A DNA stretch of 64,000 bases from Sedimentisphaerales bacterium (GTDB lineage Bacteria > Planctomycetota > Phycisphaerae > Sedimentisphaerales > SM23-30): positions 64,001 to 128,000 of the forward strand of contig CAXXFK010000025.1 of the NCBI GenBank assembly GCA_963663965.2, in the 5' to 3' direction. The translations under genes and the position numbers were made by a program. Under the pieces are notes generated by a model. The model did not search any database. It was not told the DNA's origin and saw nothing but the letters and a program-made list of their open reading frames with translations. This document shows, piece after piece, positions 1 through 64,000 of this stretch. The first letter of the stretch is position 1, and every line of letters begins with the position of its first letter.

Positions 1-2
1 TC

Positions 3-164
3 GGACTCGACGGCTACGACCGCGGCGCCGACCTGCTCCGCGACTTCTTCGTTCAGGAACTCGAACCCTACCTCGATGAAGATGACCTCCACCCGCTCGG
101 CCGCCGCATCATCAAACACGTCATCGGCGGACCCTACCTCGAAACCCTGGAAAACCTGATCTAA
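3..164 (+). CDS. 3' end of a CDS running in from the left edge, resembling the DUF4914 family C-terminus
   Basis: Open frame GLDGYDRGADLLRDFFVQELEPYLDEDDLHPLGRRIIKHVIGGPYLETLENLI* ending at TAA 162-164. Same C-rich codon usage as the next gene. Family call is from recalled similarity only. Confidence 0.6.
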   Translation, partial: GLDGYDRGADLLRDFFVQELEPYLDEDDLHPLGRRIIKHVIGGPYLETLENLI

Positions 165-171
165 CGATATT

Positions 172-1413
172 ATGATGAAGTTTATCCCGATTAGCGTATT
201 TAGCGTTATTTTGTCTATCGTTACCCTGGCTCTGGCCGATTGGCCCGAGTTCCACGGCCCCAACGGTTCTGGCATCGCTCCCGATGCCCAACCCCCGATC
301 ATCTGGAGCGCCACCCGGAACATCACCTGGTCAACGCCCATCCCCGGCAGCGGCTGGTCCTCCCCGGTTATTTCCCACGGTAAAATCTACCTGACCGCCG
401 CCACCGTCACCGGCGACACCCTCCAGGCCCTGCGCGTTCTTTGTGTGGATATGACTACCGGTGCCATCGATTGGGACCAGCCGGTTTTCGGTCCCTCCGA
501 CAAAGCCGTCAAGCACACCAAAAACAGCCACGCCAGTTCTTCGGTGATCGTCGCCGACAACCGGATCTACGCCCACTTCGGCTACCTGGGCACCGCCTGC
601 CTCGATCCCGCCGGCGCCATCCTCTGGACCAGTGATCAGCTCTATTACGATCCCATGCACGGCAACGGCGGCTCCCCGGTCATCTTCGACGACAAACTCA
701 TCTTCCATTGCGACGCCAAAACCGATCCATACATCGCCGCCCTCGATACCCATACCGGCAACGTCGCCTGGCGCACACCCCGCGGCCCGGTCAAAGCCCG
801 CAACAAATTCTCTTTTTGTACCCCCATCCTGGTCCCGGTCGCCGGCCAGACCCAACTCATCAGTCCCGCCAGCGGCGCCGTCTTTGCCTGCGACCCCGCC
901 ACCGGCCGCGAACTCTGGCGCTTTGATTACGGCAACGGCTACTCCGTTACCCCGCGTCCCGTCACCGGCCACGGCCTGGTCTTTGTCAGCAGCGGCTTCG
1001 GCGATGACACCATCTACGCCATCCGGCCCGGCGGCTCCGGCAACGTCACCAGCTCCCACCTCGCCTGGAAAAACAAAGGCGACGCGCCCAACACCCCGTC
1101 CCTGCTCCTGGTCGGCGATGAACTCTATTACGTCGCCGATACCGGCAAAATGTCCTGCGTCGACGCCCGCACCGGCAAACCCCACTGGCAGCAGCGCGTC
1201 GCCGGCAAATACTCCTCCTCACCCGTTTGCGCCGACGGCCGCATCTATATTACCAACGAATCCGGCCTCACCTCCGTCCTCAAAGCCGGCCCCGCCTTCC
1301 AGCTCCTCGCCGAAAACGACCTCGCCGAAACCACCTACGCCACCCCGGCCCTCGCCGCCAACGCCCTCTTCATCCGCACCGAATCAAAACTCTACCGCAT
1401 CGAAAACAAATAA
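172..1413 (+). CDS. PQQ-like/BamB-type beta-propeller repeat protein, secreted
   Basis: Signal peptide, then DWPEFHGPNGSG, GSGWSSPVI, repeated 'D..TG...W' blades, YSSSPV and YATPAL. Typical planctomycete PQQ_2 family. Confidence 0.9.
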   Translation: MMKFIPISVFSVILSIVTLALADWPEFHGPNGSGIAPDAQPPIIWSATRNITWSTPIPGSGWSSPVISHGKIYLTAATVTGDTLQALRVLCVDMTTGAIDWDQPVFGPSDKAVKHTKNSHASSSVIVADNRIYAHFGYLGTACLDPAGAILWTSDQLYYDPMHGNGGSPVIFDDKLIFHCDAKTDPYIAALDTHTGNVAWRTPRGPVKARNKFSFCTPILVPVAGQTQLISPASGAVFACDPATGRELWRFDYGNGYSVTPRPVTGHGLVFVSSGFGDDTIYAIRPGGSGNVTSSHLAWKNKGDAPNTPSLLLVGDELYYVADTGKMSCVDARTGKPHWQQRVAGKYSSSPVCADGRIYITNESGLTSVLKAGPAFQLLAENDLAETTYATPALAANALFIRTESKLYRIENK

Positions 1414-1448
1414 CCGGCTGTTCTATTCTTCCATTCCTTCCCTTTTCG

Positions 1449-2897
1449 CTACTTGACCGGTTCAAAAATAATCCGGCGATAAGCCGTCAGACCGGGTGTC
1501 CCGTCGTCCGTTACTTCACAGATCACATGAAAGCGCTTCCCGGCAGAACCGCCTGGCGCCGTTACGGTTATCCGGCTGGCATGTTTATCCGATAGTGCGA
1601 TTTCCTGTCTCCAACTGCCCGCCTCTGGCAGTACCCACCACGAGAAGGCCGGTTTATCTCCATCCGGATCGTAAGACGCCGAAGCGTCCAGAGTCACCGC
1701 GGCCCCTTCCTTTGGCCTGACCGTAATAATATCCAGCCCGTCCTTGCCATTGACCACCGCCACCGGATTACGATTCCCTCGACCATCCTTGGCCCAGTCC
1801 ATCCGTGCGGCAAAATTATTGAACGTTGCCGGATAAAAATAAGCCTCATAGTTACGGGACACCTCTTTGGTCCGGCCCTGGTGATTCTGATAGGCATGAG
1901 TCTCGTTATCCCGACAGGGTCCCCATTCGAAATATCCGCCCCAGCCAACCTGGTTGGCGACCGTCGGATCGTTCAATCCATTGGGCAACACATGCAGAAA
2001 CGACGGGGTATCGCCTTCGACGCCCCACTTGAATTTCGGATAAATCTGACCCAGGCTCCCATGATTCTGGATTTGGTCGGCGTACGTTTCCCAGTTGCTT
2101 TTCCCCATCCCATTTTGCGATAGCCACGCGCTCTCGTCCCAGATAAAGAACAGGTCCTTTTCAAACGCTTTCCGCAGCCACTGATGCGAGCTGAATGCCA
2201 GATTCGCCCGATCGCCATAAGGCACATCCTGATCCGTTATGGTATACACATACAATCGACCCAGAAAAGCCTTTAGCTGTTCCGGCGTGCGCTCTTTTTG
2301 TACCTTCCAGACCGCCTGCGCCAGCGTATTGCCGCCGCCCCAGACCGTTATCCACAACGGCCGCCCGTCGTTTTCATCCGCCAGTTTAATGATCAGATCG
2401 CTCCCGGCCGAGTGGTTGTCATCCCCCAGCGCCTGATACCCCATCTTCAAACTGCCAAACACCGTACGGCTCCGCAGGTAATCGACGCTCGGCCAGTATC
2501 CAATCCTCTGTTGACCGGCCTCCTGGTCCCGTGCCAGGAAATCCGTTTGCCCCGATCGTTTCATCAGGTTGGGCAGATCCCGTTCGTACGCGTCCAGGGT
2601 CGCCTTCAGATACGCCATCCACTCTTTCGGATAGCCGGCCTTCCCGCTGCTGTTCCAGCCGCTTGTGGCAACCAGACCCTCGATCTCGAACAGGTCGGCA
2701 TGGACCAGCAGCCGGACCATCGATTCCATATCATCCGGCTCGATATCGCCCGGCGCGATATCCGTCAAAACCACGATACGGGGCTTCAGCCCCGCCGCAT
2801 CGCCCGCACTTTTAGCGCCGGCCGCATCACAGGCAATTGGCGTCAAAGTAACCGCCAGCAACAAAGTCATAACCAGCTTCTTCATATCCATCTCCAA
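1449..2897 (-). CDS. DUF1593 (nucleoside hydrolase-like) protein with C-terminal Ig-like/PKD-like domain
   Basis: KPRIVVLTDI...EPDDMESMVRLL, WGGGNTLAQA, EGDTPSFL, GWGG, FAARMDW, LDASASYDPDGD, HVICEVTDDGTPGLTAYRRII. Confidence 0.85.
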   Translation of the reverse strand: MEMDMKKLVMTLLLAVTLTPIACDAAGAKSAGDAAGLKPRIVVLTDIAPGDIEPDDMESMVRLLVHADLFEIEGLVATSGWNSSGKAGYPKEWMAYLKATLDAYERDLPNLMKRSGQTDFLARDQEAGQQRIGYWPSVDYLRSRTVFGSLKMGYQALGDDNHSAGSDLIIKLADENDGRPLWITVWGGGNTLAQAVWKVQKERTPEQLKAFLGRLYVYTITDQDVPYGDRANLAFSSHQWLRKAFEKDLFFIWDESAWLSQNGMGKSNWETYADQIQNHGSLGQIYPKFKWGVEGDTPSFLHVLPNGLNDPTVANQVGWGGYFEWGPCRDNETHAYQNHQGRTKEVSRNYEAYFYPATFNNFAARMDWAKDGRGNRNPVAVVNGKDGLDIITVRPKEGAAVTLDASASYDPDGDKPAFSWWVLPEAGSWRQEIALSDKHASRITVTAPGGSAGKRFHVICEVTDDGTPGLTAYRRIIFEPVK

Positions 2898-3025
2898 ATA
2901 ATTGAGTTTGCAGCCAGGTTAATAAACGGGTTTGCCTTTACCGGTTAAGGTCCCATCCCAGAGATCTGGCCCGGATCGGCTCTCACCCATTATAGCAGCG
3001 CTTACTCAACATTGCCATATTCTTT

Positions 3026-3545
3026 ATCCTGTCTAACCGGCCGTTATATTTTTTCTCAAATCTCAAATTCCCCCTCTTCAAACCTCCATTTCTATCTCCC
3101 ATTCCTTTCCTCAATTGAGTGTCCATTCGTCCCGATTCATCGGGGTTCGTGGTTCGCCCCGGCCCTGCCGGCTTGGCTGTTTCTCTTCGTGTGAACCTAT
3201 TTTCTTTTGATTTTTTTCCGCGTATTCCGTGTATTCCGTGGTCAACCCGGCTGTTATATTTTTAAATCAATTCCTAATTCTTAAATCCTGTCAATCGGCT
3301 GAAAGTCCCGGATATTGAGCAAAGCGAAATCCCGAGTCATCGGGATCGGGATTATCCTGTCCAAAAAACTGTTATATTATTCTTCCCCTTCGTGTAGCGC
3401 CGTAGGTCGTTGATCCGCCTAAGGAGGACGCTCTTCGTGCAGCCGCAGGCGTCTTCGTGGTTCAACCGGCTGTTATATTTTTTACCTTTCATCCGCTTTT
3501 TTAATTTAGTGTCCATTCGTGGTTCGGCTGTTTGGCTGTTTATTT
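3026..3545. repeat. Array of about six units, each a short imperfect tandem repeat followed by the shared motif AACCGGCTGTTATATT
   Basis: Motif copies at 3035 (aaccggccgttatatt), 3244 (aacccggctgttatatt) and 3464 (aaccggctgttatatt). Partial copies at 3175, 3367, 3525 and 3534. A further copy at 1412 (aaccggctgttctatt). Confidence 0.75.
3285..3361 (-). repeat. 77-bp composite repeat, inverted copy of 39382-39458
   Basis: Reverse complement gacaggataatcccgatcccgatgactcgggatttcgctttgctcaatatccgggactttcagccgattgacaggat matches 39382-39458 at 73 of 77 positions (manual alignment). Confidence 0.9.
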
Positions 3546-3743
3546 CGCCTGTGGTCCTCCCCAGATTTTCTATTGATATAATCCCCATGACAGGTTAAAA
3601 TATCTTAATAAACCTGTAATCAAAGCCATTGGATTACGTCTATATACTAAAGGTTCTTACTTGGAGCTTGGTATCGTAAGTGTTTGATTAAATTGGAGAT
3701 CTGGAAAACCCGGAACAAAGGACATCCCAAAGGAGTATCCCTC

Positions 3744-4622
3744 ATGAAAGCCCGGTGCCAAGCCCCCAAAGCGTTTACCCTGGTCGATTTACTGGTTATT
3801 ATTACGATCATTGCCTTAGTATTGGCCATCTGGAGCCCCGTCAGTTCCCGGGCCAAACAACAGACAATGGCCGCGGTCTGCCTGTCGAACCAGAAAGCCC
3901 TGGCCATGGCCTGGACTGTCTATGCCGATGACAACAACCGCAGGCTCATCGGCGGCAATGCCAGCGGACCGGCCACCGGCGGCTATAACTACAGCAGCTG
4001 GCCCGGTTCAGAATCAACCTGGTGCCTGGAACCGACCAGAACTGAAAGTTCCCCGGAACAGCCGATACGTGCCATAACGGACACAGTGACTCTGGAACAA
4101 CGCTTTTACGGTATTCGTCTGGGCAAACTCTACCCCTATATTAAAAGGGTTGAGCCCTATCATTGCCCGGCCGATCCCTCGATCCAAAAAGCCCAACCCT
4201 TGGATATGTACCGTTCCTATTCCATTACCGGCACCATGAACGGCGAAGATGACCCGGATCATCATCCCTCTCAAGCCAAAAAAGCCTATGTCAAAATGGG
4301 TGAAATCAAAAAACCGGCCGCCAAAATGGTCTTCATCGAAGAATATTCACCGGAACAGTCCTGGTTGCATGGCAGCTGGGTCATGCATCTCTACAATCCG
4401 GATTATTACACTTTCTGGGATATCCCGGCCATCTGGCACGACCGGAAAAGCACGCTCAGTTTCGCCGATGGCCACGTCGAAATGGTCCAGTGGCAGGATG
4501 AACGCACCATTGAACTCGCCACCCTGAGCTGGTCTGAAGCCAGCGCTAAGAAAGCAGAGTATTCATATAAAAATCCCGATCTGGATTTCCTCTACCAGGC
4601 CCTGGGCGGTATCCCAAAGTAA
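3744..4622 (+). CDS. Prepilin-type N-terminal cleavage / H-X9-DG domain protein (DUF1559-like)
   Basis: AFTLVDLLVIITIIALVLAI, CLSNQKAL, YHCPAD and WHDRKSTLSFADGHVE. AGGAG RBS precedes ATG 3744 (ORF track starts at 3684). Confidence 0.85.
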   Translation: MKARCQAPKAFTLVDLLVIITIIALVLAIWSPVSSRAKQQTMAAVCLSNQKALAMAWTVYADDNNRRLIGGNASGPATGGYNYSSWPGSESTWCLEPTRTESSPEQPIRAITDTVTLEQRFYGIRLGKLYPYIKRVEPYHCPADPSIQKAQPLDMYRSYSITGTMNGEDDPDHHPSQAKKAYVKMGEIKKPAAKMVFIEEYSPEQSWLHGSWVMHLYNPDYYTFWDIPAIWHDRKSTLSFADGHVEMVQWQDERTIELATLSWSEASAKKAEYSYKNPDLDFLYQALGGIPK

Positions 4623-4710
4623 ACCACCACATCCTCCCCCGCAGGATGAGGCAAATTTCTAATTTGCCCATGCTGGTCTGAATAGTTTCCCTTATTGTGG
4701 AGGCATATGA

Positions 4711-6396
4711 ATGGAATTTAACGGCTATATCTGGCAATTATACCGGGAGTCGAAACAGGGTTCCGAAACGATCCGGCTATTTGAGCTCTTGCAAAACTAT
4801 GCCTATCGTTCCGAAATAAGCCGGATCAGATATCAGGATACCTTTGAAAAACGCTTCAAAGGTTCTCCGCTGGCCGAAGGATTGCAGCGCTTATTGAAAC
4901 GAATCGAAGACGAAGGTGATTTGTCTGATATAGAGGTATTATCTGATCTGGTGTGGGAGGCTTTGAGGCAGGAAGCCAATATTAGTGTTTATTTAAATGA
5001 GGAATTTCAAGATTTATTTGATAGTGATGATCAAGATGTTATTGAGAAGTTGAAAAAGATAAGCCATGCAATCAACGAATCTCAATTATATGAAGGCATC
5101 GATTCGTTAGAGAAGGCCGAAGTGCTTTTTGATCTGGTTGATGAATACGGTATTTGGGATCATGATGATGAGTTAGAAATGGAGTGTTTTTATGATTCTG
5201 ATGACAATGAAAGGTTAGGTAATATTGACATAATATCACTGGCGCTTTCCTTTATTGCACCTGATTATTTTTTGCCTTATCTGTTCAGTCGGCAGTTTTA
5301 TCGACTCCAGGCCGTTGCTGAAATATTCCTGATTGACCTGCCCCCCGTGCCGGTCCGTCGTCAATATCGCGAGCGGTTCCGTTATTATTGGAAACTGTGT
5401 GAATTGTTGTATGAATTTCGCACTCAACATCATATGACCGCGGCTGAGTTGTGTGCTTTTCTTTACGATTTCGCGCATCAGTTTATCGATAATTACAAGG
5501 TTGCGGAATTGCCGGAACCGGCCGGAGTGTATATGACAGGCGGCCATCGAGGCGATCAGGAGTATCTGGAAACCGCTGATGATAATACCTCGAGTTTCTG
5601 GGCCGGGGATACGGATACCCTGCCCGGTGATATTGTGGTAATGTATGCTCTGAATCCCATGAGTTGTGTTCATTCGATCTGGCGGGCATTAACCCCTGGA
5701 TTTGCCGACCCCTTTTTTTATTATCGAAAACAGGTCTTGCTTGGTCATTATCAACGGGTTAAACCGATTACCCAGAAAGAAATGGAGTCCGATCCAATTC
5801 TGGGGCAATGGGGTCTGGTCCGGGGCAATATGCAGGGGGTGGGCGGCCGGTATATGGACCGTAAATATTATGATCGGTTGTTGGAATTATTACGGGAGAA
5901 AGGGGAAGATATTGATCGTTTGCCTAAACCGGCGTATACTGGCTTGGAAAACAATTCAATTGAGATTAAGAATGAGCGTGATGTAGAAATTCATTTGTTG
6001 GAACCACTGCTTCATAAACTGGGCTATTCCGACTCCGATTGGGTTAGACAACTGGTAGTGCGGATGGGGCGGGGTGACAAAGTTTACCCGGATTATGTAT
6101 TACAGCCACAAACCCGAAAAGGAGAGGAAAGTGGCAGATTTGTCTGTGAGGCCAAATTCCGTATCCCACACGAAAAACAATTGCATCAGGATTTTTTGCA
6201 GGCCCGGTCGTATGCCCTGAGGTTGTCGTGTGAAGCCTTGATGTTAGTGGCTTTCGATGGGGTTTGGATAAGCAGTACAAACGATGGCTATGTGTTTAAA
6301 AAGATCGTCAAATATTCATGGAATGATCTTCGGGAAGGAGATGGTTTATATAAGTTGAGGCAGCAATTCGGGAAAACCAGGGCGAAAAATAGTTAA
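4711..6396 (+). CDS. Putative restriction-type nuclease: helical N-terminus, EVE/PUA-like domain, C-terminal HSDR_N-like PD-(D/E)xK domain
   Basis: Central FWAGDTDTLPGDIVVMY...IWRA...ITQKEMESDPILGQW...NMQG resembles EVE. C-terminal NERDVEIHLLEPLLHKLGY...YPDYVL...CEAK...QARSYA matches the type I HsdR N-terminal nuclease pattern. More AT-rich than its neighbours. Confidence 0.65.
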   Translation: MEFNGYIWQLYRESKQGSETIRLFELLQNYAYRSEISRIRYQDTFEKRFKGSPLAEGLQRLLKRIEDEGDLSDIEVLSDLVWEALRQEANISVYLNEEFQDLFDSDDQDVIEKLKKISHAINESQLYEGIDSLEKAEVLFDLVDEYGIWDHDDELEMECFYDSDDNERLGNIDIISLALSFIAPDYFLPYLFSRQFYRLQAVAEIFLIDLPPVPVRRQYRERFRYYWKLCELLYEFRTQHHMTAAELCAFLYDFAHQFIDNYKVAELPEPAGVYMTGGHRGDQEYLETADDNTSSFWAGDTDTLPGDIVVMYALNPMSCVHSIWRALTPGFADPFFYYRKQVLLGHYQRVKPITQKEMESDPILGQWGLVRGNMQGVGGRYMDRKYYDRLLELLREKGEDIDRLPKPAYTGLENNSIEIKNERDVEIHLLEPLLHKLGYSDSDWVRQLVVRMGRGDKVYPDYVLQPQTRKGEESGRFVCEAKFRIPHEKQLHQDFLQARSYALRLSCEALMLVAFDGVWISSTNDGYVFKKIVKYSWNDLREGDGLYKLRQQFGKTRAKNS

Positions 6397-6595
6397 ATCC
6401 CGTCGATCAAGTTCAAAAAACGCCCATCATATTTTATAATGTCTCAATTTAGAGCCATACAACAGATTTACTCCCAAAACTCCCATACTTCCCATAACTC
6501 CCACTCAAGTACCACCGACATCCTGCCCGTGATTTCCCCTGTATCAATTCCATCAATCTCACAATATCAACCGGATTCACATTAACATTAACGAA

Positions 6596-6705
6596 ACCCG
6601 AAGGGGCGAAGATCCGCCTCCGGCGGATTGCCAGTTCCTGGCCGGGGGTGTCAACCCGCCGGAATAAGTGCCCCCAACCAATCAAAGCCCTGAAAGGCCG
6701 ACAGA
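6596..6705. repeat. REP-like element (CCCGAAGGGGCG ... GCCCTGAAAGGCCG) with a nested ATCCGCC-TCC-GGCGGAT palindrome
   Basis: cccgaaggggcgaa near 6597, palindrome at 6612-6628, gggggtgtcaaccc near 6644, agccctgaaaggccgac near 6686. Intergenic. Confidence 0.5.
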
Positions 6706-7694
6706 GGGGGAAATTAAGTGGGCATTCTGAATTTCTGCATTTATTCCGTGGCCGGCTCCTTGGTCTTCCCTGCTTATACGGCATACCATTGAAAATACCC
6801 GCTTGGCATTACAAAACATCATTATAAAACACAGTGTATATTATTTTATTGACAAACCCTGAAATCAACATAAATCTTTATTAAATAAACCATTAAGAAT
6901 AAATCAGCCAAATTTTATATCTGAAACCAATCTGTCATAAAAATTTAAATACAAAAATATTATGTTATATAATAGAAAAACATAATATTTAATTTGCTTT
7001 TAACTATAACTCGGTCTATAATACCAAAGTCGCCCCGATAGCCCCCGAACCACCCGCCTGAACCAGGCGTGCCCCGCCCCAACCGGCCACGCCCGCAGAG
7101 TCCCTCTGCGCATAGACCGTGGCGCCTTCAAGCGTAGCGAAGCGAAGCTTGTGGGTGCATACTCTTGGCCCCATACGATAGCGTGCGAACCAGACCCAAC
7201 CAGCCAATTTATTTTGGCTGTTAATAACTTACGAATGAAATGGAAACCAACAAAAACAACACAACCCGGCAACCCAGCCATAAAAGGCTTGAAAAGCCGA
7301 AAGTTTCTAGCCGGGGTCCGTAAGGCCCCGGTCAGCCCTCAACAAAGAATTGAGCTTATCCATAATAAAAAACATCATCCGCCTCAAGGCGGATACAAAT
7401 AATATCTCGGAGAGATCAAAAGCGCATAGCCCGCCAATTCATTGGCGGGAATACCCGAACCAGTGTAGAAAATTTTAACCCATGCCTCGTAGAGGCATAC
7501 CTGCAGGATTTCGCACCGGAGGCGAAAGATAAAACTAACCATGAGCGCAGCGAATACCAACTTAGAACAGAATCAATGGAGGCAAAACGAAACAAACCCA
7601 ATGCTTAAAATTATTACCATAACATCAACCAAAACTTGAACTTAACAATATACTGATTTACTAATTTTAATTCCATTTAACAGGAGGTACAACC

Positions 7695-8534
7695 ATGTCA
7701 TCGTCACTAAGAAGACTCAGAGCCAACCGTCGCAACGCCCAGAAATCCACCGGCCCCAAAACCCCCGAAGGCAAGGCCATCTCATCCAGAAACGCCATCA
7801 AACACGGCCTCAGCGGCCAGGACCCCGCCCACCTCATTGTCCCCGGCGAATCCGAACTCACCTATCTCGAATTCCGCGCCGCACTCCTGCAAGATCTCAA
7901 ACCAACAACTTATCTCCAGCGCCACATCGCCGACCAGATCGTCTCGGCCGCTTGGCGACTCGAACGACTCGGCCGCATCGAGGCCGAAATGGTCGACGCC
8001 CGCGTCTATAAACTCCGCCTCACCAACGAAGAAATCCGCAAAGACACCGTCATCGACCAGCCCTTCGCCCACTCCAGTATCTACCTTCCCCGCCACAACG
8101 AAGTCGGCACGGCCTTCACCCTCGAAACCCCCGCCTTCAACTGCCTGGCCCGCTACGAAGCCCACCTCAACCGTACCTTCCAGGCCAATCTTAAGCTCCT
8201 GCAACAGATACAATTACAACAAAAACCAAACGAACCCAATGTCTACCCCACGGAGTACCCATTTCCCGATTTACCCCGCGTCCACATCCCCGACCCGCCC
8301 AAAATCCCCACGCACCCCAGCGAAGCCAAATTGGCCCCCGAATACATCAAAGACCGACTCCCCGAATTGATGAAAGACCACAGCGTAACTGACGACCAGG
8401 TCTTCAGTTACGCCTGCAACCGCTACGAAGCCCTCAACACGTTCTCCCAGCAGAACGGCGAAGAAGCCCTCCACGCCCTCGGCATCCCCACCAAACCACC
8501 CGCCGATATCCCCATCCAGGAGGATAAGAAATAA
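7695..8534 (+). CDS. Conserved hypothetical protein with the N-terminal 'ANRRNAQKSTGPKTPEGK...NAIKHGL' motif
   Basis: AGGAGG RBS. The N-terminal motif plus 'LQRHIADQIVSAAWRLERL' and 'LARYEAHLNR' are typical of this uncharacterised family. KPNEPN motif follows the conserved part. Confidence 0.8.
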   Translation: MSSSLRRLRANRRNAQKSTGPKTPEGKAISSRNAIKHGLSGQDPAHLIVPGESELTYLEFRAALLQDLKPTTYLQRHIADQIVSAAWRLERLGRIEAEMVDARVYKLRLTNEEIRKDTVIDQPFAHSSIYLPRHNEVGTAFTLETPAFNCLARYEAHLNRTFQANLKLLQQIQLQQKPNEPNVYPTEYPFPDLPRVHIPDPPKIPTHPSEAKLAPEYIKDRLPELMKDHSVTDDQVFSYACNRYEALNTFSQQNGEEALHALGIPTKPPADIPIQEDKK

Positions 8535-8651
8535 ACTAACGCCAACCACCACAACCAGACCATAATCCCAACGGATTGAACAAAAAACCCAATCCAGCCA
8601 ATGCCCGTGCGCATCAAACAGGCATGACTCTCGTCTGCGATTCCCTCTGAG

Positions 8652-9746
8652 TTATTGATTCGTGTCTTTTAACGCTAATTTAGTCAGATCAAGCACAACA
8701 TGCTTTATCATCCTTCTTTGATACGTATAGGTGATATGCACCTTGCCATCCGAACCCTGAATAACCGCCGGATACGAATACTCACCTCTTACATCCTCCA
8801 ATAGAAAAGCCGGCTTCCAATCAAACCCATCATTGGAAATCGCCACATTCAACGGCGTCCGCCCCTCTTGCGTAGGGTTATAAACCAGCAGTTGCCTCCC
8901 ATCTCTCAATGTAACCGCATCGGTTCCGGCATTCGGATTCGGCAGCCGCGTCGCGCTCATCTCACCCCAGGTCCGGCCATTATCCTCCGACCAGCATTGC
9001 GTAATCACACCCTGCCGGCTGCGGCACAAAACCTGCATCTTTCCCTTGCCATACGTCAGGATACTCGGCTGGATCGCCCCGAATTCAATTCCATCATTCA
9101 CCGGCCCAACAACCTCCCAACTCTTACCCAGATCACTGGTCCGCTCAAAATGCACCCGCCAGCCCTGGTGCTCGGTACTGGCCGGACACAAGATCGTTCC
9201 ATCCGCAAGCTGAACCGGTTTATTCTTCACCGGCCCGATCAAATGCCCGATGGCTTTATCCTCTCCCAGCCGTCTGGCCTCACCCCAGCTCTTGCCATCA
9301 TCATCCGAAGTCTTCAGCATACCCCACCATTCTCGCGGATTGGGCCCCACCTTATAAAACAGCATCAAGACCCCACCCCGCTCCCGAAACAGCACCGGAT
9401 TCCAGCACGGATACCGTAATTCCGGCGACTGCACGCCATTCGCCACTTCAACCGGCTCAGACCACTTCTCGCCATTACGCCTCGCCACCCAGATGCCCAC
9501 ATCCGGATGCCGTTCATAAGGCCCGCCAAACCACGCCGCCACCAGTCCTCCCGGTGTTTCCACAATCGTCGACGCGTGACATTGCTCTGTCGGCCGGCTG
9601 TCCAGTTCAAATATCATCTCACCCATCTCATACCCCGCCTGCTCAGGGATCACACAATTAGGCTCTTCAGCACATAACAGTACCTGAAAACACAGTACGA
9701 TAATCAATAATCCGGTTTTAATAGATAATCTCATAACAATTTTCAA
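8652..9746 (-). CDS. BNR/Asp-box exo-alpha-sialidase-like protein (BNR_2)
   Basis: CHASTIVE, WNPVL, Asp-boxes SDDDGKSW, SDLGKSW and SEDNGRTW, GPVKNKP, IQPS, LPNPNAG, YSYPAVI. Confidence 0.85.
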   Translation of the reverse strand: MKIVMRLSIKTGLLIIVLCFQVLLCAEEPNCVIPEQAGYEMGEMIFELDSRPTEQCHASTIVETPGGLVAAWFGGPYERHPDVGIWVARRNGEKWSEPVEVANGVQSPELRYPCWNPVLFRERGGVLMLFYKVGPNPREWWGMLKTSDDDGKSWGEARRLGEDKAIGHLIGPVKNKPVQLADGTILCPASTEHQGWRVHFERTSDLGKSWEVVGPVNDGIEFGAIQPSILTYGKGKMQVLCRSRQGVITQCWSEDNGRTWGEMSATRLPNPNAGTDAVTLRDGRQLLVYNPTQEGRTPLNVAISNDGFDWKPAFLLEDVRGEYSYPAVIQGSDGKVHITYTYQRRMIKHVVLDLTKLALKDTNQ

Positions 9747-9957
9747 TAACTCCGGGGATCTTACAATTCACAGAATCACTCTTAAACTAATTATATAAGC
9801 TAATGGTACAATAGCATCATTAGTACCTCAAAACCAGCTATTTTCAAGAATCAGAACCTGGATTTTTCAGTTGAATTTAATCTGGAACCAACCAATAATA
9901 AAAAATTGTGATAATACTATCGCCTGAAAGCGATATAAAACAGGCCAGAAAATAGAT

Positions 9958-11967
9958 ATGGAGGTTATCATGAATGGAAGTCGTGTGTTTTTAACCGGGA
10001 TGATAATAGTCATCTTGATTATTGGGTGTATCCAGGTCGCGGAATCTGCGGCGATCAAAGATACTGAATCGGCCAGTCACGCCACCGATGCCGCCCAGTA
10101 TCAGATGGTGGATACTTATCCATTCAACGGTTACGATCTGATTCAGATCAACCTGCCGGTATTGTCTCACTATTCCTATTTTCTGGTGAGTGACAATCAG
10201 GCATTGATTGTCGACCCGGGCCGGGATATCGATTTTTATCTGAACCTGATCGAGACCCGGAAACTGACCGTGGCGGGCATCTTTCTGACCCACAGCCATG
10301 CGGATTTTGTCGCGGGCCATACCGAACTGGTCCAACGTTTTCAGTGCCCGGTCTATCAGAGCGCCAAGAGTCAGGCGAAATATAAGATCAGCCCGATCGA
10401 GGATGGCTCGACACTCCAACTGGGCAAGGCGGCAGTCACCTTTATCGATACCCCCGGTCATGTCCTTGATGGCACCAGTGCGGTGATTGGCAGCGCCAAG
10501 GATAAACCGGACCTGATCCTTACCGGTGATTTTCTATTTGTCGGCGGTGTGGGGCGTCCTGATCTGGTCGCCGGTACTACGTCTTCTTATCTGGCCGGGC
10601 AGTTGTTCGATACCTGGCATGATAAAGTCTCCAAACTTCCGGACAGCGTCAGGATTTTTCCCGCGCACGGCGCCGGTTCGCTTTGCGGTGCGCATCTGAA
10701 AGATCAGCCGTTTTCCACGATCGGTGAGGAGCGGGCCTCCAATCCGGCGCTTCAGCATACCAATCGCAGTGAATTTATCGCCGTCATTCTCTCGGAATTG
10801 CAGGAGCCGCCGCAATATTTCGGATATAACGCGGCCATGAACCGCGACGGTCCGCCCCTGGTGGATTGGCAGACCGCCCCGGTTCCGGTTGAACCTCAGG
10901 CGACATTGACCGATGCCTCCCAGTTTTACGTCGTCGATATCCGCGACAGTAAAGAATTCGCCACCGGCCATATTCCCAACTCGGTTAATATTGGACTGCG
11001 GGGCCGGTTCGAAACCTGGACCGGGATTATGGTGCCCTGGGGCAGTCAGACGATACTGTGCGGGGCGCCGGACGATCTGACCGAAGCGGTACGGCGTCTT
11101 CATCGTATTGGCTATACCGGTAAAGTGCTGGCTTTTGAGCAATGGACGGCCGCGAATCTGCCGCTTTTGAAGAATCAGCTGATTAGCCCAAAGGAATTAT
11201 ATGACCAGATGCAGGCAAATACCAATCCGGTGGTGGTCGATGTACGGCTGCCCAATGAATGGATGGGATTGCGGATTGGTCAGGTTTTGAATCTGCCATT
11301 GAATAAACTGTCGGCCTTGTCCGGCAAGCTGGATCCTGAATCGCCGGTGGTCGCGGTATGCAACTCGGCCTATCGGTCCAGTATGGCCATCGGAATATTC
11401 GAACGTAAGAATTTTAAAAATGTGACCAGCCTGGCCGGGGGCAGTGAAGCCTGGATTACAGCTGGTTTGCCGGTTTACGGGGCCGAACAGACCACGGCCG
11501 CACCTGCAGCGACCCGTAAAATGATTCCGCTGCCCGAACGTATCGCTGCGGCGGAATTGAAGCGCCTGATCCTCGATCTGCCGGGCACATTTCAGATTGT
11601 TGATATCCGGCCGGCAGCATCCTTTGCGGATTATAACCTGCCGGGTTCTGTGAATGTGGATATTGCCGAACTGGCAGCCAATCCCGCCTGGCTGGTGGGG
11701 ACTGGTCCGCTGATTATTGTCGATCGTGATGGTTCGATCGCCATGGCGATGGGTGGGATTCTGGCCCAGAAAACCCAGCGTGCGATTAAAGTACTCTATG
11801 GCGGACTCGATGCCTATTGGCAGGAATCGGAATTGGGGATGGCGCCGACGGCTGCATTATCGTCACCGCTGAAAAGCGCACCTTCAACCTCGATGCCCGC
11901 GCCGACGCCTGTGATGCCTGTGCCGGCCCAACCTGAAACACCCAAAAAGAAAAGTGCGGGGTGCTGA
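9958..11967 (+). CDS. MBL-fold persulfide-dioxygenase-like hydrolase fused to three rhodanese domains, with Pro-rich tail ending KKKSAGC
   Basis: THSHADF, TPGH, TGDFLFVGGVGRPDL and PAHGAGSLCG. Rhodanese signatures GHIPNSVNI, VCNSAYRS and YNLPGSVN. Hydrophobic N-terminal signal. Confidence 0.9.
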   Translation: MEVIMNGSRVFLTGMIIVILIIGCIQVAESAAIKDTESASHATDAAQYQMVDTYPFNGYDLIQINLPVLSHYSYFLVSDNQALIVDPGRDIDFYLNLIETRKLTVAGIFLTHSHADFVAGHTELVQRFQCPVYQSAKSQAKYKISPIEDGSTLQLGKAAVTFIDTPGHVLDGTSAVIGSAKDKPDLILTGDFLFVGGVGRPDLVAGTTSSYLAGQLFDTWHDKVSKLPDSVRIFPAHGAGSLCGAHLKDQPFSTIGEERASNPALQHTNRSEFIAVILSELQEPPQYFGYNAAMNRDGPPLVDWQTAPVPVEPQATLTDASQFYVVDIRDSKEFATGHIPNSVNIGLRGRFETWTGIMVPWGSQTILCGAPDDLTEAVRRLHRIGYTGKVLAFEQWTAANLPLLKNQLISPKELYDQMQANTNPVVVDVRLPNEWMGLRIGQVLNLPLNKLSALSGKLDPESPVVAVCNSAYRSSMAIGIFERKNFKNVTSLAGGSEAWITAGLPVYGAEQTTAAPAATRKMIPLPERIAAAELKRLILDLPGTFQIVDIRPAASFADYNLPGSVNVDIAELAANPAWLVGTGPLIIVDRDGSIAMAMGGILAQKTQRAIKVLYGGLDAYWQESELGMAPTAALSSPLKSAPSTSMPAPTPVMPVPAQPETPKKKSAGC

Positions 11968-11968
11968 T

Positions 11969-12481
11969 ATGGATACCAAACCCAAATCCTATATGAACCC
12001 TTATCTGGCCGGTATCGGCCTGGGGTTGACTTTGCTGGCAGCCTTTTTAATACTCGGGACCGGACTGGGAGCGTCTTCCGGTCTGGCCCGGATGGGGGCG
12101 TGTATTGAATTATGGCTGGCGCGGGATCACACCCTGGCGGGTGACTATTTCGGCAAATGGGGCGAGCAACCCATGCGCTATTACCTGGTCTATATGCTGA
12201 TCGGAACATTTATCGGCGGTTTGTTGTCAGCACTTTTGGCCGGACGGGTGCAATGCCAGGTGGAGCGGGGCCTGAAAAGTCCGCTGCGTCTTCGGCTGAT
12301 TTTTGCGTTGGCCGGAGGTGTTCTGGTGGGATTCGCCAGCCGGCTCGCCAATGGCTGTACCAGCGGCCAGGCGCTGACCGGCACCGCATTACTGCTGACC
12401 GGTAGTTTTGTGTTTTTAATTTTTATCTTTGCAGGGGGCTATCTGACCGCCGTATTGTTCAGGAGGCAGTGGAATGATTAA
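11969..12481 (+). CDS. YeeE/YedE sulfur-compound transporter membrane subunit
   Basis: YMNPYLAG, GLGAS, GGVLVGFASRLANGCTSGQAL. ATG 11969 lies one base after the upstream TGA. Confidence 0.9.
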   Translation: MDTKPKSYMNPYLAGIGLGLTLLAAFLILGTGLGASSGLARMGACIELWLARDHTLAGDYFGKWGEQPMRYYLVYMLIGTFIGGLLSALLAGRVQCQVERGLKSPLRLRLIFALAGGVLVGFASRLANGCTSGQALTGTALLLTGSFVFLIFIFAGGYLTAVLFRRQWND

Positions 12482-14489
12482 CACATGCTATCAATTGGAT
12501 ACGCTGGATACTCCGCGGGCTTTTTTGTTATCGCTGGCAATCGGGATTGCCTTTGGTTTCTTTCTGGAACGGGCAGGCTTTGGTTCCAGCCGAAAACTGT
12601 CCGGTGTATTCTATTTTCGTGATATGGCCGTGATTAAAGTGATGTTTTCCGCCGTCATCACCGCCGCACTGGGGCTTTCGTTCTGTCTGGTTATGGGCTG
12701 GATCAACCTGGATAATGTCTATCTTATCCCGACGGTCTATGGCGCTTATATCGTTGGGGGGCTGCTCTTTGGAATCGGATTTGTGATGGGGGGCTGGTGT
12801 CCCGGCACCGCGGCAGTAGGCCTGGCGGGTGGGAAACTGGATGCGCTGGTATTCCTGGTGGGAGCCCTGATCGGTTCGATTCTGTTCAATGAACTGTTTC
12901 CGATGGTCCGGGGTCTCTATCAGGCCGGGGACCGCGGGGTGCAGCTGGTGTATGAGACCCTGGGGATGGGGCGGGCAACGTTTCTGGTCTGTCTGGGGAT
13001 AGCGGCCATCCTGATGTTCTGGGGGTGCGAATGGCTGGAAAAGCGAAATACGCTGCCGGTAGCGGCTGGGACGGGTACGCCCGATTATACGGTTTTAAAG
13101 GTATTTACCGTGGCGATTCTTGCGATGGCTATGGTACTGGTGATCGTGCCGGAATATGGCGCTTCGGAAAAGGCGGTTGCGGCCGGTCCGGTCGAGATCG
13201 GTCTGGAAACGCACCTGATGCAACAGATTGAACAGGCACAGGATCATATCGAACCGGAAGAGCTGGCCGACCGCTTGATGAGGCGCGAGCCTGGGTTGAT
13301 AGTGGTCGATATCCGGCCGGTGGGTGAATATGCCCGGTTTCATTTGCCCGAGGCCATGAATATTCCCATGGAACAGATTCATCAGGCCCTCGCGCCGTAT
13401 AAAAATGTCGGAATGGTGGTGCTGTATTCCAACGGCATGACCCATCCGGTCCAGGCGCGCGATTCGCTCTGGCGGGCCGGATACCGCAATGTCTATATTC
13501 TGACTGATGGGCTGAGCGGTTTTATTGCCCGCTGTCTCAAGCCGGTCTCCTTGCGTTCGGAGCCGGTATCACCAGCGTGGGCGGACAGGGTCGCAAACTG
13601 GCGGAAGTATTTTCTGGCCGGCAGCGCCATGCCCGGCCCGGCACCGCAAGTGAATACGCCGCCAGGTCCGTTTCTGATTGATGCCGACTGGCTCACTCAA
13701 CAGATCAACCGGGCGGATGTCAAGGTAATCGATTTGCGGCCTCAACCGGAATACAACACCGCGCATATTCCCGGTTCGTTCGCGTTGAATATCGAAAATC
13801 TGAGGGCCAATCTCGATGGGGTCGGATCCATGCTCCAGCCCGGGCGTTGCCTGAGTTCGCATTTTGCCGCGATGGGAATCCGCCCGGCTGATACCGTTGT
13901 GATCGTGTATGGCGACAAAACCCAGGACGCGACCCTGGTGGCCATAGCGCTGGAACGCGTGGGGCATCCGCGCTATACGATTCTGAACGGCGGATTTTCC
14001 GCCTGGAAAAACACGGCCAAACCACTGGACCAGGCGTTGCCGGAACCGATGCTCACTGCGGCGCAGCCGGTTGACGCAGACGATGGTTTTACGGTCGATT
14101 ATCCGCAGATTCTAAAGGATATGACCGACGGTAAGACTATAATTCTGGATGTCCGGCCCGTGGATTATTTTACCGGGGCCAAATCTGATGAAGCCCGCGC
14201 CGGCCATATCCCCGGCGCGATTAACCGGCCCTATACTGAAGATCTGGTCAAGGTCGGCGATATTCCCCAGCTCAAGACCATCGAGGATCTGAAGGCGGCC
14301 TATCAGGGCCTGATCCCTTCGCTGGATAGCCGCGTGGTAATCCATTGCCGCACCGGTCATCAGGCCAGCCAGACGTTTTTTGTCTTAAAACGCCTGCTGG
14401 GCTATCGTCAGGTCTTCTGGTATGACGCCGGATGGTCACAATGGGCCGCGCGACCCGAATTGCCGGTCGTTTCCGAGGTGATAAAATGA
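12474..14489 (+). CDS. YeeE/YedE membrane domain fused to three rhodanese/sulfurtransferase domains
   Basis: GFFLERAGFGSS, FYFRDMAVIKVMF and GGWCPGT, then FHLPEAMNI, AHIPGS, GHIPGAIN, HCRTGHQAS and YDAGWSQW. Confidence 0.9.
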   Translation: MINTCYQLDTLDTPRAFLLSLAIGIAFGFFLERAGFGSSRKLSGVFYFRDMAVIKVMFSAVITAALGLSFCLVMGWINLDNVYLIPTVYGAYIVGGLLFGIGFVMGGWCPGTAAVGLAGGKLDALVFLVGALIGSILFNELFPMVRGLYQAGDRGVQLVYETLGMGRATFLVCLGIAAILMFWGCEWLEKRNTLPVAAGTGTPDYTVLKVFTVAILAMAMVLVIVPEYGASEKAVAAGPVEIGLETHLMQQIEQAQDHIEPEELADRLMRREPGLIVVDIRPVGEYARFHLPEAMNIPMEQIHQALAPYKNVGMVVLYSNGMTHPVQARDSLWRAGYRNVYILTDGLSGFIARCLKPVSLRSEPVSPAWADRVANWRKYFLAGSAMPGPAPQVNTPPGPFLIDADWLTQQINRADVKVIDLRPQPEYNTAHIPGSFALNIENLRANLDGVGSMLQPGRCLSSHFAAMGIRPADTVVIVYGDKTQDATLVAIALERVGHPRYTILNGGFSAWKNTAKPLDQALPEPMLTAAQPVDADDGFTVDYPQILKDMTDGKTIILDVRPVDYFTGAKSDEARAGHIPGAINRPYTEDLVKVGDIPQLKTIEDLKAAYQGLIPSLDSRVVIHCRTGHQASQTFFVLKRLLGYRQVFWYDAGWSQWAARPELPVVSEVIK

Positions 14490-14668
14490 ATCCTGACAAT
14501 TCCGATTGGATGATTACGGTTACTTACCGAGTCGAATAACCCAACCAGGTATCGACCCGGACTGCCAGGGCGTCTTAAAAGAACTGTCCGGTGAAGAGGG
14601 TGAGCGAGATTGGACTCGGAAAATTCCCTTTTCGATCTTACAGGCAGAGCCTCGCCAGGGATCAGGGA

Positions 14669-15973
14669 TTATGGAATTGTCTTCTGATAGGGTTTCTGAT
14701 TATGATCGATACAAGCCACGGCCTGAATGATCGCCTTGGGATTCTGTACCGTAATCGGTTCCGGGGCAACATAATTCCTCATCCGACAGCCAAATAAGCT
14801 CACTGTTAATAAATCATTCCCGCGCACTAGCATAAAATCCTGAGATTCCCCCACAGTAGTCAGCGCGGCATTCCCACCGGAGAACGCTTCAACATTACTC
14901 AACGCGGTATGGCCCCGGCCTTCCACAATAATCGGATGAATATCGACCAGCGGCGCGCCCGCGTTCGCAATAATAGAACCCTGGCTGATCTGCCAGTTGC
15001 GGTTCTTGTCGTTATCGCCCAGCTTGTGGATTCCCACCGCCACGCAATCCAGGTTAAAATTCGTCAGTTGCCCATACGTTGCAGGCCCCAGGTAGATCCC
15101 GCCCCAGGTCCCAAACGTGAACAGGTCGATCAGCTGGGCATTATCGGTATGGTTAATCACGTAACAGAAACTCTGCTTTGCCATTACTGCGTCAATCACG
15201 CTGCGGCTGTAACCGCCATCGATAAAACGCCGGTTGGCCGGATTGACATGGCAATGCAGGATACGGGGAATGTCATAACAATGGTCGATCTGAATAAATA
15301 TCCCGCTCAATGGATACCCATAACAATGTTCAAAAAGCACCTGTTCGCAGGGTTGCGAACGGTCGGAATTGAAATCCATCGCCAGATACTCACCAAAAAA
15401 AGTCAGGCATGACAAGGTCACTCCCTGGGCCATGGTCGTTTTCGAACCCTGGATCGTAGGCGGATAGGCAATAATCCGGTCGGCGCTTCGACGCGTCTGT
15501 CTAGGATACCAGAATTGAATTCCGCGAATCTGGGTAGCCGCTTCCACCGTAATGAATGGTTTACTCTCATCCGCAATTGCAAAAACACTTCCCACCGGCT
15601 GCGGTTTAGATGGATGCCGGGTGCCCCGGCCCACCGGACCATGAACCCCGATTAATGAGGCGTTCCGCCTCAATATCAAGCCACCGTCTACGGGATACGG
15701 TTCATCGACCGGCTCCACAAACAGCGCCGCTCCCCGTCCTGCCGCCCAGTCAATCGCCTTCTGCAGATTGGCTGTATTCTCAGCCGCACTCTTGTCGGGC
15801 AAAACCCCAAATTCCTGGATGGATCGCCCAATCAGCGCACCACTGGTTGCTTCCTCAGCCATCACAATCGATTGCAGACCCATCAGCCATATTAAGCCAC
15901 AGAGTCCCACAATCATTAACCGTCGTTGTTTTAATGAATTATTCACGCTCAGATCCTTTGTCAAAGAAAACAA
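14669..15973 (-). CDS. Secreted pectate-lyase-like right-handed beta-helix protein
   Basis: N-terminal EFGVLP...NTANLQKAIDWAA, characteristic of beta-helix carbohydrate enzymes. Signal peptide suggests the true start is downstream of 15973. Confidence 0.6.
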   Translation of the reverse strand: MFSLTKDLSVNNSLKQRRLMIVGLCGLIWLMGLQSIVMAEEATSGALIGRSIQEFGVLPDKSAAENTANLQKAIDWAAGRGAALFVEPVDEPYPVDGGLILRRNASLIGVHGPVGRGTRHPSKPQPVGSVFAIADESKPFITVEAATQIRGIQFWYPRQTRRSADRIIAYPPTIQGSKTTMAQGVTLSCLTFFGEYLAMDFNSDRSQPCEQVLFEHCYGYPLSGIFIQIDHCYDIPRILHCHVNPANRRFIDGGYSRSVIDAVMAKQSFCYVINHTDNAQLIDLFTFGTWGGIYLGPATYGQLTNFNLDCVAVGIHKLGDNDKNRNWQISQGSIIANAGAPLVDIHPIIVEGRGHTALSNVEAFSGGNAALTTVGESQDFMLVRGNDLLTVSLFGCRMRNYVAPEPITVQNPKAIIQAVACIDHNQKPYQKTIP

Positions 15974-16080
15974 TTGAAAATCAATAAGAGGGTTATTACC
16001 CGATTAACGACGGTAAGAATTGAATATTGCGGGATTTACTGGTTTTATCGTGTCGGACGGCGTAACAACAAACCAGTGGA

Positions 16081-17894
16081 TCAGTCTGCATGACCACTCA
16101 TTAACCAGTGATCGATAATCGGCCGCAGATCATCCCCGTCAATCCGGCCGGATTGATTGGTATCGTAATGGTCGCACCAGTCACTCATCCAGCACTCAGA
16201 TTCCAGCCAGTGTTGTGTCATTAGCGCAACATCAATCAGATTAACCACATGATCCGAATTGAAATCGATACGGTAAACCCGGCTGGTATCAGTATCCTCA
16301 TAATATTCCCAGACCGCAATTCCCGCCGGTAAGCTAATAGGTATATTCGCGCCAAATGGAACCAGATCCGGATTAAATTGCGGCAACACGACCCCGCTCG
16401 AACTGCCCAGACCGCGATTAATATCCCAGGTGCCGTTCATGGCAAATTTATATTCTACCTGCATTGCCGAGGGACAGTCCGCCGTCCAGCGCCAGATATA
16501 ATCGGCAATGAGTGTCATTTGATTCGCCGTAGTAAAACTCCACGGTTGACCAAACACGGCCGCATGATTACCCGGTACATGAACACTGTTAAAGTAACTC
16601 ATCGGCCCATTTTTATCGGGATCACGATACCAGTAACAATATCCCTGTGGAGGGCAGGTTAAATAAACCGCGCCATTCTGATCGGACCAGACATCCGCTG
16701 GTTGCTCGCCCGGCCCCCACGCGATTGCGCTGTAAACCGAATTGGGTACAGCATAAATCGTTGCCCCAAAGTGTCATTGCTGCTGCTGAAACAACCATAA
16801 ACCGGCGTGTTATTCCCAAAGACAATCAGGTCATCGGATTTATGTAACGTATAAGTCCCGTGAAAATCAAATTTTCTACGTGCCTGCAACGCCCTGCGTA
16901 TCGAATCCTGGAACATCGGATTGAACCAGTCGCTCCAGAAGACACACGGGATTGGATCAATATAGAGAATAAAACCATACCCGCGGAATTTGTGATAAAC
17001 CTGGTCGGTATCATGATTACGAACGAAAGAAATCGCCCGGTTACTGAGCAGACCCGCGCCTTCCAATCCGCCGGCATTACCCTGTAACGCGTAATACAAA
17101 GGAAAATCGAAAGCGTAATTACCGGTATAATTCATCCAGTTGAGAATTTTGTCCCGGCTATCCCAGAACTCGCCCACACACGGCCCGACCGTGCCGAACG
17201 CCTTAGACATATCCCAGCTGAAATGCTTAACGGCATCGAGCCGGAATCCCGAAATGTTCCCAACGGTTTCTTTCAACCACCCGGCCCATTCCAATTGACC
17301 ATTGAACATGTAACTCGAATGATGGCAGACATCTTCACCCATAATATAATCTTCGCCATCACACAAATCGCAATCATCCGGCCATCCCGGATGAAAATCC
17401 AGTGCGGATTTCCAGAACTTGTTATGCACATATTGAAATCCCTGCCAGTACCACTGACCCGTAGCAGGATCCTGTGTTTGGTGTTCCGCGCCCACCATAT
17501 GGTTGGCCACTAAATCCAGTAATACGTTTTCACAGGCCGCCGCCGCCCGCTGTAGTTCCGCCAGACTGCCAAATCGAGTCTCGACCGTCCCTTTCTGATT
17601 ATATTGACCCAGGTCATAATTATCATAAAGATCGTACCCCATCGAATAACCACCCGATGCCCCCTTGGTGGGCGGTGGAAACCAGAAGTGCGTAAATCCA
17701 GCCTGTTTAACCCCCGGCGCTTCTTCGGTTATCCGGTCATACCAGATCCCGCCAGTCGGCACTTCCCAGTAAAATGCCTGAAATACCACACTGTCCGAAT
17801 CCAGCGGTGCACCACCTGAAAATACCGGCCCGGCAACCAGGGCTGTAAGTATCCAGGAAAAATACCGATATGCTCTAATTTTAATAATCAACAC
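16081..17894 (-). pseudogene. GH13 alpha-amylase with C-terminal carbohydrate-binding-like and dockerin-like domains, split by a one-base frameshift at 16764-16767
   Basis: FQAFYWE, GYDLYDNYDLG, ETRFGS, DLVANH, GFRLDAVKH, VGEFW, FVRNHDT. Adding one G to the G4 run gives ...DTLGATIYAVPNSVYSAIAWGPGEQPADVWSDQNGAVYLTCPPQGYCYWYRDPDKNGP, in frame with ORF 16081-16602. Confidence 0.8.
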
Positions 17895-18080
17895 CTCAAC
17901 AGATTGCCTCTTAACCGCACAAAAAAATACTATTTTTTAATACTTGTTTGGGTTATATAATATTAATCGGTTATTTCTGAAATGAATATTGGTTACCAGA
18001 CTAAAATCTTTGAAATTTCAAGGATATTTTAATCTTCATCATAAGGACATAAACTTATTTGGGTAAAATGATAATGAATA

Positions 18081-19508
18081 CTAAGTACGATTAGGTCCAA
18101 CCAAATTACCTTTAAGGCAATGACGGTAAAGTACAAGGGTAAAGATTATCCAGCTTGCCAGCACACAGATTACAATGTAATACCATTGTGCCAGTAGCAA
18201 AGTATTGATAGCGCTGAGAGCCATCGCCAGTAAGAACATCAGCGGTCCTATAAACATCATAACGGCATTACGACGGCCAAATAAAGTCCCGGTTGCGAAT
18301 CCCAGGGGCATAAACATTGGAGTTAAATAAAAGTTGGTTAGATAAGGCGCTGTGAAAACTGCTCCCTGCTCACCGAACCATGGAAGCACTGGCATATAGG
18401 GTTCGGCCAGGTTGGCCACTGCGACCATGGAAGTCATTAAACCGGTAGTAATGATCGTTATCGTTACCATCGCGATGAGCGAGGCCGCAAATCGTTTTTT
18501 TCGACTGAAAGGCATCAGCAGGGAAGGATGTACCGGTAAAATCCACATCATCGCGCCAAAGACGGGCATGACGTAAATAATGTTCGTTTGTATTTGGCCG
18601 AAATCATTTTTCCCAACTTGGAAATTGTTCATGATATAACCATAAATCACAATGAGAATCATTATCCCGAAAATAAATTGTTTTGTCCCGCGGGCAAAAG
18701 CGCTTCCAATGACGGCGTATACGGAACCGGCTGAATGACGGATTGTGGGGTGAAGCGTCCTATTTCTCATCATATTGAGAGTCAATTGTTCGTAGCGGCT
18801 CATTCGCCCTTCGTCTGGTTTCTTTCTGGCGTAAAACTCTGCAACTTGCTGACGCATCATGGCGGGATCGGTCCAGTTGCCCGAAAGACCAGGCAGGGCG
18901 CGTCCACAAAACTGGCGAGTGTATTTTTCCGGATTGAAAAAAGTCCAGCCATAATAACAATAACCACCCAGGGTAACGATAAATAACCAGTGGATTTGGT
19001 GAATTAAATTCCAGATATGGAAATAACCGCCAAAAAAGATTGTTAAGAATAAGAATGCCCAGATTGGCCCCAGCCAACTGAATCGATTGGGAGTACTGTC
19101 CTGATAAGAAAATTGAGCGCTGAATAGATAAACGGATAAATTAATGAACATCAGCGCCAGGGTAATAAGGATAAATTCGATTCCGCTGCTATGGATTAAC
19201 GGCACATAGAGCAGGGTTAATACCAGGCTTAACAGGGCGCCAATTCCATAAATAATATGGCGATAGAGTTTACGGCCGTCCGGCAGACAGAAGGTGATCG
19301 GGCGAGACATGATTTCTTTTTGCAATGTACCGACCATCATTCCCATAAGCATTGGAATAATCAGGTAATGCATCCGGTTGAAAAATTCTTCCTTATGATA
19401 GGACATGGCTATCACAGGCCCCTGGGCCAGGAGGATGAGATACCAGAACCATAGCCCTTTGCGTTGATAAAATATTTTCAAATTGGCAGTTAAAGGAGTC
19501 ATGGTCAT
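18081..19508 (-). CDS. Multi-pass membrane protein, probable ABC exporter permease
   Basis: Many hydrophobic segments; directly follows an ABC ATPase in a GntR-ABC operon. Confidence 0.7.
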   Translation of the reverse strand: MTMTPLTANLKIFYQRKGLWFWYLILLAQGPVIAMSYHKEEFFNRMHYLIIPMLMGMMVGTLQKEIMSRPITFCLPDGRKLYRHIIYGIGALLSLVLTLLYVPLIHSSGIEFILITLALMFINLSVYLFSAQFSYQDSTPNRFSWLGPIWAFLFLTIFFGGYFHIWNLIHQIHWLFIVTLGGYCYYGWTFFNPEKYTRQFCGRALPGLSGNWTDPAMMRQQVAEFYARKKPDEGRMSRYEQLTLNMMRNRTLHPTIRHSAGSVYAVIGSAFARGTKQFIFGIMILIVIYGYIMNNFQVGKNDFGQIQTNIIYVMPVFGAMMWILPVHPSLLMPFSRKKRFAASLIAMVTITIITTGLMTSMVAVANLAEPYMPVLPWFGEQGAVFTAPYLTNFYLTPMFMPLGFATGTLFGRRNAVMMFIGPLMFLLAMALSAINTLLLAQWYYIVICVLASWIIFTLVLYRHCLKGNLVGPNRT

Positions 19509-19514
19509 ACCTTT

Positions 19515-20423
19515 TTAAACAGGAATCGATTTTTGCCGCTCAATTTCAGTTTTATAAATTTCTTCAAGCGTAAGAGAGCGAATCTGATACGGGCAATCGA
19601 GAGTGTCGGCAAGTTCTTTGACTCTCTTGGCGGGAGTGTCATACAGCGTAATAACAGCCTGGCCCGGTTCGTAGTGAGAGTCCAGGATGTTGCCGAACGG
19701 CAGGTGGGGGCGGCTACCATTTAATCCAGTCAGGCGAACCTGGCAGTAGCGTTCTCTCAAATCGTCAAAGGAACAGTTAGAGAGAATGTGGCCTTTGTCC
19801 ATAATAATGGCGTGATCGATTACTTTTTCGATATCAGAGAGGATGTGAGATGATATAATAATGGTCCGGCCTTCGTGTTGAATCAATTCAAGTAACAGGT
19901 TGAGGAAATTCGAACGCGCGATCGGATCAAGCGCGGAAGCCGGTTCATCCAATAAAAGTAATTTGGGTTCATGGCAGATGGCCAACAGAATGCTTAATTG
20001 CTGGCGTTTTCCCGGCGAGAGCGCGCCGACCCGGGCTTTCAGGTCAATTTCAAACTGATCAACAAAGCGATCCTGTAACTGGCGATTCCAGGTATGGTAA
20101 TAGGCCGCAATATAATCGATATGCTGACGCACGCTCATCCAGTCGAGGAGCTGGCCTTCCTGGTGGACATAACCAATCTGGGCCAGCAGATTTCCATTAA
20201 GGTTTTCGGCGGGACAGCCGAAAGTCAGGCATTCACCAAAATCTGGTAGATAAAGTCCAATTACGTGACGAATCAAAGTACTTTTTCCGCAACCATTAGA
20301 TCCCAACAGTCCGATAATCGTGTTTGTTCCAATCGTTAGATCGATGTTATCCAGGGCAATCGTTTTGCCAAATTTTTTGCATAAACCTTTTATTTCAATT
20401 GGAAAAGAATTATTCATGGTCAA
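19515..20423 (-). CDS. ABC transporter ATP-binding protein (YtrB-like)
   Basis: Walker A GSNGCGKST, signature LSPGKRQQ, Walker B LLLLDEP, ISSH. Confidence 0.95.
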   Translation of the reverse strand: MTMNNSFPIEIKGLCKKFGKTIALDNIDLTIGTNTIIGLLGSNGCGKSTLIRHVIGLYLPDFGECLTFGCPAENLNGNLLAQIGYVHQEGQLLDWMSVRQHIDYIAAYYHTWNRQLQDRFVDQFEIDLKARVGALSPGKRQQLSILLAICHEPKLLLLDEPASALDPIARSNFLNLLLELIQHEGRTIIISSHILSDIEKVIDHAIIMDKGHILSNCSFDDLRERYCQVRLTGLNGSRPHLPFGNILDSHYEPGQAVITLYDTPAKRVKELADTLDCPYQIRSLTLEEIYKTEIERQKSIPV

Positions 20424-20829
20424 TACCCTCGAATTCTATATTATCAGAATTTTTTTCGTGATTATCATATAGTTCACCGGCCAGTCTGACAAATTCTTCC
20501 CGGCTAAAACTAAAGAGCCTGGCCTGAGCGGCGATATTTTTTAAATTCTCGCGCAGTTCCATGATTTGTTTTTCCTGTTTTACGGATGTTTCCAACTCTA
20601 CGACAAACAAACCAATGCCACGTTTACGAGTTAATAATCCCTCTATTTCAAGATACGAATAAGCTTTGCTGATAGTCATGGGGTTAACTTGCAGTTCGCT
20701 CGCTAACTGGCGTACGGTTGGTAATTGGGTTTCCGGAGCTATAACTCCCGAGAGGACTTGGCTACGGATTTGGTCCATAATTTGGCGATATATCGGAACG
20801 CCCGAATGTGCTTCAATTTGTAAAATCAT
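20410..20829 (-). CDS. GntR family transcriptional regulator, YtrA subfamily
   Basis: PIYRQIMDQIRSQVLSG, LPTVRQLASELQVNPMTISKAY, RGIGLFV. Short C-terminal domain; followed by ABC genes. Start at MILQIE is preferred over 20844. Confidence 0.9.
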   Translation of the reverse strand: MILQIEAHSGVPIYRQIMDQIRSQVLSGVIAPETQLPTVRQLASELQVNPMTISKAYSYLEIEGLLTRKRGIGLFVVELETSVKQEKQIMELRENLKNIAAQARLFSFSREEFVRLAGELYDNHEKNSDNIEFEGIDHE

Positions 20830-20842
20830 AATGAAAACCTGC

Positions 20843-20870
20843 ATAGTGTATTACTAATATAATACACTAT
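20843..20870. promoter_or_regulatory. YtrA-type GntR operator (perfect 11-bp inverted repeat)
   Basis: ATAGTGTATTA-ctaata-TAATACACTAT immediately upstream of the gntR start. Matches the long GTGTA..TA-N6-TA..TACAC form of YtrA sites. Confidence 0.8.
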
Positions 20871-21101
20871 ACATCGGGTTTTTTTCATTGGCAAGGAAAA
20901 AATTAAAAATTTGAATACCCTTCAATAATTAATAAAATTTCAAATTTAACAGGGGCATATACTGGTAAATATTTGGAATTGAGATAGTTATACGACATGA
21001 TAAGTGGGTTGAACGGCACGAATTATTTTTTGGATGACAATAAAAAGCAATGCTAAACATTGCTATATTAAGTTAAAGATTACCAAATCAGGAATGCCAC
21101 A

Positions 21102-21665
21102 ATGGCGGATGATAAAGAACAAATTGAAATGTCCATTACTGCTGATCAGAATAATCAAGGTGAACAAGTTGAACGCTTTGTTAAACTTTTAACAGCCAAC
21201 CAACATCGGATATATACTTATATTTTGAGTATGATGCCAAATAGTAGTGATGCAGATGACATTATGCAGGAAACCACTACCATAATGTGGCGTAAGTTCA
21301 GTGATTATCAGGCCGGGACGGATTTTGTGGCTTGGGGTAATGCGATAGCCTATTATACGACCATGAATTATCGCCGAAAGAAGAAAAATGTATTGCATTT
21401 GAGTGATGAAGCCATTGAGGCCTTATCATTTCATACCCCAAAGACAACTGAGCGCATGGAGCATCAGATGGATCGGCTTAGTGATTGTGTTAAAAACCTT
21501 GAAATTCAGGATCAACGAATCGTTTATATGCGCTATAACCAGGAAATGGATGTAAAGACAATTGCCGAAAGGTTGGATATGCAGCTAAGGCGAGTCTATC
21601 GTCATATTACTCGCATCCATTCGTTGTTATTACGATGTATATCCCGAAGTGAGGGGATACTATAA
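21102..21665 (+). CDS. ECF RNA polymerase sigma-70 factor (Rhodopirellula/Verrucomicrobium type)
   Basis: FVKLLTANQHRIYTYI, DADDIMQET, WRKF, DFVAW, region 4 MRYNQEMDVKTIAE. Confidence 0.9.
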   Translation: MADDKEQIEMSITADQNNQGEQVERFVKLLTANQHRIYTYILSMMPNSSDADDIMQETTTIMWRKFSDYQAGTDFVAWGNAIAYYTTMNYRRKKKNVLHLSDEAIEALSFHTPKTTERMEHQMDRLSDCVKNLEIQDQRIVYMRYNQEMDVKTIAERLDMQLRRVYRHITRIHSLLLRCISRSEGIL

Positions 21666-21666
21666 A

Positions 21667-23376
21667 ATGAATCGACAGAATAACCTGGACAGGAATTTTT
21701 CTGATTGGATTACTGCGGCGCTTGAGGGAAGCGCCAGTGAAGAAATTATGGCTGCCTTGAGTCGCGAGATTGTAATTAATCCCGCCGCCCGTGATTACTA
21801 TATAAAGGTTGTTGCGGTTCATGCTCATTTGGCCAAGGTGGTTGATTTGTCTCTGCTGAGGGATGCTTCTATTGAAATTGTTGAGGATGCTGGAGAGGCT
21901 TTTCGAGAGGTAATAAAAAGAGATCTGGAAGATTCCAGTATTCGTAAATCATTGTGCGAATTGGAACCGGAAGGTGAAAGTGGGCTACGAAATAAAGCTC
22001 TGGCTCCGGTGCGGGTACGGATTAGTACTCGAGAACTCCGCAATATGTTGATTCGAACCGCCGCAGTGTTGTTATTATGTCTTGGCGTTTTATGGTTCGA
22101 TCGAGCTGTTCAGCATGCGGCTCAGCAAAGAGATCATTTTATTGTTGCGCGGCTCACGGAACAAGTCGGCGCCCAATGGGATCCTGTTCTGGGGCCATTC
22201 AATGTAAATGATTTAATCTGGAACGGCGATTATCGCCTTGATAAAGGCCAAGTCGAACTTAAAACCATTAAAGGAGCCCGGGTATTAATTGAAGGACCTG
22301 CTGTTTTTTCGTTGGTAACGGACGACAATATGATCATGCGGCAGGGTAAGCTTTACGCTTCAGTTCCCCAACGGGCTATTGGCTTTACTGTCAATACGCC
22401 TAACGCGAAAGTAATCGATCTAGGAACAGAATTCGGAATTGAAATCAATAATATTAATGATGATATGCAACTGCATGTTATTCAAGGCAAGACAACACTT
22501 ATCGCCGGATCGAATGAAAGTCGAACCAGTCTGCCTGTAAGTCAGGATTCAGCCATGAAGGTAACAGGGTCAAATGGGCAGGTTACGGTTATTGACTGCG
22601 AATATGAACGATTTATTCGCAGGATAAATACTGCTACGGGGACAATTTGGCGTGGGCAATCAAAATTCGATCTGGCGGATGTGGTTGGAGGAGGCAATGG
22701 ATTTGGTACGGGAGTACGAGAATCCGGATTACATACATTTTCAGGGACAGTAGGCGCTTATATCGACCATGATCGTGTGAGTGATAATCGCTATCGACTA
22801 GTTCCAGCGGTGCGCTATATTGATGGTGTATTTGTACCTAATGGTGAATATAAACAATATATCAGCTCTCGTGGACATGTCTTTTGGGACTGCCCGATTA
22901 CGAATAGTATATGTGGTAAAGATTTGATAAATGGACGTGGATTGGCTATGGGTGATTATACTGAATATCCGGATATTTCTAATATCGATAGTAATTCTCG
23001 TTTATTTATTCATTCAAATCTCGGAATAACTTATGATTTGGACGCGATTCGCGCGGATATCCCAGGAACGGAATTGACGTGTTTTAGCGCCCGTGCCGGC
23101 ATTTCGGACAACTCACCTCGAATTGGTAATGCCGAAATGTGGGTATTGATTGACGGTCAGGTAAGGTTTACCCAGCGATTCTCGGAAGTGGGTCAACTGG
23201 AAGCGGTAAATATTGAGTTGAAACCTTATGATCGCTTCTTAACGCTGATCAGCACGGATGGTGGCGCAACCGATCCGCAGCAACCTGATTCACGACCCGA
23301 GACCGATTCTGACTGGTGTGTATTCGACGATCCGTATCTAAAAATTGAACCTGTCGCATTTGGAAATAGCAAATAA
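21667..23376 (+). CDS. FecR-like anti-sigma factor with C-terminal NPCBM-like domain
   Basis: TM helix, GARVLIEGPA, GFTVNTPNAKVIDLGTEFG, HVIQG. C-terminal HSNLGITYDLDAIR...VLIDGQVRF...RFLTLISTDGG...DWCVF. Follows the ECF sigma. Confidence 0.85.
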   Translation: MNRQNNLDRNFSDWITAALEGSASEEIMAALSREIVINPAARDYYIKVVAVHAHLAKVVDLSLLRDASIEIVEDAGEAFREVIKRDLEDSSIRKSLCELEPEGESGLRNKALAPVRVRISTRELRNMLIRTAAVLLLCLGVLWFDRAVQHAAQQRDHFIVARLTEQVGAQWDPVLGPFNVNDLIWNGDYRLDKGQVELKTIKGARVLIEGPAVFSLVTDDNMIMRQGKLYASVPQRAIGFTVNTPNAKVIDLGTEFGIEINNINDDMQLHVIQGKTTLIAGSNESRTSLPVSQDSAMKVTGSNGQVTVIDCEYERFIRRINTATGTIWRGQSKFDLADVVGGGNGFGTGVRESGLHTFSGTVGAYIDHDRVSDNRYRLVPAVRYIDGVFVPNGEYKQYISSRGHVFWDCPITNSICGKDLINGRGLAMGDYTEYPDISNIDSNSRLFIHSNLGITYDLDAIRADIPGTELTCFSARAGISDNSPRIGNAEMWVLIDGQVRFTQRFSEVGQLEAVNIELKPYDRFLTLISTDGGATDPQQPDSRPETDSDWCVFDDPYLKIEPVAFGNSK

Positions 23377-23521
23377 GAATTCGTGTTATTTCAAAGGACA
23401 GGAAGATGCAGGTCGTAAAAAACAACTTGTAAATTAATGAAATATTTTCAGGTGCCGGCTATTTAGTGCGGTTACTTGTATTGATCTTTTATCTTTGTTT
23501 AAGAAAGGGTGTCTTTAAACG

Positions 23522-25738
23522 ATGAAAAAAGTACTGATAGCATTAATGACCGTTACGATTTCCAATTGTTTATATGCGGCATGGGGACCGATTAACGGGC
23601 CGTTAAGCACACCTTGGACAGATCAGGTAACGCCGGATAATGCCTGGTCGGAATATCCGCGTCCACAGATGGTACGTGATCAATGGTATAATCTAAACGG
23701 ACTATGGGATTATTCAATAGTCGCCAGAAATGAAAGCCGGCCCGAACAGTGGGCCGGTCAAATTTTAGTCCCCTTTCCAGTAGAATCCTCGCTAAGTGGC
23801 GTAATGCAATCAGTTATGCCAGATCAGTGTTTGTGGTATCGTCGCGATTTTAAAGCGCCTGAGTTAGAAATGGGTGAGCGTTTATTATTACATTTTGGCG
23901 CGGTTGATTGGGAATCGACTGTCTGGGTGAATGGCTGGGAAGTTGGTCTGCACCGGGGAGGTTACGATCCTTTTGTATATGATATTACCGAATACTTAAT
24001 AGCAGGTGATAATGAACTGATCGTTAAAGTATGGGATCCAACCGATCAAGGTTATCAACCTCGCGGCAAACAGGTTCTTAAACCTGGTGGCATTATGTAT
24101 ACTGCGGTTACCGGTATCTGGCAAACGGTCTGGCTGGAGAAAGTTCCGGCTGTGTATATCGAGTCACTAAAAATTGTTCCTGATATTGATCGTAAAATTG
24201 TAATGGTAACGGTAAATACTTCTAATATGACCAGAATAGAATTAGTAGTTTTAGATGGAACTCAGGAGGTGGCGCGTGCAACAGGATTTCGTGGGCAACC
24301 AATCGAAATGGCTATTGCTAACCCCAAGCTCTGGTCGCCCGATTCGCCGTTTCTTTATGACTTAAAAGTGTCATTGCTGTCACGTGGTGAGCGAAGGGGG
24401 GATAGTGTGATGAGTTATTTGGGGATACGTAAAATTGAAGTTCGCAAAGATTCGCAAGGGATTAATCGTCTTATGCTTAACAACGAAACCTTGTTTCAAT
24501 ATGGTCCGCTGGATCAGGGTTGGTGGCCGGATGGGCTATATACTCCCGCCAATGATGAAGCGATGAAATACGATATTGTTATGACAAAAAAGTTCGGCAT
24601 GAACATGGCGCGCAAGCATGTAAAATATGAATGTGCCCGCTGGTATTACTGGTGTGATAAATTGGGATTAGTAGTTTGGCAGGATATGCCTGCCGGCGAT
24701 AGTGGCCGGAACTGGGAAAGCAAAATGAATTTTCGACGTGAAATGAAGGCAATGATTGATACTTTACATAATTTTCCATCAATTATTATGTGGGTGCCAT
24801 TCAATGAGGGGTGGGGTCAGCATGACACGCCCGAGACGGTTGCCTGGGTAGAGCAATATGATCCAACACGCCCGGTCAATGAGGCCAGTGGCTGGACGAA
24901 CCATGGCAGTGGGACAGTGTCCGATATGCATAATTATCCCGGGCCGGGTATGCGTCCGGTTGAGGAGGATCGGGTGAGTGTGCTGGGAGAATTTGGTGGT
25001 TTGGGGATGGCAGTGCCGGGTCATCTCTGGCAGGAAGATCGCAATTGGGGATATGTCTCTTATAAGACTAGTGAAGAATTGACTGATGCCTATGTTGGAT
25101 TAATGACTCGAATGCGTTTTTTGGTAGGACAGGGTTTGTCTGCGGCGGTTTATACCCAGACTTCCGATGTTGAGATTGAAGTCAATGGCTTGATGACCTA
25201 TGATCGGAAACTGGTTAAAATGGATCTGAATCGTATTGCCGAAGCCGCCCGGAAACTTTATTTGCCACCACCAGTAGTGAAAACGCTGGTTCCTTCCAGT
25301 CAGTACGAAAAACAAACCTGGAAGTTTACTACTGCCATGCCTGATGAGAATTGGTTTGCAGAGAATTTCAATGATAACGACTGGCAGAGTGGACCAGGTG
25401 GTTTTGGCGCCGAAGGAACGCCTGGGGCAGTCATCGGCACAAAATGGGATACGCCTGACATTTGGATCCGCCGGGAATTCCGGATAAATGAATTGCCCAG
25501 CCAGGGGGAGCTATTATTGAACTTGCACCATGATGAAGATGCTCAAATTTATCTGAATGGACAATTAGTACAATCGGTTAATGGCTATGTCGGAGAGTAT
25601 TCCTTTTTTTCGTTGAATACTAAAGTGGCCAAGGCATTAAAAGTGGGGCGAAATACTTTGGCGATTCATTGTCATCAGACTCGTGGCGGACAATTTATTG
25701 ATGCCGGTCTGAATTTGATTATCGATTTACATAACTAG
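23522..25738 (+). CDS. Glycoside hydrolase family 2, secreted
   Basis: EYPRPQM, LHFGAVDW, HRGGY, TGIWQTVWLE, GPLDQGWWPDG, RKHVK, WVPFNEGWGQ, LGEFGG, AAVYTQ. Confidence 0.95.
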   Translation: MKKVLIALMTVTISNCLYAAWGPINGPLSTPWTDQVTPDNAWSEYPRPQMVRDQWYNLNGLWDYSIVARNESRPEQWAGQILVPFPVESSLSGVMQSVMPDQCLWYRRDFKAPELEMGERLLLHFGAVDWESTVWVNGWEVGLHRGGYDPFVYDITEYLIAGDNELIVKVWDPTDQGYQPRGKQVLKPGGIMYTAVTGIWQTVWLEKVPAVYIESLKIVPDIDRKIVMVTVNTSNMTRIELVVLDGTQEVARATGFRGQPIEMAIANPKLWSPDSPFLYDLKVSLLSRGERRGDSVMSYLGIRKIEVRKDSQGINRLMLNNETLFQYGPLDQGWWPDGLYTPANDEAMKYDIVMTKKFGMNMARKHVKYECARWYYWCDKLGLVVWQDMPAGDSGRNWESKMNFRREMKAMIDTLHNFPSIIMWVPFNEGWGQHDTPETVAWVEQYDPTRPVNEASGWTNHGSGTVSDMHNYPGPGMRPVEEDRVSVLGEFGGLGMAVPGHLWQEDRNWGYVSYKTSEELTDAYVGLMTRMRFLVGQGLSAAVYTQTSDVEIEVNGLMTYDRKLVKMDLNRIAEAARKLYLPPPVVKTLVPSSQYEKQTWKFTTAMPDENWFAENFNDNDWQSGPGGFGAEGTPGAVIGTKWDTPDIWIRREFRINELPSQGELLLNLHHDEDAQIYLNGQLVQSVNGYVGEYSFFSLNTKVAKALKVGRNTLAIHCHQTRGGQFIDAGLNLIIDLHN

Positions 25739-25908
25739 AATAATAAAATTCATTCGAAAGGGAAAACCATGCTTACTACATCTGGTTTTATATAACCAAG
25801 GCGATATGAAAAACGTTGGTTTAGAAAGAGATATGCATTAAAAGCAAATAGCAAGATATGGTATTCGCATTTTTTATCTAAAACAGTGTTTTCTAAAGGA
25901 GAATTGTT

Positions 25909-27879
25909 ATGAAAAAAGTATGGTTATTAGCCTTGGCTATGATTTCGTTAACCAGTATAGCAACAGCCGGTCAGGTGAAATTGGAGCGATGGAATCTGTC
26001 GAACGGGACAGTGCCATTCATTGCCGATTTGCTGGCTTGGACCGAGACGGCCCCGGCGCCGAGTGTAACCGGAACTCTGGCCACGCTGGAAATGCCAAAT
26101 CAAAACCAGGAGTATTATGCCGCCAAGATCAGTGGCTGGCTGGTACCACCGGCCAATGGCAGTTACACGTTTTATATTGCCAGCGACGATGAAGCCCAGT
26201 TATGGCTGAGTCCGAGCGAAGATCCGGCCTCGGTTGCCCTGCTGTGTCAGCAATCCAGCGGTTGGGTAGCCTGGCGCCAATGGGAAGCCAAGGCCGAACA
26301 GAAATCCGCCCCGGTGACGCTGAAGGGCGGCAAGCCCTATGCCGTTATTGTGGTTCAGCGGGAAGGTTATGGCGGCGATTTTGTTAATGTGGGTTGGACC
26401 GGACCGGTAGTTGGCACGGCGATAACGGTGGTTTCTGGGGATTATCTGGTAGAAACCCACCCATACAAAATAGTGCAGCCGGTGCCGGCTGATGGCGCCG
26501 TGGATGTAACCGGTACGGTGTTAAGCTGGCAGGCAGCTCCGGTCGTGACGGGCGCCACCTACAATGTATATGCCGGAACCGATCCGAATAATCTGTCAGC
26601 CAAATCAACCGGTCAGAGTGATTTATCATATACCCTGGGTGCCAGTCTGGCGGATCTGGGATACGATACGACCTGGTATTGGCGTGTGGATGTGAACGAT
26701 CCGAATACGGGGGGGACCCCGGTGACCGTGATGGGCGATAAATTATCGTTCACTACTAAAGATGCGTTGCCATTTATTACCGAAGAACCCGCCAGCCAAT
26801 CCGCCAAAGCGGGAGTGGAAGTCGTGCTGAGTTGTCAGGCCGATTCAGTGGGTGATACCAATATTCAGTATCAATGGTTCAAGGTTGTCGAAGAGGGTGA
26901 CGATCTGGCGGTAACCGTCTTGGGAGCCGATCAGAATGAGTATACGATAGCGGCGTTGTCTGAGAGTGATACGGGATATTATTATTGCCAGGCCACCAAC
27001 AGCTACGGTGTCGCAGAGAGCGCCCGGGTACGCGTCTATCTTCAGGCAGGTCTGATCCATCGGTACAGTTTCAACGATGGCACCGCCGATGATTCGGTGG
27101 GTGGCGCGAATGGTACGTTAATCAATACGACGGGTACTTCGACCATACAAGATGGTGAGTTGACCCTGGGTAATGACGGCACGCAGGAATCGAATGCCGG
27201 CACGGGGGATTATGTGGATCTGCCGAATGGGATTATATCGGCGTTAAATACGCAGATGACGATCGAAGTGTGGTATACCTGGAAGCACGATGTGAATGAG
27301 AATAATCATTCGGGTCAGTGGCAGCGTATCTTCGATTTTGGCAGCAGTAACGAAGGCGAAGATTTCTCCAGCGGCGCCAGTAACTCCTATTACATTATTG
27401 GCGTGCCCTATGGCGGCAACGGTGTTTTACGTACTGGTTATCGTCGGGGGCCGGATGGCAATGAGCAGGTGATTGATGGCCATGCTGTTGCTCGTAATGA
27501 AGAGAGTTATATGGCGGTGGTCTGGAATGAAGAGGTCAACCGGGTTGAGTTGTATCAGGATGGCGAACTGGTTGGCAGTAATGTCACTCATTTCAGCCTG
27601 TCGGATATTGTGGATGTGAACAACTGGCTTGGCCGCGCCCAGTGGAATGACCGGATGTATAACGGCAGTATCAATGAGCTGCGAATCTGGGACGAGGCGA
27701 TCAGCGGCGGCTGGATCAAGGCCCGTTATCAGGCGGGTCCGGATAATCCGTTCCCGGCTGATGCCTGTGTGAGCGCACCTGCCAACGACTTAAATGGTGA
27801 TTGTGCAATTGATCTGGAAGATTTTATTATTCTGGCAAATGAGTGGCTCTATTGTGGACTGGCATCTTGTCTGCAATAA
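25909..27879 (+). CDS. Secreted PA14 + Ig-like + LamG domain protein with dockerin-like C-terminus
   Basis: GWLVPPANGSYTFYIASDD (PA14), YQWFK...DTGYYYC (Ig), HRYSFNDG...WQRIFDFG...INELRIW (LamG), DLNGDCAIDLEDF. Confidence 0.85.
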   Translation: MKKVWLLALAMISLTSIATAGQVKLERWNLSNGTVPFIADLLAWTETAPAPSVTGTLATLEMPNQNQEYYAAKISGWLVPPANGSYTFYIASDDEAQLWLSPSEDPASVALLCQQSSGWVAWRQWEAKAEQKSAPVTLKGGKPYAVIVVQREGYGGDFVNVGWTGPVVGTAITVVSGDYLVETHPYKIVQPVPADGAVDVTGTVLSWQAAPVVTGATYNVYAGTDPNNLSAKSTGQSDLSYTLGASLADLGYDTTWYWRVDVNDPNTGGTPVTVMGDKLSFTTKDALPFITEEPASQSAKAGVEVVLSCQADSVGDTNIQYQWFKVVEEGDDLAVTVLGADQNEYTIAALSESDTGYYYCQATNSYGVAESARVRVYLQAGLIHRYSFNDGTADDSVGGANGTLINTTGTSTIQDGELTLGNDGTQESNAGTGDYVDLPNGIISALNTQMTIEVWYTWKHDVNENNHSGQWQRIFDFGSSNEGEDFSSGASNSYYIIGVPYGGNGVLRTGYRRGPDGNEQVIDGHAVARNEESYMAVVWNEEVNRVELYQDGELVGSNVTHFSLSDIVDVNNWLGRAQWNDRMYNGSINELRIWDEAISGGWIKARYQAGPDNPFPADACVSAPANDLNGDCAIDLEDFIILANEWLYCGLASCLQ

Positions 27880-27921
27880 GAGTGATCAAAGGCTATTAAC
27901 ACCGTTTTGTTAAATTTGATA

Positions 27922-27960
27922 ACAACCAGGCCTGGTGCAATGCCAGGCCTGGTTGTCTTT
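27922..27960 (+). terminator. Intrinsic terminator-like hairpin
   Basis: acaaccaggcctgg-tgcaatg-ccaggcctggttgt followed by cttt, about 40 nt after the stop codon. Confidence 0.7.
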
Positions 27961-28126
27961 GATTGAGAAGGTTAGAATGATTTACTAACTTATGAATATT
28001 GGGATTTGTTGTAGATATATATACTGTATTAGAAATCTAACCAATTTATAAGAATCATCTTGCCGATGTAATACAACATGCAGTTTAAGTAAACGGCTTT
28101 GCATCTAGATATATGGATATAAGAAA

Positions 28127-31100
28127 ATGAGACAAAAAATAAAGATCTGTCTGACGTTATTACTAGTTTTTATTGTTAGCAGGCTGGTACAGGCGGGCAA
28201 TTCGGGTCTGACGCACCGATACAGTTTTAATGATGGGACCAGTCGTGATTCTGCAGGCGGCGCTGATGGCGTTCTGGTCAATCGGACTGGTGGATCTTAT
28301 TATATTGATGGTCAGGTGGTTCTGGGTAATGATGGCAGCCAGTTATCGAATGGCGCTAACGGAGACTTTATCGATCTTCCCAATGGGATTATCTCGGAAA
28401 ATGGCGATCAGGCGAGTTTTGAGTTCTGGCTGACCTGGCAAGACGATGCCCAGAAGACCTGGCAGGAATTTGTGTCGTTTGGCGCCAGCGATGAGGGGGA
28501 AAATTTCAGTACGGGAGGACAACATTCGACGTATATTATGATGACGCCCAAGGCCAATAATGACCAGTTACGTTGCGGCTACCGTTATGGCCCTGCTCAG
28601 AACGAACATTTTTTGAATGCCGGTTCGTTAATGGCGCTTTATGAAGAGGTTCATGTGGCCGTCAGCTGGGATGCGCAAAGGGGGCGAGCGGCACTGTTTG
28701 TGAATGGTGAACAAGTTGCACAGAACAGTATTCATTTTTCGCTGGCGAATGATCTGGATGATGTTAATAACTGGCTGGGACGTTCGCAGTGGGATGATCC
28801 CATGTTCAGCGGGTCTTATAATGAAGTACGAATCTATAACCGGGCGCTGACGGCCGCGGATGTCAAGGCGAATGATCTGGCCGGGCCCAACGCGATGCCT
28901 GCCAGTCAGCCCAGTCCGCCGGATAACGCGATCGGAGTGGCATCTGACGCGGTTTTGAGTTGGCTGCCGGGTGAAATTCTGCCGGGAGGTTTGGTGGGGT
29001 ATGATATCTACCTGGGAGAGGATGTGGATTTGGTAGCAAATGCCGGAACAAACGATACCACCGGGATTTATCGCGGCTTTTTCCTGCCGGGAGTGACTCA
29101 ATACGATCCACCGGTGGATATTCAACTGAATAAGGATTATTTCTGGCGAATCGATGAACGCACCCATGTTGGGACAATTAAGGGTGCGATCTGGCGTTTT
29201 GGCGCGCCAAAGCAGTGGGAAATGAAACAAGCGCCGTTGATGACGCCCTGGGCGGATGATATAGACCCGGAAAATGTATTGCCGGAGTATCCCCGGCCGC
29301 AGATGGTGCGTGAAAATTGGATGAATTTAAATGGCATCTGGCAGTATGAGCCCGGGATTCTGGATGATAATGTGCCATCCGGGCGTGATTTGAGCGAAGA
29401 GATTCTGGTGCCGTTCCCGGTGGAATCGGCCATTTCGGGCGTGATGGAACACCATGACCGTTTATGGTATCGTAAAATGGTTACTTTGCCGGAAAACTGG
29501 CAGGGGCAGACAATATTGTTGCATGTCGAGGCATCTGACTGGGAGACGGAGGTTTATGTCAATAATCACAGCGCGGGCGTGCATCGGGGCGGATATAATC
29601 CGTTTTCATTCGATATTACTCCCTATTTAGTGGCCGGAACGGAACAGGAAATTATTGTGCGGGTGTATGATCCCACGACAGCCGCTCGGGGTAAACAGAC
29701 GCTATCGCCAAGCGGGATCTGGTATACGTCGGTAACGGGGATCTGGAATACGATCTGGCTGGAGCCGGTGAATCCGGTTTATATCGAAGATCTGGAGATG
29801 GTCCCGGATGTGGACGGCGGGCAACTGATACTGACAGTTGAAAGCAATACTGCCAATGGCAATTATGGCATCCACGCGGTGGCGCGTGCCGCTGGTCTGA
29901 TTGTGGCCGATGTAACTGGGGCAGTGGGTGATACCCTGAATCTGCCGATACCCAACGCACGGTTGTGGTCTTATTACGATCCGTTCTTGTATGATCTGGA
30001 CGTTGAGCTCACTTATAACGGTCAGGTGGTGGACCGGGTTGACAGCTATTTTGGCATGAGAAAGATCGAGTTGAAACCGATTGACGGGCATCAACGGATC
30101 TGTCTGAATGGCGATTTTATCTTCCAGATTGGTCCGCTGGACCAGGGATACTGGCCGGACGGGTTGTATCGGGCGCCGACTGATGAGGCGCTAAAGTGGG
30201 ATCTGGATATGATCAAGGCTTTTGGTTTCAATATGTTACGTAAACACGTGAAAGTGGAGCCGAGGCGGTGGTATTACTGGGCGGATAAAATGGGGATTCT
30301 GGTCTGGCAGGATATGCCCAGTACCAACAGCACCCCGAGCGGCGCGCAGCAGGTGCAGTTTGAAGCGGAACTGGCCGAGATGATCCGGGATCATCGTAAT
30401 CATCCTTCGATTATCATGTGGGTGGTCTTTAATGAGGGCTGGGGCCAGTACGATACGGTTCGGGTGACGGAATGGACGATGGGGTTGGATCCGTATCGGC
30501 TGGTGAGTTGCGCCAGCGGCTGGACCGATTATGAAGTGGGTCATATCCGTGACCGTCATTCGTATCCATCGCCGGGGGCGCCGCCGGTAACGACTACGCG
30601 CGCGATGGTATGCGGCGAATATGGCGGAATTGGCTATCGGATCGCCGATCACCTGTGGGATCAGGACCCGTGGGGCTATACGACGGTGAGTTCTTCGGAT
30701 GAGTTAGAGAATCTGTATGGCTCGTATTACAGCGCGCTGATCAGTCTGATCGACGATCCGGGACTGGACGCGGGGGTTTATACCCAGATTACCGATGTTG
30801 AAAATGAGGTTAACGGGTTGATAACCTACGACCGTAAAGTGATTAAGGCGGATCCGGAGGATATCGCGCTGATTCATCAGATGCTTTATTCGAAGTTGTA
30901 TGTGGCGGTACCGACATCTGAAAATGAGCCGCAAACCTGGCGTTATCGAACGAATTCGCCTTGGTCGAACTGGTATCGAAGCTGGTATAACGATTCGAAC
31001 TGGAACAGCGGCGAGGGCGGTTTTGGTACTGCCGGTACGCCGGGGTCAGTCGTACGGACGGAATGGAGCAGCAGTGATATCTGGCTGCGGCGTCAGTTTG

Positions 31101-31501
31101 CCGGGCCGGTATTGACTCCGGAAGAAATCAGCCGGTTGACGCTCTGGATCCATCATGATGAAGGCGCGGAGATCTATCTGAATGGTGTGCCGGCGGCGAC
31201 GGTTGGTGGATATACCACGGGTTACGGGCCGGTGGCGATCAGCAGTGAAGCCAAGGCGGCTTACTTGTCTGGACAGATCAATTTGCTGGCGGTGCATTGT
31301 CATCAGACGACTGGCGGTCAGTATATCGATGTGGGGCTGGCGTACCGGGGTTGTATCTGCGCGCCGGGTGAATGTCTGGATTTGACTGGAGATGATATGA
31401 CTTCGGTTGAGGATTTGATTGTGTTGTCGCAGGACTGGCTTGATCCTTATACCATCGTTGATTTTGACCGGATGTCTTCGAACTGGAATATCTGCCGGTA
31501 A
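28127..31501 (+). CDS. LamG + GH2 glycoside hydrolase with dockerin-like C-terminus
   Basis: N-terminal LamG (HRYSFNDG...NNWLGRSQW), then EYPRPQM, GPLDQGYWPDG, WVVFNEGWGQ, CGEYGG, AGVYTQ; C-terminal DLTGDD. Confidence 0.9.
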   Translation: MRQKIKICLTLLLVFIVSRLVQAGNSGLTHRYSFNDGTSRDSAGGADGVLVNRTGGSYYIDGQVVLGNDGSQLSNGANGDFIDLPNGIISENGDQASFEFWLTWQDDAQKTWQEFVSFGASDEGENFSTGGQHSTYIMMTPKANNDQLRCGYRYGPAQNEHFLNAGSLMALYEEVHVAVSWDAQRGRAALFVNGEQVAQNSIHFSLANDLDDVNNWLGRSQWDDPMFSGSYNEVRIYNRALTAADVKANDLAGPNAMPASQPSPPDNAIGVASDAVLSWLPGEILPGGLVGYDIYLGEDVDLVANAGTNDTTGIYRGFFLPGVTQYDPPVDIQLNKDYFWRIDERTHVGTIKGAIWRFGAPKQWEMKQAPLMTPWADDIDPENVLPEYPRPQMVRENWMNLNGIWQYEPGILDDNVPSGRDLSEEILVPFPVESAISGVMEHHDRLWYRKMVTLPENWQGQTILLHVEASDWETEVYVNNHSAGVHRGGYNPFSFDITPYLVAGTEQEIIVRVYDPTTAARGKQTLSPSGIWYTSVTGIWNTIWLEPVNPVYIEDLEMVPDVDGGQLILTVESNTANGNYGIHAVARAAGLIVADVTGAVGDTLNLPIPNARLWSYYDPFLYDLDVELTYNGQVVDRVDSYFGMRKIELKPIDGHQRICLNGDFIFQIGPLDQGYWPDGLYRAPTDEALKWDLDMIKAFGFNMLRKHVKVEPRRWYYWADKMGILVWQDMPSTNSTPSGAQQVQFEAELAEMIRDHRNHPSIIMWVVFNEGWGQYDTVRVTEWTMGLDPYRLVSCASGWTDYEVGHIRDRHSYPSPGAPPVTTTRAMVCGEYGGIGYRIADHLWDQDPWGYTTVSSSDELENLYGSYYSALISLIDDPGLDAGVYTQITDVENEVNGLITYDRKVIKADPEDIALIHQMLYSKLYVAVPTSENEPQTWRYRTNSPWSNWYRSWYNDSNWNSGEGGFGTAGTPGSVVRTEWSSSDIWLRRQFAGPVLTPEEISRLTLWIHHDEGAEIYLNGVPAATVGGYTTGYGPVAISSEAKAAYLSGQINLLAVHCHQTTGGQYIDVGLAYRGCICAPGECLDLTGDDMTSVEDLIVLSQDWLDPYTIVDFDRMSSNWNICR

Positions 31502-31524
31502 TCATTATCTCTATTTCCAAAAGC

Positions 31525-31552
31525 AAAGGCGGTCTGATGGCCGTCTTTTTTA
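31525..31552 (+). terminator. Intrinsic terminator
   Basis: aaaggcggtc-tgat-ggccgtcttt followed by a T-run, just after the GH2 stop. Confidence 0.7.
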
Positions 31553-32233
31553 TTGCGCGGAGCGAACCAGATATTATGATGGCTTGACCTGAGGGGCGGC
31601 TGGGGGGGTATGCTTTTGAATTATGGTTCGGTAAAATGCCGTAATTATCTTTATAGTAGATTGTTATGCGGCAAAAAATTTTTTTTGGGTTCGTTTAGTT
31701 TGGGGGTGTCAATGGGTAGTTGGAGTTATGAGCCGGTGGATTGATGTTGGGTTTACTGGTGGCTATGGGGTTGGGCGGCCAGGCGCCTATGGTTGATATG
31801 GCCGGGTATATGGCCGGTGGGGGTGTTAAAATAGGCAGGATTGGCTTCGTTTGGCATAGGGGTGAGGGGGGCAGACGAGGCGGCACTCATTGGGCGGCCC
31901 AGTGGATGTACCGAGTTATTGTATTATAGCAATAAGTTTGCTAGATGTCAAAATAATTATTTAATATTGTGTTTAGAAAATTTTTGGATTGTGTGTGGTC
32001 GGGTGTGGGCGGGCCAGGCGCGGTGGGATTGGAGTTGACGGGAGCGGGCGGGGTGATATGATGGAGGGAGGTAAATAAGATTGATTTTAGAACTGGATTG
32101 AGTGGCTGATATGGAAAGAGTTCAAGACAGGGATATTCTGATGGTTAGGGGAGGGGGAAGAAGCGGACTGTTCGGGTGTTGTCTTATGGAAGCTTGTACG
32201 ATGAAGCGCTGAGTTTTGTCGAATGATATTATG

Positions 32234-32342
32234 AAGAAAATATTTTAGACAGGATCATCCCGATAGCCATCGGGACTTTCAGCTCATTGACAGGATGGAT
32301 CAGAAAGACGTGACAGAAAAAATCATTGGGTGCGCTTATCGG
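32234..32342 (+). repeat. Junction repeat copy 1: GACAGGAT leader plus N-terminal remnant of a GxxExxY gene
   Basis: aagaaaatattttagacaggat-catcccgatagccatcgggactttcagctcat-tgacaggatggatcag. ATG 32295 reads MDQKDVTEKIIGCAYR, the typical start of GxxExxY proteins, after which similarity stops. Confidence 0.75.
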
Positions 32343-32423
32343 ATATCGCCCGGCTTAATAGTGTGGGGAATTGAATGGATAATAATAGAATAATGTACAT
32401 GTGAATATTTATGCGGTGTTTCT

Positions 32424-32906
32424 ATGAAAAAATATAATTATATAAAACAAGCCATCGTGTTAGTGATTGTTGTGGCGGGTATTTTAGTTTTATTGAATTT
32501 TATTGGCGTAACAGAAAGGCCAGGTAGTATTCAGCCGTCGTTGGTAGATAATGAACTTATCTTCAAAATTAAATATGGTACAACAAATGGATTGCTCAAG
32601 CTCATAATTAGAGATGCCGAAACGAACAGTATTGTTTGGGATATCAATTTAAATTATTTCTATGGGGATAAATTGGCATATGGCGAAATACCTAAAGAAT
32701 TTGAAACTGACAATGGCGTAATCAATAATGCCAAGCAAAATATTCCTGCGGATGGCAAGCCTGTTGATTTGGTTGAGGGAAAAGTATATGAAATATATTC
32801 TGACTGGCAATATGATGCCTTTATTTCAGCGTTCGTTGGTAGTAGAGAGGAATACTTTAAGATAGAAAAAAATAATATTGTATTTGTAGAACGGACCAAT
32901 AATTGA
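32424..32906 (+). CDS. Hypothetical membrane-anchored protein (cassette 1, putative immunity protein)
   Basis: AT-rich ORF with one N-terminal TM helix. Shares a W-D-[IL]-N, YG..P, A.Q pattern with 33297 and 34774. Confidence 0.7.
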   Translation: MKKYNYIKQAIVLVIVVAGILVLLNFIGVTERPGSIQPSLVDNELIFKIKYGTTNGLLKLIIRDAETNSIVWDINLNYFYGDKLAYGEIPKEFETDNGVINNAKQNIPADGKPVDLVEGKVYEIYSDWQYDAFISAFVGSREEYFKIEKNNIVFVERTNN

Positions 32907-32912
32907 AATTAA

Positions 32913-33100
32913 TTATGCCCTAGACCACCGCATCGAGATGCGGGTGAGGTGGTGGATACTGTGACGCGCTATTACTTCAATGACCGCTGGCAGGTGGTGA
33001 TGGAGATTGTCGAGATTTTAAAGAAAAATATTTTAGACAGGATCATCCCGATAGCCATCGGGACTTTTAGCTCATTGACAGGATGGATCAGAAAAAAGTG
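32913..33100 (+). repeat. Junction repeat copy 2: RHS-core remnant plus GACAGGAT leader
   Basis: Translates YALDHRIEMRV / (frameshift) EVVDTVTRYYFNDRWQVVMEIVE, like the RHS core YDALGRRIEK...TRYYY..WQV.EE. Then attttaaagaaaaatattttagacaggat...tgacaggatggatcagaaa. Confidence 0.8.
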
Positions 33101-33296
33101 ATGGATAATAATGCGTTATACAACGACAAGCTGTGCTTGACCGGTGCCATTCGTGACAGGTTGTCGAGGTTACCCGGCCGCGCTTTGGGTTGGGGAATGA
33201 AGTCTTTGACACACTGCCATTATTCTTTGGGTATGCCCCAATCCAAGTTTGGGTTATCAGACCTGTATTTCATCAGGTTTAGGAACGAGTTCTAAT

Positions 33297-33755
33297 ATGC
33301 TAATTAAATGGTTTAAAATTTTGATTGTTACAATATTGTGTTGCGTTATATTTGTTTTAATTTGGCTAATAGGTATTATGCCATATCATGGGGTCAATAT
33401 AGACATATTATCTAATCCCAATTTAGTGATATCCATGAAGCCATATGGCACGAGATTCAGAGGCATTAATTCCGTCATATTTAAGAGTATGAATGATATT
33501 GAATTATGGACAGTAGATTATCATCTAGGTGGAGCTGATAGCGCTTTGGAATATGGGATAACTCCTGAAGGTTGTGATCAGAGAGCTGAGGCGAAACAAT
33601 TAGAAGATGAGATGTTGGTAATAGTTCAGATATATGGCTATTGGCCTATTCCTTGTATTGATGCAGAAGTATTTTGTATTAAAAGAAATACCGATGGACA
33701 TTATGAAATCGATAAGAGAATTACAAAAAAATACAAAGGTCTAAATCTGCCCTAG
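33297..33755 (+). CDS. Hypothetical membrane-anchored protein (cassette 2, putative immunity protein)
   Basis: ATG 33297 directly after TAA 33293-33295. N-terminal TM helix. Clear paralog of 34774-35235. Confidence 0.7.
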   Translation: MLIKWFKILIVTILCCVIFVLIWLIGIMPYHGVNIDILSNPNLVISMKPYGTRFRGINSVIFKSMNDIELWTVDYHLGGADSALEYGITPEGCDQRAEAKQLEDEMLVIVQIYGYWPIPCIDAEVFCIKRNTDGHYEIDKRITKKYKGLNLP

Positions 33756-33838
33756 ATCTAACAAGTTGAAATAACGCCATTTTTATTAAAGCTAATAAGA
33801 GTTGTAAGTCTATGGCAATGGGATTGATGAATAAATTT

Positions 33839-33911
33839 AGAAAAATAATTTAGACAGGATGACAGGATGGATCAGAAAATAGTGACTGAAAATTTATAGG
33901 GTACGCTTATC
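33839..33911 (+). repeat. Junction repeat copy 3: GACAGGAT leader plus degenerate GxxExxY start
   Basis: agaaaaataatttagacaggatgacaggatggatcagaaaatagtgactgaaaatttatagggtacgcttatc aligns with copy 1 with a one-base deletion. Confidence 0.75.
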
Positions 33912-33928
33912 TGTCAGGATATTGTGTT

Positions 33929-34483
33929 GTGATAATGAAAAGAAAATATGTAATCATTGTACTAATAATTTTGACGATATGGATCGTCTGGTATGAGATT
34001 CAATTTAATACTTTTTTGAAAAGATATGATATATTTTACGATGGTGGAAAGCTCAGATTTGTTGGCAGTGGACACTCAAAATTTGACATAACAATTTATG
34101 GTGTCGATATTACCGGTTATAAAAATTCTGATATCAGATTGAATTTCAATAACCTTGATATTCCCATTAATGATATTAGCCGGGAACAAATCAAAGAGTT
34201 ATTAGATGCTCAGCCGGACATTGGCTATGAGATAAATACGGATGGGACTATTGCCATTGGAACAAAATATTTAAATGGATACCTGATCCATGATTTTACG
34301 ATTTATTTGACCGATGAAGAATTTACTGTCAGCGTCAGTCTGGAACATAATAAAACTAATACTAATCAGTGTATTTTGATCATGCCTGATAAGCCCACGA
34401 TTGGTATTCCGATTAAAAGGAGTGAATTGATTAAAAAAATGGGAAAACCGGAAGAACAGTCAATCACGAGAGAATTTCCATAA
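33929..34483 (+). CDS. Hypothetical membrane-anchored protein (cassette 3)
   Basis: AT-rich 184-aa ORF with one N-terminal TM helix and C-terminal ELIKKMGKPE. No family recognised. Confidence 0.7.
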   Translation: MIMKRKYVIIVLIILTIWIVWYEIQFNTFLKRYDIFYDGGKLRFVGSGHSKFDITIYGVDITGYKNSDIRLNFNNLDIPINDISREQIKELLDAQPDIGYEINTDGTIAIGTKYLNGYLIHDFTIYLTDEEFTVSVSLEHNKTNTNQCILIMPDKPTIGIPIKRSELIKKMGKPEEQSITREFP

Positions 34484-34505
34484 TTTATAATAATAGTGCC
34501 TTAAG

Positions 34506-34608
34506 ATGACGCAGTATTATTACTATGGCCGCTGGCAGATGGTGATGGAGATCGTTGAGATTTTAAAGAAAATATTTTAGACAGGATGACAGGATTGACA
34601 GGATGGAT
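34506..34608 (+). repeat. Junction repeat copy 4: RHS-core remnant plus GACAGGAT x3
   Basis: Translates MTQYYYYGRWQMVMEIVE, then attttaaagaaaatattttagacaggatgacaggattgacaggatggat. Confidence 0.8.
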
Positions 34609-34773
34609 ATACAATATGAGACATGCGGCAAGATTGAGGTGTTATATGGGGATGGATTGGCTGGAACAGCCGTTAGTTACCACGGAATACACGGACCACG
34701 CGGAAGAAAACAGAGGAGAAAGAAGCGTTGTGTTTTGGCGATTGGATGTTAATAAACTAATAATCAGGTAGAG

Positions 34774-35235
34774 GTGGCTATGAAAGGCAAGACGATATGG
34801 ATAATAGTTGGTATATTTATAATATCAACCATTTTGTATTATTGTTTTAAATCTTCATATTATGGTGTGGATATGACAGTGATCGATGCCTCAAAACCTG
34901 TTTTTGAGTTCAGGCAATATGGAATATCGAAACAAGGATTATGTTCAATGCATTTTGAAACAATTGACAGAACAATGCTCTGGGATTTAAACATTATCAA
35001 TGCTCCTTCGAGTATACAAATGACCTATGGCATTGTGCCAGATGATGCTGAACAGTTACAAGAACCACTTGATTTGCCGCCGGAAGAGATATGGGTTTTT
35101 GTTGAAGGGATTTTTGATGTTCCGATTCCGGTAATTGCAACCGAGTCATATCGCATCAAGAAAATCGAAGGACAATATGTTATTACTAAACGAACTTCGG
35201 GTATATTCAAGCCGATCAACCTGGCAGGATTATGA
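34774..35235 (+). CDS. Hypothetical membrane-anchored protein (cassette 4, putative immunity protein)
   Basis: N-terminal TM helix. YYGVD...YG...LWDLN...YGIVP..AEQ...PIP...KRT...NL aligns with 33297-33755. Confidence 0.7.
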   Translation: MAMKGKTIWIIVGIFIISTILYYCFKSSYYGVDMTVIDASKPVFEFRQYGISKQGLCSMHFETIDRTMLWDLNIINAPSSIQMTYGIVPDDAEQLQEPLDLPPEEIWVFVEGIFDVPIPVIATESYRIKKIEGQYVITKRTSGIFKPINLAGL

Positions 35236-35429
35236 GCCGGAGGTGAATTCGACGGAGTTGCCGGAACAGCCGGTTATTACCACCGAGGTCGTCGAGTTCA
35301 CAGAGGGTCCCAATGGTGTTTTGACTGTGAATGAGTTATTTGCTTTAGCGGCCGATCCGAACGATTCATTGGGTGCGCTGCTGGATCCCAATAGTATGGG
35401 ACTGATTGGGTAGTGTCAAGAATCTTTCG

Positions 35430-37365
35430 GTAGCGCCAGGTAACTGGCAAGGAGTAGCGGATGCAAGAGCCGTACAATGAAGGTTTAGCAAACCACATTG
35501 GCCCCGAGTCATGTGGGCATACCGGTAACGGTATGCTTGAAGCGTTGACAGGGGAAGATGCGGGCTGGGTATTGAGCCGCGTAAGTTTGTACATTATAGA
35601 ACGGAGTGCCGACGCTGTCGAAAATGTCGGAAGGCAACACCGGATGTCTTATTATCGCGAGAGACATTCCGGACTCCGCGCGGTCGAAGACCCCAGGCAC
35701 GCATGGACACTTCTTGCACAGGAACTGGGAGATCCCTTGTTTGGCCTCAGGACACATTATCCTGTGGTCCGCACAGAAAATCCAATTGGAGTACTGCTGT
35801 GATGAACGAACAGGGGAAGTCGGACAGGCCCATAGTACCTAAGAAGTTCTCGAACAAAGAGGCTGGTTGCCATGCCTTGGCGGAGAGGATAGAGGGAAGG
35901 GGCCTGACCAAGGGCAATTCGTCTCTACTGCACAAGTGCCGGACACCGGGCCGGGAAAGCTTGCCAAACGCATTAGAACGAATACGACAGGCAGCCACCC
36001 GGGATAAACAGCTAAAGTTTACTTCCCTGTGGCATCATGTCTATCATGTCGACCACCTGAGAGAAGAATTCTATCGCATTAAGCGGCAGGCTTCCCCGGG
36101 TGTGGACGACCAGACATGGCAAGAGTATGAGGCCGGGTTAGAGAACAATCTCAATAGCCTGGCAGAACGACTGAGAAAGGGGGCATATCGGGCAAAACCG
36201 GTAAGGCGGGTATTCATCCCCAAACCGGATGGACGCCAGCGTCCCATTGGTATTACTACCATTGAGGATAAAATCGTCCAGCGTAGCACGACTACGGTAT
36301 TGAACGCTATTTATGAGGCTGACTTCAAAGGCTTCTCCTATGGCTTTCGTCCCGGTCGCAGTGCTCACAACGCCTTAGATGCTCTCTATGTCGGCATACT
36401 CAAGCGTAAGATAAACTGGGTACTCGACGCTGACATCAGCGGCTTCTTTGATGCCATCGATCACGATTGGCTGATTAGATTCGTCGAGCACCGAATCGGA
36501 GACCCGCGAGTAGTACGGCATATCAAGAAATGGTTGAATGCTGGAGTCGTGGAAGAAGACAAACTTCTGCAGATCAAGGAAGGCACCCCGCAAGGTGGGA
36601 GCATATCGCCATTGCTGGCGAATATCTACCTTCATTATGTATTTGATCTGTGGGCTGACCAATGGCGAAAGCGTAACGCCAAAGGGCATATGATTATCGT
36701 TCGATATGCTGACGATATCGTTGTCGGATTCCAATATCAATCGGATGCCAATAGATTTCATACGGACCTGCAGAATCGATTTGGCAAGTTCAAGTTGAAG
36801 CTTCATCCGGCCAAAACCCGGCTCATTCAGTTCGGCCGCTATGCGACAGAACGAAGGACTACTCAAGGTAAAGGCAAGCCTGAGACATTCGACTTTCTTG
36901 GCTTTACGCACATCTGTTCCAAGTCAAGTAAAGGTCGGTTTATGTTGCTCCGGTTGCCGATGAGAAAGCGGGTGCAGGCCAAGCTAAAGGAAATCAAGGA
37001 ACAGCTCAAATACCGGCGCTATACCTCGATTCCGGAGATGGGCCAGTGGCTTCACTCTGTTATCAGCGGCTGGTACCGATACTACGCCGTTCCTAATACA
37101 TCTCGCTATCTTGGCACCTTTCGCCGTAGGGTCGCCTGGCTTTGGTTCAGAGCGTTAAGAAGACGCAGTCAACGAAGCCGCATGACCTGGAGGCGAATGT
37201 ACCAACTGATAGCAAGATGGCTTCCGCAGCCTAAAATTCTGCATCCGTACCCCCAGGCACGCTTACAAGCTGCTCGTTATGACCCGAGGTAGGAGCCGTA
37301 TGCGGTAGTTCCGCTCGTACGGATCTGTGCGGGGGGCTGGGAGTAATCCCAGTCCCTACCGCGAC
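35430..37365 (+). mobile_element. Group II intron (probably bacterial class E-like, IIB)
   Basis: Domain V gagccgtatgcggtagttccgctcgtacggatc at about 37293, domain VI ending ...ccctaccgcgAC at 37365. Removing 35430-37365 restores the IS TIR. Candidate EBS1 cgaaaa at 35619-35624. Confidence 0.9.
35802..37292 (+). CDS. ltrA: Group II intron reverse transcriptase/maturase without HNH domain
   Basis: PGVD, IPKPDGRQRPIGI, SYGFRPGRS, DADISGFFD, GTPQGGSISPLLANIYL, RYADD, FDFLGF and maturase X domain. Start MNEQGKSD at 35802 preferred over 35703. Confidence 0.95.
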   Translation: MNEQGKSDRPIVPKKFSNKEAGCHALAERIEGRGLTKGNSSLLHKCRTPGRESLPNALERIRQAATRDKQLKFTSLWHHVYHVDHLREEFYRIKRQASPGVDDQTWQEYEAGLENNLNSLAERLRKGAYRAKPVRRVFIPKPDGRQRPIGITTIEDKIVQRSTTTVLNAIYEADFKGFSYGFRPGRSAHNALDALYVGILKRKINWVLDADISGFFDAIDHDWLIRFVEHRIGDPRVVRHIKKWLNAGVVEEDKLLQIKEGTPQGGSISPLLANIYLHYVFDLWADQWRKRNAKGHMIIVRYADDIVVGFQYQSDANRFHTDLQNRFGKFKLKLHPAKTRLIQFGRYATERRTTQGKGKPETFDFLGFTHICSKSSKGRFMLLRLPMRKRVQAKLKEIKEQLKYRRYTSIPEMGQWLHSVISGWYRYYAVPNTSRYLGTFRRRVAWLWFRALRRRSQRSRMTWRRMYQLIARWLPQPKILHPYPQARLQAARYDPR

Positions 37366-37469
37366 CACATTTTTTATTAGTCTTTCATCTGGTAGAGTCT
37401 TTCAATGGAGGAGGGAGGGACAACTCCCTGCCCTGCCTCCCCGAGGGGAGGCAAAAATTTATCGGACGA

Positions 37470-38711
37470 TCATGCCATGACCACCTCCTCTTTTTCAGCT
37501 TTTTTCTCCTTCTCCAACTCATACAAATGATCCATATTCAAATAACGCCTCGTACCCCATTGGGTGCCGGCAATATGTCTCAGGCGGGCCGTGGCCAGCA
37601 TCAGGGCCGAGTGACCATCCGGGAAATTGCCCACCACGCGCGTACGACGACGAATCTCACGCATGATCCGCTCCAGTGGATTATTGGTTCGCAACTGCCG
37701 CCAGTGCTTGTCGGGATATTGATAGTAAGTGAGTGTTTCGAGATAGCTTTCCTGGACCAATTCAGCGGCCTTGCCCAGTTTCATCTCCCGCAATTTGACA
37801 ATCACTTGCTCGGCCTTCTGGATCGCCGCCTGGCGGTCTTCCTGGGCATGGATGGCCTTGAGCATGGCCGCTACCTCTCGCACCTTCTTGCGCGGCACAT
37901 GACTGAACACGTTGCGATACCAGTGGACCGTGCAGCGCTGCCAGTCGGCCTCCGGAAAAACCTCGGCCAGCGCGTCCACCAGACCCAGGCATTTGTCGGA
38001 AACAAACAGGCGAACGCCCTGCAGGCCGCGGCGCTTTAAATCGCGTAAGAAACCGCCCCAACCGGCTTTATCCTCTTTGGCGCCCTCGCAGGAACCCAGC
38101 ACTTCGCGATAGCCCTCCTGATCGACGGCAATGGCCACCAGAATCGAAACATTCTTGACTTCGCCGCCCCAGCAACGTTTCAAAACGATGCCGTCCAGAT
38201 AGACATAGGGATACGACCCTTCCAGTTTGCGGTTGCGCCATTGGTCGATCTGTTGATAGACTTTCTGATTCAGATTGCTGATGGTGCCCGCACTGACACG
38301 GGCGCCCCACAGGCTTTCGGCGATGTCTTCGATACGCCGGACCGAAACGCCGGCCAGATACATCTCGATCAGGGCCTCTTCTACCGAAGACTCCCGGCGT
38401 TTATAGCGCTCGATGATGGCGGTTTCAAAGGTCGTTTTTCGCAGCTTGGGCATCTTCAAATTCACTTCGCCGGTCGTCGTATGAAACTTACGCGGATAAT
38501 AGCCCGCCCGGGTATCGGTGCGGGCCTGGGTATGTTCATAACGCTGGGCGTTGCAGAGCTGGTCCGCCTCGGCGTCCAGCAGGGCATTGAGCGTGTCTTC
38601 CACACTCTGGCGCACCATCTGGCCCAACTGATCCTTCATCTGGGATTGGTCGATTTTTAAAATTTGGTTCAAGTTCCTAACGTCACTGGTCGATTCTTCT
38701 GTTTGACTCAT
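37470..38711 (-). CDS. IS256-family (Mutator-like) DDE transposase
   Basis: IEMYLAGVSVRR, YVYLDG, GYREVLG, LFVSDK, WQRCTVHWYRN, RTNNPLERIMREIRRRTRVVGNFP. RBS AAAGGA precedes ATG at 38711. Confidence 0.95.
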   Translation of the reverse strand: MSQTEESTSDVRNLNQILKIDQSQMKDQLGQMVRQSVEDTLNALLDAEADQLCNAQRYEHTQARTDTRAGYYPRKFHTTTGEVNLKMPKLRKTTFETAIIERYKRRESSVEEALIEMYLAGVSVRRIEDIAESLWGARVSAGTISNLNQKVYQQIDQWRNRKLEGSYPYVYLDGIVLKRCWGGEVKNVSILVAIAVDQEGYREVLGSCEGAKEDKAGWGGFLRDLKRRGLQGVRLFVSDKCLGLVDALAEVFPEADWQRCTVHWYRNVFSHVPRKKVREVAAMLKAIHAQEDRQAAIQKAEQVIVKLREMKLGKAAELVQESYLETLTYYQYPDKHWRQLRTNNPLERIMREIRRRTRVVGNFPDGHSALMLATARLRHIAGTQWGTRRYLNMDHLYELEKEKKAEKEEVVMA

Positions 38712-38902
38712 AGTCAGTCCTTTCATTTGGTGGTAGGTTTCGGTTTCAAAAACTTCATCGACCAGATGAAGGACTGTTTTTACGGTGTCCTATAATATGT
38801 GCGAAAAATATTTTACCTTATCACTGATTGCTGCTGATACAGGGATATCAGTTATAAAAAATGTAGTGCAATACAGTAAAAAAACAATCTAGGAAAATTA
38901 AT

Positions 38903-39301
38903 ATGAAGATTGGGAATCAAAAAGTCTTTAGTGTTATTTTGTTAGTTGGTTTAGCTACAATAGTTTATATGTTAATTAAATCAAATGGAAACAATGAAAA
39001 CGATGAATTAGTAGAGACGATGTCGATATATGTAATTGAAAAGAATCCTAACAAAGTGTCTGAGATACCAATTAAATTTCATAAAGAAGATAAAATTACA
39101 AATACCGTGTGGATTGAATGTAACATAAAAGATAAAGGCAATGCTTATTATAAGGCTACAGAAGGATCATCATTTTCATTAGATGAAAATCCTGATTTAA
39201 CCAATAAACCGATTGATATAAATCTGTGTTTATTAAAAAATGAAGACGATAAAATTATTGTAGGTACAACTTTTGGATTATCATTGGAAGTAATTAAATA
39301 A
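38903..39301 (+). CDS. Hypothetical membrane-anchored protein (cassette 5)
   Basis: Very AT-rich 132-aa ORF with one N-terminal TM helix and AGGA RBS; followed by junction repeat copy 5. Confidence 0.7.
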   Translation: MKIGNQKVFSVILLVGLATIVYMLIKSNGNNENDELVETMSIYVIEKNPNKVSEIPIKFHKEDKITNTVWIECNIKDKGNAYYKATEGSSFSLDENPDLTNKPIDINLCLLKNEDDKIIVGTTFGLSLEVIK

Positions 39302-39317
39302 ATTATGTGCCAGATAG

Positions 39318-39467
39318 TTACAACAATGACCGCTGGCAGATGGTGATGGAGATTTTCGAGTATTTAAAGAAAAATATTTTAGACAGGATCATCCCGATCC
39401 CGATGGCTCGGGATTTCGCTTTGCTCAATATCCGGGACTTTCAGCTTATTGACAGGATGGATCAGGA
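39318..39467 (+). repeat. Junction repeat copy 5: RHS-core remnant plus GACAGGAT leader with doubly nested palindromic insert
   Basis: Translates YNNDRWQMVMEIFE, then tatttaaagaaaaatattttagacaggat-catcccgatcccgatggctcgggatttcgctttgctcaatatccgggactttcagcttat-tgacaggatggatcag. Confidence 0.8.
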
Positions 39468-40025
39468 ATTGCTGGGAATTTATGTAACGCAAAGGCGCAG
39501 GGTTGGGATGAGTTGATTGCCACTGATACGAGGATACAGGGATTTTTGCCGAAGATTCTGGTAATGCGTGTGACAGCTTCGGCGGCGGGGTGGCGTTCTT
39601 TCGGCTCCTCCTGAGGCGGATCTTCGACTTTCGGGCCTTTTGCGGGGGTCAATTTTTTCCGAATAAAAACACGCTGAAGGGCCTGTTGCCCAAAAGTAAA
39701 TCAAGCATCTCTGCTTGACATTTAGTCATTCCAAACGTGGTTTTTAAGCTGATAATCGGGTTAATGTCATAATCAAAACAACACTCTTAAGTTAAATTGG
39801 CTTTAAGCAACATGCCCTGAAGCGTGAACTCCGAACGGGCCAGAGACTGACAGCCCACCGGGCTTCAGTTGTGCAGATGTGAGTATTATTAATATTGTGA
39901 GAGGAGGGTGTGATGTATTATAATAAACAGGATGGGCGGAATTCAGGCTGTCTAGCCATTTAGAGAGACAGTACTTGTTTTTTAGGAGTAATTGTGATAA
40001 TTATAAATAGAATAGCATACTTTAT

Positions 40026-40325
40026 ATGCATAGCAATATGAACAATAAAAAACTGATATTATTAATATTGATTATAGATGCCATCCTTATTGGTATTACC
40101 GGGATTTTAGTGTCAAATAAAGAATATAGTTCGATGATGATGCAGTCAGTTTTCGCATTTCTGGCCGGTATTGTGCAAATTATTCTTTGCATTTCCGGCC
40201 TCATAGTCAACAGGCGCTTTTATAATAAGGGGGCGATATTATTTTATATCCTGCATATAATTATCACGCTGGTTTTTGTAAATATTTCAGATAGCGGATA
40301 TTTTTACCATAAATATGGACACTAA
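40026..40325 (+). CDS. Small three-TM membrane protein (cassette 6)
   Basis: AT-rich 99-aa ORF with three hydrophobic helices. Confidence 0.6.
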   Translation: MHSNMNNKKLILLILIIDAILIGITGILVSNKEYSSMMMQSVFAFLAGIVQIILCISGLIVNRRFYNKGAILFYILHIIITLVFVNISDSGYFYHKYGH

Positions 40326-40417
40326 GAAAGAGGATAGGATTGTGCCTAATGATGATAAAGAATGGAGTGATAGGAATAAATACGAGGAACAGAAAGTTAT
40401 AGTGCCAAGGAGTTATT

Positions 40418-40684
40418 ATGAAAGATAATGACAATCGCAACGTGAATGATTATCCGGAAAAGAAGGGCACCGTGGATATTTATCATGAGTTGGCAGAAGA
40501 TCAGGTTGATGTTGTTTATATTGAGGGGGATCGGGCCGGGCTGGAAAGTCTGGCGGAATTGTTATTATGGTTGACGCGTCATACCGGTGTGGAGCCGATG
40601 GATGATCATATTCATCTGCATCGAAATGTGCAATTGGGGAAACGGTCTTGTGAAGTTGCGGTTTATTGCCGGGAGGATGTGTAA
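40418..40684 (+). CDS. Imm32-like immunity protein (cassette 7)
   Basis: AGGAG RBS. VYIEGDRAGLESLAELLLWL...DDHIHL matches the recalled Imm32 pattern (I.G...GL..LA..LL...H.HL). Confidence 0.6.
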   Translation: MKDNDNRNVNDYPEKKGTVDIYHELAEDQVDVVYIEGDRAGLESLAELLLWLTRHTGVEPMDDHIHLHRNVQLGKRSCEVAVYCREDV

Positions 40685-41047
40685 TGTAGAACGGAATAAT
40701 TGAACGGGAAGCGTTTGTATTGATTGGTGGATATGTGGGAAAAAAAGAAACAGCCGGAACAACTACGAAAGGTACGAAACCCTCGTAAGAAAACGGGTTG
40801 GAAGAGGAATTTAATAAACCGCGTGGGCGGTGGCTACCCTGCTGGCTCAGAAGTGTTAATGGATCGGGGTTTATTGGCCTGGGGATGGGAAATGGGGGTA
40901 TCATAAAACTTAAAAAAGATGCCAGATATTGTATGGTTTCTGTTGGGGATATGGTGAAAATAGGGTGGTTTCCTGTTAGAATGGTAGTATTACCGGGCAT
41001 AGATTCGTTACTTTAAATCGATTTTCAGGCGCTTATGGGAGCAGGTC

Positions 41048-44000
41048 ATGAAGACTTTGATTGGAATTTTGCTGGTTCTGTTGATGGGAATGCCGGTTAT
41101 AGATATTCAGGCGGATGAGCTGGCGGATAGTTTTGTGTCGCCGCAGGATTCGGCGCGGCCGTGGGTTTACTGGTTTCCTTTGAATGGGAACCTGACCAAG
41201 GCGGGGATTACGGCGGATCTGGAAGCGATGGCCCGGGTGGGGATTGGCGGGGTGCTGTATATGGAGGTGGATCAGGGTGCGCCGGCGGGTGAAGCGGATT
41301 TTGCCGGGCCGTTGTGGATGGAGATGATTGGCCATGCCTGCCGGGAGGCTAAGCGGCTGGGGCTGGAAATCAATATGCACAACGATGCCGGCTGGAACGG
41401 GAGCGGCGGGCCGTGGATTACGCCGGAGATGTCGATGCAGAAGGTGGTGTGGAGCGAGGTGGTGGTGGATCGGGATGGTGGCGGTTCGATTGTGCTGCCG
41501 CAGCCGGCGGCGGTCAGGGGGTTTTATCGTGATATCGCGGTGCTGGCGATGCCGGCGCCGTCGGTGGAGAAACGCATTGCTGATATAGAAGGCAAGGCCT
41601 CGTATCAGATCAGGGGGTATGGTCCGCTGGCGGCCGAGTTCGCGGAGGTGGAGGGTGGGGCGGTGATTGACCGGGAGCGGATTGTTGACCTGACGGGGAA
41701 GATGGGGGCTGATGGGATGCTCAATTGGAGCCCGCCGGTGGGGAAGTGGCTGGTGATGCGATTTGGTCATACTACGACCGGCAAGGAGAACCATCCGGCG
41801 CCGGGGCCGGGTTGCGGTCTGGAATGCGATAAGCTCAGCCGGGAGGCGGCTGTGCTGCATTTTCGGCATTTGATGGACCGGATCATCGAGCAGAACCAGG
41901 CCATGACCGGGCAGGATAAAACCCTGGTGGGTGTTCATATCGACAGCTGGGAGAACGGCACGCAGAACTGGACGTTGCGGATGCGGGAGGCGTTTCGCCA
42001 GAAGCGGGGGTATGATATGCTGTCGTTTCTGCCGGTGTACACCGGGCGGATTGTTGACAGTATGGAAGTCAGTGAGCGGTTTTTGTGGGATCTGCGCCAG
42101 ACTATTTCTGAGCTGCTGATTGAGAATTACGCCGGGACCTTTAAGGAACTGGCTCATAAGAACGGTTTGCGTCTGACGATCGAGGCCTATGGTGAAGCGG
42201 CGGATGATTTTGCTTATGCGGGTCAGGCGGATGAGCCGATGGGAGAGTTCTGGGCGTGGGGTAAGTTCGGGGCGGCCGGATCGGTGACGGAGATGGCATC
42301 CGCGGCGCATACCTACGGCAAGCGGATCCTGGGCGCGGAGGCGTTTACTGCCGACAGCAATGAGAGATGGCAGGGGCACCCGGCGAATATCAAGGACCTG
42401 GGCGACTGGGCGTTTTGTGAAGGGATCAATCGTTTTGTGTTTCACCGTTACGCGGCCCAGCCGTGGCTTCATCAAGCGCCGGGGATGAGTATGGGGCCGT
42501 GGGGTCTTCATTACGAGCGGACCCAGACCTGGTGGGAACAGTCGGTGGCGTGGCATTTGTACCTGGCCCGGTGCCAGTCGCTGCTGCAACAGGGCATGTA
42601 TGTGGCGGATATTGTTTACCTGATGCCGGAAGGCGCGCCGCGCGGATGCAACCTGCCGCCGGAGACGGAACTGGCGCCGCATATCCGGAGCGGTTATGGC
42701 TTTGATGCCTGTTCGGCGGAAGTGGTGCTGACGCGGATGCGCGTGCAGGGTGGCCGGATTGTGCTGCCGGATGGGATGAGCTACCGGGTATTGGTGTTGC
42801 CGGGACAGGATACCATGACGCCGGGTTTGCTGGCTAAAATCCAGGAACTGGCGGAGGCGGGGGCGATGATTGTCGGGCCGGGAACGCCGCCCCGTAAGAG
42901 TCCGAGTCTGGCCGATATGGGGAAAGGGGATGAGGTTGTTCGTAAGAATGGCGCGGCGCTTTGGGATTCGGGTAAGATTCTGACGGGAAAGACGGCCCAA
43001 CAACGGCTGAGTGAGATGGGGGTGGCGCCTGATTTTTCGGCGAGTCCGCTGCTGCGGTATATTCACCGGCGGATCGGGTCGGCGGAGGTCTATTTTGTGG
43101 CTAATCCGGAACTGGTCGATGTTGAGGCGGTGGCGGATTTTCGTGTGAGTGATCGACAGCCGGAACTGTGGTGGCCGGATAGCGGGCGGATGGAGAAACT
43201 GGTTACCTATCGGGAAATCGATGGGATTACCCGTGTTCCGTTGCGACTGGAGGGTCGTGGTTCGGTGTTTGTGGTATTCCGGCAACCGGCAAAGGGGATT
43301 GATCCGATTATCGCGCTGCGCCATGAGGGTGAGGTGCAATGGTCATTGGAGAAACGGGAAAAGGTGGGGCAGGAGATTAAGATTGTCAGTGCGATTTATG
43401 GTCCGCCCGGTGATGCGGCGCGTACCCGAAATGTAACACAGAAGCTGCAAGATTTGATTGATACCGGTAAACATTATTTTCAGGTGGCGGAGATGGCCCG
43501 TGGCGATGACCCGGCGTATGGCGTGGTCAAAACCCTGACGATTGAATACCAAGCCGGGGGGCAGACCCTGACGGCAGTGGGTCAGGATCCGGATATGATC
43601 AGCCTGGGCGTGCCGTGCGCGGAACGGCCGGCCGAGATTGGGGGCGCGAATGGTAAGGGGATGGAATTGCTGGTGAGGGAGGCGGGTCGTTATGAGTGGC
43701 AGACGGCCGGTGGTAAAACAAAATCGGTGGCAGTGGGATCTGTGCCAGAAACGCTGGAGATAGCGGGGCCGTGGCGAGTGCATTTCGATCCGGAACGAGG
43801 CGGGCCTGAGGATGTTGAATTTAATAAGCTGGAAGACTGGTCGAAACGTGCGGAGGAGGGTATCAAGTATTATTCCGGCGGGGCGGTTTACCAGACGACT
43901 TTTACGGTTGAAAAGATAGCTAAGAATACGATCTGGCTGCTGGACCTGGGACAGGTGGAGGTGATGGCGGAAGTGAAGCTGAATGGCCGGGACCTGGGGA

Positions 44001-44317
44001 TACTCTGGAAACCGCCTTATCGCGTGGATATCGGTTCGGCGCTGCGGGCGGGTGAGAACCGGTTGGAGATCAAGGTAGTGAACCTATGGATTAATCGCCT
44101 GATTGGCGATGAGAATCTGCCGGAAGACAGTGATCGCCATGGTAACGGTACGCTCAAATCGTGGCCGGAATGGGTTCGGCAGGATAAGGCCAGTCCGACC
44201 GGGCGTTTGAGTTTTACCAGCTGGCGGCTCTGGAAGAAGGGAGACAAGCCGGCGCCTTCGGGTTTGATCGGGCCGGTCACGGTGCGGCCGATGGTGAAAC
44301 TCGCTGTTGATCGCTGA
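41048..44317 (+). CDS. GH106 alpha-L-rhamnosidase-like glycoside hydrolase
   Basis: ARPWVYWF, ITADLEAMARVGIGG, GWNGSGGPWITPE, GLECDKLS, HIDSWE, PMGEFW, GAEAFT, GINRFVFH, SGLIGPV. Confidence 0.9.
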   Translation: MKTLIGILLVLLMGMPVIDIQADELADSFVSPQDSARPWVYWFPLNGNLTKAGITADLEAMARVGIGGVLYMEVDQGAPAGEADFAGPLWMEMIGHACREAKRLGLEINMHNDAGWNGSGGPWITPEMSMQKVVWSEVVVDRDGGGSIVLPQPAAVRGFYRDIAVLAMPAPSVEKRIADIEGKASYQIRGYGPLAAEFAEVEGGAVIDRERIVDLTGKMGADGMLNWSPPVGKWLVMRFGHTTTGKENHPAPGPGCGLECDKLSREAAVLHFRHLMDRIIEQNQAMTGQDKTLVGVHIDSWENGTQNWTLRMREAFRQKRGYDMLSFLPVYTGRIVDSMEVSERFLWDLRQTISELLIENYAGTFKELAHKNGLRLTIEAYGEAADDFAYAGQADEPMGEFWAWGKFGAAGSVTEMASAAHTYGKRILGAEAFTADSNERWQGHPANIKDLGDWAFCEGINRFVFHRYAAQPWLHQAPGMSMGPWGLHYERTQTWWEQSVAWHLYLARCQSLLQQGMYVADIVYLMPEGAPRGCNLPPETELAPHIRSGYGFDACSAEVVLTRMRVQGGRIVLPDGMSYRVLVLPGQDTMTPGLLAKIQELAEAGAMIVGPGTPPRKSPSLADMGKGDEVVRKNGAALWDSGKILTGKTAQQRLSEMGVAPDFSASPLLRYIHRRIGSAEVYFVANPELVDVEAVADFRVSDRQPELWWPDSGRMEKLVTYREIDGITRVPLRLEGRGSVFVVFRQPAKGIDPIIALRHEGEVQWSLEKREKVGQEIKIVSAIYGPPGDAARTRNVTQKLQDLIDTGKHYFQVAEMARGDDPAYGVVKTLTIEYQAGGQTLTAVGQDPDMISLGVPCAERPAEIGGANGKGMELLVREAGRYEWQTAGGKTKSVAVGSVPETLEIAGPWRVHFDPERGGPEDVEFNKLEDWSKRAEEGIKYYSGGAVYQTTFTVEKIAKNTIWLLDLGQVEVMAEVKLNGRDLGILWKPPYRVDIGSALRAGENRLEIKVVNLWINRLIGDENLPEDSDRHGNGTLKSWPEWVRQDKASPTGRLSFTSWRLWKKGDKPAPSGLIGPVTVRPMVKLAVDR

Positions 44318-44529
44318 TGTGGCTGAACGAATTGGTTATTGTGATTGTGGAGGGGAAAATCGCCGGTATCCGTTTGGCAGGAAAAAGATTGCATTAAGCG
44401 GGAAAATAGTGTATTTTAAAATACAGCATCTTTGGTAGTACAAATAGTTATTGTTGACGAAGTCCTTTTATAGCAGGCAGTTGTGGCTGTAAGGGGGCAG
44501 TTTTTGTTTGCGCTATAAGGATGTAAACG

Positions 44530-45315
44530 ATGAAAAGCATGATAGAACGGAACAGGTCTGGCCATTTGCGGTGTGGATTTACTTTGATTGAATTATTGGT
44601 AGTGGTCTCGATTATCGCGCTACTGGTGGCGATTTTGATGCCGGCGTTGCATCTGGCACGGATGCAGAGCCGGATCACCGTGTGTGGGGCTCATCTCAAG
44701 CAGGTGGGTTTGGCGATGGTGATGTATTCGGATAACTATAATGAGTCCATCCCGCCGGATAATGGCGAGATGCACGGGTATGTAGTATATCGGGACGATA
44801 TTCGTATAAACGGGAAGCTACGGCCGCATCGCTGGGCATATCTTTATGAACTGCACTATATCGATCAGCCGGAAATGTTTTACTGTCCGGCCAACCGGTT
44901 GGGCTGGGCAGTCTTTGAGAACTATAATTCCCCGACTCGCTGGGGGACGCTGCCGCAGGATTTTAACGCGGGTGGTAATGAATGGATCCGGATTGGGTAC
45001 AGTTACTGGCCGATCAAGCGGGGCGCTCAAAGTGGTTTTGACAAAGCCACCAAGTATAGCAAGCTTTATCTGGATATGCCTTATGCAACGGATCTGACGC
45101 ATGGTCTGAAGAATGTGAGCCATCAGCGGCGTGCCGGGCGTAATGACGAGACCTATAAGGCCTCCAACCAGTATTCGCTGAACGCGCTGTATCCGGACGG
45201 CCATGTGAGCAGCTGCAAGGAACCGACGGTTTTTCAGGATCCGGTATGGGATAATTTTCCTGATTATGAAACGCTGCATTATACGCTGTTCAAGCTGATC
45301 GGGCGTTATCAGTAA
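44530..45315 (+). CDS. Prepilin-type N-terminal cleavage/methylation domain protein (DUF1559-like)
   Basis: GFTLIELLVVVSIIALLVAILMPAL, FYCPA, NALYPDGHV. Confidence 0.9.
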   Translation: MKSMIERNRSGHLRCGFTLIELLVVVSIIALLVAILMPALHLARMQSRITVCGAHLKQVGLAMVMYSDNYNESIPPDNGEMHGYVVYRDDIRINGKLRPHRWAYLYELHYIDQPEMFYCPANRLGWAVFENYNSPTRWGTLPQDFNAGGNEWIRIGYSYWPIKRGAQSGFDKATKYSKLYLDMPYATDLTHGLKNVSHQRRAGRNDETYKASNQYSLNALYPDGHVSSCKEPTVFQDPVWDNFPDYETLHYTLFKLIGRYQ

Positions 45316-45703
45316 TAGATTCAGACTGACCGTGGATTGACTTGAGGACTTATAAGCTTGAATTAAAAAATGCTAAAGAGCAATAACTGCCAAATGAAAG
45401 AATAGGCGAGTATTGATTTTATTAAAGCGTTAAAAATCTACCGTTGTACGATATTATACCCATCGGGTAAGGAAATGTCCGATCGCTCGCAAGCTAAGTA
45501 TTACTCGTAAAAGACTTATTTCACGGCTCAGCGGGCATTATCAAACGTTAATGGCATATAAGGGTGGGTAAGAAATCGGGAGATTACTGCAATTGGGGTG
45601 GTTTACCGGTCGTTTTTATCGATATGGAACATTGATGAGTTCTGTCCAGATGCGCAGGGGAGCTTTGTTACCAACCAGAATTGATAATCCCAGGAGATCG
45701 ACT

Positions 45704-46964
45704 ATGACCAGGAAAATTGTATTAACAATGCTTGTTTTGAGTGTGCCGTTATGGGGTCAGTTGAAACACAGTCCGACGACAAAGTATCCAACCTATCAGG
45801 GACTGGTCATGGCGGGGTATCAGGGCTGGTTTCAGGCGGGTCGCGATGGGACGTTTTATCCGGATGAGAAGCGGATCCGGATCGATATGTGGCCGGATGT
45901 GAGTGAGTATCCGCAGACCTATCCGACGGGTTTGAATCATGCCGATGGTTCAACGGCGCGGTTTTTTCAATCGAAGGATAAAAGCACGATCGATATCCAT
46001 TTTAAATGGATGAAGGAGTATGGGGTGGATGGCGTTTTCATGCAGCGGTTTTTCCACAGGACCAAGCCGGGGCGGGGACGTGAAGAGGCGGCTGAACTGT
46101 TGACGCACGCGTTTAATGCCGCGTCGGAGAATGAGCGGGCGATTGCGATTATGTATGATCTGTCGGGATTGCGGGCGACGGGGGAGGATTGTTCCAGTCT
46201 GATCGAGGACTGGAAGTACCTGGTGGATACGCAGAAGGTGACCAATCAGGCAGGGACCAAGACCTATCTGCATCATGACGGGAAGCCGCTGGTGACGATC
46301 TGGGGCGTGGGCTTTCCGGACCGGCCTTATAATATCCGCACTATCGGACTGGACAAGGTGATCGATTTTCTGCATAACGATCCGGTTTATGGCGGGTGCG
46401 CGGTGATGCTGGGTGTGCCGACGTATTGGCGTGATTTATGCGCGGATTGTGTGCCGGACCCATATCTGCATGAACTGATCAAGCAGGCGGATATTGTGTT
46501 GCCGTGGATGGTGCAGCGGTTTACGCCGCTATTGCATAACGAGATGGACCGGTACCGGGACCATATCAAGGCGGACCTGGCCTGGTGCGCGGATCATGGG
46601 CTGGATTATGTGCCTTGTGTCTATCCGGGATTCAGCTGGCATAATCTGAGCCGGTTTGAATTTCCGGATGATGTCAAGCCGGTGGGCTCGATCCCGAGGC
46701 AGGGCGGGCGGTTTTACTGGCAGCAGATTTCGACGGCGATTTCATCGGGGGGGGGAGATGCTGTATGTGGCGATGTTCGATGAGGTGAATGAGGGGACCG
46801 CGATATTCAAATGCAGCGATAATCCGCCGGTGGGCGAGGTGGCCCAGTTTATCACGATGGATGGCAAGCCCTCGGATCATTATCTGTGGCTGACCGGGCA
46901 GGCGGGTAAGATGCTGCGGAAGGAGATTCCGTTTATGGGTAAGATGCCGGAGCGTGGTGAGTAG
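45704..46964 (+). pseudogene. GH71/GH99-like glycoside hydrolase split by a +1 frameshift in a G9 run (46747-46755)
   Basis: MAGYQGWF, IDMWPDVSEY, DGVFMQRF, MYDLSG, YPGFSWHN. The continuation EMLYVAMFDEVNEGTAIFK...SDHYLWLTG is in the frame of ORF 46656-46964; G8 would restore one ORF. AGGAG RBS before ATG 45704. Confidence 0.8.
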
Positions 46965-46987
46965 ATAGGGATAGAATTTTGAAGCTG

Positions 46988-47027
46988 AAGGGTACCTCTA
47001 ATCGTTGTTGGGGAGGTACCCTTTTTT
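46988..47027. terminator. Terminator hairpin between convergent genes
   Basis: aagggtacctc ... gaggtaccctt followed by a T-run. Confidence 0.75.
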
Positions 47028-47038
47028 GTTGATGGTCA

Positions 47039-48571
47039 TTATTTCAGGTTGTTGAGTTCAATAATGGGGGAGGTGGGAGTATTTTCGGGGAATTCGGCGA
47101 TGGTTTTGACCTGGGTGAAGTCGTTGGCGATGAGTTTGATATGGGCTGAGTTCTGGTCTGTGATAAGCAGGAAAAGCGGGGTGGAATCGGTAGGGTGGAA
47201 TTGGGTCAGAGTGATGTTGGAGGCGTTGGTCAGTTGGAAGATGGGTTGGTTATGAGATGGAGTGGCCAGGTCGAGACCGGAGAAGCGGCTGTTATGGCAA
47301 TCTTCCAGGATAACCGCGGGGCGCGCGTCGGGGGCGCGCAGGTTGAACCGGATATTTTCGCAGACAAGATTTCGGGCGTGGCGGATATAAAGGCCGTAGG
47401 CCGGCAGAGTGGGGCCGAACATGCGGTTTTCGGGATAGGCGGTTTCTTTTTCGGGAACAGGCCGGGCGGCGTGTTCGAGAGTGCCGGCGCCTTTATAAGT
47501 GAAAATGACATCGTGGATGGTGACGTTCTCGACGTAATGGCCGGGGATGCCGGTGATAGAACTGGGCAACAGGCTTTCACTGGTGGCGACGATATTGCCA
47601 ATAGTGACATTTTTGAGCACGCCGGGACCGCGGCGGCTGCCCAGGCGGATGAACAGCGGGGTCTGGATATCGGTCATGGAGATATTGGAGATGGCGATCT
47701 GGTCCATGACGCCGCCGTCGACCGATTCCAGGGCGATGCCGGAGATGACGGTTTCGTCGGCAGTAACGCCTTCGATCTGGGTGCTCCAGCGGCGATGGGC
47801 GGCTTGGGATGGGCGACGAATGGCGCAGTTGGAGACGGTTATGTTTTTAAAACCGCAGAGACCGGCGGTGCCGAATTTGATGGCGTTGCAATTGGAGGCC
47901 AGAATGCAATTGCTGATACTGATGTTTTCGGGCAGGTAGTTGGGATCATCACTTTTTAGGCACATGGCGTCGTCATCACAATCGATAATGCAGTTGGAAA
48001 TGACGATGTTTTTGCCGTCGATATCGATGCCGTCGTTGTTTTCGTTGGCGAACGAATAGATACGGACTCCCTGTACGATGACGGTGTCGGATTGCAGGAT
48101 GCGAAAGACCCAGGTGGGCGAATTGATGAGGGTGACGTCTTTGACGGTGATATTTTTGCTTTGATAGAGGCGGATGTTGTTGTGGCGAGGGCCGTTGGTG
48201 GGAAACCATTTTTTGAAGCCCTGGCCGTTAATCGTACCGGGGCCGGTAATGGCGGCGTTTTCGATTTTATTGGCGTAGATGAGGCCGGCGGAGAAGGCTT
48301 TGGGATTGGTGCCGCCCAGAATAACGGCGCCCTGTTGCAGATGAAGATTAACATTGCTTTTGAGGTAGATCGTTTTATCGGCGAGGAACGTGCCGGGGGG
48401 GACCGTGACAGTGCCACCGCCGGTTGCGGTACAATGATCGATGGCTTGCTGGATGGCTGTGGCGGAAGGGGTGGTTCCATCCGCAACAGCCTGGTAATCG
48501 ATGATGCTGACATTTTCGGCTAAGGCTAAGTGAGTTAACAGGCAGATCATCAGAGTCAGGCAGTGTTTCAT
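47039..48571 (-). CDS. GH28 polygalacturonase-family glycoside hydrolase
   Basis: AIQQAIDHC...GGGTVTVPPG, LKSNVNL, NNDGIDID, DDAMCLKS, NAIKFGT. Confidence 0.9.
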   Translation of the reverse strand: MKHCLTLMICLLTHLALAENVSIIDYQAVADGTTPSATAIQQAIDHCTATGGGTVTVPPGTFLADKTIYLKSNVNLHLQQGAVILGGTNPKAFSAGLIYANKIENAAITGPGTINGQGFKKWFPTNGPRHNNIRLYQSKNITVKDVTLINSPTWVFRILQSDTVIVQGVRIYSFANENNDGIDIDGKNIVISNCIIDCDDDAMCLKSDDPNYLPENISISNCILASNCNAIKFGTAGLCGFKNITVSNCAIRRPSQAAHRRWSTQIEGVTADETVISGIALESVDGGVMDQIAISNISMTDIQTPLFIRLGSRRGPGVLKNVTIGNIVATSESLLPSSITGIPGHYVENVTIHDVIFTYKGAGTLEHAARPVPEKETAYPENRMFGPTLPAYGLYIRHARNLVCENIRFNLRAPDARPAVILEDCHNSRFSGLDLATPSHNQPIFQLTNASNITLTQFHPTDSTPLFLLITDQNSAHIKLIANDFTQVKTIAEFPENTPTSPIIELNNLK

Positions 48572-48610
48572 GGCAGGGGCCTTTCAGGTTACAGGAGAAT
48601 ATTCATAAGG

Positions 48611-50083
48611 CTAATTTAATTTGACTAGGGTAGGAGAAACCTCGGATTCGGTCATAGTATAGGGCAATTGGTAGATGGTGTCGCCGGTTTTGTTGGTGAA
48701 ATAAAGATGCGATTCGGAGAGCGAGTCGGGATTGCCATCGGCCCAGAAGGCATAAAAATCGGGATGGGCGTTGCGCGGGCGGCGGGCGTAGTTATGATTG
48801 AGCGGGCTGTTGGCGGTGAGTGTGCGGGCGCGGAACCACTGGCGGCCCTGGTCGTAGCTGAGCCAGAGCGCCAGTTCGCCGCCGGCGCCCCAGTTTTGCG
48901 GGCCGGGGAGAGTAGGGGCGATGATGCGCCAGATGCCGCTGGGTTCAAGATAGAGCGAGCCCATGTCGTAGTTGTGGGTAGAGGTAGTCACTTCGTGGAA
49001 TTGCCAGTCGCCCTGTTGCCAGTGCGCAATGGTCCAGGTGCGGGGATTGCCATTGGGCCCGGGTTGGTAGTGACTGCTGGTGAGGTAGAGCAGGACAGGA
49101 TTGCCATCAAGGTCGAAGCCGATGTCTTTGAGATAGACGAGGCGGCTTTCGGTGCGGTAGTCATGAACCAGGGCCGGGCATTGCGGGTCGGTGAGAGGCA
49201 GAGAGACGGTCTGGCCATCGGCAGTTTGCCAGGTCTGGCCAAGGTCTGAGGTTTGCAGGAAGTAGAGATTGGTGCGGCGGTCGACATTGCCGCCAGGATG
49301 CATATTGAAGGCGGTAATGATCCGGCCATCCTGTTCGTTACTCATCTGGTAATGGCCGCCCATCCCGGCGAGTTGCCGAGGTGGCGTCCAGTTTGTGCCA
49401 TCGATATCGGAGGTACTGAAGTAGAGTTCGCGGCCATGGGAGTATTGAGTAAACAGGTGGAGGAAGCCGTGGCCGGTGATCCACCAGGGTTGGGGGTAGG
49501 TGAATTCGGATTCACTGATTTGTTCGAAGGAATCGATGGACCAGGGCTCCCGGCTGCGATAGATATAACCGGGTCGTGCGCGAGCCCGGCCGCTGACGAA
49601 GACCCAGAGGTGGCCGGTGTCATCGATATTAAGGCTGGGATTGTCGTGGGGATCGTTGACGGTGATTTTGTCGTGGACAATGATGGGCTGGGGGACACAG
49701 TGGCGTTGATGGTCGTACCAGGAGATCATGGCCAGGAGATGTCGCTGGTCGCTTTGGGTAGTGCCGCCATAGACGAAGAAGGTTTTATTGACCTGGGGCG
49801 CGTAAACGGCCAGCGGGTGGTGTTTGGCGGTGTAGGTGCCCAGACCGCCAGAGTATTTGGAACCGTATTCGGACCGCTGGCCGAGGTCGAACCAGATGCC
49901 GCGATAGCCGGTGACGGTCTGGCCGGTGAGATTGGGAGGAGAGGTGGAGGGAGACTGGGCCAGTGTTGACTGGAGAAGGGAGCAGAAAAGGAACCCATTC
50001 AGATAGAAAAAGAATAGAACGGTTTTACATGACCTATGTTTGTTCATAATAACTCCAAAGTAAGGATAAAGAGTATAACTCAT
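48611..50083 (-). CDS. BNR-4 repeat-containing secreted protein
   Basis: GYRGIWF, KYSGGLGTYTAKH, DPHDNPS, FTYPQPW, TSDLGQTW, HNYDMGSL, SYDQGRQW. True start may be slightly downstream. Confidence 0.75.
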   Translation of the reverse strand: MSYTLYPYFGVIMNKHRSCKTVLFFFYLNGFLFCSLLQSTLAQSPSTSPPNLTGQTVTGYRGIWFDLGQRSEYGSKYSGGLGTYTAKHHPLAVYAPQVNKTFFVYGGTTQSDQRHLLAMISWYDHQRHCVPQPIIVHDKITVNDPHDNPSLNIDDTGHLWVFVSGRARARPGYIYRSREPWSIDSFEQISESEFTYPQPWWITGHGFLHLFTQYSHGRELYFSTSDIDGTNWTPPRQLAGMGGHYQMSNEQDGRIITAFNMHPGGNVDRRTNLYFLQTSDLGQTWQTADGQTVSLPLTDPQCPALVHDYRTESRLVYLKDIGFDLDGNPVLLYLTSSHYQPGPNGNPRTWTIAHWQQGDWQFHEVTTSTHNYDMGSLYLEPSGIWRIIAPTLPGPQNWGAGGELALWLSYDQGRQWFRARTLTANSPLNHNYARRPRNAHPDFYAFWADGNPDSLSESHLYFTNKTGDTIYQLPYTMTESEVSPTLVKLN

Positions 50084-50581
50084 TGGGCGTCAATATATTG
50101 TATTTTTCTTATCCAGAATAATTTTGAATGTTAAAATAGGGAGTTTTTGGTCATGGCGTTTGAAGGTGAATCTTTGATATTTCCAGGAAATATGATGACA
50201 GGATTTTGTGATAATGGCTTGAAAATAAATAGGATTGCTCGAAAAGACCAATGGATGTTGAGAGGAAGTAAACAAATAAAATAATTTTCTGGATTTTTCA
50301 GGTTATTTAGCTTATTAATTGGCTATCAGATAAAAATAGAATTGTTGAGAAATTAGCTGTTTGTTATCTGAACTATTTATCTCATATTGGTTTATTTTGA
50401 GGTGGAGAATGTGTCTGTCTGTTCTGTATTGGTTAGACGTTTATTTTTATGGCGGTAACTCTTTCTTTTGGACTCTTTCCCACTCAGGTTTAGATCGGGC
50501 AGAAGCCAAACTATCGAGGTTATTCTGAGGGCACATTTACCATTTTGCTGGTTTAATTTGATATCTACAAAGGAATTAACG

Positions 50582-53500
50582 ATGAAAAACGCTGTTGTGC
50601 AATTGGTTGTGGTCGTGTTAATCATGTCTTCGCTGGTGTCCGGTCAGTATTCCGGGGGGGGCGGGACGCAAGCGGCGCCTTACCAGATTGCCAGCGCAGC
50701 AGATTTGATTGCGCTGGGAGAGAATACGGGCGATTACGACCAGCATTTTATTTTAACGGCAGATATCGATCTGGCCGGGTATGAGTTTAGCCAGGCGGTG
50801 ATTGCGCCGGATACGGATAATGGTGATTGGAACGATTTTCAAGGGACCGTTTTTAACGGGGTACTGGATGGGAACGGTCATCGCATCTTAAATTTAACGA
50901 TCAACGGATCGGAACAGGATTATGTTGGCTTGATTGGCAATCTTGGAACAGACGGGCAACTAAGACACATCGGCCTGGAGAATGAAATTGTATACTGTCG
51001 CAGTTACTGTGGCGGTTTGTGCGGATTCAGTTCTGGAGCCATCTCTCACTGCTACAGCAATGGCCTCATTAATGGCAATTATATGGTTGGGGGTTTATTG
51101 GGTTATAATAGCGGCGGTCTGGTCGAAGCCAGTTATGCGATGAGTGCTGTGACGGTGTCGAGTAGTTACACGGGCGGTCTGGTGGGATTTGGCTATGGAG
51201 TCATCACTGCCTGTTATTCCAATAGTATCGTAACAGGAACCTGGAACGCCGGCGGCATTATCGGTGAGAACCGCGGCCTGATCGAATATACTTATGCCCT
51301 TGGATCAGTCAGCGGCAATGGCCGGGGAGGCATTGCCGGCAACAATATGGGTGAAATCAAATACAGCTTTTGCGCCTGTCAGATTTATTCCGAATACCAG
51401 ATCAATAATATTGGCGGCCTGGTGGGCCAGAATAGTTATGATGGTAAGATTGTCAGTTGTTTCTGGGATCGTGATGTCGCCCGTGCGGCCCTGAGCGATG
51501 GCGGATATGGCCGATCCACGACAGCCATGCAAAGCCAGGGAACCTATCAAGGCTGGGGCGGTGGTATCTGGGTAATCGATGAAGGCAACGATTACCCCCA
51601 TTTATCCTGGGAAAATACAACCGGGACTTTCATTAATAATGTTCCAGGTCGCAGTTATAGCGGTTCGGGCACAGAAAGCGATCCTTATCGATTAAGTACT
51701 GCCCAGGATATCCGGAATATGTCGCTGCGCGCAGAAGATTGGGACAAGATGTTTGTTTTAACTTCCGATATCGATTTGACCGCCCTTGAGAATTATCTGC
51801 CCCCCTGTGATTTCAGTGGAAAACTGGATGGCCAGGGATACACCATTACCAATTTGAGCATCCAGGAAGCCACCTCCTATTTAGGTTTGATCGGGTGTTT
51901 AAGCGAAGGCGGAATTTTGTGTGGTGTGAGGCTGGATAATGTAACTATTTCAGGATATCGGTATCTCGGGGGGCTGGTTGGTTTTTCCTATAAAAGTTAT
52001 ATCGATCAGTGCTCGGTGAATGGCAGTATCGGCAGTAGTTATAATCAATCCAGTCATATTGGCGGTTTAATTGGCTATAGTTTTGGAGGGGTCGTTGAGA
52101 GATGTTACAGCCGGGGTACGGTTGCCGGGACCACCAATGCGACTTATGTTGGGGGATTAGTGGGTTATCATTATGCCAGTTGCGTGATGGATCACTGTTA
52201 CTCGTTTTCGGATATCACCGTGGGAGCGAATGCCAATTATATTGGCGGCCTGGCAGGCACCAACTGCGGCGGTGATATTTACAACAGTTTTTCGGCCGGT
52301 CAGGTTGCGGCGGGGCCTAATACGGTAAACATCGGCGGATTGATTGGAGGCAATTATAACAGTAATGTGGTATCCAATTGTTACTGGGATACAGAGACAT
52401 CCGGCATGGCGTATAGCGATGGCGGATTTGGGCGTTCGACTCAGGACATGAAAACTGCGTCGACTTATATCGGCTGGGAGGGCGGCTGGACCATCGATGA
52501 AACACAGGATTATCCGCATTTATTCTGGGAGAATGCGGGAGGGATTCGTATCGACACGATTCCGGCGTGTTCTTATCCGGGATCGGGAACACAAGCGGAC
52601 CCTTATCGACTGGCCACGGCTGAGGATGTGTATTGCATGTCTTGCCGGCCGGGAGATTGGAATACTCACTTTACGCTGATGAATTCAATTGATATGTCCG
52701 GGATTATCCGTTATCAGCCGCCGGCCGGTTTTGGAGGGACGATCGAGGGTAATGGTTATCAGATTCAGAATTTAATTATTCAGGAAAACACGTCTTACCT
52801 GGGCCTGATCGGTTATTTGTCGGACAGCGGCGAACTGGTCAATGTTCATGTGGCCGATTGTTTGATTTCAGGGTATCGCAATACCGGAGGGCTGGCGGGC
52901 CTGAATCATTCCGGGACGATAGAAGGCTGCTCATCAACCGGTCAGATTGCCGGCATGGATCAATCGGAAAATATCGGCGGCCTGGTCGGCTCCAATGATT
53001 ATGGTGTCATTTCCAAAAGCTACTCAGCTTGCGAGATAGCATCTGGCAATGACAGCCGCGCTATCGGCGGCCTGGTGGGTTATAATGTCTATCACACGAT
53101 TATCGATCAATGCTATACTACCGGTGCGATCTATTGTTTGAGCAATACCAGTTGGGTTGGGGGTCTGGTCGGATACAGCTGGTATGGAGATATGCATGAT
53201 TGTTATTCAGCATGCGGTCTTCAGATTGGAGATAATTCCGGAAAGGCCGGAGGACTCATTGGATCAGCAGGATATGAAACTCAGATCGAGTATTGTTATG
53301 CGACCGGTCAGATATTAACGGGTAATCATTATTCGAGTGTGGGCGGTTTAATCGGAGACTTATATTATAATTGCTCGGTTAACGGTTCTTTCTGGGATAT
53401 GGACTCTTCCGGCTGGTCAACCAGCAATGGGGGGACCGGCCTGGATACGGCTTCGATGAAAGCTATCGAGACCTATCTGGCGGCGGGATGGCGTTTTCCT

Positions 53501-56500
53501 GGTTCATCAAGTGACACGCCGGTCTGGTATATGCCGGATGACGATTATCCTCATTTTCTATGGGATATCAAAGTATTCGTTCCTGATGTCGTGGGAATGT
53601 CTCAGGCGGACGCCAGGTCGGCTTTGCTTGCGGGGGGGTTAGATATTGCTGTGACCATGGTGAATAGCGATACCATACCGGCAGGCCAGGTGATCAGTCA
53701 GATGCCGATTGCGGGTACTGAAGTGAACGGGGGTTCGGTGGTTACCCTGGTCGTATCGCGTGGCATGCCGGTGGAAATTTATGTTGGCGATGGCACGGAT
53801 AGCTGGAATTATCCTTTATCCACCTACTATCACGATGCCCGGACGCAGACGATCTACCGGGCGGAAGACATCGGCGGGGCGTGTGTGCTGGTTGGTCTGA
53901 GTCTGGATATCACCCAGCTGCCGGGGCAAGCCATGAACAATTTTACGATTCGGATGAAGCATACGGATTTGAATGACTACTCCAGTTCGGCCTACTGGGA
54001 GGCGGAAGGCTGGACGGTGGTCTACCAGGCGAACGAAACCATTGAATCGGCCAATTGGGTGGATTTTGTGTTTCAGGCGCCTTTTGTCTACAATGGTGTT
54101 CAGAATCTGATGGTGGATATTTCCTTTAACAACAACTACTATACCTCAGATGGATTATGCCGCTGCTCGACACTGGGGGGCATGCGTTCGCTCTATTATC
54201 GAACGGACAGCGGTTATGGCGATCCGCTGAACTGGTCAGGGTATAGTCCCTCCCCGATGGGTTCCAATTTCAGTCCGAATCTTCGGCTTGCCCTGGGAAG
54301 TGGAACCATGGTCACTGTGCCGGATATAACAGGCCTGACCCAGACGGAGGCAGAGTCTGCGTTGTTGGCGGCCGGGTTGAAGATCGGCAGGGTGACCCAG
54401 GGCTTTAGCGATCTGGTTGAATCAGGTTTGATCATCAGCCAAATGCCAGCGGCCGGAAGCATGATACCCGAGGGATTTGGCATCAGTATACAAATATCAC
54501 TGGGCCGGCACTATTCGGGTGGAAGCGGCACGGCTGACAATCCCTATAGAATCGCTACCATGGCGGACTGGGTAAACCTGACATGGGATAGCGCCAGTTG
54601 GGATAAACATTTTATTGTGACTGCGGATATTGACTTTGGGGGTGCGGAGATCACCCCGGTGGCTTTTGACAGCAACTCCTCCAGCAACGGTTTTCAGGGA
54701 ACTTATTTTACCGGAACGCTGGATGGCGGCGGGAAGGTTCTGAGCAATTTCGTTATTAATCAGCCTGAGAGTGATTATGTGGGATTGTTTGGCTATATCC
54801 GTTGGGGTGGTCAGGTGATGGATCTGGGATTACATGGAATAGTAACTGGCCGTCATTATGTCGGCGGGCTTTGCGGGTATAATTATGGAACGCTTAGTCG
54901 TTGTTTTGCTGGCGGTACAATTACTGGAAGAAATTATCTTGGAGGTTTTTGTGGATGGAATGGGGGCAGCATTACCCATTGTTATGCCACAGGATCGGTT
55001 TCCGGGAACTATGCTATTGGCGGGTTATGCGGCTATAGTGCGTATGGTACGATCGGGCAGAGTTACGCTGCCGGGTCCATTAATTCAACAGGAAGTTCTG
55101 GCGGGCTGTGTGGATCCAATAGGGATAGTAACGTATTCGATAGTTATTGGAATATTGAAACGTCGGGGTTGTTCTACAGCCAGGGCGGTTGGGGCTTAAC
55201 CGATGAACAGATGAAGCAGGCCGGGAGTTATTATGGCTGGCAGGATGGGGTCTGGACCATTGTAGAAGGAGAGGCATTTCCACGGCTGGCCTGGGAGCAT
55301 GGCAGCGGTGATGTCATCGCGACCGATTACCCAGCCCGGACATACGGTGGATACGGCAGCGAAACCGATCCGTTCCAGATAGGCAGTGTCGATGATCTGG
55401 TCAGCCTGAGCCGCCGGACGGATGATTGGAGCGCGAGTATTGTACTTATGGCGGATATCGATCTGGAGGGAATCCCATTCAGTTATCCGGTAATTGCCGG
55501 TGGCGGCGGTCAATTTAATGGCGTATTCACAGGCAATAATCATGTCATTTCCAATCTGGCCATTTCAGGTGAAGGACAGAGTTGTATTGGATTAATTAGC
55601 ACAATAGGGTATGACGGCCAGGTCAGTCATCTGGGACTGGAAGATCTGAATATTGCCGGTGGGGATAGGGTTGGTGGTGTGTGCGGGATCAATCGGGGTA
55701 TGGTTACCCAGTGTTATATGACTGGCGCGGTGGCGGGCAACTCTTCTGTTGGCGGCTTGTGTGGTTCTAATTCAGGCATGATCAATCAGTGTTATACGAT
55801 GGGTACGATTACGGGCCAGTCTGGCGAGATTGGGGGTTTATGCGGCGATCATGATTATGGTTTGATCACCCAATGTTATTCTGTCAGCTCAGTAGCCGGG
55901 GCAGAATATTCATATAATGTTGGTTCGTTATGCGGGATGTATGATGGCGCTGGGGCTGAAAACAATTATTATCTCCGTTCTCCGGGCCATACCGATGATC
56001 GCGCCATGGGGTTGACAGACACAGAAATGACTTGCCGGGAGAGTTTTTCCCATTGGGACTTTGCCGGCATCGTGGAAGACGGTACGGCAGATGTCTGGGC
56101 CATTGAAGAGGGGGCGGACTCCCCCCGGTTCGCCTGGCAGGAACTGGCCGAACAAGCAGTGCCTGATGTATTAACGTTATCTCCGACTGAGGCCGCTACG
56201 ATTTTACAGAATAACGGTTATGAACCAGGTTCGATCCGTTATTATTACAGCGATACGATTCCTGCGGGCCGGATAATCTATCAGTCGGCCACGGCGGGTC
56301 ATCGCGTGACACGTGGCCGAACGATCGGTTTGTACGTTTCCAGGGGGCGTTCGCCTTATGGCGGGGGCGGAGGTTATCAGGCTGATCCCCTCCGGATCGA
56401 TGATTTAGGCGATTTTCTGCTGCTATCTTACCGGCCGCAGGATTACGACAAGTATTTTGTTTTGACCTCGGATATCGATTTAACGGGGATGGGAGACAAT

Positions 56501-59116
56501 CCGAACGGCAGCTTCAGTAGCGCCGTAATCGGAGCGGTGGCGGGCGACCTGTGGGATGAAGGTGGCGATGTTGAAGGGGCGCCCTTTACCGGGGTGCTGG
56601 ATGGCGGAGGTCATACGATATCCGGTCTGGTTATCGAACCGGTCCTGCTCGATGATGATTATGATGAGATCGAGGCGGTCGGTTTGTTTGGCCAGATACG
56701 GGGCGGCCGGATCAGCCACTTGCGATTACAGCATTGTATGATTGTGTATGCCGGGGAAGACCAATGCAGATGTTTTGGCTTATTGGCAGGCTGTCTGGAT
56801 AACTCCAGGGTGACTGATGTGATGGTTGCCGGAGATATCGCCCTCGCGACAGATGATGCAGAATATATTGGCGGTGCGGCCGGGCGGATGCTGGGTTCGA
56901 GTTTGGAGCGGGTAGCCATGACCGGTTCGGTGATGGTGACGGGGGTGGATAACGGGGTTATAGGCGGATTAATTGGCTGTGTGGGAGATGGAGGTTATGA
57001 TAGCAGCAAAATTGTTGAGAGTTACGCAAACACCCGTTTGATGATCACCGGTGGAGAATCTATCGGTGGTCTGATTGGTGTTGGCGGATGGGGTATTGAG
57101 ATCGCCGACAGTTTTGCCTGGGGCAGGATCGAAGCGGGTGATTCAGATATGACAGGAGGATTTGCCGGCGAGTTTTATGGACGGTTGGAGCGCTGCTATG
57201 CCGCGGTCCAACTGGCCTGTGACGAGGAGGATGGCGAGGTCGGGGGATTGCTGGGCTATTATGAGTTCGGGGATGATGGATATCTTGCCGATCCAAGCGG
57301 TGTGTATCGCTCTTACTGGGATATGGTCCGATCCGGCCTGGTACTCGAAGATGACGATGATAATTATGCCAATACCAGAGCGGCCCTGGCACCCAGCAGG
57401 ATGCGGGATCGTGAGACCTATCGTTTGAGTGGATGGGATTTGGATAACGAGAGTGAAAACGGCCGGGCAGATATCTGGGTAATGGCAGATGGTCATTATC
57501 CGACGTTCACCTGGCAGGATACGGTTATGGCGCCGGATGTGCGAGGGATGTCGCCCCAGGATGCCCAGGGTACCCTGCAAGCCGCCGGGTATGTTGTCGG
57601 CGAGGTGGTCGATTGCTATCATGACGACATGGCACCGGGTCAGATAGCCGTTCAAATGCCTCCGGCCGGTTCCGCCATGGCGGTGGGGCAGGCGGTGGAT
57701 CTATTCCGGGTCATTGGCCGCTCGCCTTATTCACAAGGCGGCGGGGGTTATGTGGGTAATCCGCTGAAAATTACCTCGTTGGATGATTTGATATTATTGG
57801 CCAGCCGAACTCAGGATCACGATCAGTATATTGCCCTGATGGCCGATATCGATTTGAGCGAGGCGGGCGGCAATCCGGACGGCAGTTTTGCCGGGCCCTT
57901 GCTGGGTGCGTCTGATCTGGATTCTGATGGCACCCCGTTCAGCGGGGCGCTGGATGGCAGGGGACACTCCATTTCCGGTTTCAGGCTAAACGCTACCGGA
58001 GAAGAGGCGATGGGCGTCGGCTTGTTTGGCCTGGTCGAAGGCGGCCGGATCAGTCATCTTAAGTTGTGCGATTCAGCCATTCATTATAACAATGAATCGG
58101 GCTGGTGTTATTATGCCGGTTTGCTGGCCGGCAATCTGGCGCATGCCATGGTTGACGATGTTCAGGTAGACGGTCTGGTATCCATCCATAGCGCCTGTGA
58201 TGCCGTTGGCGGCACAGCAGGTTGGGCGAGTGATTCGCTATTGGACCGGATTGTTATGTCCGGAACCGTTTCGGTGTCGGGTTATTCAAATGATATGGGG
58301 GGAATTGGCGGCTTAGTGGGGTATGTGGAACGCAACAGCCAGTTGCAACGGTGTTTGTCCCGGACAAATCTGGATGTGATATCGAATTGGGGCGTGGGCG
58401 GCCTGGTTGGCAAGCTGGGCAACTCTGATTACGAGAATTATGACAGCAGCCGTATCGATCAGTGCTGTGCCGATGGAATTATGACGGTCAACGGATGTGA
58501 AAGCTGCGGCGGTCTGGCCGGCAGCATCTACTCAACTGCGCAAGTCACTAACAGCTATGCCCGGGGGCAGCTGGAAGCGATTGAATGTTATATTCTGGGC
58601 GGGCTGGTCGGGTATCAGGAAGTTGCCCGAATCGAAAACTGCTATGCCTCAGTGACCCTCTTACTGGGTGAAGGTTGCGACAACATCGGCGGACTGGTGG
58701 GATACTGTGAAGACGACTGGTATGAGGAAGAATGGCTTAATTCCCGCTATGGAGCTTTTAATAGTTTCTGGGATGCCGAATGTTCGGGATTGCCGCTGGA
58801 TGGAGGTGATTATGAATTTTGTTTTCTGGGCGCCGGGTTAACCACGAGTGAGATGCAGGATATCCAGACGTATCTGGGGGTGGGTTGGGATTTTATTGGT
58901 GAGGAAGCTAACGGGATAGATGGCGCCTGGAGGATGCCCTATCTTCAGCCAGATTATCCCATGCTTGCCTGGCAGAAAGATATTCCCGGCGATTTGTCCG
59001 GAGAGTATGGCGTGGATATGGCTGATTGGGATTTCCTGTCGGCTGACTGGCTGGCAGGATATGATTTGGCTGACTTGAGTGAGCTGGTTGAATACTGGCT
59101 GGCAGGATTGAGGTGA
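50582..59116 (+). CDS. Very large secreted GLUG-motif beta-helix repeat protein with four PASTA domains and dockerin-like C-terminus
   Basis: Repeated YSGG.GT...PY.I, F.LT.DIDL and GGL.G modules. PASTA repeats VPDVVGMS, VPDITGLT, VPDVLTLS and APDVRGMS. C-terminal GDLSGEYGVDMADW. AAGGA RBS and signal peptide support the start at 50582. Confidence 0.9.
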   Translation: MKNAVVQLVVVVLIMSSLVSGQYSGGGGTQAAPYQIASAADLIALGENTGDYDQHFILTADIDLAGYEFSQAVIAPDTDNGDWNDFQGTVFNGVLDGNGHRILNLTINGSEQDYVGLIGNLGTDGQLRHIGLENEIVYCRSYCGGLCGFSSGAISHCYSNGLINGNYMVGGLLGYNSGGLVEASYAMSAVTVSSSYTGGLVGFGYGVITACYSNSIVTGTWNAGGIIGENRGLIEYTYALGSVSGNGRGGIAGNNMGEIKYSFCACQIYSEYQINNIGGLVGQNSYDGKIVSCFWDRDVARAALSDGGYGRSTTAMQSQGTYQGWGGGIWVIDEGNDYPHLSWENTTGTFINNVPGRSYSGSGTESDPYRLSTAQDIRNMSLRAEDWDKMFVLTSDIDLTALENYLPPCDFSGKLDGQGYTITNLSIQEATSYLGLIGCLSEGGILCGVRLDNVTISGYRYLGGLVGFSYKSYIDQCSVNGSIGSSYNQSSHIGGLIGYSFGGVVERCYSRGTVAGTTNATYVGGLVGYHYASCVMDHCYSFSDITVGANANYIGGLAGTNCGGDIYNSFSAGQVAAGPNTVNIGGLIGGNYNSNVVSNCYWDTETSGMAYSDGGFGRSTQDMKTASTYIGWEGGWTIDETQDYPHLFWENAGGIRIDTIPACSYPGSGTQADPYRLATAEDVYCMSCRPGDWNTHFTLMNSIDMSGIIRYQPPAGFGGTIEGNGYQIQNLIIQENTSYLGLIGYLSDSGELVNVHVADCLISGYRNTGGLAGLNHSGTIEGCSSTGQIAGMDQSENIGGLVGSNDYGVISKSYSACEIASGNDSRAIGGLVGYNVYHTIIDQCYTTGAIYCLSNTSWVGGLVGYSWYGDMHDCYSACGLQIGDNSGKAGGLIGSAGYETQIEYCYATGQILTGNHYSSVGGLIGDLYYNCSVNGSFWDMDSSGWSTSNGGTGLDTASMKAIETYLAAGWRFPGSSSDTPVWYMPDDDYPHFLWDIKVFVPDVVGMSQADARSALLAGGLDIAVTMVNSDTIPAGQVISQMPIAGTEVNGGSVVTLVVSRGMPVEIYVGDGTDSWNYPLSTYYHDARTQTIYRAEDIGGACVLVGLSLDITQLPGQAMNNFTIRMKHTDLNDYSSSAYWEAEGWTVVYQANETIESANWVDFVFQAPFVYNGVQNLMVDISFNNNYYTSDGLCRCSTLGGMRSLYYRTDSGYGDPLNWSGYSPSPMGSNFSPNLRLALGSGTMVTVPDITGLTQTEAESALLAAGLKIGRVTQGFSDLVESGLIISQMPAAGSMIPEGFGISIQISLGRHYSGGSGTADNPYRIATMADWVNLTWDSASWDKHFIVTADIDFGGAEITPVAFDSNSSSNGFQGTYFTGTLDGGGKVLSNFVINQPESDYVGLFGYIRWGGQVMDLGLHGIVTGRHYVGGLCGYNYGTLSRCFAGGTITGRNYLGGFCGWNGGSITHCYATGSVSGNYAIGGLCGYSAYGTIGQSYAAGSINSTGSSGGLCGSNRDSNVFDSYWNIETSGLFYSQGGWGLTDEQMKQAGSYYGWQDGVWTIVEGEAFPRLAWEHGSGDVIATDYPARTYGGYGSETDPFQIGSVDDLVSLSRRTDDWSASIVLMADIDLEGIPFSYPVIAGGGGQFNGVFTGNNHVISNLAISGEGQSCIGLISTIGYDGQVSHLGLEDLNIAGGDRVGGVCGINRGMVTQCYMTGAVAGNSSVGGLCGSNSGMINQCYTMGTITGQSGEIGGLCGDHDYGLITQCYSVSSVAGAEYSYNVGSLCGMYDGAGAENNYYLRSPGHTDDRAMGLTDTEMTCRESFSHWDFAGIVEDGTADVWAIEEGADSPRFAWQELAEQAVPDVLTLSPTEAATILQNNGYEPGSIRYYYSDTIPAGRIIYQSATAGHRVTRGRTIGLYVSRGRSPYGGGGGYQADPLRIDDLGDFLLLSYRPQDYDKYFVLTSDIDLTGMGDNPNGSFSSAVIGAVAGDLWDEGGDVEGAPFTGVLDGGGHTISGLVIEPVLLDDDYDEIEAVGLFGQIRGGRISHLRLQHCMIVYAGEDQCRCFGLLAGCLDNSRVTDVMVAGDIALATDDAEYIGGAAGRMLGSSLERVAMTGSVMVTGVDNGVIGGLIGCVGDGGYDSSKIVESYANTRLMITGGESIGGLIGVGGWGIEIADSFAWGRIEAGDSDMTGGFAGEFYGRLERCYAAVQLACDEEDGEVGGLLGYYEFGDDGYLADPSGVYRSYWDMVRSGLVLEDDDDNYANTRAALAPSRMRDRETYRLSGWDLDNESENGRADIWVMADGHYPTFTWQDTVMAPDVRGMSPQDAQGTLQAAGYVVGEVVDCYHDDMAPGQIAVQMPPAGSAMAVGQAVDLFRVIGRSPYSQGGGGYVGNPLKITSLDDLILLASRTQDHDQYIALMADIDLSEAGGNPDGSFAGPLLGASDLDSDGTPFSGALDGRGHSISGFRLNATGEEAMGVGLFGLVEGGRISHLKLCDSAIHYNNESGWCYYAGLLAGNLAHAMVDDVQVDGLVSIHSACDAVGGTAGWASDSLLDRIVMSGTVSVSGYSNDMGGIGGLVGYVERNSQLQRCLSRTNLDVISNWGVGGLVGKLGNSDYENYDSSRIDQCCADGIMTVNGCESCGGLAGSIYSTAQVTNSYARGQLEAIECYILGGLVGYQEVARIENCYASVTLLLGEGCDNIGGLVGYCEDDWYEEEWLNSRYGAFNSFWDAECSGLPLDGGDYEFCFLGAGLTTSEMQDIQTYLGVGWDFIGEEANGIDGAWRMPYLQPDYPMLAWQKDIPGDLSGEYGVDMADWDFLSADWLAGYDLADLSELVEYWLAGLR

Positions 59117-59146
59117 TTTGAAATAGAATTATATCAGGAATGTTCC

Positions 59147-60742
59147 TTAGTTAGTGTTAAGAGTTTGAAGCGCGTAGAGAAATCGCTGGGTGGCCAGGTA
59201 CATGGCGCCGTTGGCGACAATGGGAGTGTTGTACATACTGTCGGGTAACCGCAAATGGCGTATGATTTGTTTCTCACGATCCGCTTTGAAAATCCAGAAG
59301 TCACGATGTTCGTTGCCGAAGTAGACTTTACCATCGGCGGCCAGGGTGGAACTCCAGACTGGGGAACTGGTTTGGTGGGTCCAGTATTGCCGGCCGGTTT
59401 CGGCGTCAAAACAATACAGGTTACCGGAGAAATCGAGAATATAGAGCAGGCCATCCTGGATGGAAGGGGTGGACAGGCTGCGGTTAACGGCCTTACTGGT
59501 CCAGATGATCCCGTTTGAGGTGATATCGCCTTGTTGCGTAGCGTCGATACAGGTAATCGCCCCATCGCCACGGCCATGGCGTGGATCCTGGCCGATGGTG
59601 ATATAAACCTTATCGCGATAGAACACGGGCGTACTGATTATTTCGCTGGGGCCCTGTCCCCATTTCTCGCTGTTAAAACTGGTATGGCTTTTCTGGTAGG
59701 GTATCTTTTTGTATTCGGGCGGATTGCAATCGCAGGACCAGACGAGTTTCAGGGTGGATATTTCGCGGTTGTCTGTCCAGTCAGCGGGAGGTTCGAACGC
59801 ATAGCAGACACCATCACCCCCACCCCAGAAGATCAAGGGTCTGCCATTGACAACTCCCAGGGAAGGGTTGGACCAGTGACCATGAAAGAGACGGTGTGCG
59901 ACTTTTTCATCGTCGCGGGCGACCAGGCGGCCCGTATTTTTATCCAGGACAATCAGGCTGGGTGAATCTGGAAACGGCACCCTGGTATGGGATCGATCCA
60001 CTCCATTGGACGTGCAGACGATCACCCCATCGCGATAAAGCAGCACCGAGCAGTTGCTGGCATCCTGGGGCCAGACGGGTATTTCCTTGAGCATGTCGTA
60101 GCGCCAGATGATATCGGCATCCATGTGTCCCAGTTCGGTATCGGGATTTTTACCATCGGACATGTAAGCCGCTTCATCCTGAAAGGGGCCGTCATTGCCG
60201 TTGGCCATCCCTTCAGTATCCAGGCACAAGACTTCACACCGGTTACTGACGAGATAGACGCGATTACCAAGAACAGTTGGGGAGGAGCAGACTCCATAAC
60301 TGCCATCATCGAAATTGAAACTTTTATCACTGGTCTGAAAACGCGGGATGACCAGCCGCCAGAGGAGTTGACCGTCTGCTTCAGAGAAACAGAGCACCAT
60401 TCCACCCCGGGTCTTGCTGAAGCGCGGATCGTCCAGATAGGCATCGTTGGTGCCGACGAAGACTTTTCCACTCGAGACGGTTGGGTTGCCATAGGTTTGC
60501 GAACCGAGTCTGGCCGCCCATTTAACATTGCGGGTGGTGGACAGGTCGACCACATAGTCATTGGATTGATTACGTATGGCTTTACCAAGTTCGAAATCGT
60601 CCGGGAGGTTTTTCGCATTGGAAATCATGTTTCGATTATCACTGCCACCCCATTGCGGCCAGTCTTCCTGGCCGGCGTGGAGCAATGGATGGAGTGAGAT
60701 CAAGGTGAGGAACAGCTTGAGGGAATTTTTCCATTTGAGCAT
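59147..60742 (-). CDS. PQQ-like beta-propeller repeat protein, secreted
   Basis: DWPQWGG..RN, LGSQTYGNP, GVCSSP, SEIISTPV, SLSTP, YNTPIVANG. Signal peptide from MLKW (60742) avoids overlap with the GH95 gene. Confidence 0.85.
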   Translation of the reverse strand: MLKWKNSLKLFLTLISLHPLLHAGQEDWPQWGGSDNRNMISNAKNLPDDFELGKAIRNQSNDYVVDLSTTRNVKWAARLGSQTYGNPTVSSGKVFVGTNDAYLDDPRFSKTRGGMVLCFSEADGQLLWRLVIPRFQTSDKSFNFDDGSYGVCSSPTVLGNRVYLVSNRCEVLCLDTEGMANGNDGPFQDEAAYMSDGKNPDTELGHMDADIIWRYDMLKEIPVWPQDASNCSVLLYRDGVIVCTSNGVDRSHTRVPFPDSPSLIVLDKNTGRLVARDDEKVAHRLFHGHWSNPSLGVVNGRPLIFWGGGDGVCYAFEPPADWTDNREISTLKLVWSCDCNPPEYKKIPYQKSHTSFNSEKWGQGPSEIISTPVFYRDKVYITIGQDPRHGRGDGAITCIDATQQGDITSNGIIWTSKAVNRSLSTPSIQDGLLYILDFSGNLYCFDAETGRQYWTHQTSSPVWSSTLAADGKVYFGNEHRDFWIFKADREKQIIRHLRLPDSMYNTPIVANGAMYLATQRFLYALQTLNTN

Positions 60743-60765
60743 AGTTGGCATTCTTCGGTATACGG

Positions 60766-63168
60766 CTATTCTAACGAGCCATTCAGGATGATTTTCTGGT
60801 TGGGATTTGTCTGGAAATGGGCGGTTTGGTTCTGATAGCGGATGGTCAAGGGTTTGCCGTGCAGCGAGATGATTTCGGCTTGCTGTAATTGTCCTTGATC
60901 CCACTGAATAGACACTTCAAATCCGCCCCGGGCGAGCAGACCGGTGACCCGGCCGGCGGGCCAATTGTCGGGCAGGGCGCCGAGCAGTCTCAGGACTGGA
61001 TTACCCTGATCATCGCGTTCATGGCTTTGCAGCAGCATTTCGGCAACACCAGCGGCGCCGCCGAAGTTGCCATCGATCTGAAAGGGCGGGTGTTCATCGA
61101 AGAGGTTGGTATTGGTGCTCTTTTGTAATAACAATTGGAACTGGTTATACGCTTCGTTGCCATTGAGCAGGCGGGCGTAAAAGTTGATCAGCCAGGCGCG
61201 GCTCCAGCCAGTATGCCCACCCCCGTGGGCCAGGCGATAGGCCAGGGTCTTATCAGCTGCGGCAAACAGCTGGGGGGATTTATCCTGGGTGATCTGGGCA
61301 AAGGGATGCAGGCAGATGAGGTGCGAGATATGCCGATGGCCCGGTTCGGCTTCAGGGTATTCCTCCAGCCATTCGAGAATCCGGCCATCGTTGCCGGTTC
61401 GAATGGGAAGCAGTCTGGGCAGGGCCGCCTGGAGTTGTTCGCGCAGCGGCTGATCGACCTTCAGGATTTCGGAGGCTTCGATAGCGGCCTGGAATACTTC
61501 CCTGACAATTGAATTGTGATACGTAGAGCCCAAGGTGATGCGGATAGGTTTGTTATCCTGTGGATTGATAAAGCGGTTTTCGGGCGAGGTTGAAGGGGCC
61601 ATAAGCAGATGGCCGCCGGGCTCGGTAATCAGGATATCCTGAATAAACATGGCCGCGCCTTTGAGGGCCGGCCAGGCCTGCTGTTGGAGGAAGTCATGAT
61701 CCTGGGTGTATTGATAATGTTCCCACAGCGTCAAGACCATCCAGGCCCCGGCCAGTGGGTCCAGGACGCTGTTCTGGAATTGCGAGTCGAGGGTAGAGGC
61801 TGAAGGTGTTGTACGGCCAAATGGATTGGTGGCCAGAAAGGACACCCAGCCATCGGCGTTATAGAGCTTACGGGCAGAGACCCGGCCGCGTTCGGCCAGT
61901 TGCAGGAGCCAGTTAGTCAATGGCTCGGTGACACCCGGGATATTGCACAGGTCGGCCGGCCAGTAATTCATCTGCAGATTGATATTCAAATGGTAGTCGG
62001 CTTCCCAGGGCGCCCACATTTTGTCGTTCCAGAGACCCTGTAGATTAGCCGGGAGGCAACCGGGCGCGCGGGAACTGGACATCAGCAGATAACGCCCGAA
62101 TTGGAAATAGAGGCTCATCAGGCCGGGATCTGACCCACCGGCAATTACGGCTTGCAGCCGTTCATCGGTCGGAATGTGGCGGCGGTCAACGCCATTGAGG
62201 TCGAGCGAGACCCGATCAAAGATGCATTGGTGTTCTTTGAGATGTCGCGCCAACAGGTTATCCCAGTTGTAAGTCTGGGCCCGGTTGATGATGGATTCTG
62301 ACAGAGCGCCGGGATTAATGGACCGGTCAAAGTTCATCAGGGTCAGATTATAATCCGTTTTAGCGGAGAAGAGGATCAATACCTCATTGGCTTGAGCGAT
62401 TTTGAGGGAATCCTCCTGGGAGCTTAACTGTCCTGACTGTGGCAGTATCATAGCCCGGGCCGCGAATTTCATGTGTTTACCGCCGGGGCCGGAGCCGCCG
62501 GGATTGTCATCATAGGCATCGGGCGCGGCGATATCTACGATCTGGCCGTCCATCCGCAGCAAGTTGTTTTGAGCCTGAATCTGGATATCTCTGGCCCGGG
62601 TAAGGCGAACCTGGGCGGAGATCGCGCCGGGTTGGTCAGCGGTGAGGTGGATAGCGAGGATATCATCTACGGCTGAGATCAGTATTTCGCGATGGTAGGT
62701 TATGCCATCGCAACGGTAACTCACCCGCGCGATGCCATCGCGGATATCCAGTTCGCGGCGATATTCCGTGACATTTTTGCCATGGGACATGTCGATAAAC
62801 AGGTCGCCCAGCGGCTGGTAAGACCGAAATGAGGTGGGTTTACCGGTCAGGTGGACGCGACCATATTCCTGAGCTTTGGTCATATCGCCTTCCAGGAGCA
62901 GGCGCTGGACCTCTTTGAGATGGTCGGCATAATTATCCGGGTAAACGTCGACCGGTTCACCGGCCCAGAGGGTTTCTTCGTTGAGTTGGAGGTGTTCTGC
63001 TGGGATACTGCCATAAACCATGGCCCCCAGTCTGCCATTGCCTAAAGCGACAGCTTCGAGCCATTTAGATGCCGGCTGGCGATACCATAATACTGTTTCC
63101 GGTAAGGCTGAAACAGGTATGGTCATCCCTATCAGGAACAGGATCGCAGCTATTATGCGAAATTTCAT
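60766..63168 (-). CDS. GH95 alpha-L-fucosidase
   Basis: [80 protein letters not shown]. Confidence 0.95.
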
Positions 63169-63576
63169 GTGGTATAACCTTTCTTATCTGGCCTTGAGAA
63201 TGGTTTGAAATATCAGTACAAACGCATATCGAGCAGATGTTATTTCGCTGATTGACTAAATTCAAGCAGGGGTTATATGAGTTAACCAATTCATTTATAG
63301 ATAATTACCGTTTGAATCGGCGGCTTTCGATGGTTTATTTATTGATATCAATCTGTATAGCGGGATCAGTAAGGTATGGTTCGTAATTTGGTGATATTTA
63401 TTCGCAAAATGGGGATGAGTTGATTTGAAACCATGTTATAATTAAGGTGAAACTTACGGTTCAGAAATTTTATACATTTTGATAAAACGATGGTCAATAT
63501 AGCAAGTCATTAATGCTCTTTTGTTTTGGCTCAGGCAGTGTTTTATTTTTTAAACTTTTTGTGGAGGTTTTGAGTT

Positions 63577-64000
63577 ATGAATACGAGATTGCGATTGTTT
63601 GTCATGTTACTGGTGTTTGGATCGGTTGGTTGGGGAGGAATTTCGGAAGATTTTGATGGGCAGAGTCCGCCCTCAACCAACTCTCCGCCAAGCGGGTGGA
63701 ATTTTATCAAGGTGGAAGACCAGGCGGGTACCTTCTATGAAGCGGTATCTGATCATGGTGGTATTGCCGGGCGGGTAAAATGCGATGTGGTGCATCTAAC
63801 CCAATATCCTCCGGGCTATCTGGTTAATAGTATGGGATTTGACGCAACTCTGGCCATCAAGGGTAGTTATGATTTTATGGTAGAAGATGAAGGCGCCTGG
63901 TCAGATGGCTTGTTTATGATGGGCGATATATTCGATGGGCTGACAGCGGATTTTTATGTGGTTAAATATCAATACAATACCCCATCTACCCCCACAGTGA
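63577..64000 (+). CDS. 5' part of a secreted protein running off the right edge
   Basis: GGAGG RBS, then MNTRLRLFVMLLVFGSVGWGGISEDFDG...; frame stays open to the window end. Confidence 0.7.
   Translation, partial: MNTRLRLFVMLLVFGSVGWGGISEDFDGQSPPSTNSPPSGWNFIKVEDQAGTFYEAVSDHGGIAGRVKCDVVHLTQYPPGYLVNSMGFDATLAIKGSYDFMVEDEGAWSDGLFMMGDIFDGLTADFYVVKYQYNTPSTPTV

Follow-up and report, generated by a model that had tools for sequence, protein, structure and literature searches.

A probable orphan poly-immunity array carrying a reused junction of RHS-core and GxxExxY-cassette fragments

The window analyzed here is a stretch of 64,000 nt on contig C25 of the source assembly G000 (7.24 Mb; 94.6% complete, 5.4% contamination). 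Based on the list of open reading frames and a scan of the sequence, the array was found to comprise seven co-oriented ORFs (o1 to o7, forward strand) and five copies of the junction repeat AAAAT(A/-)TTTTAGACAGGAT...GACAGGATGGAT, at 32237-32300, 33025-33088, 33842-33872, 34569-34608 and 39371-39462; an earlier note on this DNA had placed all five within 4 nt of these positions. The gaps between successive ORFs were 390, 179 and 296 bp, 3.7 kb (containing an IS), 736 and 92 bp, and the scar spacers between cargo genes consisted of 170-390 bp of RHS and repeat sequence. The cargo frames were intact whereas the spacers were eroded, and the array was flanked by carbohydrate genes. A leader at 31992-32133 (forward strand) was 81% identical over 144 bp to C20:322179-322037, a copy located where the RHS toxin-immunity array of C20 starts, and C30:94223 shares it as well. 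A promoter-like TTGACG-16-TG-TATGAT, matching the consensus, was located in it at 32035-32062, and the same hexamers occur in C20. The RHS core model TIGR03696 had no match in the window or on C25, and no tyrosine recombinase was found in the window (the nearest PF00589 match lies 61 kb from the array), in agreement with the note's remark that a full RHS gene and an integrase are missing here. No toxin ORF was present between o1 and o7, which are interrupted only by core remnants and an opposite-strand IS. No toxin tip was found in the window, the remnants ending 5' of the RHS core motif, and no toxin remnant was recognized upstream of any cargo gene.

The first gene, o1 (32424-32906), encodes a putative immunity protein of 160 aa with an N-terminal anchor, and its family has 23 library matches; L020 (E 8e-4, 36 positions) was not counted in the o1 family. 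Two further genes, o2 (33297-33755, 152 aa, 29% identical to o4) and o4 (34780-35235, 151 aa), were assigned as distant members of this family by a profile built without either of them (E 0.0025 for o2 and 1e-6 for o4); their identity to o1 is no more than 20-23%, and neither scores against the o1 homolog of genome G013 (p 0.19 for o2 and 0.04 for o4). The product of o3 (33935-34483, 182 aa, N-terminal anchor) represents a second putative immunity family, unrelated to that of o1. No homolog was found for o5 (38903-39301, 132 aa, 27% GC, N-terminal anchor), a candidate immunity gene by position only. The membrane protein o6 (40038-40325, 95 aa) starts 576 bp after the last junction and its membership is uncertain; o7 (40418-40684, 88 aa) is soluble and weakly matched Imm32 (PF15566, E 2.2e-5, 24.8 bits, under the cut-off of 27). 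Neither o6 nor o7 has a junction directly upstream. In o1-o6, GC is 27-36% and the N-terminus carries a hydrophobic helix, so the earlier description of seven short, mostly AT-rich ORFs with an N-terminal transmembrane helix fits six of them, the exception being o7 (46% GC, no helix). For all cargo ORFs, Pfam, NCBIfam and PADLOC gave no family above cut-off. In the Atlas, the clusters nearest to o1 (0.92) were unnamed, and the best matches of o3 (0.78) included a TipC immunity-like cluster, an assignment that was too weak to use. Word-index searches with A1 and o3 returned only the genome's own proteins, and a PDB sequence search with o1-family sequences had no match below E 0.1.

The junctions (J1 to J4 and J6, all forward strand) were then resolved into their parts. 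J1 (32150-32339) consists of an eroded RHS-core remnant (weak, p 0.003), a left arm with a nested hairpin, and a GxxExxY 5' stub, MDQKDVTEKIIGCAY, at 32295-32339. J2 (32915-33090) contains an RHS remnant (VVDTVTRYYFNDRWQVVME; 88-92% identical to the C15 cores), a short-form fusion and an arm with a nested hairpin; this hairpin was scored as resembling a terminator. J3 (33801-33911) contains the remnant YGNGIDE (p 0.001, shuffle test), a long-form fusion as at C20, a shortened arm and a frameshifted GxxExxY stub. In J4 (34507-34713), the remnant and arm are followed by a second dispersed-repeat/RHS-like piece (WLEQPL...TTEYTDH), and in J6 (39318-39462) the arm carries an 82-bp nested hairpin element (39377-39458). 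The YYxNDRWQ remnants of J2, J4 and J6 matched the RHS core of C15 in G000 (p 0.001 each against 1000 shuffles), which bears out the suspected RHS-core origin of this fragment. Parent-type cores were located at C15:189375 and C15:184930, and no full-length parent RHS gene of this subfamily was found in the assembly, which is 94.6% complete. Overall, the remnants were 85-97% identical to the C15 and C20 cores. The note had seen an RHS fragment at three copies only, but J3 and, weakly, J1 carry remnants too; of the two copies said to run into MDQK(D/I)VTE..IG.AY, J1 and J3 both reach MDQK(D/I)VTE, but J3 is frameshifted before IG.AY. Only left arms occur in the array, eroded or interrupted by hairpins, with at most 15 GxxExxY codons left and no complete GxxExxY gene.

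A sixth RHS-core remnant, R5 (forward strand), has no junction repeat and no GACAGGAT arm. Its 5' part (35236-35408, DPNDSLG.LLDPN) was 90% identical over 41 bp to the C15/C20 cores, and the remnant resumes beyond the IS in a 3' part (38823-38868, LIAADTG), where 46 bp spanning the IS site match C15:188337-188292 with 87% identity. An IS256-family element (35409-38822, reverse strand; transposase 38726-37470; NF033543, 366 bits) was inserted into R5 with an 8-bp target duplication (35401-35408 and 38823-38830). It makes up 3.4 kb of the array span, and copies 99.9% identical to it lie at C6 and C28. A group II intron (35430-37365, forward strand; RT/maturase ORF to 37292; RF02005, 182.7 bits; TIGR04416, 375.7 bits) sits inside its left end; an intron-less IS at C13 and contigs with a 1936-bp skip were also found. 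The inverted arm word was absent from the array outside this intron. The IS256 with its intron would be a later arrival and a passenger. The earlier note had passed over this element, the sixth remnant and a second, mosaic copy of the array on contig C40.

Two other contigs of the same genome, C15 and C20, carry orphan RHS toxin-immunity arrays with core remnant, toxin tip and immunity gene. The same junction was found inside these true arrays, at C15:182930 and C20:317479, and at C20 it is followed by two toxin-less genes resembling a C15 immunity-position gene (E 1e-4 and 0.004). Altogether, 11 junction copies at four loci have one common fusion point, as expected from the earlier claim that one chimeric junction is reused, and five combinations of upstream and downstream flanks were observed across the arm, which represents flank reassortment. 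For the long-to-short change and some of the flank changes, deletion is an alternative to crossing-over. The scar has homology on two sides, to RHS cores at its 5' side and, at its 3' side, to dispersed arms, of which there are dozens; therefore, recombination appears to have copied and rejoined it. The sequence that follows J2 also occurs with the non-RHS arm copies at C30:103670 and C30:110693, and therefore the junction has been linked to DNA from outside. Two contig joints, 32296-33111 and 34604-39377, were considered as evidence of excision and rejected, because their shorter side spans just 22 letters, which match C10 repeat copies. Alternatively, an ordinary orphan RHS array may have lost its toxins singly in place, the junction having spread by gene conversion or unequal crossing-over with no capture of genes. 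Such decay would agree with the mixture of intact and stripped modules in C15 and C20, with the start of intact orphan modules and remnants in the same 65-bp core stretch (positions 487-552 of the C15 core), with the armless R5, and with the single family of o1, o2 and o4, which could be old duplicates. However, independent deletions would not yield one fusion point at four loci, and the outside DNA behind J2 and the position of the array among carbohydrate genes, on a contig with no RHS core, also speak against such decay; we consider this course of events unlikely.

The C40 copy ends after o3 and thus has three genes instead of seven. Between C25 and C40, 5 changes were found over 32670-34212, as against 22 in codons 1-83 of o1 and 41 in the final 90 codons of o3, so that the crossovers lie inside o1 and o3 and not at junctions. 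The first ATG of o1 is present in C40 and is followed by a frameshift; dN/dS between the copies was 0.24 for o1 and 0.28 for o3. An assembly artefact was not supported, as read depth over the shared part (7.4-8.4) was roughly double that over the flanks (3.4-3.6) and the C40 alleles occur in run X2; the two sequencing runs containing the locus represent one sample, which may itself be the source, and no RNA run was listed among them. The C40 copy may come from a co-binned strain (5.4% contamination). The suggestion that cassette content varies was thus upheld for C25 against C40, a comparison within one assembly.

The repeat half of the junction was identified as the left arm of GxxExxY inverted-arm cassettes, for which no publication was found. 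The assignment of this half to GxxExxY in the earlier note was corroborated at L045, where the same arm stands before YSDITEKIIGCAY. Beyond the two array copies, the arm was found at 37 further loci, so a repeat specific to the array was ruled out, and 57 repeat clusters were counted in the genome against about 1.2 tandem ACAGGAT matches expected (order-3 Markov model, 7.24 Mb), an expectation that covers the tandem pattern only while the count also takes in hairpin-split copies. Integron attC sites have the core motif GTTRRRY/RYYYAAC. It was absent from J2, the one junction scanned, no Rfam match to attC was obtained, and no protein of the genome exceeded the cut-off for the integron integrase TIGR02249 (best 86.8 bits vs 265). 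An integron-like capture, in which the arm would be a dedicated recombination or nicking site and a trans-acting enzyme, such as a GxxExxY nuclease or a REP-associated transposase, would add cassettes, is in line with the reassortment of flanks at the arm, with the enrichment of arm loci near RHS cores (8/37 within 3 kb vs 1.9% of the genome), and with the five GxxExxY genes of G000 and the own inverted arms that frame 16 of 27 such genes examined. On the other hand, 29 of the 37 loci lie beyond 3 kb of an RHS core, only left and damaged arms occur in the array, R5, o6 and o7 have no arm, this arm type is absent from the 150 bp preceding each of the five GxxExxY genes, and no tyrosine recombinase lies within 25 kb of either copy (the PF00589 match nearest to C40 is a fragment 25 kb away). 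Because there is no integron integrase, the crossovers fall inside genes and the remnants are ragged, such capture is unsupported, and we regard it as improbable. The earlier proposal of a poly-immunity array growing at a composite repeat was retained in part, for its flank reassortment and variable content, while its integron-like character was dropped, one boundary also having no repeat and the repeat being spread genome-wide.

Homologs in other genomes were analyzed for their position. In G013, a homolog of o1 (44%) lies 60 bp downstream of an RHS toxin tip, and a directed search of 200 genomes with this tip revealed one further locus, in G250, where the next gene is an o3 homolog (27% over 192 columns, E 4e-6; hhalign 92%; p 0.001 without the anchor). 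The first idea, an o1-family gene behind the G250 tip, was discarded (profile score -1.3 bits). The two tips are homologous, and two unrelated cargo families are thereby mapped to one toxin family of at least 8 sequences. In G000, a cognate toxin gave no match by tblastn/phmmer or in a genome search (assembly 94.6% complete) and an 8-tip profile none at E<=10. No further toxin locus was found in 36 relatives of G250, plasmids gave no toxin match, metagenome scans gave nothing, and a PDB sequence search with the tip returned nothing below E 0.1. Among outside loci (L006, L026, L027, L073 and L077 being one locus, counted once), the gene lay behind an RHS tip at 1/5 for the o1 family, 1/2 for o3 and 1/9 for o7, and the remaining homologs were solitary (4/5 for o1, 8/9 for o7) or in a non-RHS repeat pair. 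The expectation of homologs directly downstream of RHS genes thus held at one locus per family, but not for most o1 and o7 homologs; a probable immunity-type nature of the cargo is suggested by the o1 and o3 homologs and the weak Imm32 match of o7. A junk-accumulating AT-rich island, with exported proteins of other function and with RHS and repeat pieces as hot-spot bystanders, would be compatible with the lone insertion of most o1 and o7 homologs between housekeeping genes, with the many islands of the genome that share this repeat repertoire, and with the missing family assignments, but hardly with an RHS remnant or its scar directly before each of o1-o5 or with the link, seen in two other genomes, of two unrelated cargo families to a single toxin family; we give it little credence.

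Taken together, these results indicate that the locus is probably an orphan poly-immunity array, made of RHS modules minus their toxins, that reuses a once-made toxin-deleting junction through ordinary homologous recombination. It would have started from orphan modules of one RHS subfamily, with core remnant, toxin tip and immunity gene, as in C15 and C20. In a single event, the RHS core would have been joined, just past GIDE and at the observed fusion point, to the left arm and initial codons of a GxxExxY cassette; the remaining core and the toxin would have been lost, and a 48-bp deletion would later have produced the short form. The scar would then have been copied by ordinary homologous or homology-facilitated recombination and joined to varied downstream DNA, each copying leaving a scar and an immunity gene with no toxin, which is consistent with the observed flank reassortment and mosaic copies. 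The portable promoter shared with the C20 array would drive the cluster, and, judging from gene position, the membrane-anchored products of o1-o4 may face the periplasm and neutralize variants of one RHS toxin family of other bacteria. Based on sequence, the array genes most likely protect against a rival-killing toxin family of which no member was found in their own assembly. A bolder proposal, in which GxxExxY cassette arms are portable enzyme-assisted crossover sites that remove RHS toxins and line up immunity genes after a portable promoter, with no integrase and with two unrelated families against one undescribed toxin family, is a long shot.

No description of a stand-alone poly-immunity locus in this lineage was found in the literature searched. 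In the available text of Zhang et al. (2012, PMC3482391), extended polyimmunity loci are listed only for proteobacteria, bacteroidetes, firmicutes and actinobacteria, and the present host, related to Phycisphaerae/Planctomycetota, lies outside these phyla. As described there, such loci resemble the array in their co-oriented immunity-type genes with no toxin between, of related and unrelated families, and in the varying content of their copies; they differ in having short gaps instead of 170-390 bp scars and an adjacent recombinase, which the array lacks. The orphan immunity arrays of the Vibrio cholerae T6SS (PMC5361080) and the orphan immunity genes of Serratia Rhs1 (PMC10539506), as far as these sources describe them, likewise keep immunity after toxin loss, with breakpoints inside genes and homologous or homology-facilitated recombination not involving an integrase; they trail an intact effector gene, whereas the C25 array stands alone under its own leader and has a copied core remnant and mobile-cassette arm before each gene. 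The portion of the Vibrio study considered (PMC5361080) points out that unrelated immunity genes cannot be acquired through homologous recombination alone and that an integrase for the process is not known; the two-sided homology of the scar could allow plain recombination to add them. For Serratia, the corresponding portion (PMC10539506) notes that a fossil record for the order of events is missing; the present locus keeps such a record, with one scar in both intact RHS arrays and a stripped array. The rAID-1 loci of Bacteroidales (10.1101/471110), in the part describing them, also contain low-GC co-oriented orphan immunity genes and repeated intergenic sequence, and the array has their features of at least two co-directional genes, GC of at most 41% (o1-o6, 27-36%) and repeated intergenic motifs (five junctions); rAID-1 is, however, defined by a 5' XerD-like recombinase, which the array lacks, and the C25 repeat, unlike theirs, derives from RHS and GxxExxY sequence and occurs throughout the genome. 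Orphan Rhs-CT/immunity modules, as characterized in the relevant parts of PMC3150448 and PMC7043789, carry a toxin tip, which no module in the window does, and are each headed by a core remnant, as in the C25 array; C15 and C20 are of this kind. The locus yields one RHS toxin family with two unrelated candidate immunity families, and the array is probably a new form of a known kind of defence array, with a scar in which a piece of a toxin gene is combined with a dispersed repeat.

The array in the window (C25:64001-128000 of the source genome) lies in an AT-rich island between two carbohydrate-enzyme genes. The five junction copies (J1–J4 and J6, each an RHS remnant joined to an arm of a GxxExxY cassette) and the seven co-oriented ORFs (o1–o7) were present where an earlier note, made from the sequence alone, had placed them, and its AT-rich ORFs with an N-terminal hydrophobic helix were recovered in six of seven cases (27–36% GC), with o7 as the exception. 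No match above the Pfam, NCBIfam or PADLOC cut-off was obtained for o1–o7; o7 gave a sub-threshold match to Imm32. Absent from that note was a 3.4-kb insertion in mid-array, namely an IS256 element (35409–38822, with an 8-bp target duplication) with a group II intron (35430–37365) within its left end. Given that the composite recurs at 99.9% on contigs C6 and C28 of the source genome, and the IS without the intron on C13, this unit was regarded as a late passenger. The intron begins GTAGCG, occupies the left terminal region of IS256 and travels with the IS, an observation drawn from the window and from contigs C2, C6, C13, C21 and C28. A short dispersed repeat at 39601–39644 has more than 15 near-identical genome copies, and a perfect TTGACA-17-TATAAT element with TG was found at 31951–31923 on the minus strand; it points away from the array leader, and no convincing gene follows it.

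The parent RHS sequence proposed for the YYxNDRWQ fragment was located as YYFNDRWQ (context YYFNDRWQVVMETDEEGATRREFVYGNGIDEPL) on C15, where it is carried by two orphan RHS genes that scored above the TIGR03696 cut-off. Two conventional arrays (C15:189375-174191 and C20:322068-315241), composed of a core remnant, a toxin tip (the C-terminal toxin domain) and an AT-rich downstream gene, contained one junction copy each. The long form of the junction, with the core running through GIDE and then the repeat, was found on C20 and in J3, and the short form, minus 48 bp, on C15, in J2, J4 and J6, and in J4 of the second array copy on C40. The remnants were significant (p 0.001 for J2, J3, J4 and J6; p 0.003 for J1, which is eroded; p 0.8 for two control stretches). 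On the repeat side the fusion fell at the identical point in 11 of 11 junction copies from four loci, which points to a single founding event that would have been followed by copying. A sixth remnant, located 5′ of o5 and split by the IS, derives from a later part of the same core and carries no repeat. Decay of the array in place, considered against this common fusion point, appears unlikely. A full-length gene of this RHS subfamily was not found in the assembly, in which the longest relative was a headless ORF of 703 aa.

Several related modules were observed elsewhere in this genome (G000). At C20:322068-320740, the ATG of the leader shared with the window array opens a 442-aa frame that passes through a dispersed arm and continues as an orphan RHS core with its toxin tip, and this ORF could express an orphan toxin–immunity pair as a toxin–antitoxin module. 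At C15:186759-186600, an intact orphan RHS module is headed by a right (inverted) GACAGGAT arm that lies in frame, and an arm-like stretch (WLEQPLFTT...) is also in frame in the C15 core. Two copies, 98% identical, of a 4.2-kb block (C11:17800-22000 and C30:156000-160200) each carry an RHS toxin–immunity pair of the orphan type together with a gene for a REP-associated-type transposase; whole modules move within the genome.

The repeat half of the junction originates from a GxxExxY cassette. Of 31 loci supplied for the flank test (L041–L070 and L038), 27 had usable flanks, and inverted arms framed 16 of these 27 GxxExxY genes, scoring higher than 95% of mismatched pairs. Across the family, the arms consist of three imperfect 9-nt words that vary from gene to gene. 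Locus L045 carries exactly the arm of the array ahead of YSDITEKIIGCAY, with the inverse arm following the stop; it was the one of 30 pattern matches with this arm type, the remaining ones using different 9-nt words. The “GxxExxY leader” described earlier was thus correct as to GxxExxY identity, given the L045 arm and the inverted-arm framing, and is better described as a half-cassette scar than as a leader. The GACAGGAT arm is dispersed over G000 in 57 clusters, 48 of which, representing 37 loci, lie outside the two array copies; eight of these 37 had one of the 32 RHS cores within 3 kb, compared with 1.9% of the genome. Matches to the arm were found in 13 of 40 relatives as well, where none of ten inspected loci had an RHS gene within ∼1.5 kb. 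Hairpin elements of 82 bp (39377–39458) and 33 bp (32256–32288 and 33044–33076) are nested at one common arm point, and the 82-bp form matches 13 other genome places. The arm also served as a joining point, as the flank combinations across it vary (long-A, long-C, short-C, short-B and non-RHS-B). Capture at the arm with the help of an enzyme, to be weighed with this variation, seems very improbable: no tyrosine recombinase was found near the array copies, and the integron-like character first proposed was not upheld, with the integron test negative and no integron integrase. In public contigs (one sample, possibly the source), excision was not seen.

The second copy on C40 comprises the leader, o1–o3 and four junctions and then stops, in a different neighbourhood. 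The two copies differed by 5 changes over 32670–34212, whereas o1 had 22 over its first 83 codons and o3 had 41 over its last 90, which places the exchange points within genes. The dN/dS values of 0.24 (o1) and 0.28 (o3) indicate purifying selection on both. At C40:107105 (window 32426), an extra A in the A-run right after the o1 start codon, also present in sequencing run X2, destroys the frame; a later GTG could yield a 149-aa product. A leader with a TTGACG-16-TATGAT element is common to the window array and the C20 toxin–immunity array; because 35 promoter-like sites were counted vs 22 in shuffles, only the conservation of this element was given weight. We infer that, probably, a toxin-deleting scar that offers homology on both sides was copied by ordinary recombination, that this would chain orphan immunity genes, and that a portable promoter would stand ahead of them, from which they may be expressed to give protection.

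The ORFs o1, o2 and o4 belong to one family with 23 library matches; a profile built without o2 and o4 recovered them at E 0.0025 and 1e-6, and a narrower profile did not. In genome G013, an o1 homolog (44% identical) begins 60 bp downstream of an RHS toxin tip. Members of this tip family are joined to three or more types of N-terminus (RHS and secreted non-RHS), as polymorphic toxins are expected to be. One more tip locus was found among 200 genomes of the order (G250, 40%), and an eight-tip profile gave no match in G000. The invariant His and NSNTF of the tip are reminiscent of the His...NC motif in permuted papain-like enzymes; as a guess, such a tip would suit a target in the envelope and immunity proteins anchored in the membrane. 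The G250 gene behind the tip was ruled out as o1-like and is o3-like instead: it aligned to o3 at 27% over 192 columns (hhalign 92%), scored 62 vs a shuffle maximum of 53 with anchors removed, and gave p 0.03–0.97 against the other six ORFs. Because of the G013 and G250 adjacencies, with one locus per family, four of the five genes that follow a remnant can be tied to one toxin family. Two unrelated immunity proteins against a single toxin reportedly have precedent (PMC13392607).

The expected position of homologs directly behind RHS genes was therefore borne out in part, for o1, o3 and o7 (one of nine fetched loci); four of the five o1-family loci outside G000 were solitary. The o7 homologs (L032–L040) are mostly lone AT-rich genes amid housekeeping genes in nine genomes of the order, and o5 had no homolog among 200 genomes. 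In G511 (L076 4099–5674, G511:C57), a second o3 homolog is paired with another AT-rich exported gene; a 208-bp direct repeat (88%) that has no relation to the window junction stands before each of the two, so this repeat-spaced pair is of a second kind. That the ORFs are non-immunity cargo within a repeat-rich island, with solitary loci on one side and toxin-adjacent homologs on the other, was given little credence.

In the literature searched, mostly open-access main texts, neither a stand-alone array with an RHS/GxxExxY scar as its spacer nor these families of toxins and immunity proteins were found described, and no paper on Phycisphaerae polymorphic toxins was found; a GxxExxY passage in one study (10.1101/2021.01.26.428298) was unrelated. 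The polyimmunity loci listed in Additional File 1 of PMC3482391 could include planctomycetes. The array's mode of working resembles polyimmunity loci (PMC3482391), Vibrio orphan immunity arrays (PMC5361080), Serratia orphan Rhs immunity (PMC10539506), Stenotrophomonas poly-immunity behind Rhs (10.64898/2026.07.13.738213) and rAID-1 (10.1101/471110); the array does not pass the rAID-1 test. The array is not of the toxin-bearing orphan type; it is real, and its kind is already covered by known immunity-array systems.

Follow-up and report, generated by a model that had tools for sequence, protein, structure and literature searches.

An endonuclease-lacking class E group II intron at a fixed position in both terminal inverted repeats of an IS256-type insertion sequence, likely placed there by retrohoming

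The closest described counterpart of the arrangement reported here is RmInt2 of S. meliloti GR4, published in 2014, all copies of which lie in the inverted repeats of ISRm17 (PMC4615759; PMC5894124). Its authors pointed out that the number of targets is doubled and that one target on the lagging strand is ensured, and the preference of an endonuclease-lacking intron for the lagging-strand template was shown experimentally (PMC4615759). RmInt1 in ISRm2011-2 and introns in transposase ORFs likewise live on insertion sequences (IS) and are thought to limit the spread of the IS (PMC5894124). Among IS256-family elements, which move by copy-out-paste-in, a close known relative is ISCth4, in the structure of which the N-terminal domain of the transposase binds bp 14-25 of the terminal inverted repeat (TIR); a -35 box is found at bp 6-11 of its right TIR and a TAAAAT box at bp 8-13 of its left TIR (PMC7780238). 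ISCth4 ends of less than 25 bp integrate poorly, either end may be the donor, and a junction without one of the subterminal sites still integrates, more slowly (PMC7780238).

The window analysed here, a stretch of 64,000 nt from the draft genome of a Sedimentisphaerales bacterium (contig CAXXFK010000025.1; the genome is called G000 below), contains an IS256-family element with a TIR that is split at bp 21|22 by an endonuclease-lacking class E intron. The intron probably reached this position, and the same position in other copies, by retrohoming, in which the repeat is paired with the intron RNA and the end on the lagging-strand template is likely picked; a probability of about 0.86 is given to this reading. 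As with RmInt2, no endonuclease is encoded, every copy is in an inverted repeat of an IS, the two sites of each IS are on opposite replication strands and the EBS2 pairing is relaxed, the lagging-template bias being experimental for RmInt2 and inferred here. RmInt2 belongs to class D, whereas the present intron is of class E and the intron-encoded proteins (IEP) are 33 % identical; ISRm17 is a member of the ISNCY/ISDol1 group (PMC10194956), not of IS256; the 5' flank shared by the RmInt2 copies is at most 19 nt, whereas the present insertion falls within the subterminal binding site, between bp 21 and 22; and RmInt2 is reported from one strain, whereas the present lineage was found in at least six other sources. 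The strategy itself is already known from RmInt2 and ISRm17, and it is the intron class, the IS family and the deeper site which are new, a strategy shown for a class D intron of a single strain being extended to another class and IS family. A literature search over a collection with few subscription papers found neither introns in IS256 TIRs nor class E introns at IS ends to have been reported, and the accessible parts of PMC1525189, PMC7923331, PMC3522654 and PMC4424553 contain nothing on introns in IS256 TIRs. The features of the locus are as follows.

35401..35408, no strand: left copy of the 8-bp target site duplication, ACTGATTG, from the sequence and the comparison of copies
35409..35429, plus strand: outer 21 bp of the right TIR, GGTAGTGTCAAGAATCTTTCG, which is the 5' exon of the intron
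35414-35419, minus strand: outward -35 box TTGACA, bp 6-11 of the right TIR, positioned as the -35 box of ISCth4 (PMC7780238)
35414..35421, plus strand: candidate IBS2 (-16 to -9), 6/8 paired with EBS2
35424..35429, plus strand: IBS1 CTTTCG, 5/6 paired with EBS1 (6/6 at the other TIR)
35430..37365, plus strand: class E group II intron, 1,936 nt, GTAGCG...CGCGAC, antisense to the transposase
35586..35593, plus strand: candidate EBS2, TTTGTACA, register -9 to -16
35619..35624, plus strand: EBS1 CGAAAA in the d3 loop, with the delta-position U before it at 35618
35640..35672, plus strand: hairpin with a conserved GCGA/GCAA terminal loop (GC(G/A)AG), read as a candidate alpha-prime stem-loop of class E/F (feature from PMC3753933)
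35686..35686, plus strand: EBS3 (G), pairing with C at +1 of the 3' exon
35802..37292, plus strand: IEP, a reverse transcriptase (RT)/maturase of about 496 aa (predicted start codon) with YADD
37292..37365, plus strand: domain V with the 5-nt loop UAGUU, and domain VI with A37358 bulged (position -8), from folding
37366..37371, plus strand: inner part of the right TIR, bp 22-27, the start of the 3' exon (CACATT from 37366)
37470..38726, minus strand: IS256-family transposase, 418 aa, the frame being open in all 6 IS copies
38796..38822, minus strand: left TIR, intact, with the second target empty between 38802 and 38801
within 38796..38822, minus strand: inward -10 box TAAAAT, bp 8-13 of the left TIR
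38823..38830, no strand: right copy of the 8-bp target site duplication, ACTGATTG, from the sequence and the comparison of copies

The IS256-family element extends over 35409-38822, is bounded by the intact 8-bp duplication and is 1,478 bp long once the intron is subtracted. Its transposase matched NF033543 (IS256) with 366.6 bits (cut-off 150) and also PF00872, and is homologous to the TnpA of ISCth4 (PDB 6xg8, E 3.8e-52). The traits of the IS256 family found here are a Mutator-type DDE transposase, TIRs, an 8-bp duplication and split -35 and -10 boxes, and ISCth4 has the same length of duplication and both boxes at the same TIR positions, whereas its subterminal motif is TGTAAA (PMC7780238) and that of the present element TGCGAA, split by the intron in 5/6 copies. 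Of the first 27 bp, 19 agree between right and left TIR, as do 12/14 over bp 14-27. The empty target in the left TIR of the window is at the same base as that occupied in the copies on contigs C2 and C21. The split TIR had been described in the first-pass annotation of the window with exact coordinates (35409-35429, an intron of 1,936 nt, CACATT at 37366, antisense to the transposase), and the split stands, but what was named the left IS end is the right end, downstream of the transposase, which is drawn left in the window. The boundary of the intron is unable to slide, as the 5' exon ends with G and the intron with C and the intron starts with G and the 3' exon with C, and it is exact because an empty IS copy on contig C13 fixes it. 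Around the IS, at window positions 32424-35235 and 38903-40325, several short ORFs of 99-184 aa follow one another on the plus strand, with hydrophobic N-termini, and three of these resemble one another by eye.

The intron RNA matched RF02005 with 182.7 bits, and domains V and VI matched RF00029 with 38 bits (E 2.4e-05), below the gathering score of 40. A domain I, V and VI structure with a bulged A was present according to Rfam models and folds, and the intron's 3' end is AC. The IEP matched TIGR04416 with 376 bits (cut-off 300); Pfam gave RT families only, and no endonuclease domain was found in the protein, which stops within about 200 aa of YADD. It has 51 % identity (E 4.9e-112) with the disrupted intron ORF on pRmeGR4b and 32 % with the intact one. 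According to PMC5894124, this plasmid has a single copy of RmInt1 and a class E intron that is disrupted, and from this description the labels were assigned, S.me.I4 (class E) for the disrupted and RmInt1 (class D) for the intact ORF. A 5-nt domain V loop and alpha-prime in a terminal loop are features of class E/F (PMC3753933), and the class E (IIE) introns S.me.I4 and Cl.be.I2 share with the present intron the 5-nt loop, a terminal alpha-prime-type stem-loop and the absence of an endonuclease domain (PMC3753933; PMC3552965). On the grounds of the IEP being closest to the class E reference, the 5-nt domain V loop, the alpha-prime-type hairpin and the lack of an endonuclease, the intron is assigned to bacterial class E, the IEP comparison having comprised a single class E reference and neither a class F reference nor a reference tree.

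Unlike the class E references, the intron has an IS end as its target and GUAGCG as its 5' end, which departs from the GUGYG consensus and is one nucleotide longer, the end being fixed by the empty site. Longer 5' ends were found at 43/105 junctions of relatives (11 three-letter and 32 GAAA prefixes), so that GUAGCG is a variant of the lineage, not a defect. Many class E introns at loci from actinobacterial metagenome-assembled genomes (L021-L073) start with GAAAGCG, two bases beyond GUGYG, and have a fully paired EBS1.

In G000, a draft genome of 42 contigs, BLAST gave five full copies of the intron, which are 99.9-100 % identical, and six of the IS, and the Rfam model recovered the same five introns. 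All five were at bp 21|22 of a TIR of the same IS, at the right end on C25, C28 and C6 and at the left end on C21 and C2; a full copy outside a TIR was not found in G000. The sixth IS, on C13, is intron-free and reads TTTTTCG|CACATT. Because the genome has 4,735 TTTCGC sites, of which 12 are the TIR sites, the presence of 5/5 intron copies within those 12 is not a chance match. The proposal of the first-pass annotation that the intron homes to IS256 TIRs is thus supported in the whole genome: alignment of all intron and IS copies with their flanks, which it had suggested as a check, gave no full copy in an unrelated target, and the C13 copy has the sequence predicted for the intron-free end. 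The five near-identical copies imply that the intron was probably active recently.

The 8-bp duplication was perfect in 5/6 IS copies and absent for C28. None of the six IS copies carried introns at both ends (P = 0.24 by chance), whereas on pRmeGR4d (W02 1678600-1684060) both ends of one ISRm17 contain RmInt2, the two copies facing inwards, and the published system thus allows double occupancy.

Further observations were made on these contigs. The IS on C28 (C28:182289-185702), without matching duplication, abuts a truncated ORF of 552 aa, Hsp70-like by eye, and a deletion or recombination between copies is the likely cause. On C21 an element of 1.32 kb, which recurs in near-identical form six more times in the genome, is inserted between the left TIR and the transposase start (C21:26460-27790), and the IS copy on C2 has six clustered changes at the same spot; in the intron of C21 (C21:27852-29788) a one-base insertion in an A run alters the last 18 residues of the IEP. 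A degenerate relative of the intron (C2:53400-56200; 78 % identity over 109 nt at C2:53420) follows left-end-like sequence 250 bp upstream of the full copy on C2, and is interrupted at about 108 nt by an element of 2.6 kb which encodes a 547-aa ORF. Two non-IS sites, on C6 (minus strand, about 105 kb) and at C40:67800, share GGTAAACTTTCGCACATTTTGTAA, with the core target present and empty, and are possibly a regulator site or the end of another element.

Target recognition was analysed from 105 distinct junctions of related loci, the 5' ends of which were defined without EBS1; duplicate junctions were removed, and tandem copies with GAC/GAT-ending intron exons were dropped where detected. Sixty-four distinct EBS1 hexamers were found in the 105 junctions, with 5.45/6 positions paired with the own exon, compared with 2.69 ± 0.11 in 2,000 shuffles (maximum 3.09), and this covariation confirms the predicted EBS1, CGAAAA, which together with its pairing counts (5/6 here, 6/6 at the other TIR) had been given correctly at the outset. 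EBS3 formed a Watson-Crick pair with exon position +1 in 45/49 introns with both ends. The candidate EBS2 was placed in the part of the coordination strand that follows AAG (two registers with z of about 10, 94 introns), and in the eight closest junctions the register -9 to -16 gave 47/64 paired positions compared with 21-35 in five other registers; register -8, with 21/64 paired, was rejected for this clade. Pairing of EBS2 with the own exon exceeded that in shuffles modestly, the sequences being related (38/56 compared with 32.3, P = 0.014). The fit in the window is partial, 6/8 at the right and 5/8 at the left end, and this fits an EBS2 which is a compromise for two unlike ends. EBS1, EBS2 and EBS3 are mapped here by natural covariation.

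Outside G000, nine 5' junctions from six sources had a distance of 21 nt to the tip of an end resembling those of IS256 (L169, L313, L247, L253, L090, L283, L285, L306 and L312). A full IS256 transposase adjoins L169, L283 and L285 and a decayed one L090; at L313, L247, L253, L306 and L312 the IS end was recognised by likeness alone and the introns are truncated. L284 sits in a diverged IS relic, and L087 and L088/L089 lack their 5' ends and are followed by CACAT and a remnant of the transposase N-terminus. L137 has the same EBS1, a 3' exon which is not IS-like and a 5' end which is cut off. In the complete genome G132, two copies are in a full IS and one in a diverged IS relic, with none clearly outside an IS. 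Within the clade EBS1 tracks the target: CGAAAC occurs with GTTTCG in G132 and CGCATT with TATGCG at L312. Eight IEPs were on one branch (SH-aLRT 97) of a quick tree of 84 rows, in which the clade label leaves out L312, without a usable IEP, and includes L137 on EBS1 identity alone.

Matches to the 5' region of the intron were found in 9/201 genomes of the order, G000 and more distant introns included. A scan of the genome contig collection for the exact intron-TIR junction pattern gave no match, and the EBS1-loop pattern gave 2 matches in genome contigs and 0 in viral contigs. The family-level protein search matched 2/24 other genomes, both with 41-42 % identity, which corresponds to other introns. 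The 35429-37366 joint was also seen in contigs of runs X1, X2 and X4 and was not counted, since X1 and X2 possibly represent the source sample itself and the side seen in X4 is just 21 letters long. No RNA data set was among the sequencing runs listed for the intron.

All five copies in G000 are on the locally G-rich strand (P = 0.031, five events on draft contigs), and the skew at wobble positions had the same sign in 5/5, although weak at C6 (+0.017) and C28 (+0.057), values which are means of the two gene strands. The positions of dnaA gave no orientation for the five contigs. The end with the intron likely corresponds to that expected on the lagging-strand template. That the end is instead determined by transcription, with insertion into the non-template strand of a transcribed region, or at random, and not by the fork, is rather unlikely, and would concern the choice of end only, not homing to the TIR. 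Genes favour the G-rich strand as well (1,221 compared with 752), the introns on C25, C21 and C2 are co-oriented with the flanking genes, only five events are available, and the local skews in G132 are +0.25, +0.02 and +0.02 on a noisy profile. Against transcription, the intron on C6 is antisense both to the transposase and to the host-side ORF interrupted by the IS, so its orientation follows skew and not transcription; the intron on C28 is antisense to the transposase and to the far-flank gene, and the lagging-template bias of endonuclease-lacking introns is experimental (PMC4615759). Two targets per IS, as originally claimed, are present and both ends are used (3 right, 2 left), but the two are probably not equivalent, the data fitting one usable (lagging-template) end per copy.

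The intron could also have entered an IS once or twice and then have spread as a passenger of a transposing composite of IS and intron, which is improbable. Such spread would be consistent with the perfect and different 8-bp duplications of 4/5 occupied copies and with the ability of ISCth4 to use either TIR as donor and to integrate a junction with one short TIR (PMC7780238), but the use of both ends requires at least two homing events in any case, and passenger spread would not link the occupied end to the G-rich strand. In addition, the three right-end copies have identical introns in IS bodies differing at 6 sites (P = 0.0066 if moved as a unit), and two IS copies in G132 differ at 8 sites around identical introns. 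Because identical introns are found in non-identical IS copies, it is simpler to assume that the intron homed separately into IS copies which had diverged beforehand. The IS haplotypes look mosaic, and recombination may inflate the IS differences between copies. No move of a composite of IS and intron was visible in the two genomes G000 and G132.

It is still less probable that the target is loose and short, and that introns survive in TIRs only since insertions elsewhere are purged. At 790/4,735 TTTCG|C sites at least 5/8 EBS2 positions are paired, RNA pairing alone thus being unspecific, and L137 may be ectopic; yet full copies outside a TIR were absent in G000 (5/5 inside) and none was clearly outside an IS in G132, though many of the empty sites must be harmless, and EBS1 tracks the TIR variants across the clade. 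As pairing alone fits hundreds of empty sites, further bases are likely read by the protein, probably those from +2 to +5 and in the distal 5' exon. An assembly artefact from collapsed repeats, conceivable where two repeated elements are joined in a draft of 42 contigs, is scarcely credible, as each copy has distinct flanks, duplications and SNPs and the same arrangement occurs in other genomes (L169, G132).

In the retrohoming reading, the intron would be transcribed by read-through from the flanking DNA and then be excised with its protein, and reverse splicing would occur into the single-stranded lagging template at the fork, with the nascent strand as primer, as for RmInt1 and RmInt2, the extra bases being read by the protein. 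As the N-terminal domain of ISCth4 binds bp 14-25, an intron at bp 21|22 would cut the subterminal site and remove bp 22-25 from it; the placing of the insertion in the transposase-binding core by the first-pass annotation agrees, by homology, with this range (PMC7780238). Insertions of the RmInt1 type break the transposase frame, which can be restored by splicing (PMC5894124), whereas here the frame is spared and it is a cis-site in the DNA that would be broken, which splicing could not repair. An occupied end would likely be a poor donor and the copy would move less; empty copies may still be mobilised by its transposase, which would provide new targets. The poor-donor step is weakened by the integration of an ISCth4 junction lacking one subterminal site, and the immobilisation of the IS which had been suggested goes beyond the evidence, since ISCth4 still integrates a junction with one truncated TIR (PMC7780238); reduced mobility of the IS is the likely effect of the intron. 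With the insertion at the site where an IS256-family transposase grips the end, the system offers a test of control by an intron through DNA cis-sites, not through the transcript.

More tentatively, and with somewhat less than even odds, these copies may represent a long-lived class E lineage specialised on the IS256 subterminal site, which would re-tune EBS1 and EBS2 as the repeats drift and freeze the occupied IS in cis, while the transposase would still copy empty IS and thereby generate new targets. Together with a sister lineage at IS1380 ends, this would make homing to IS ends one of the major niches of group II introns, evolved repeatedly, and not a curiosity of one strain.

A separate class E branch (12 labelled rows, SH-aLRT 98) is inserted at ends of the type CCCTAACGTTG|CATAAA (L118, L120, L099, L109, L117, L126, L008 and others). 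The intron at L118 is flanked by two IS1380 transposases, and downstream of that at L099 its own 5' flank recurs as a short inverted repeat.
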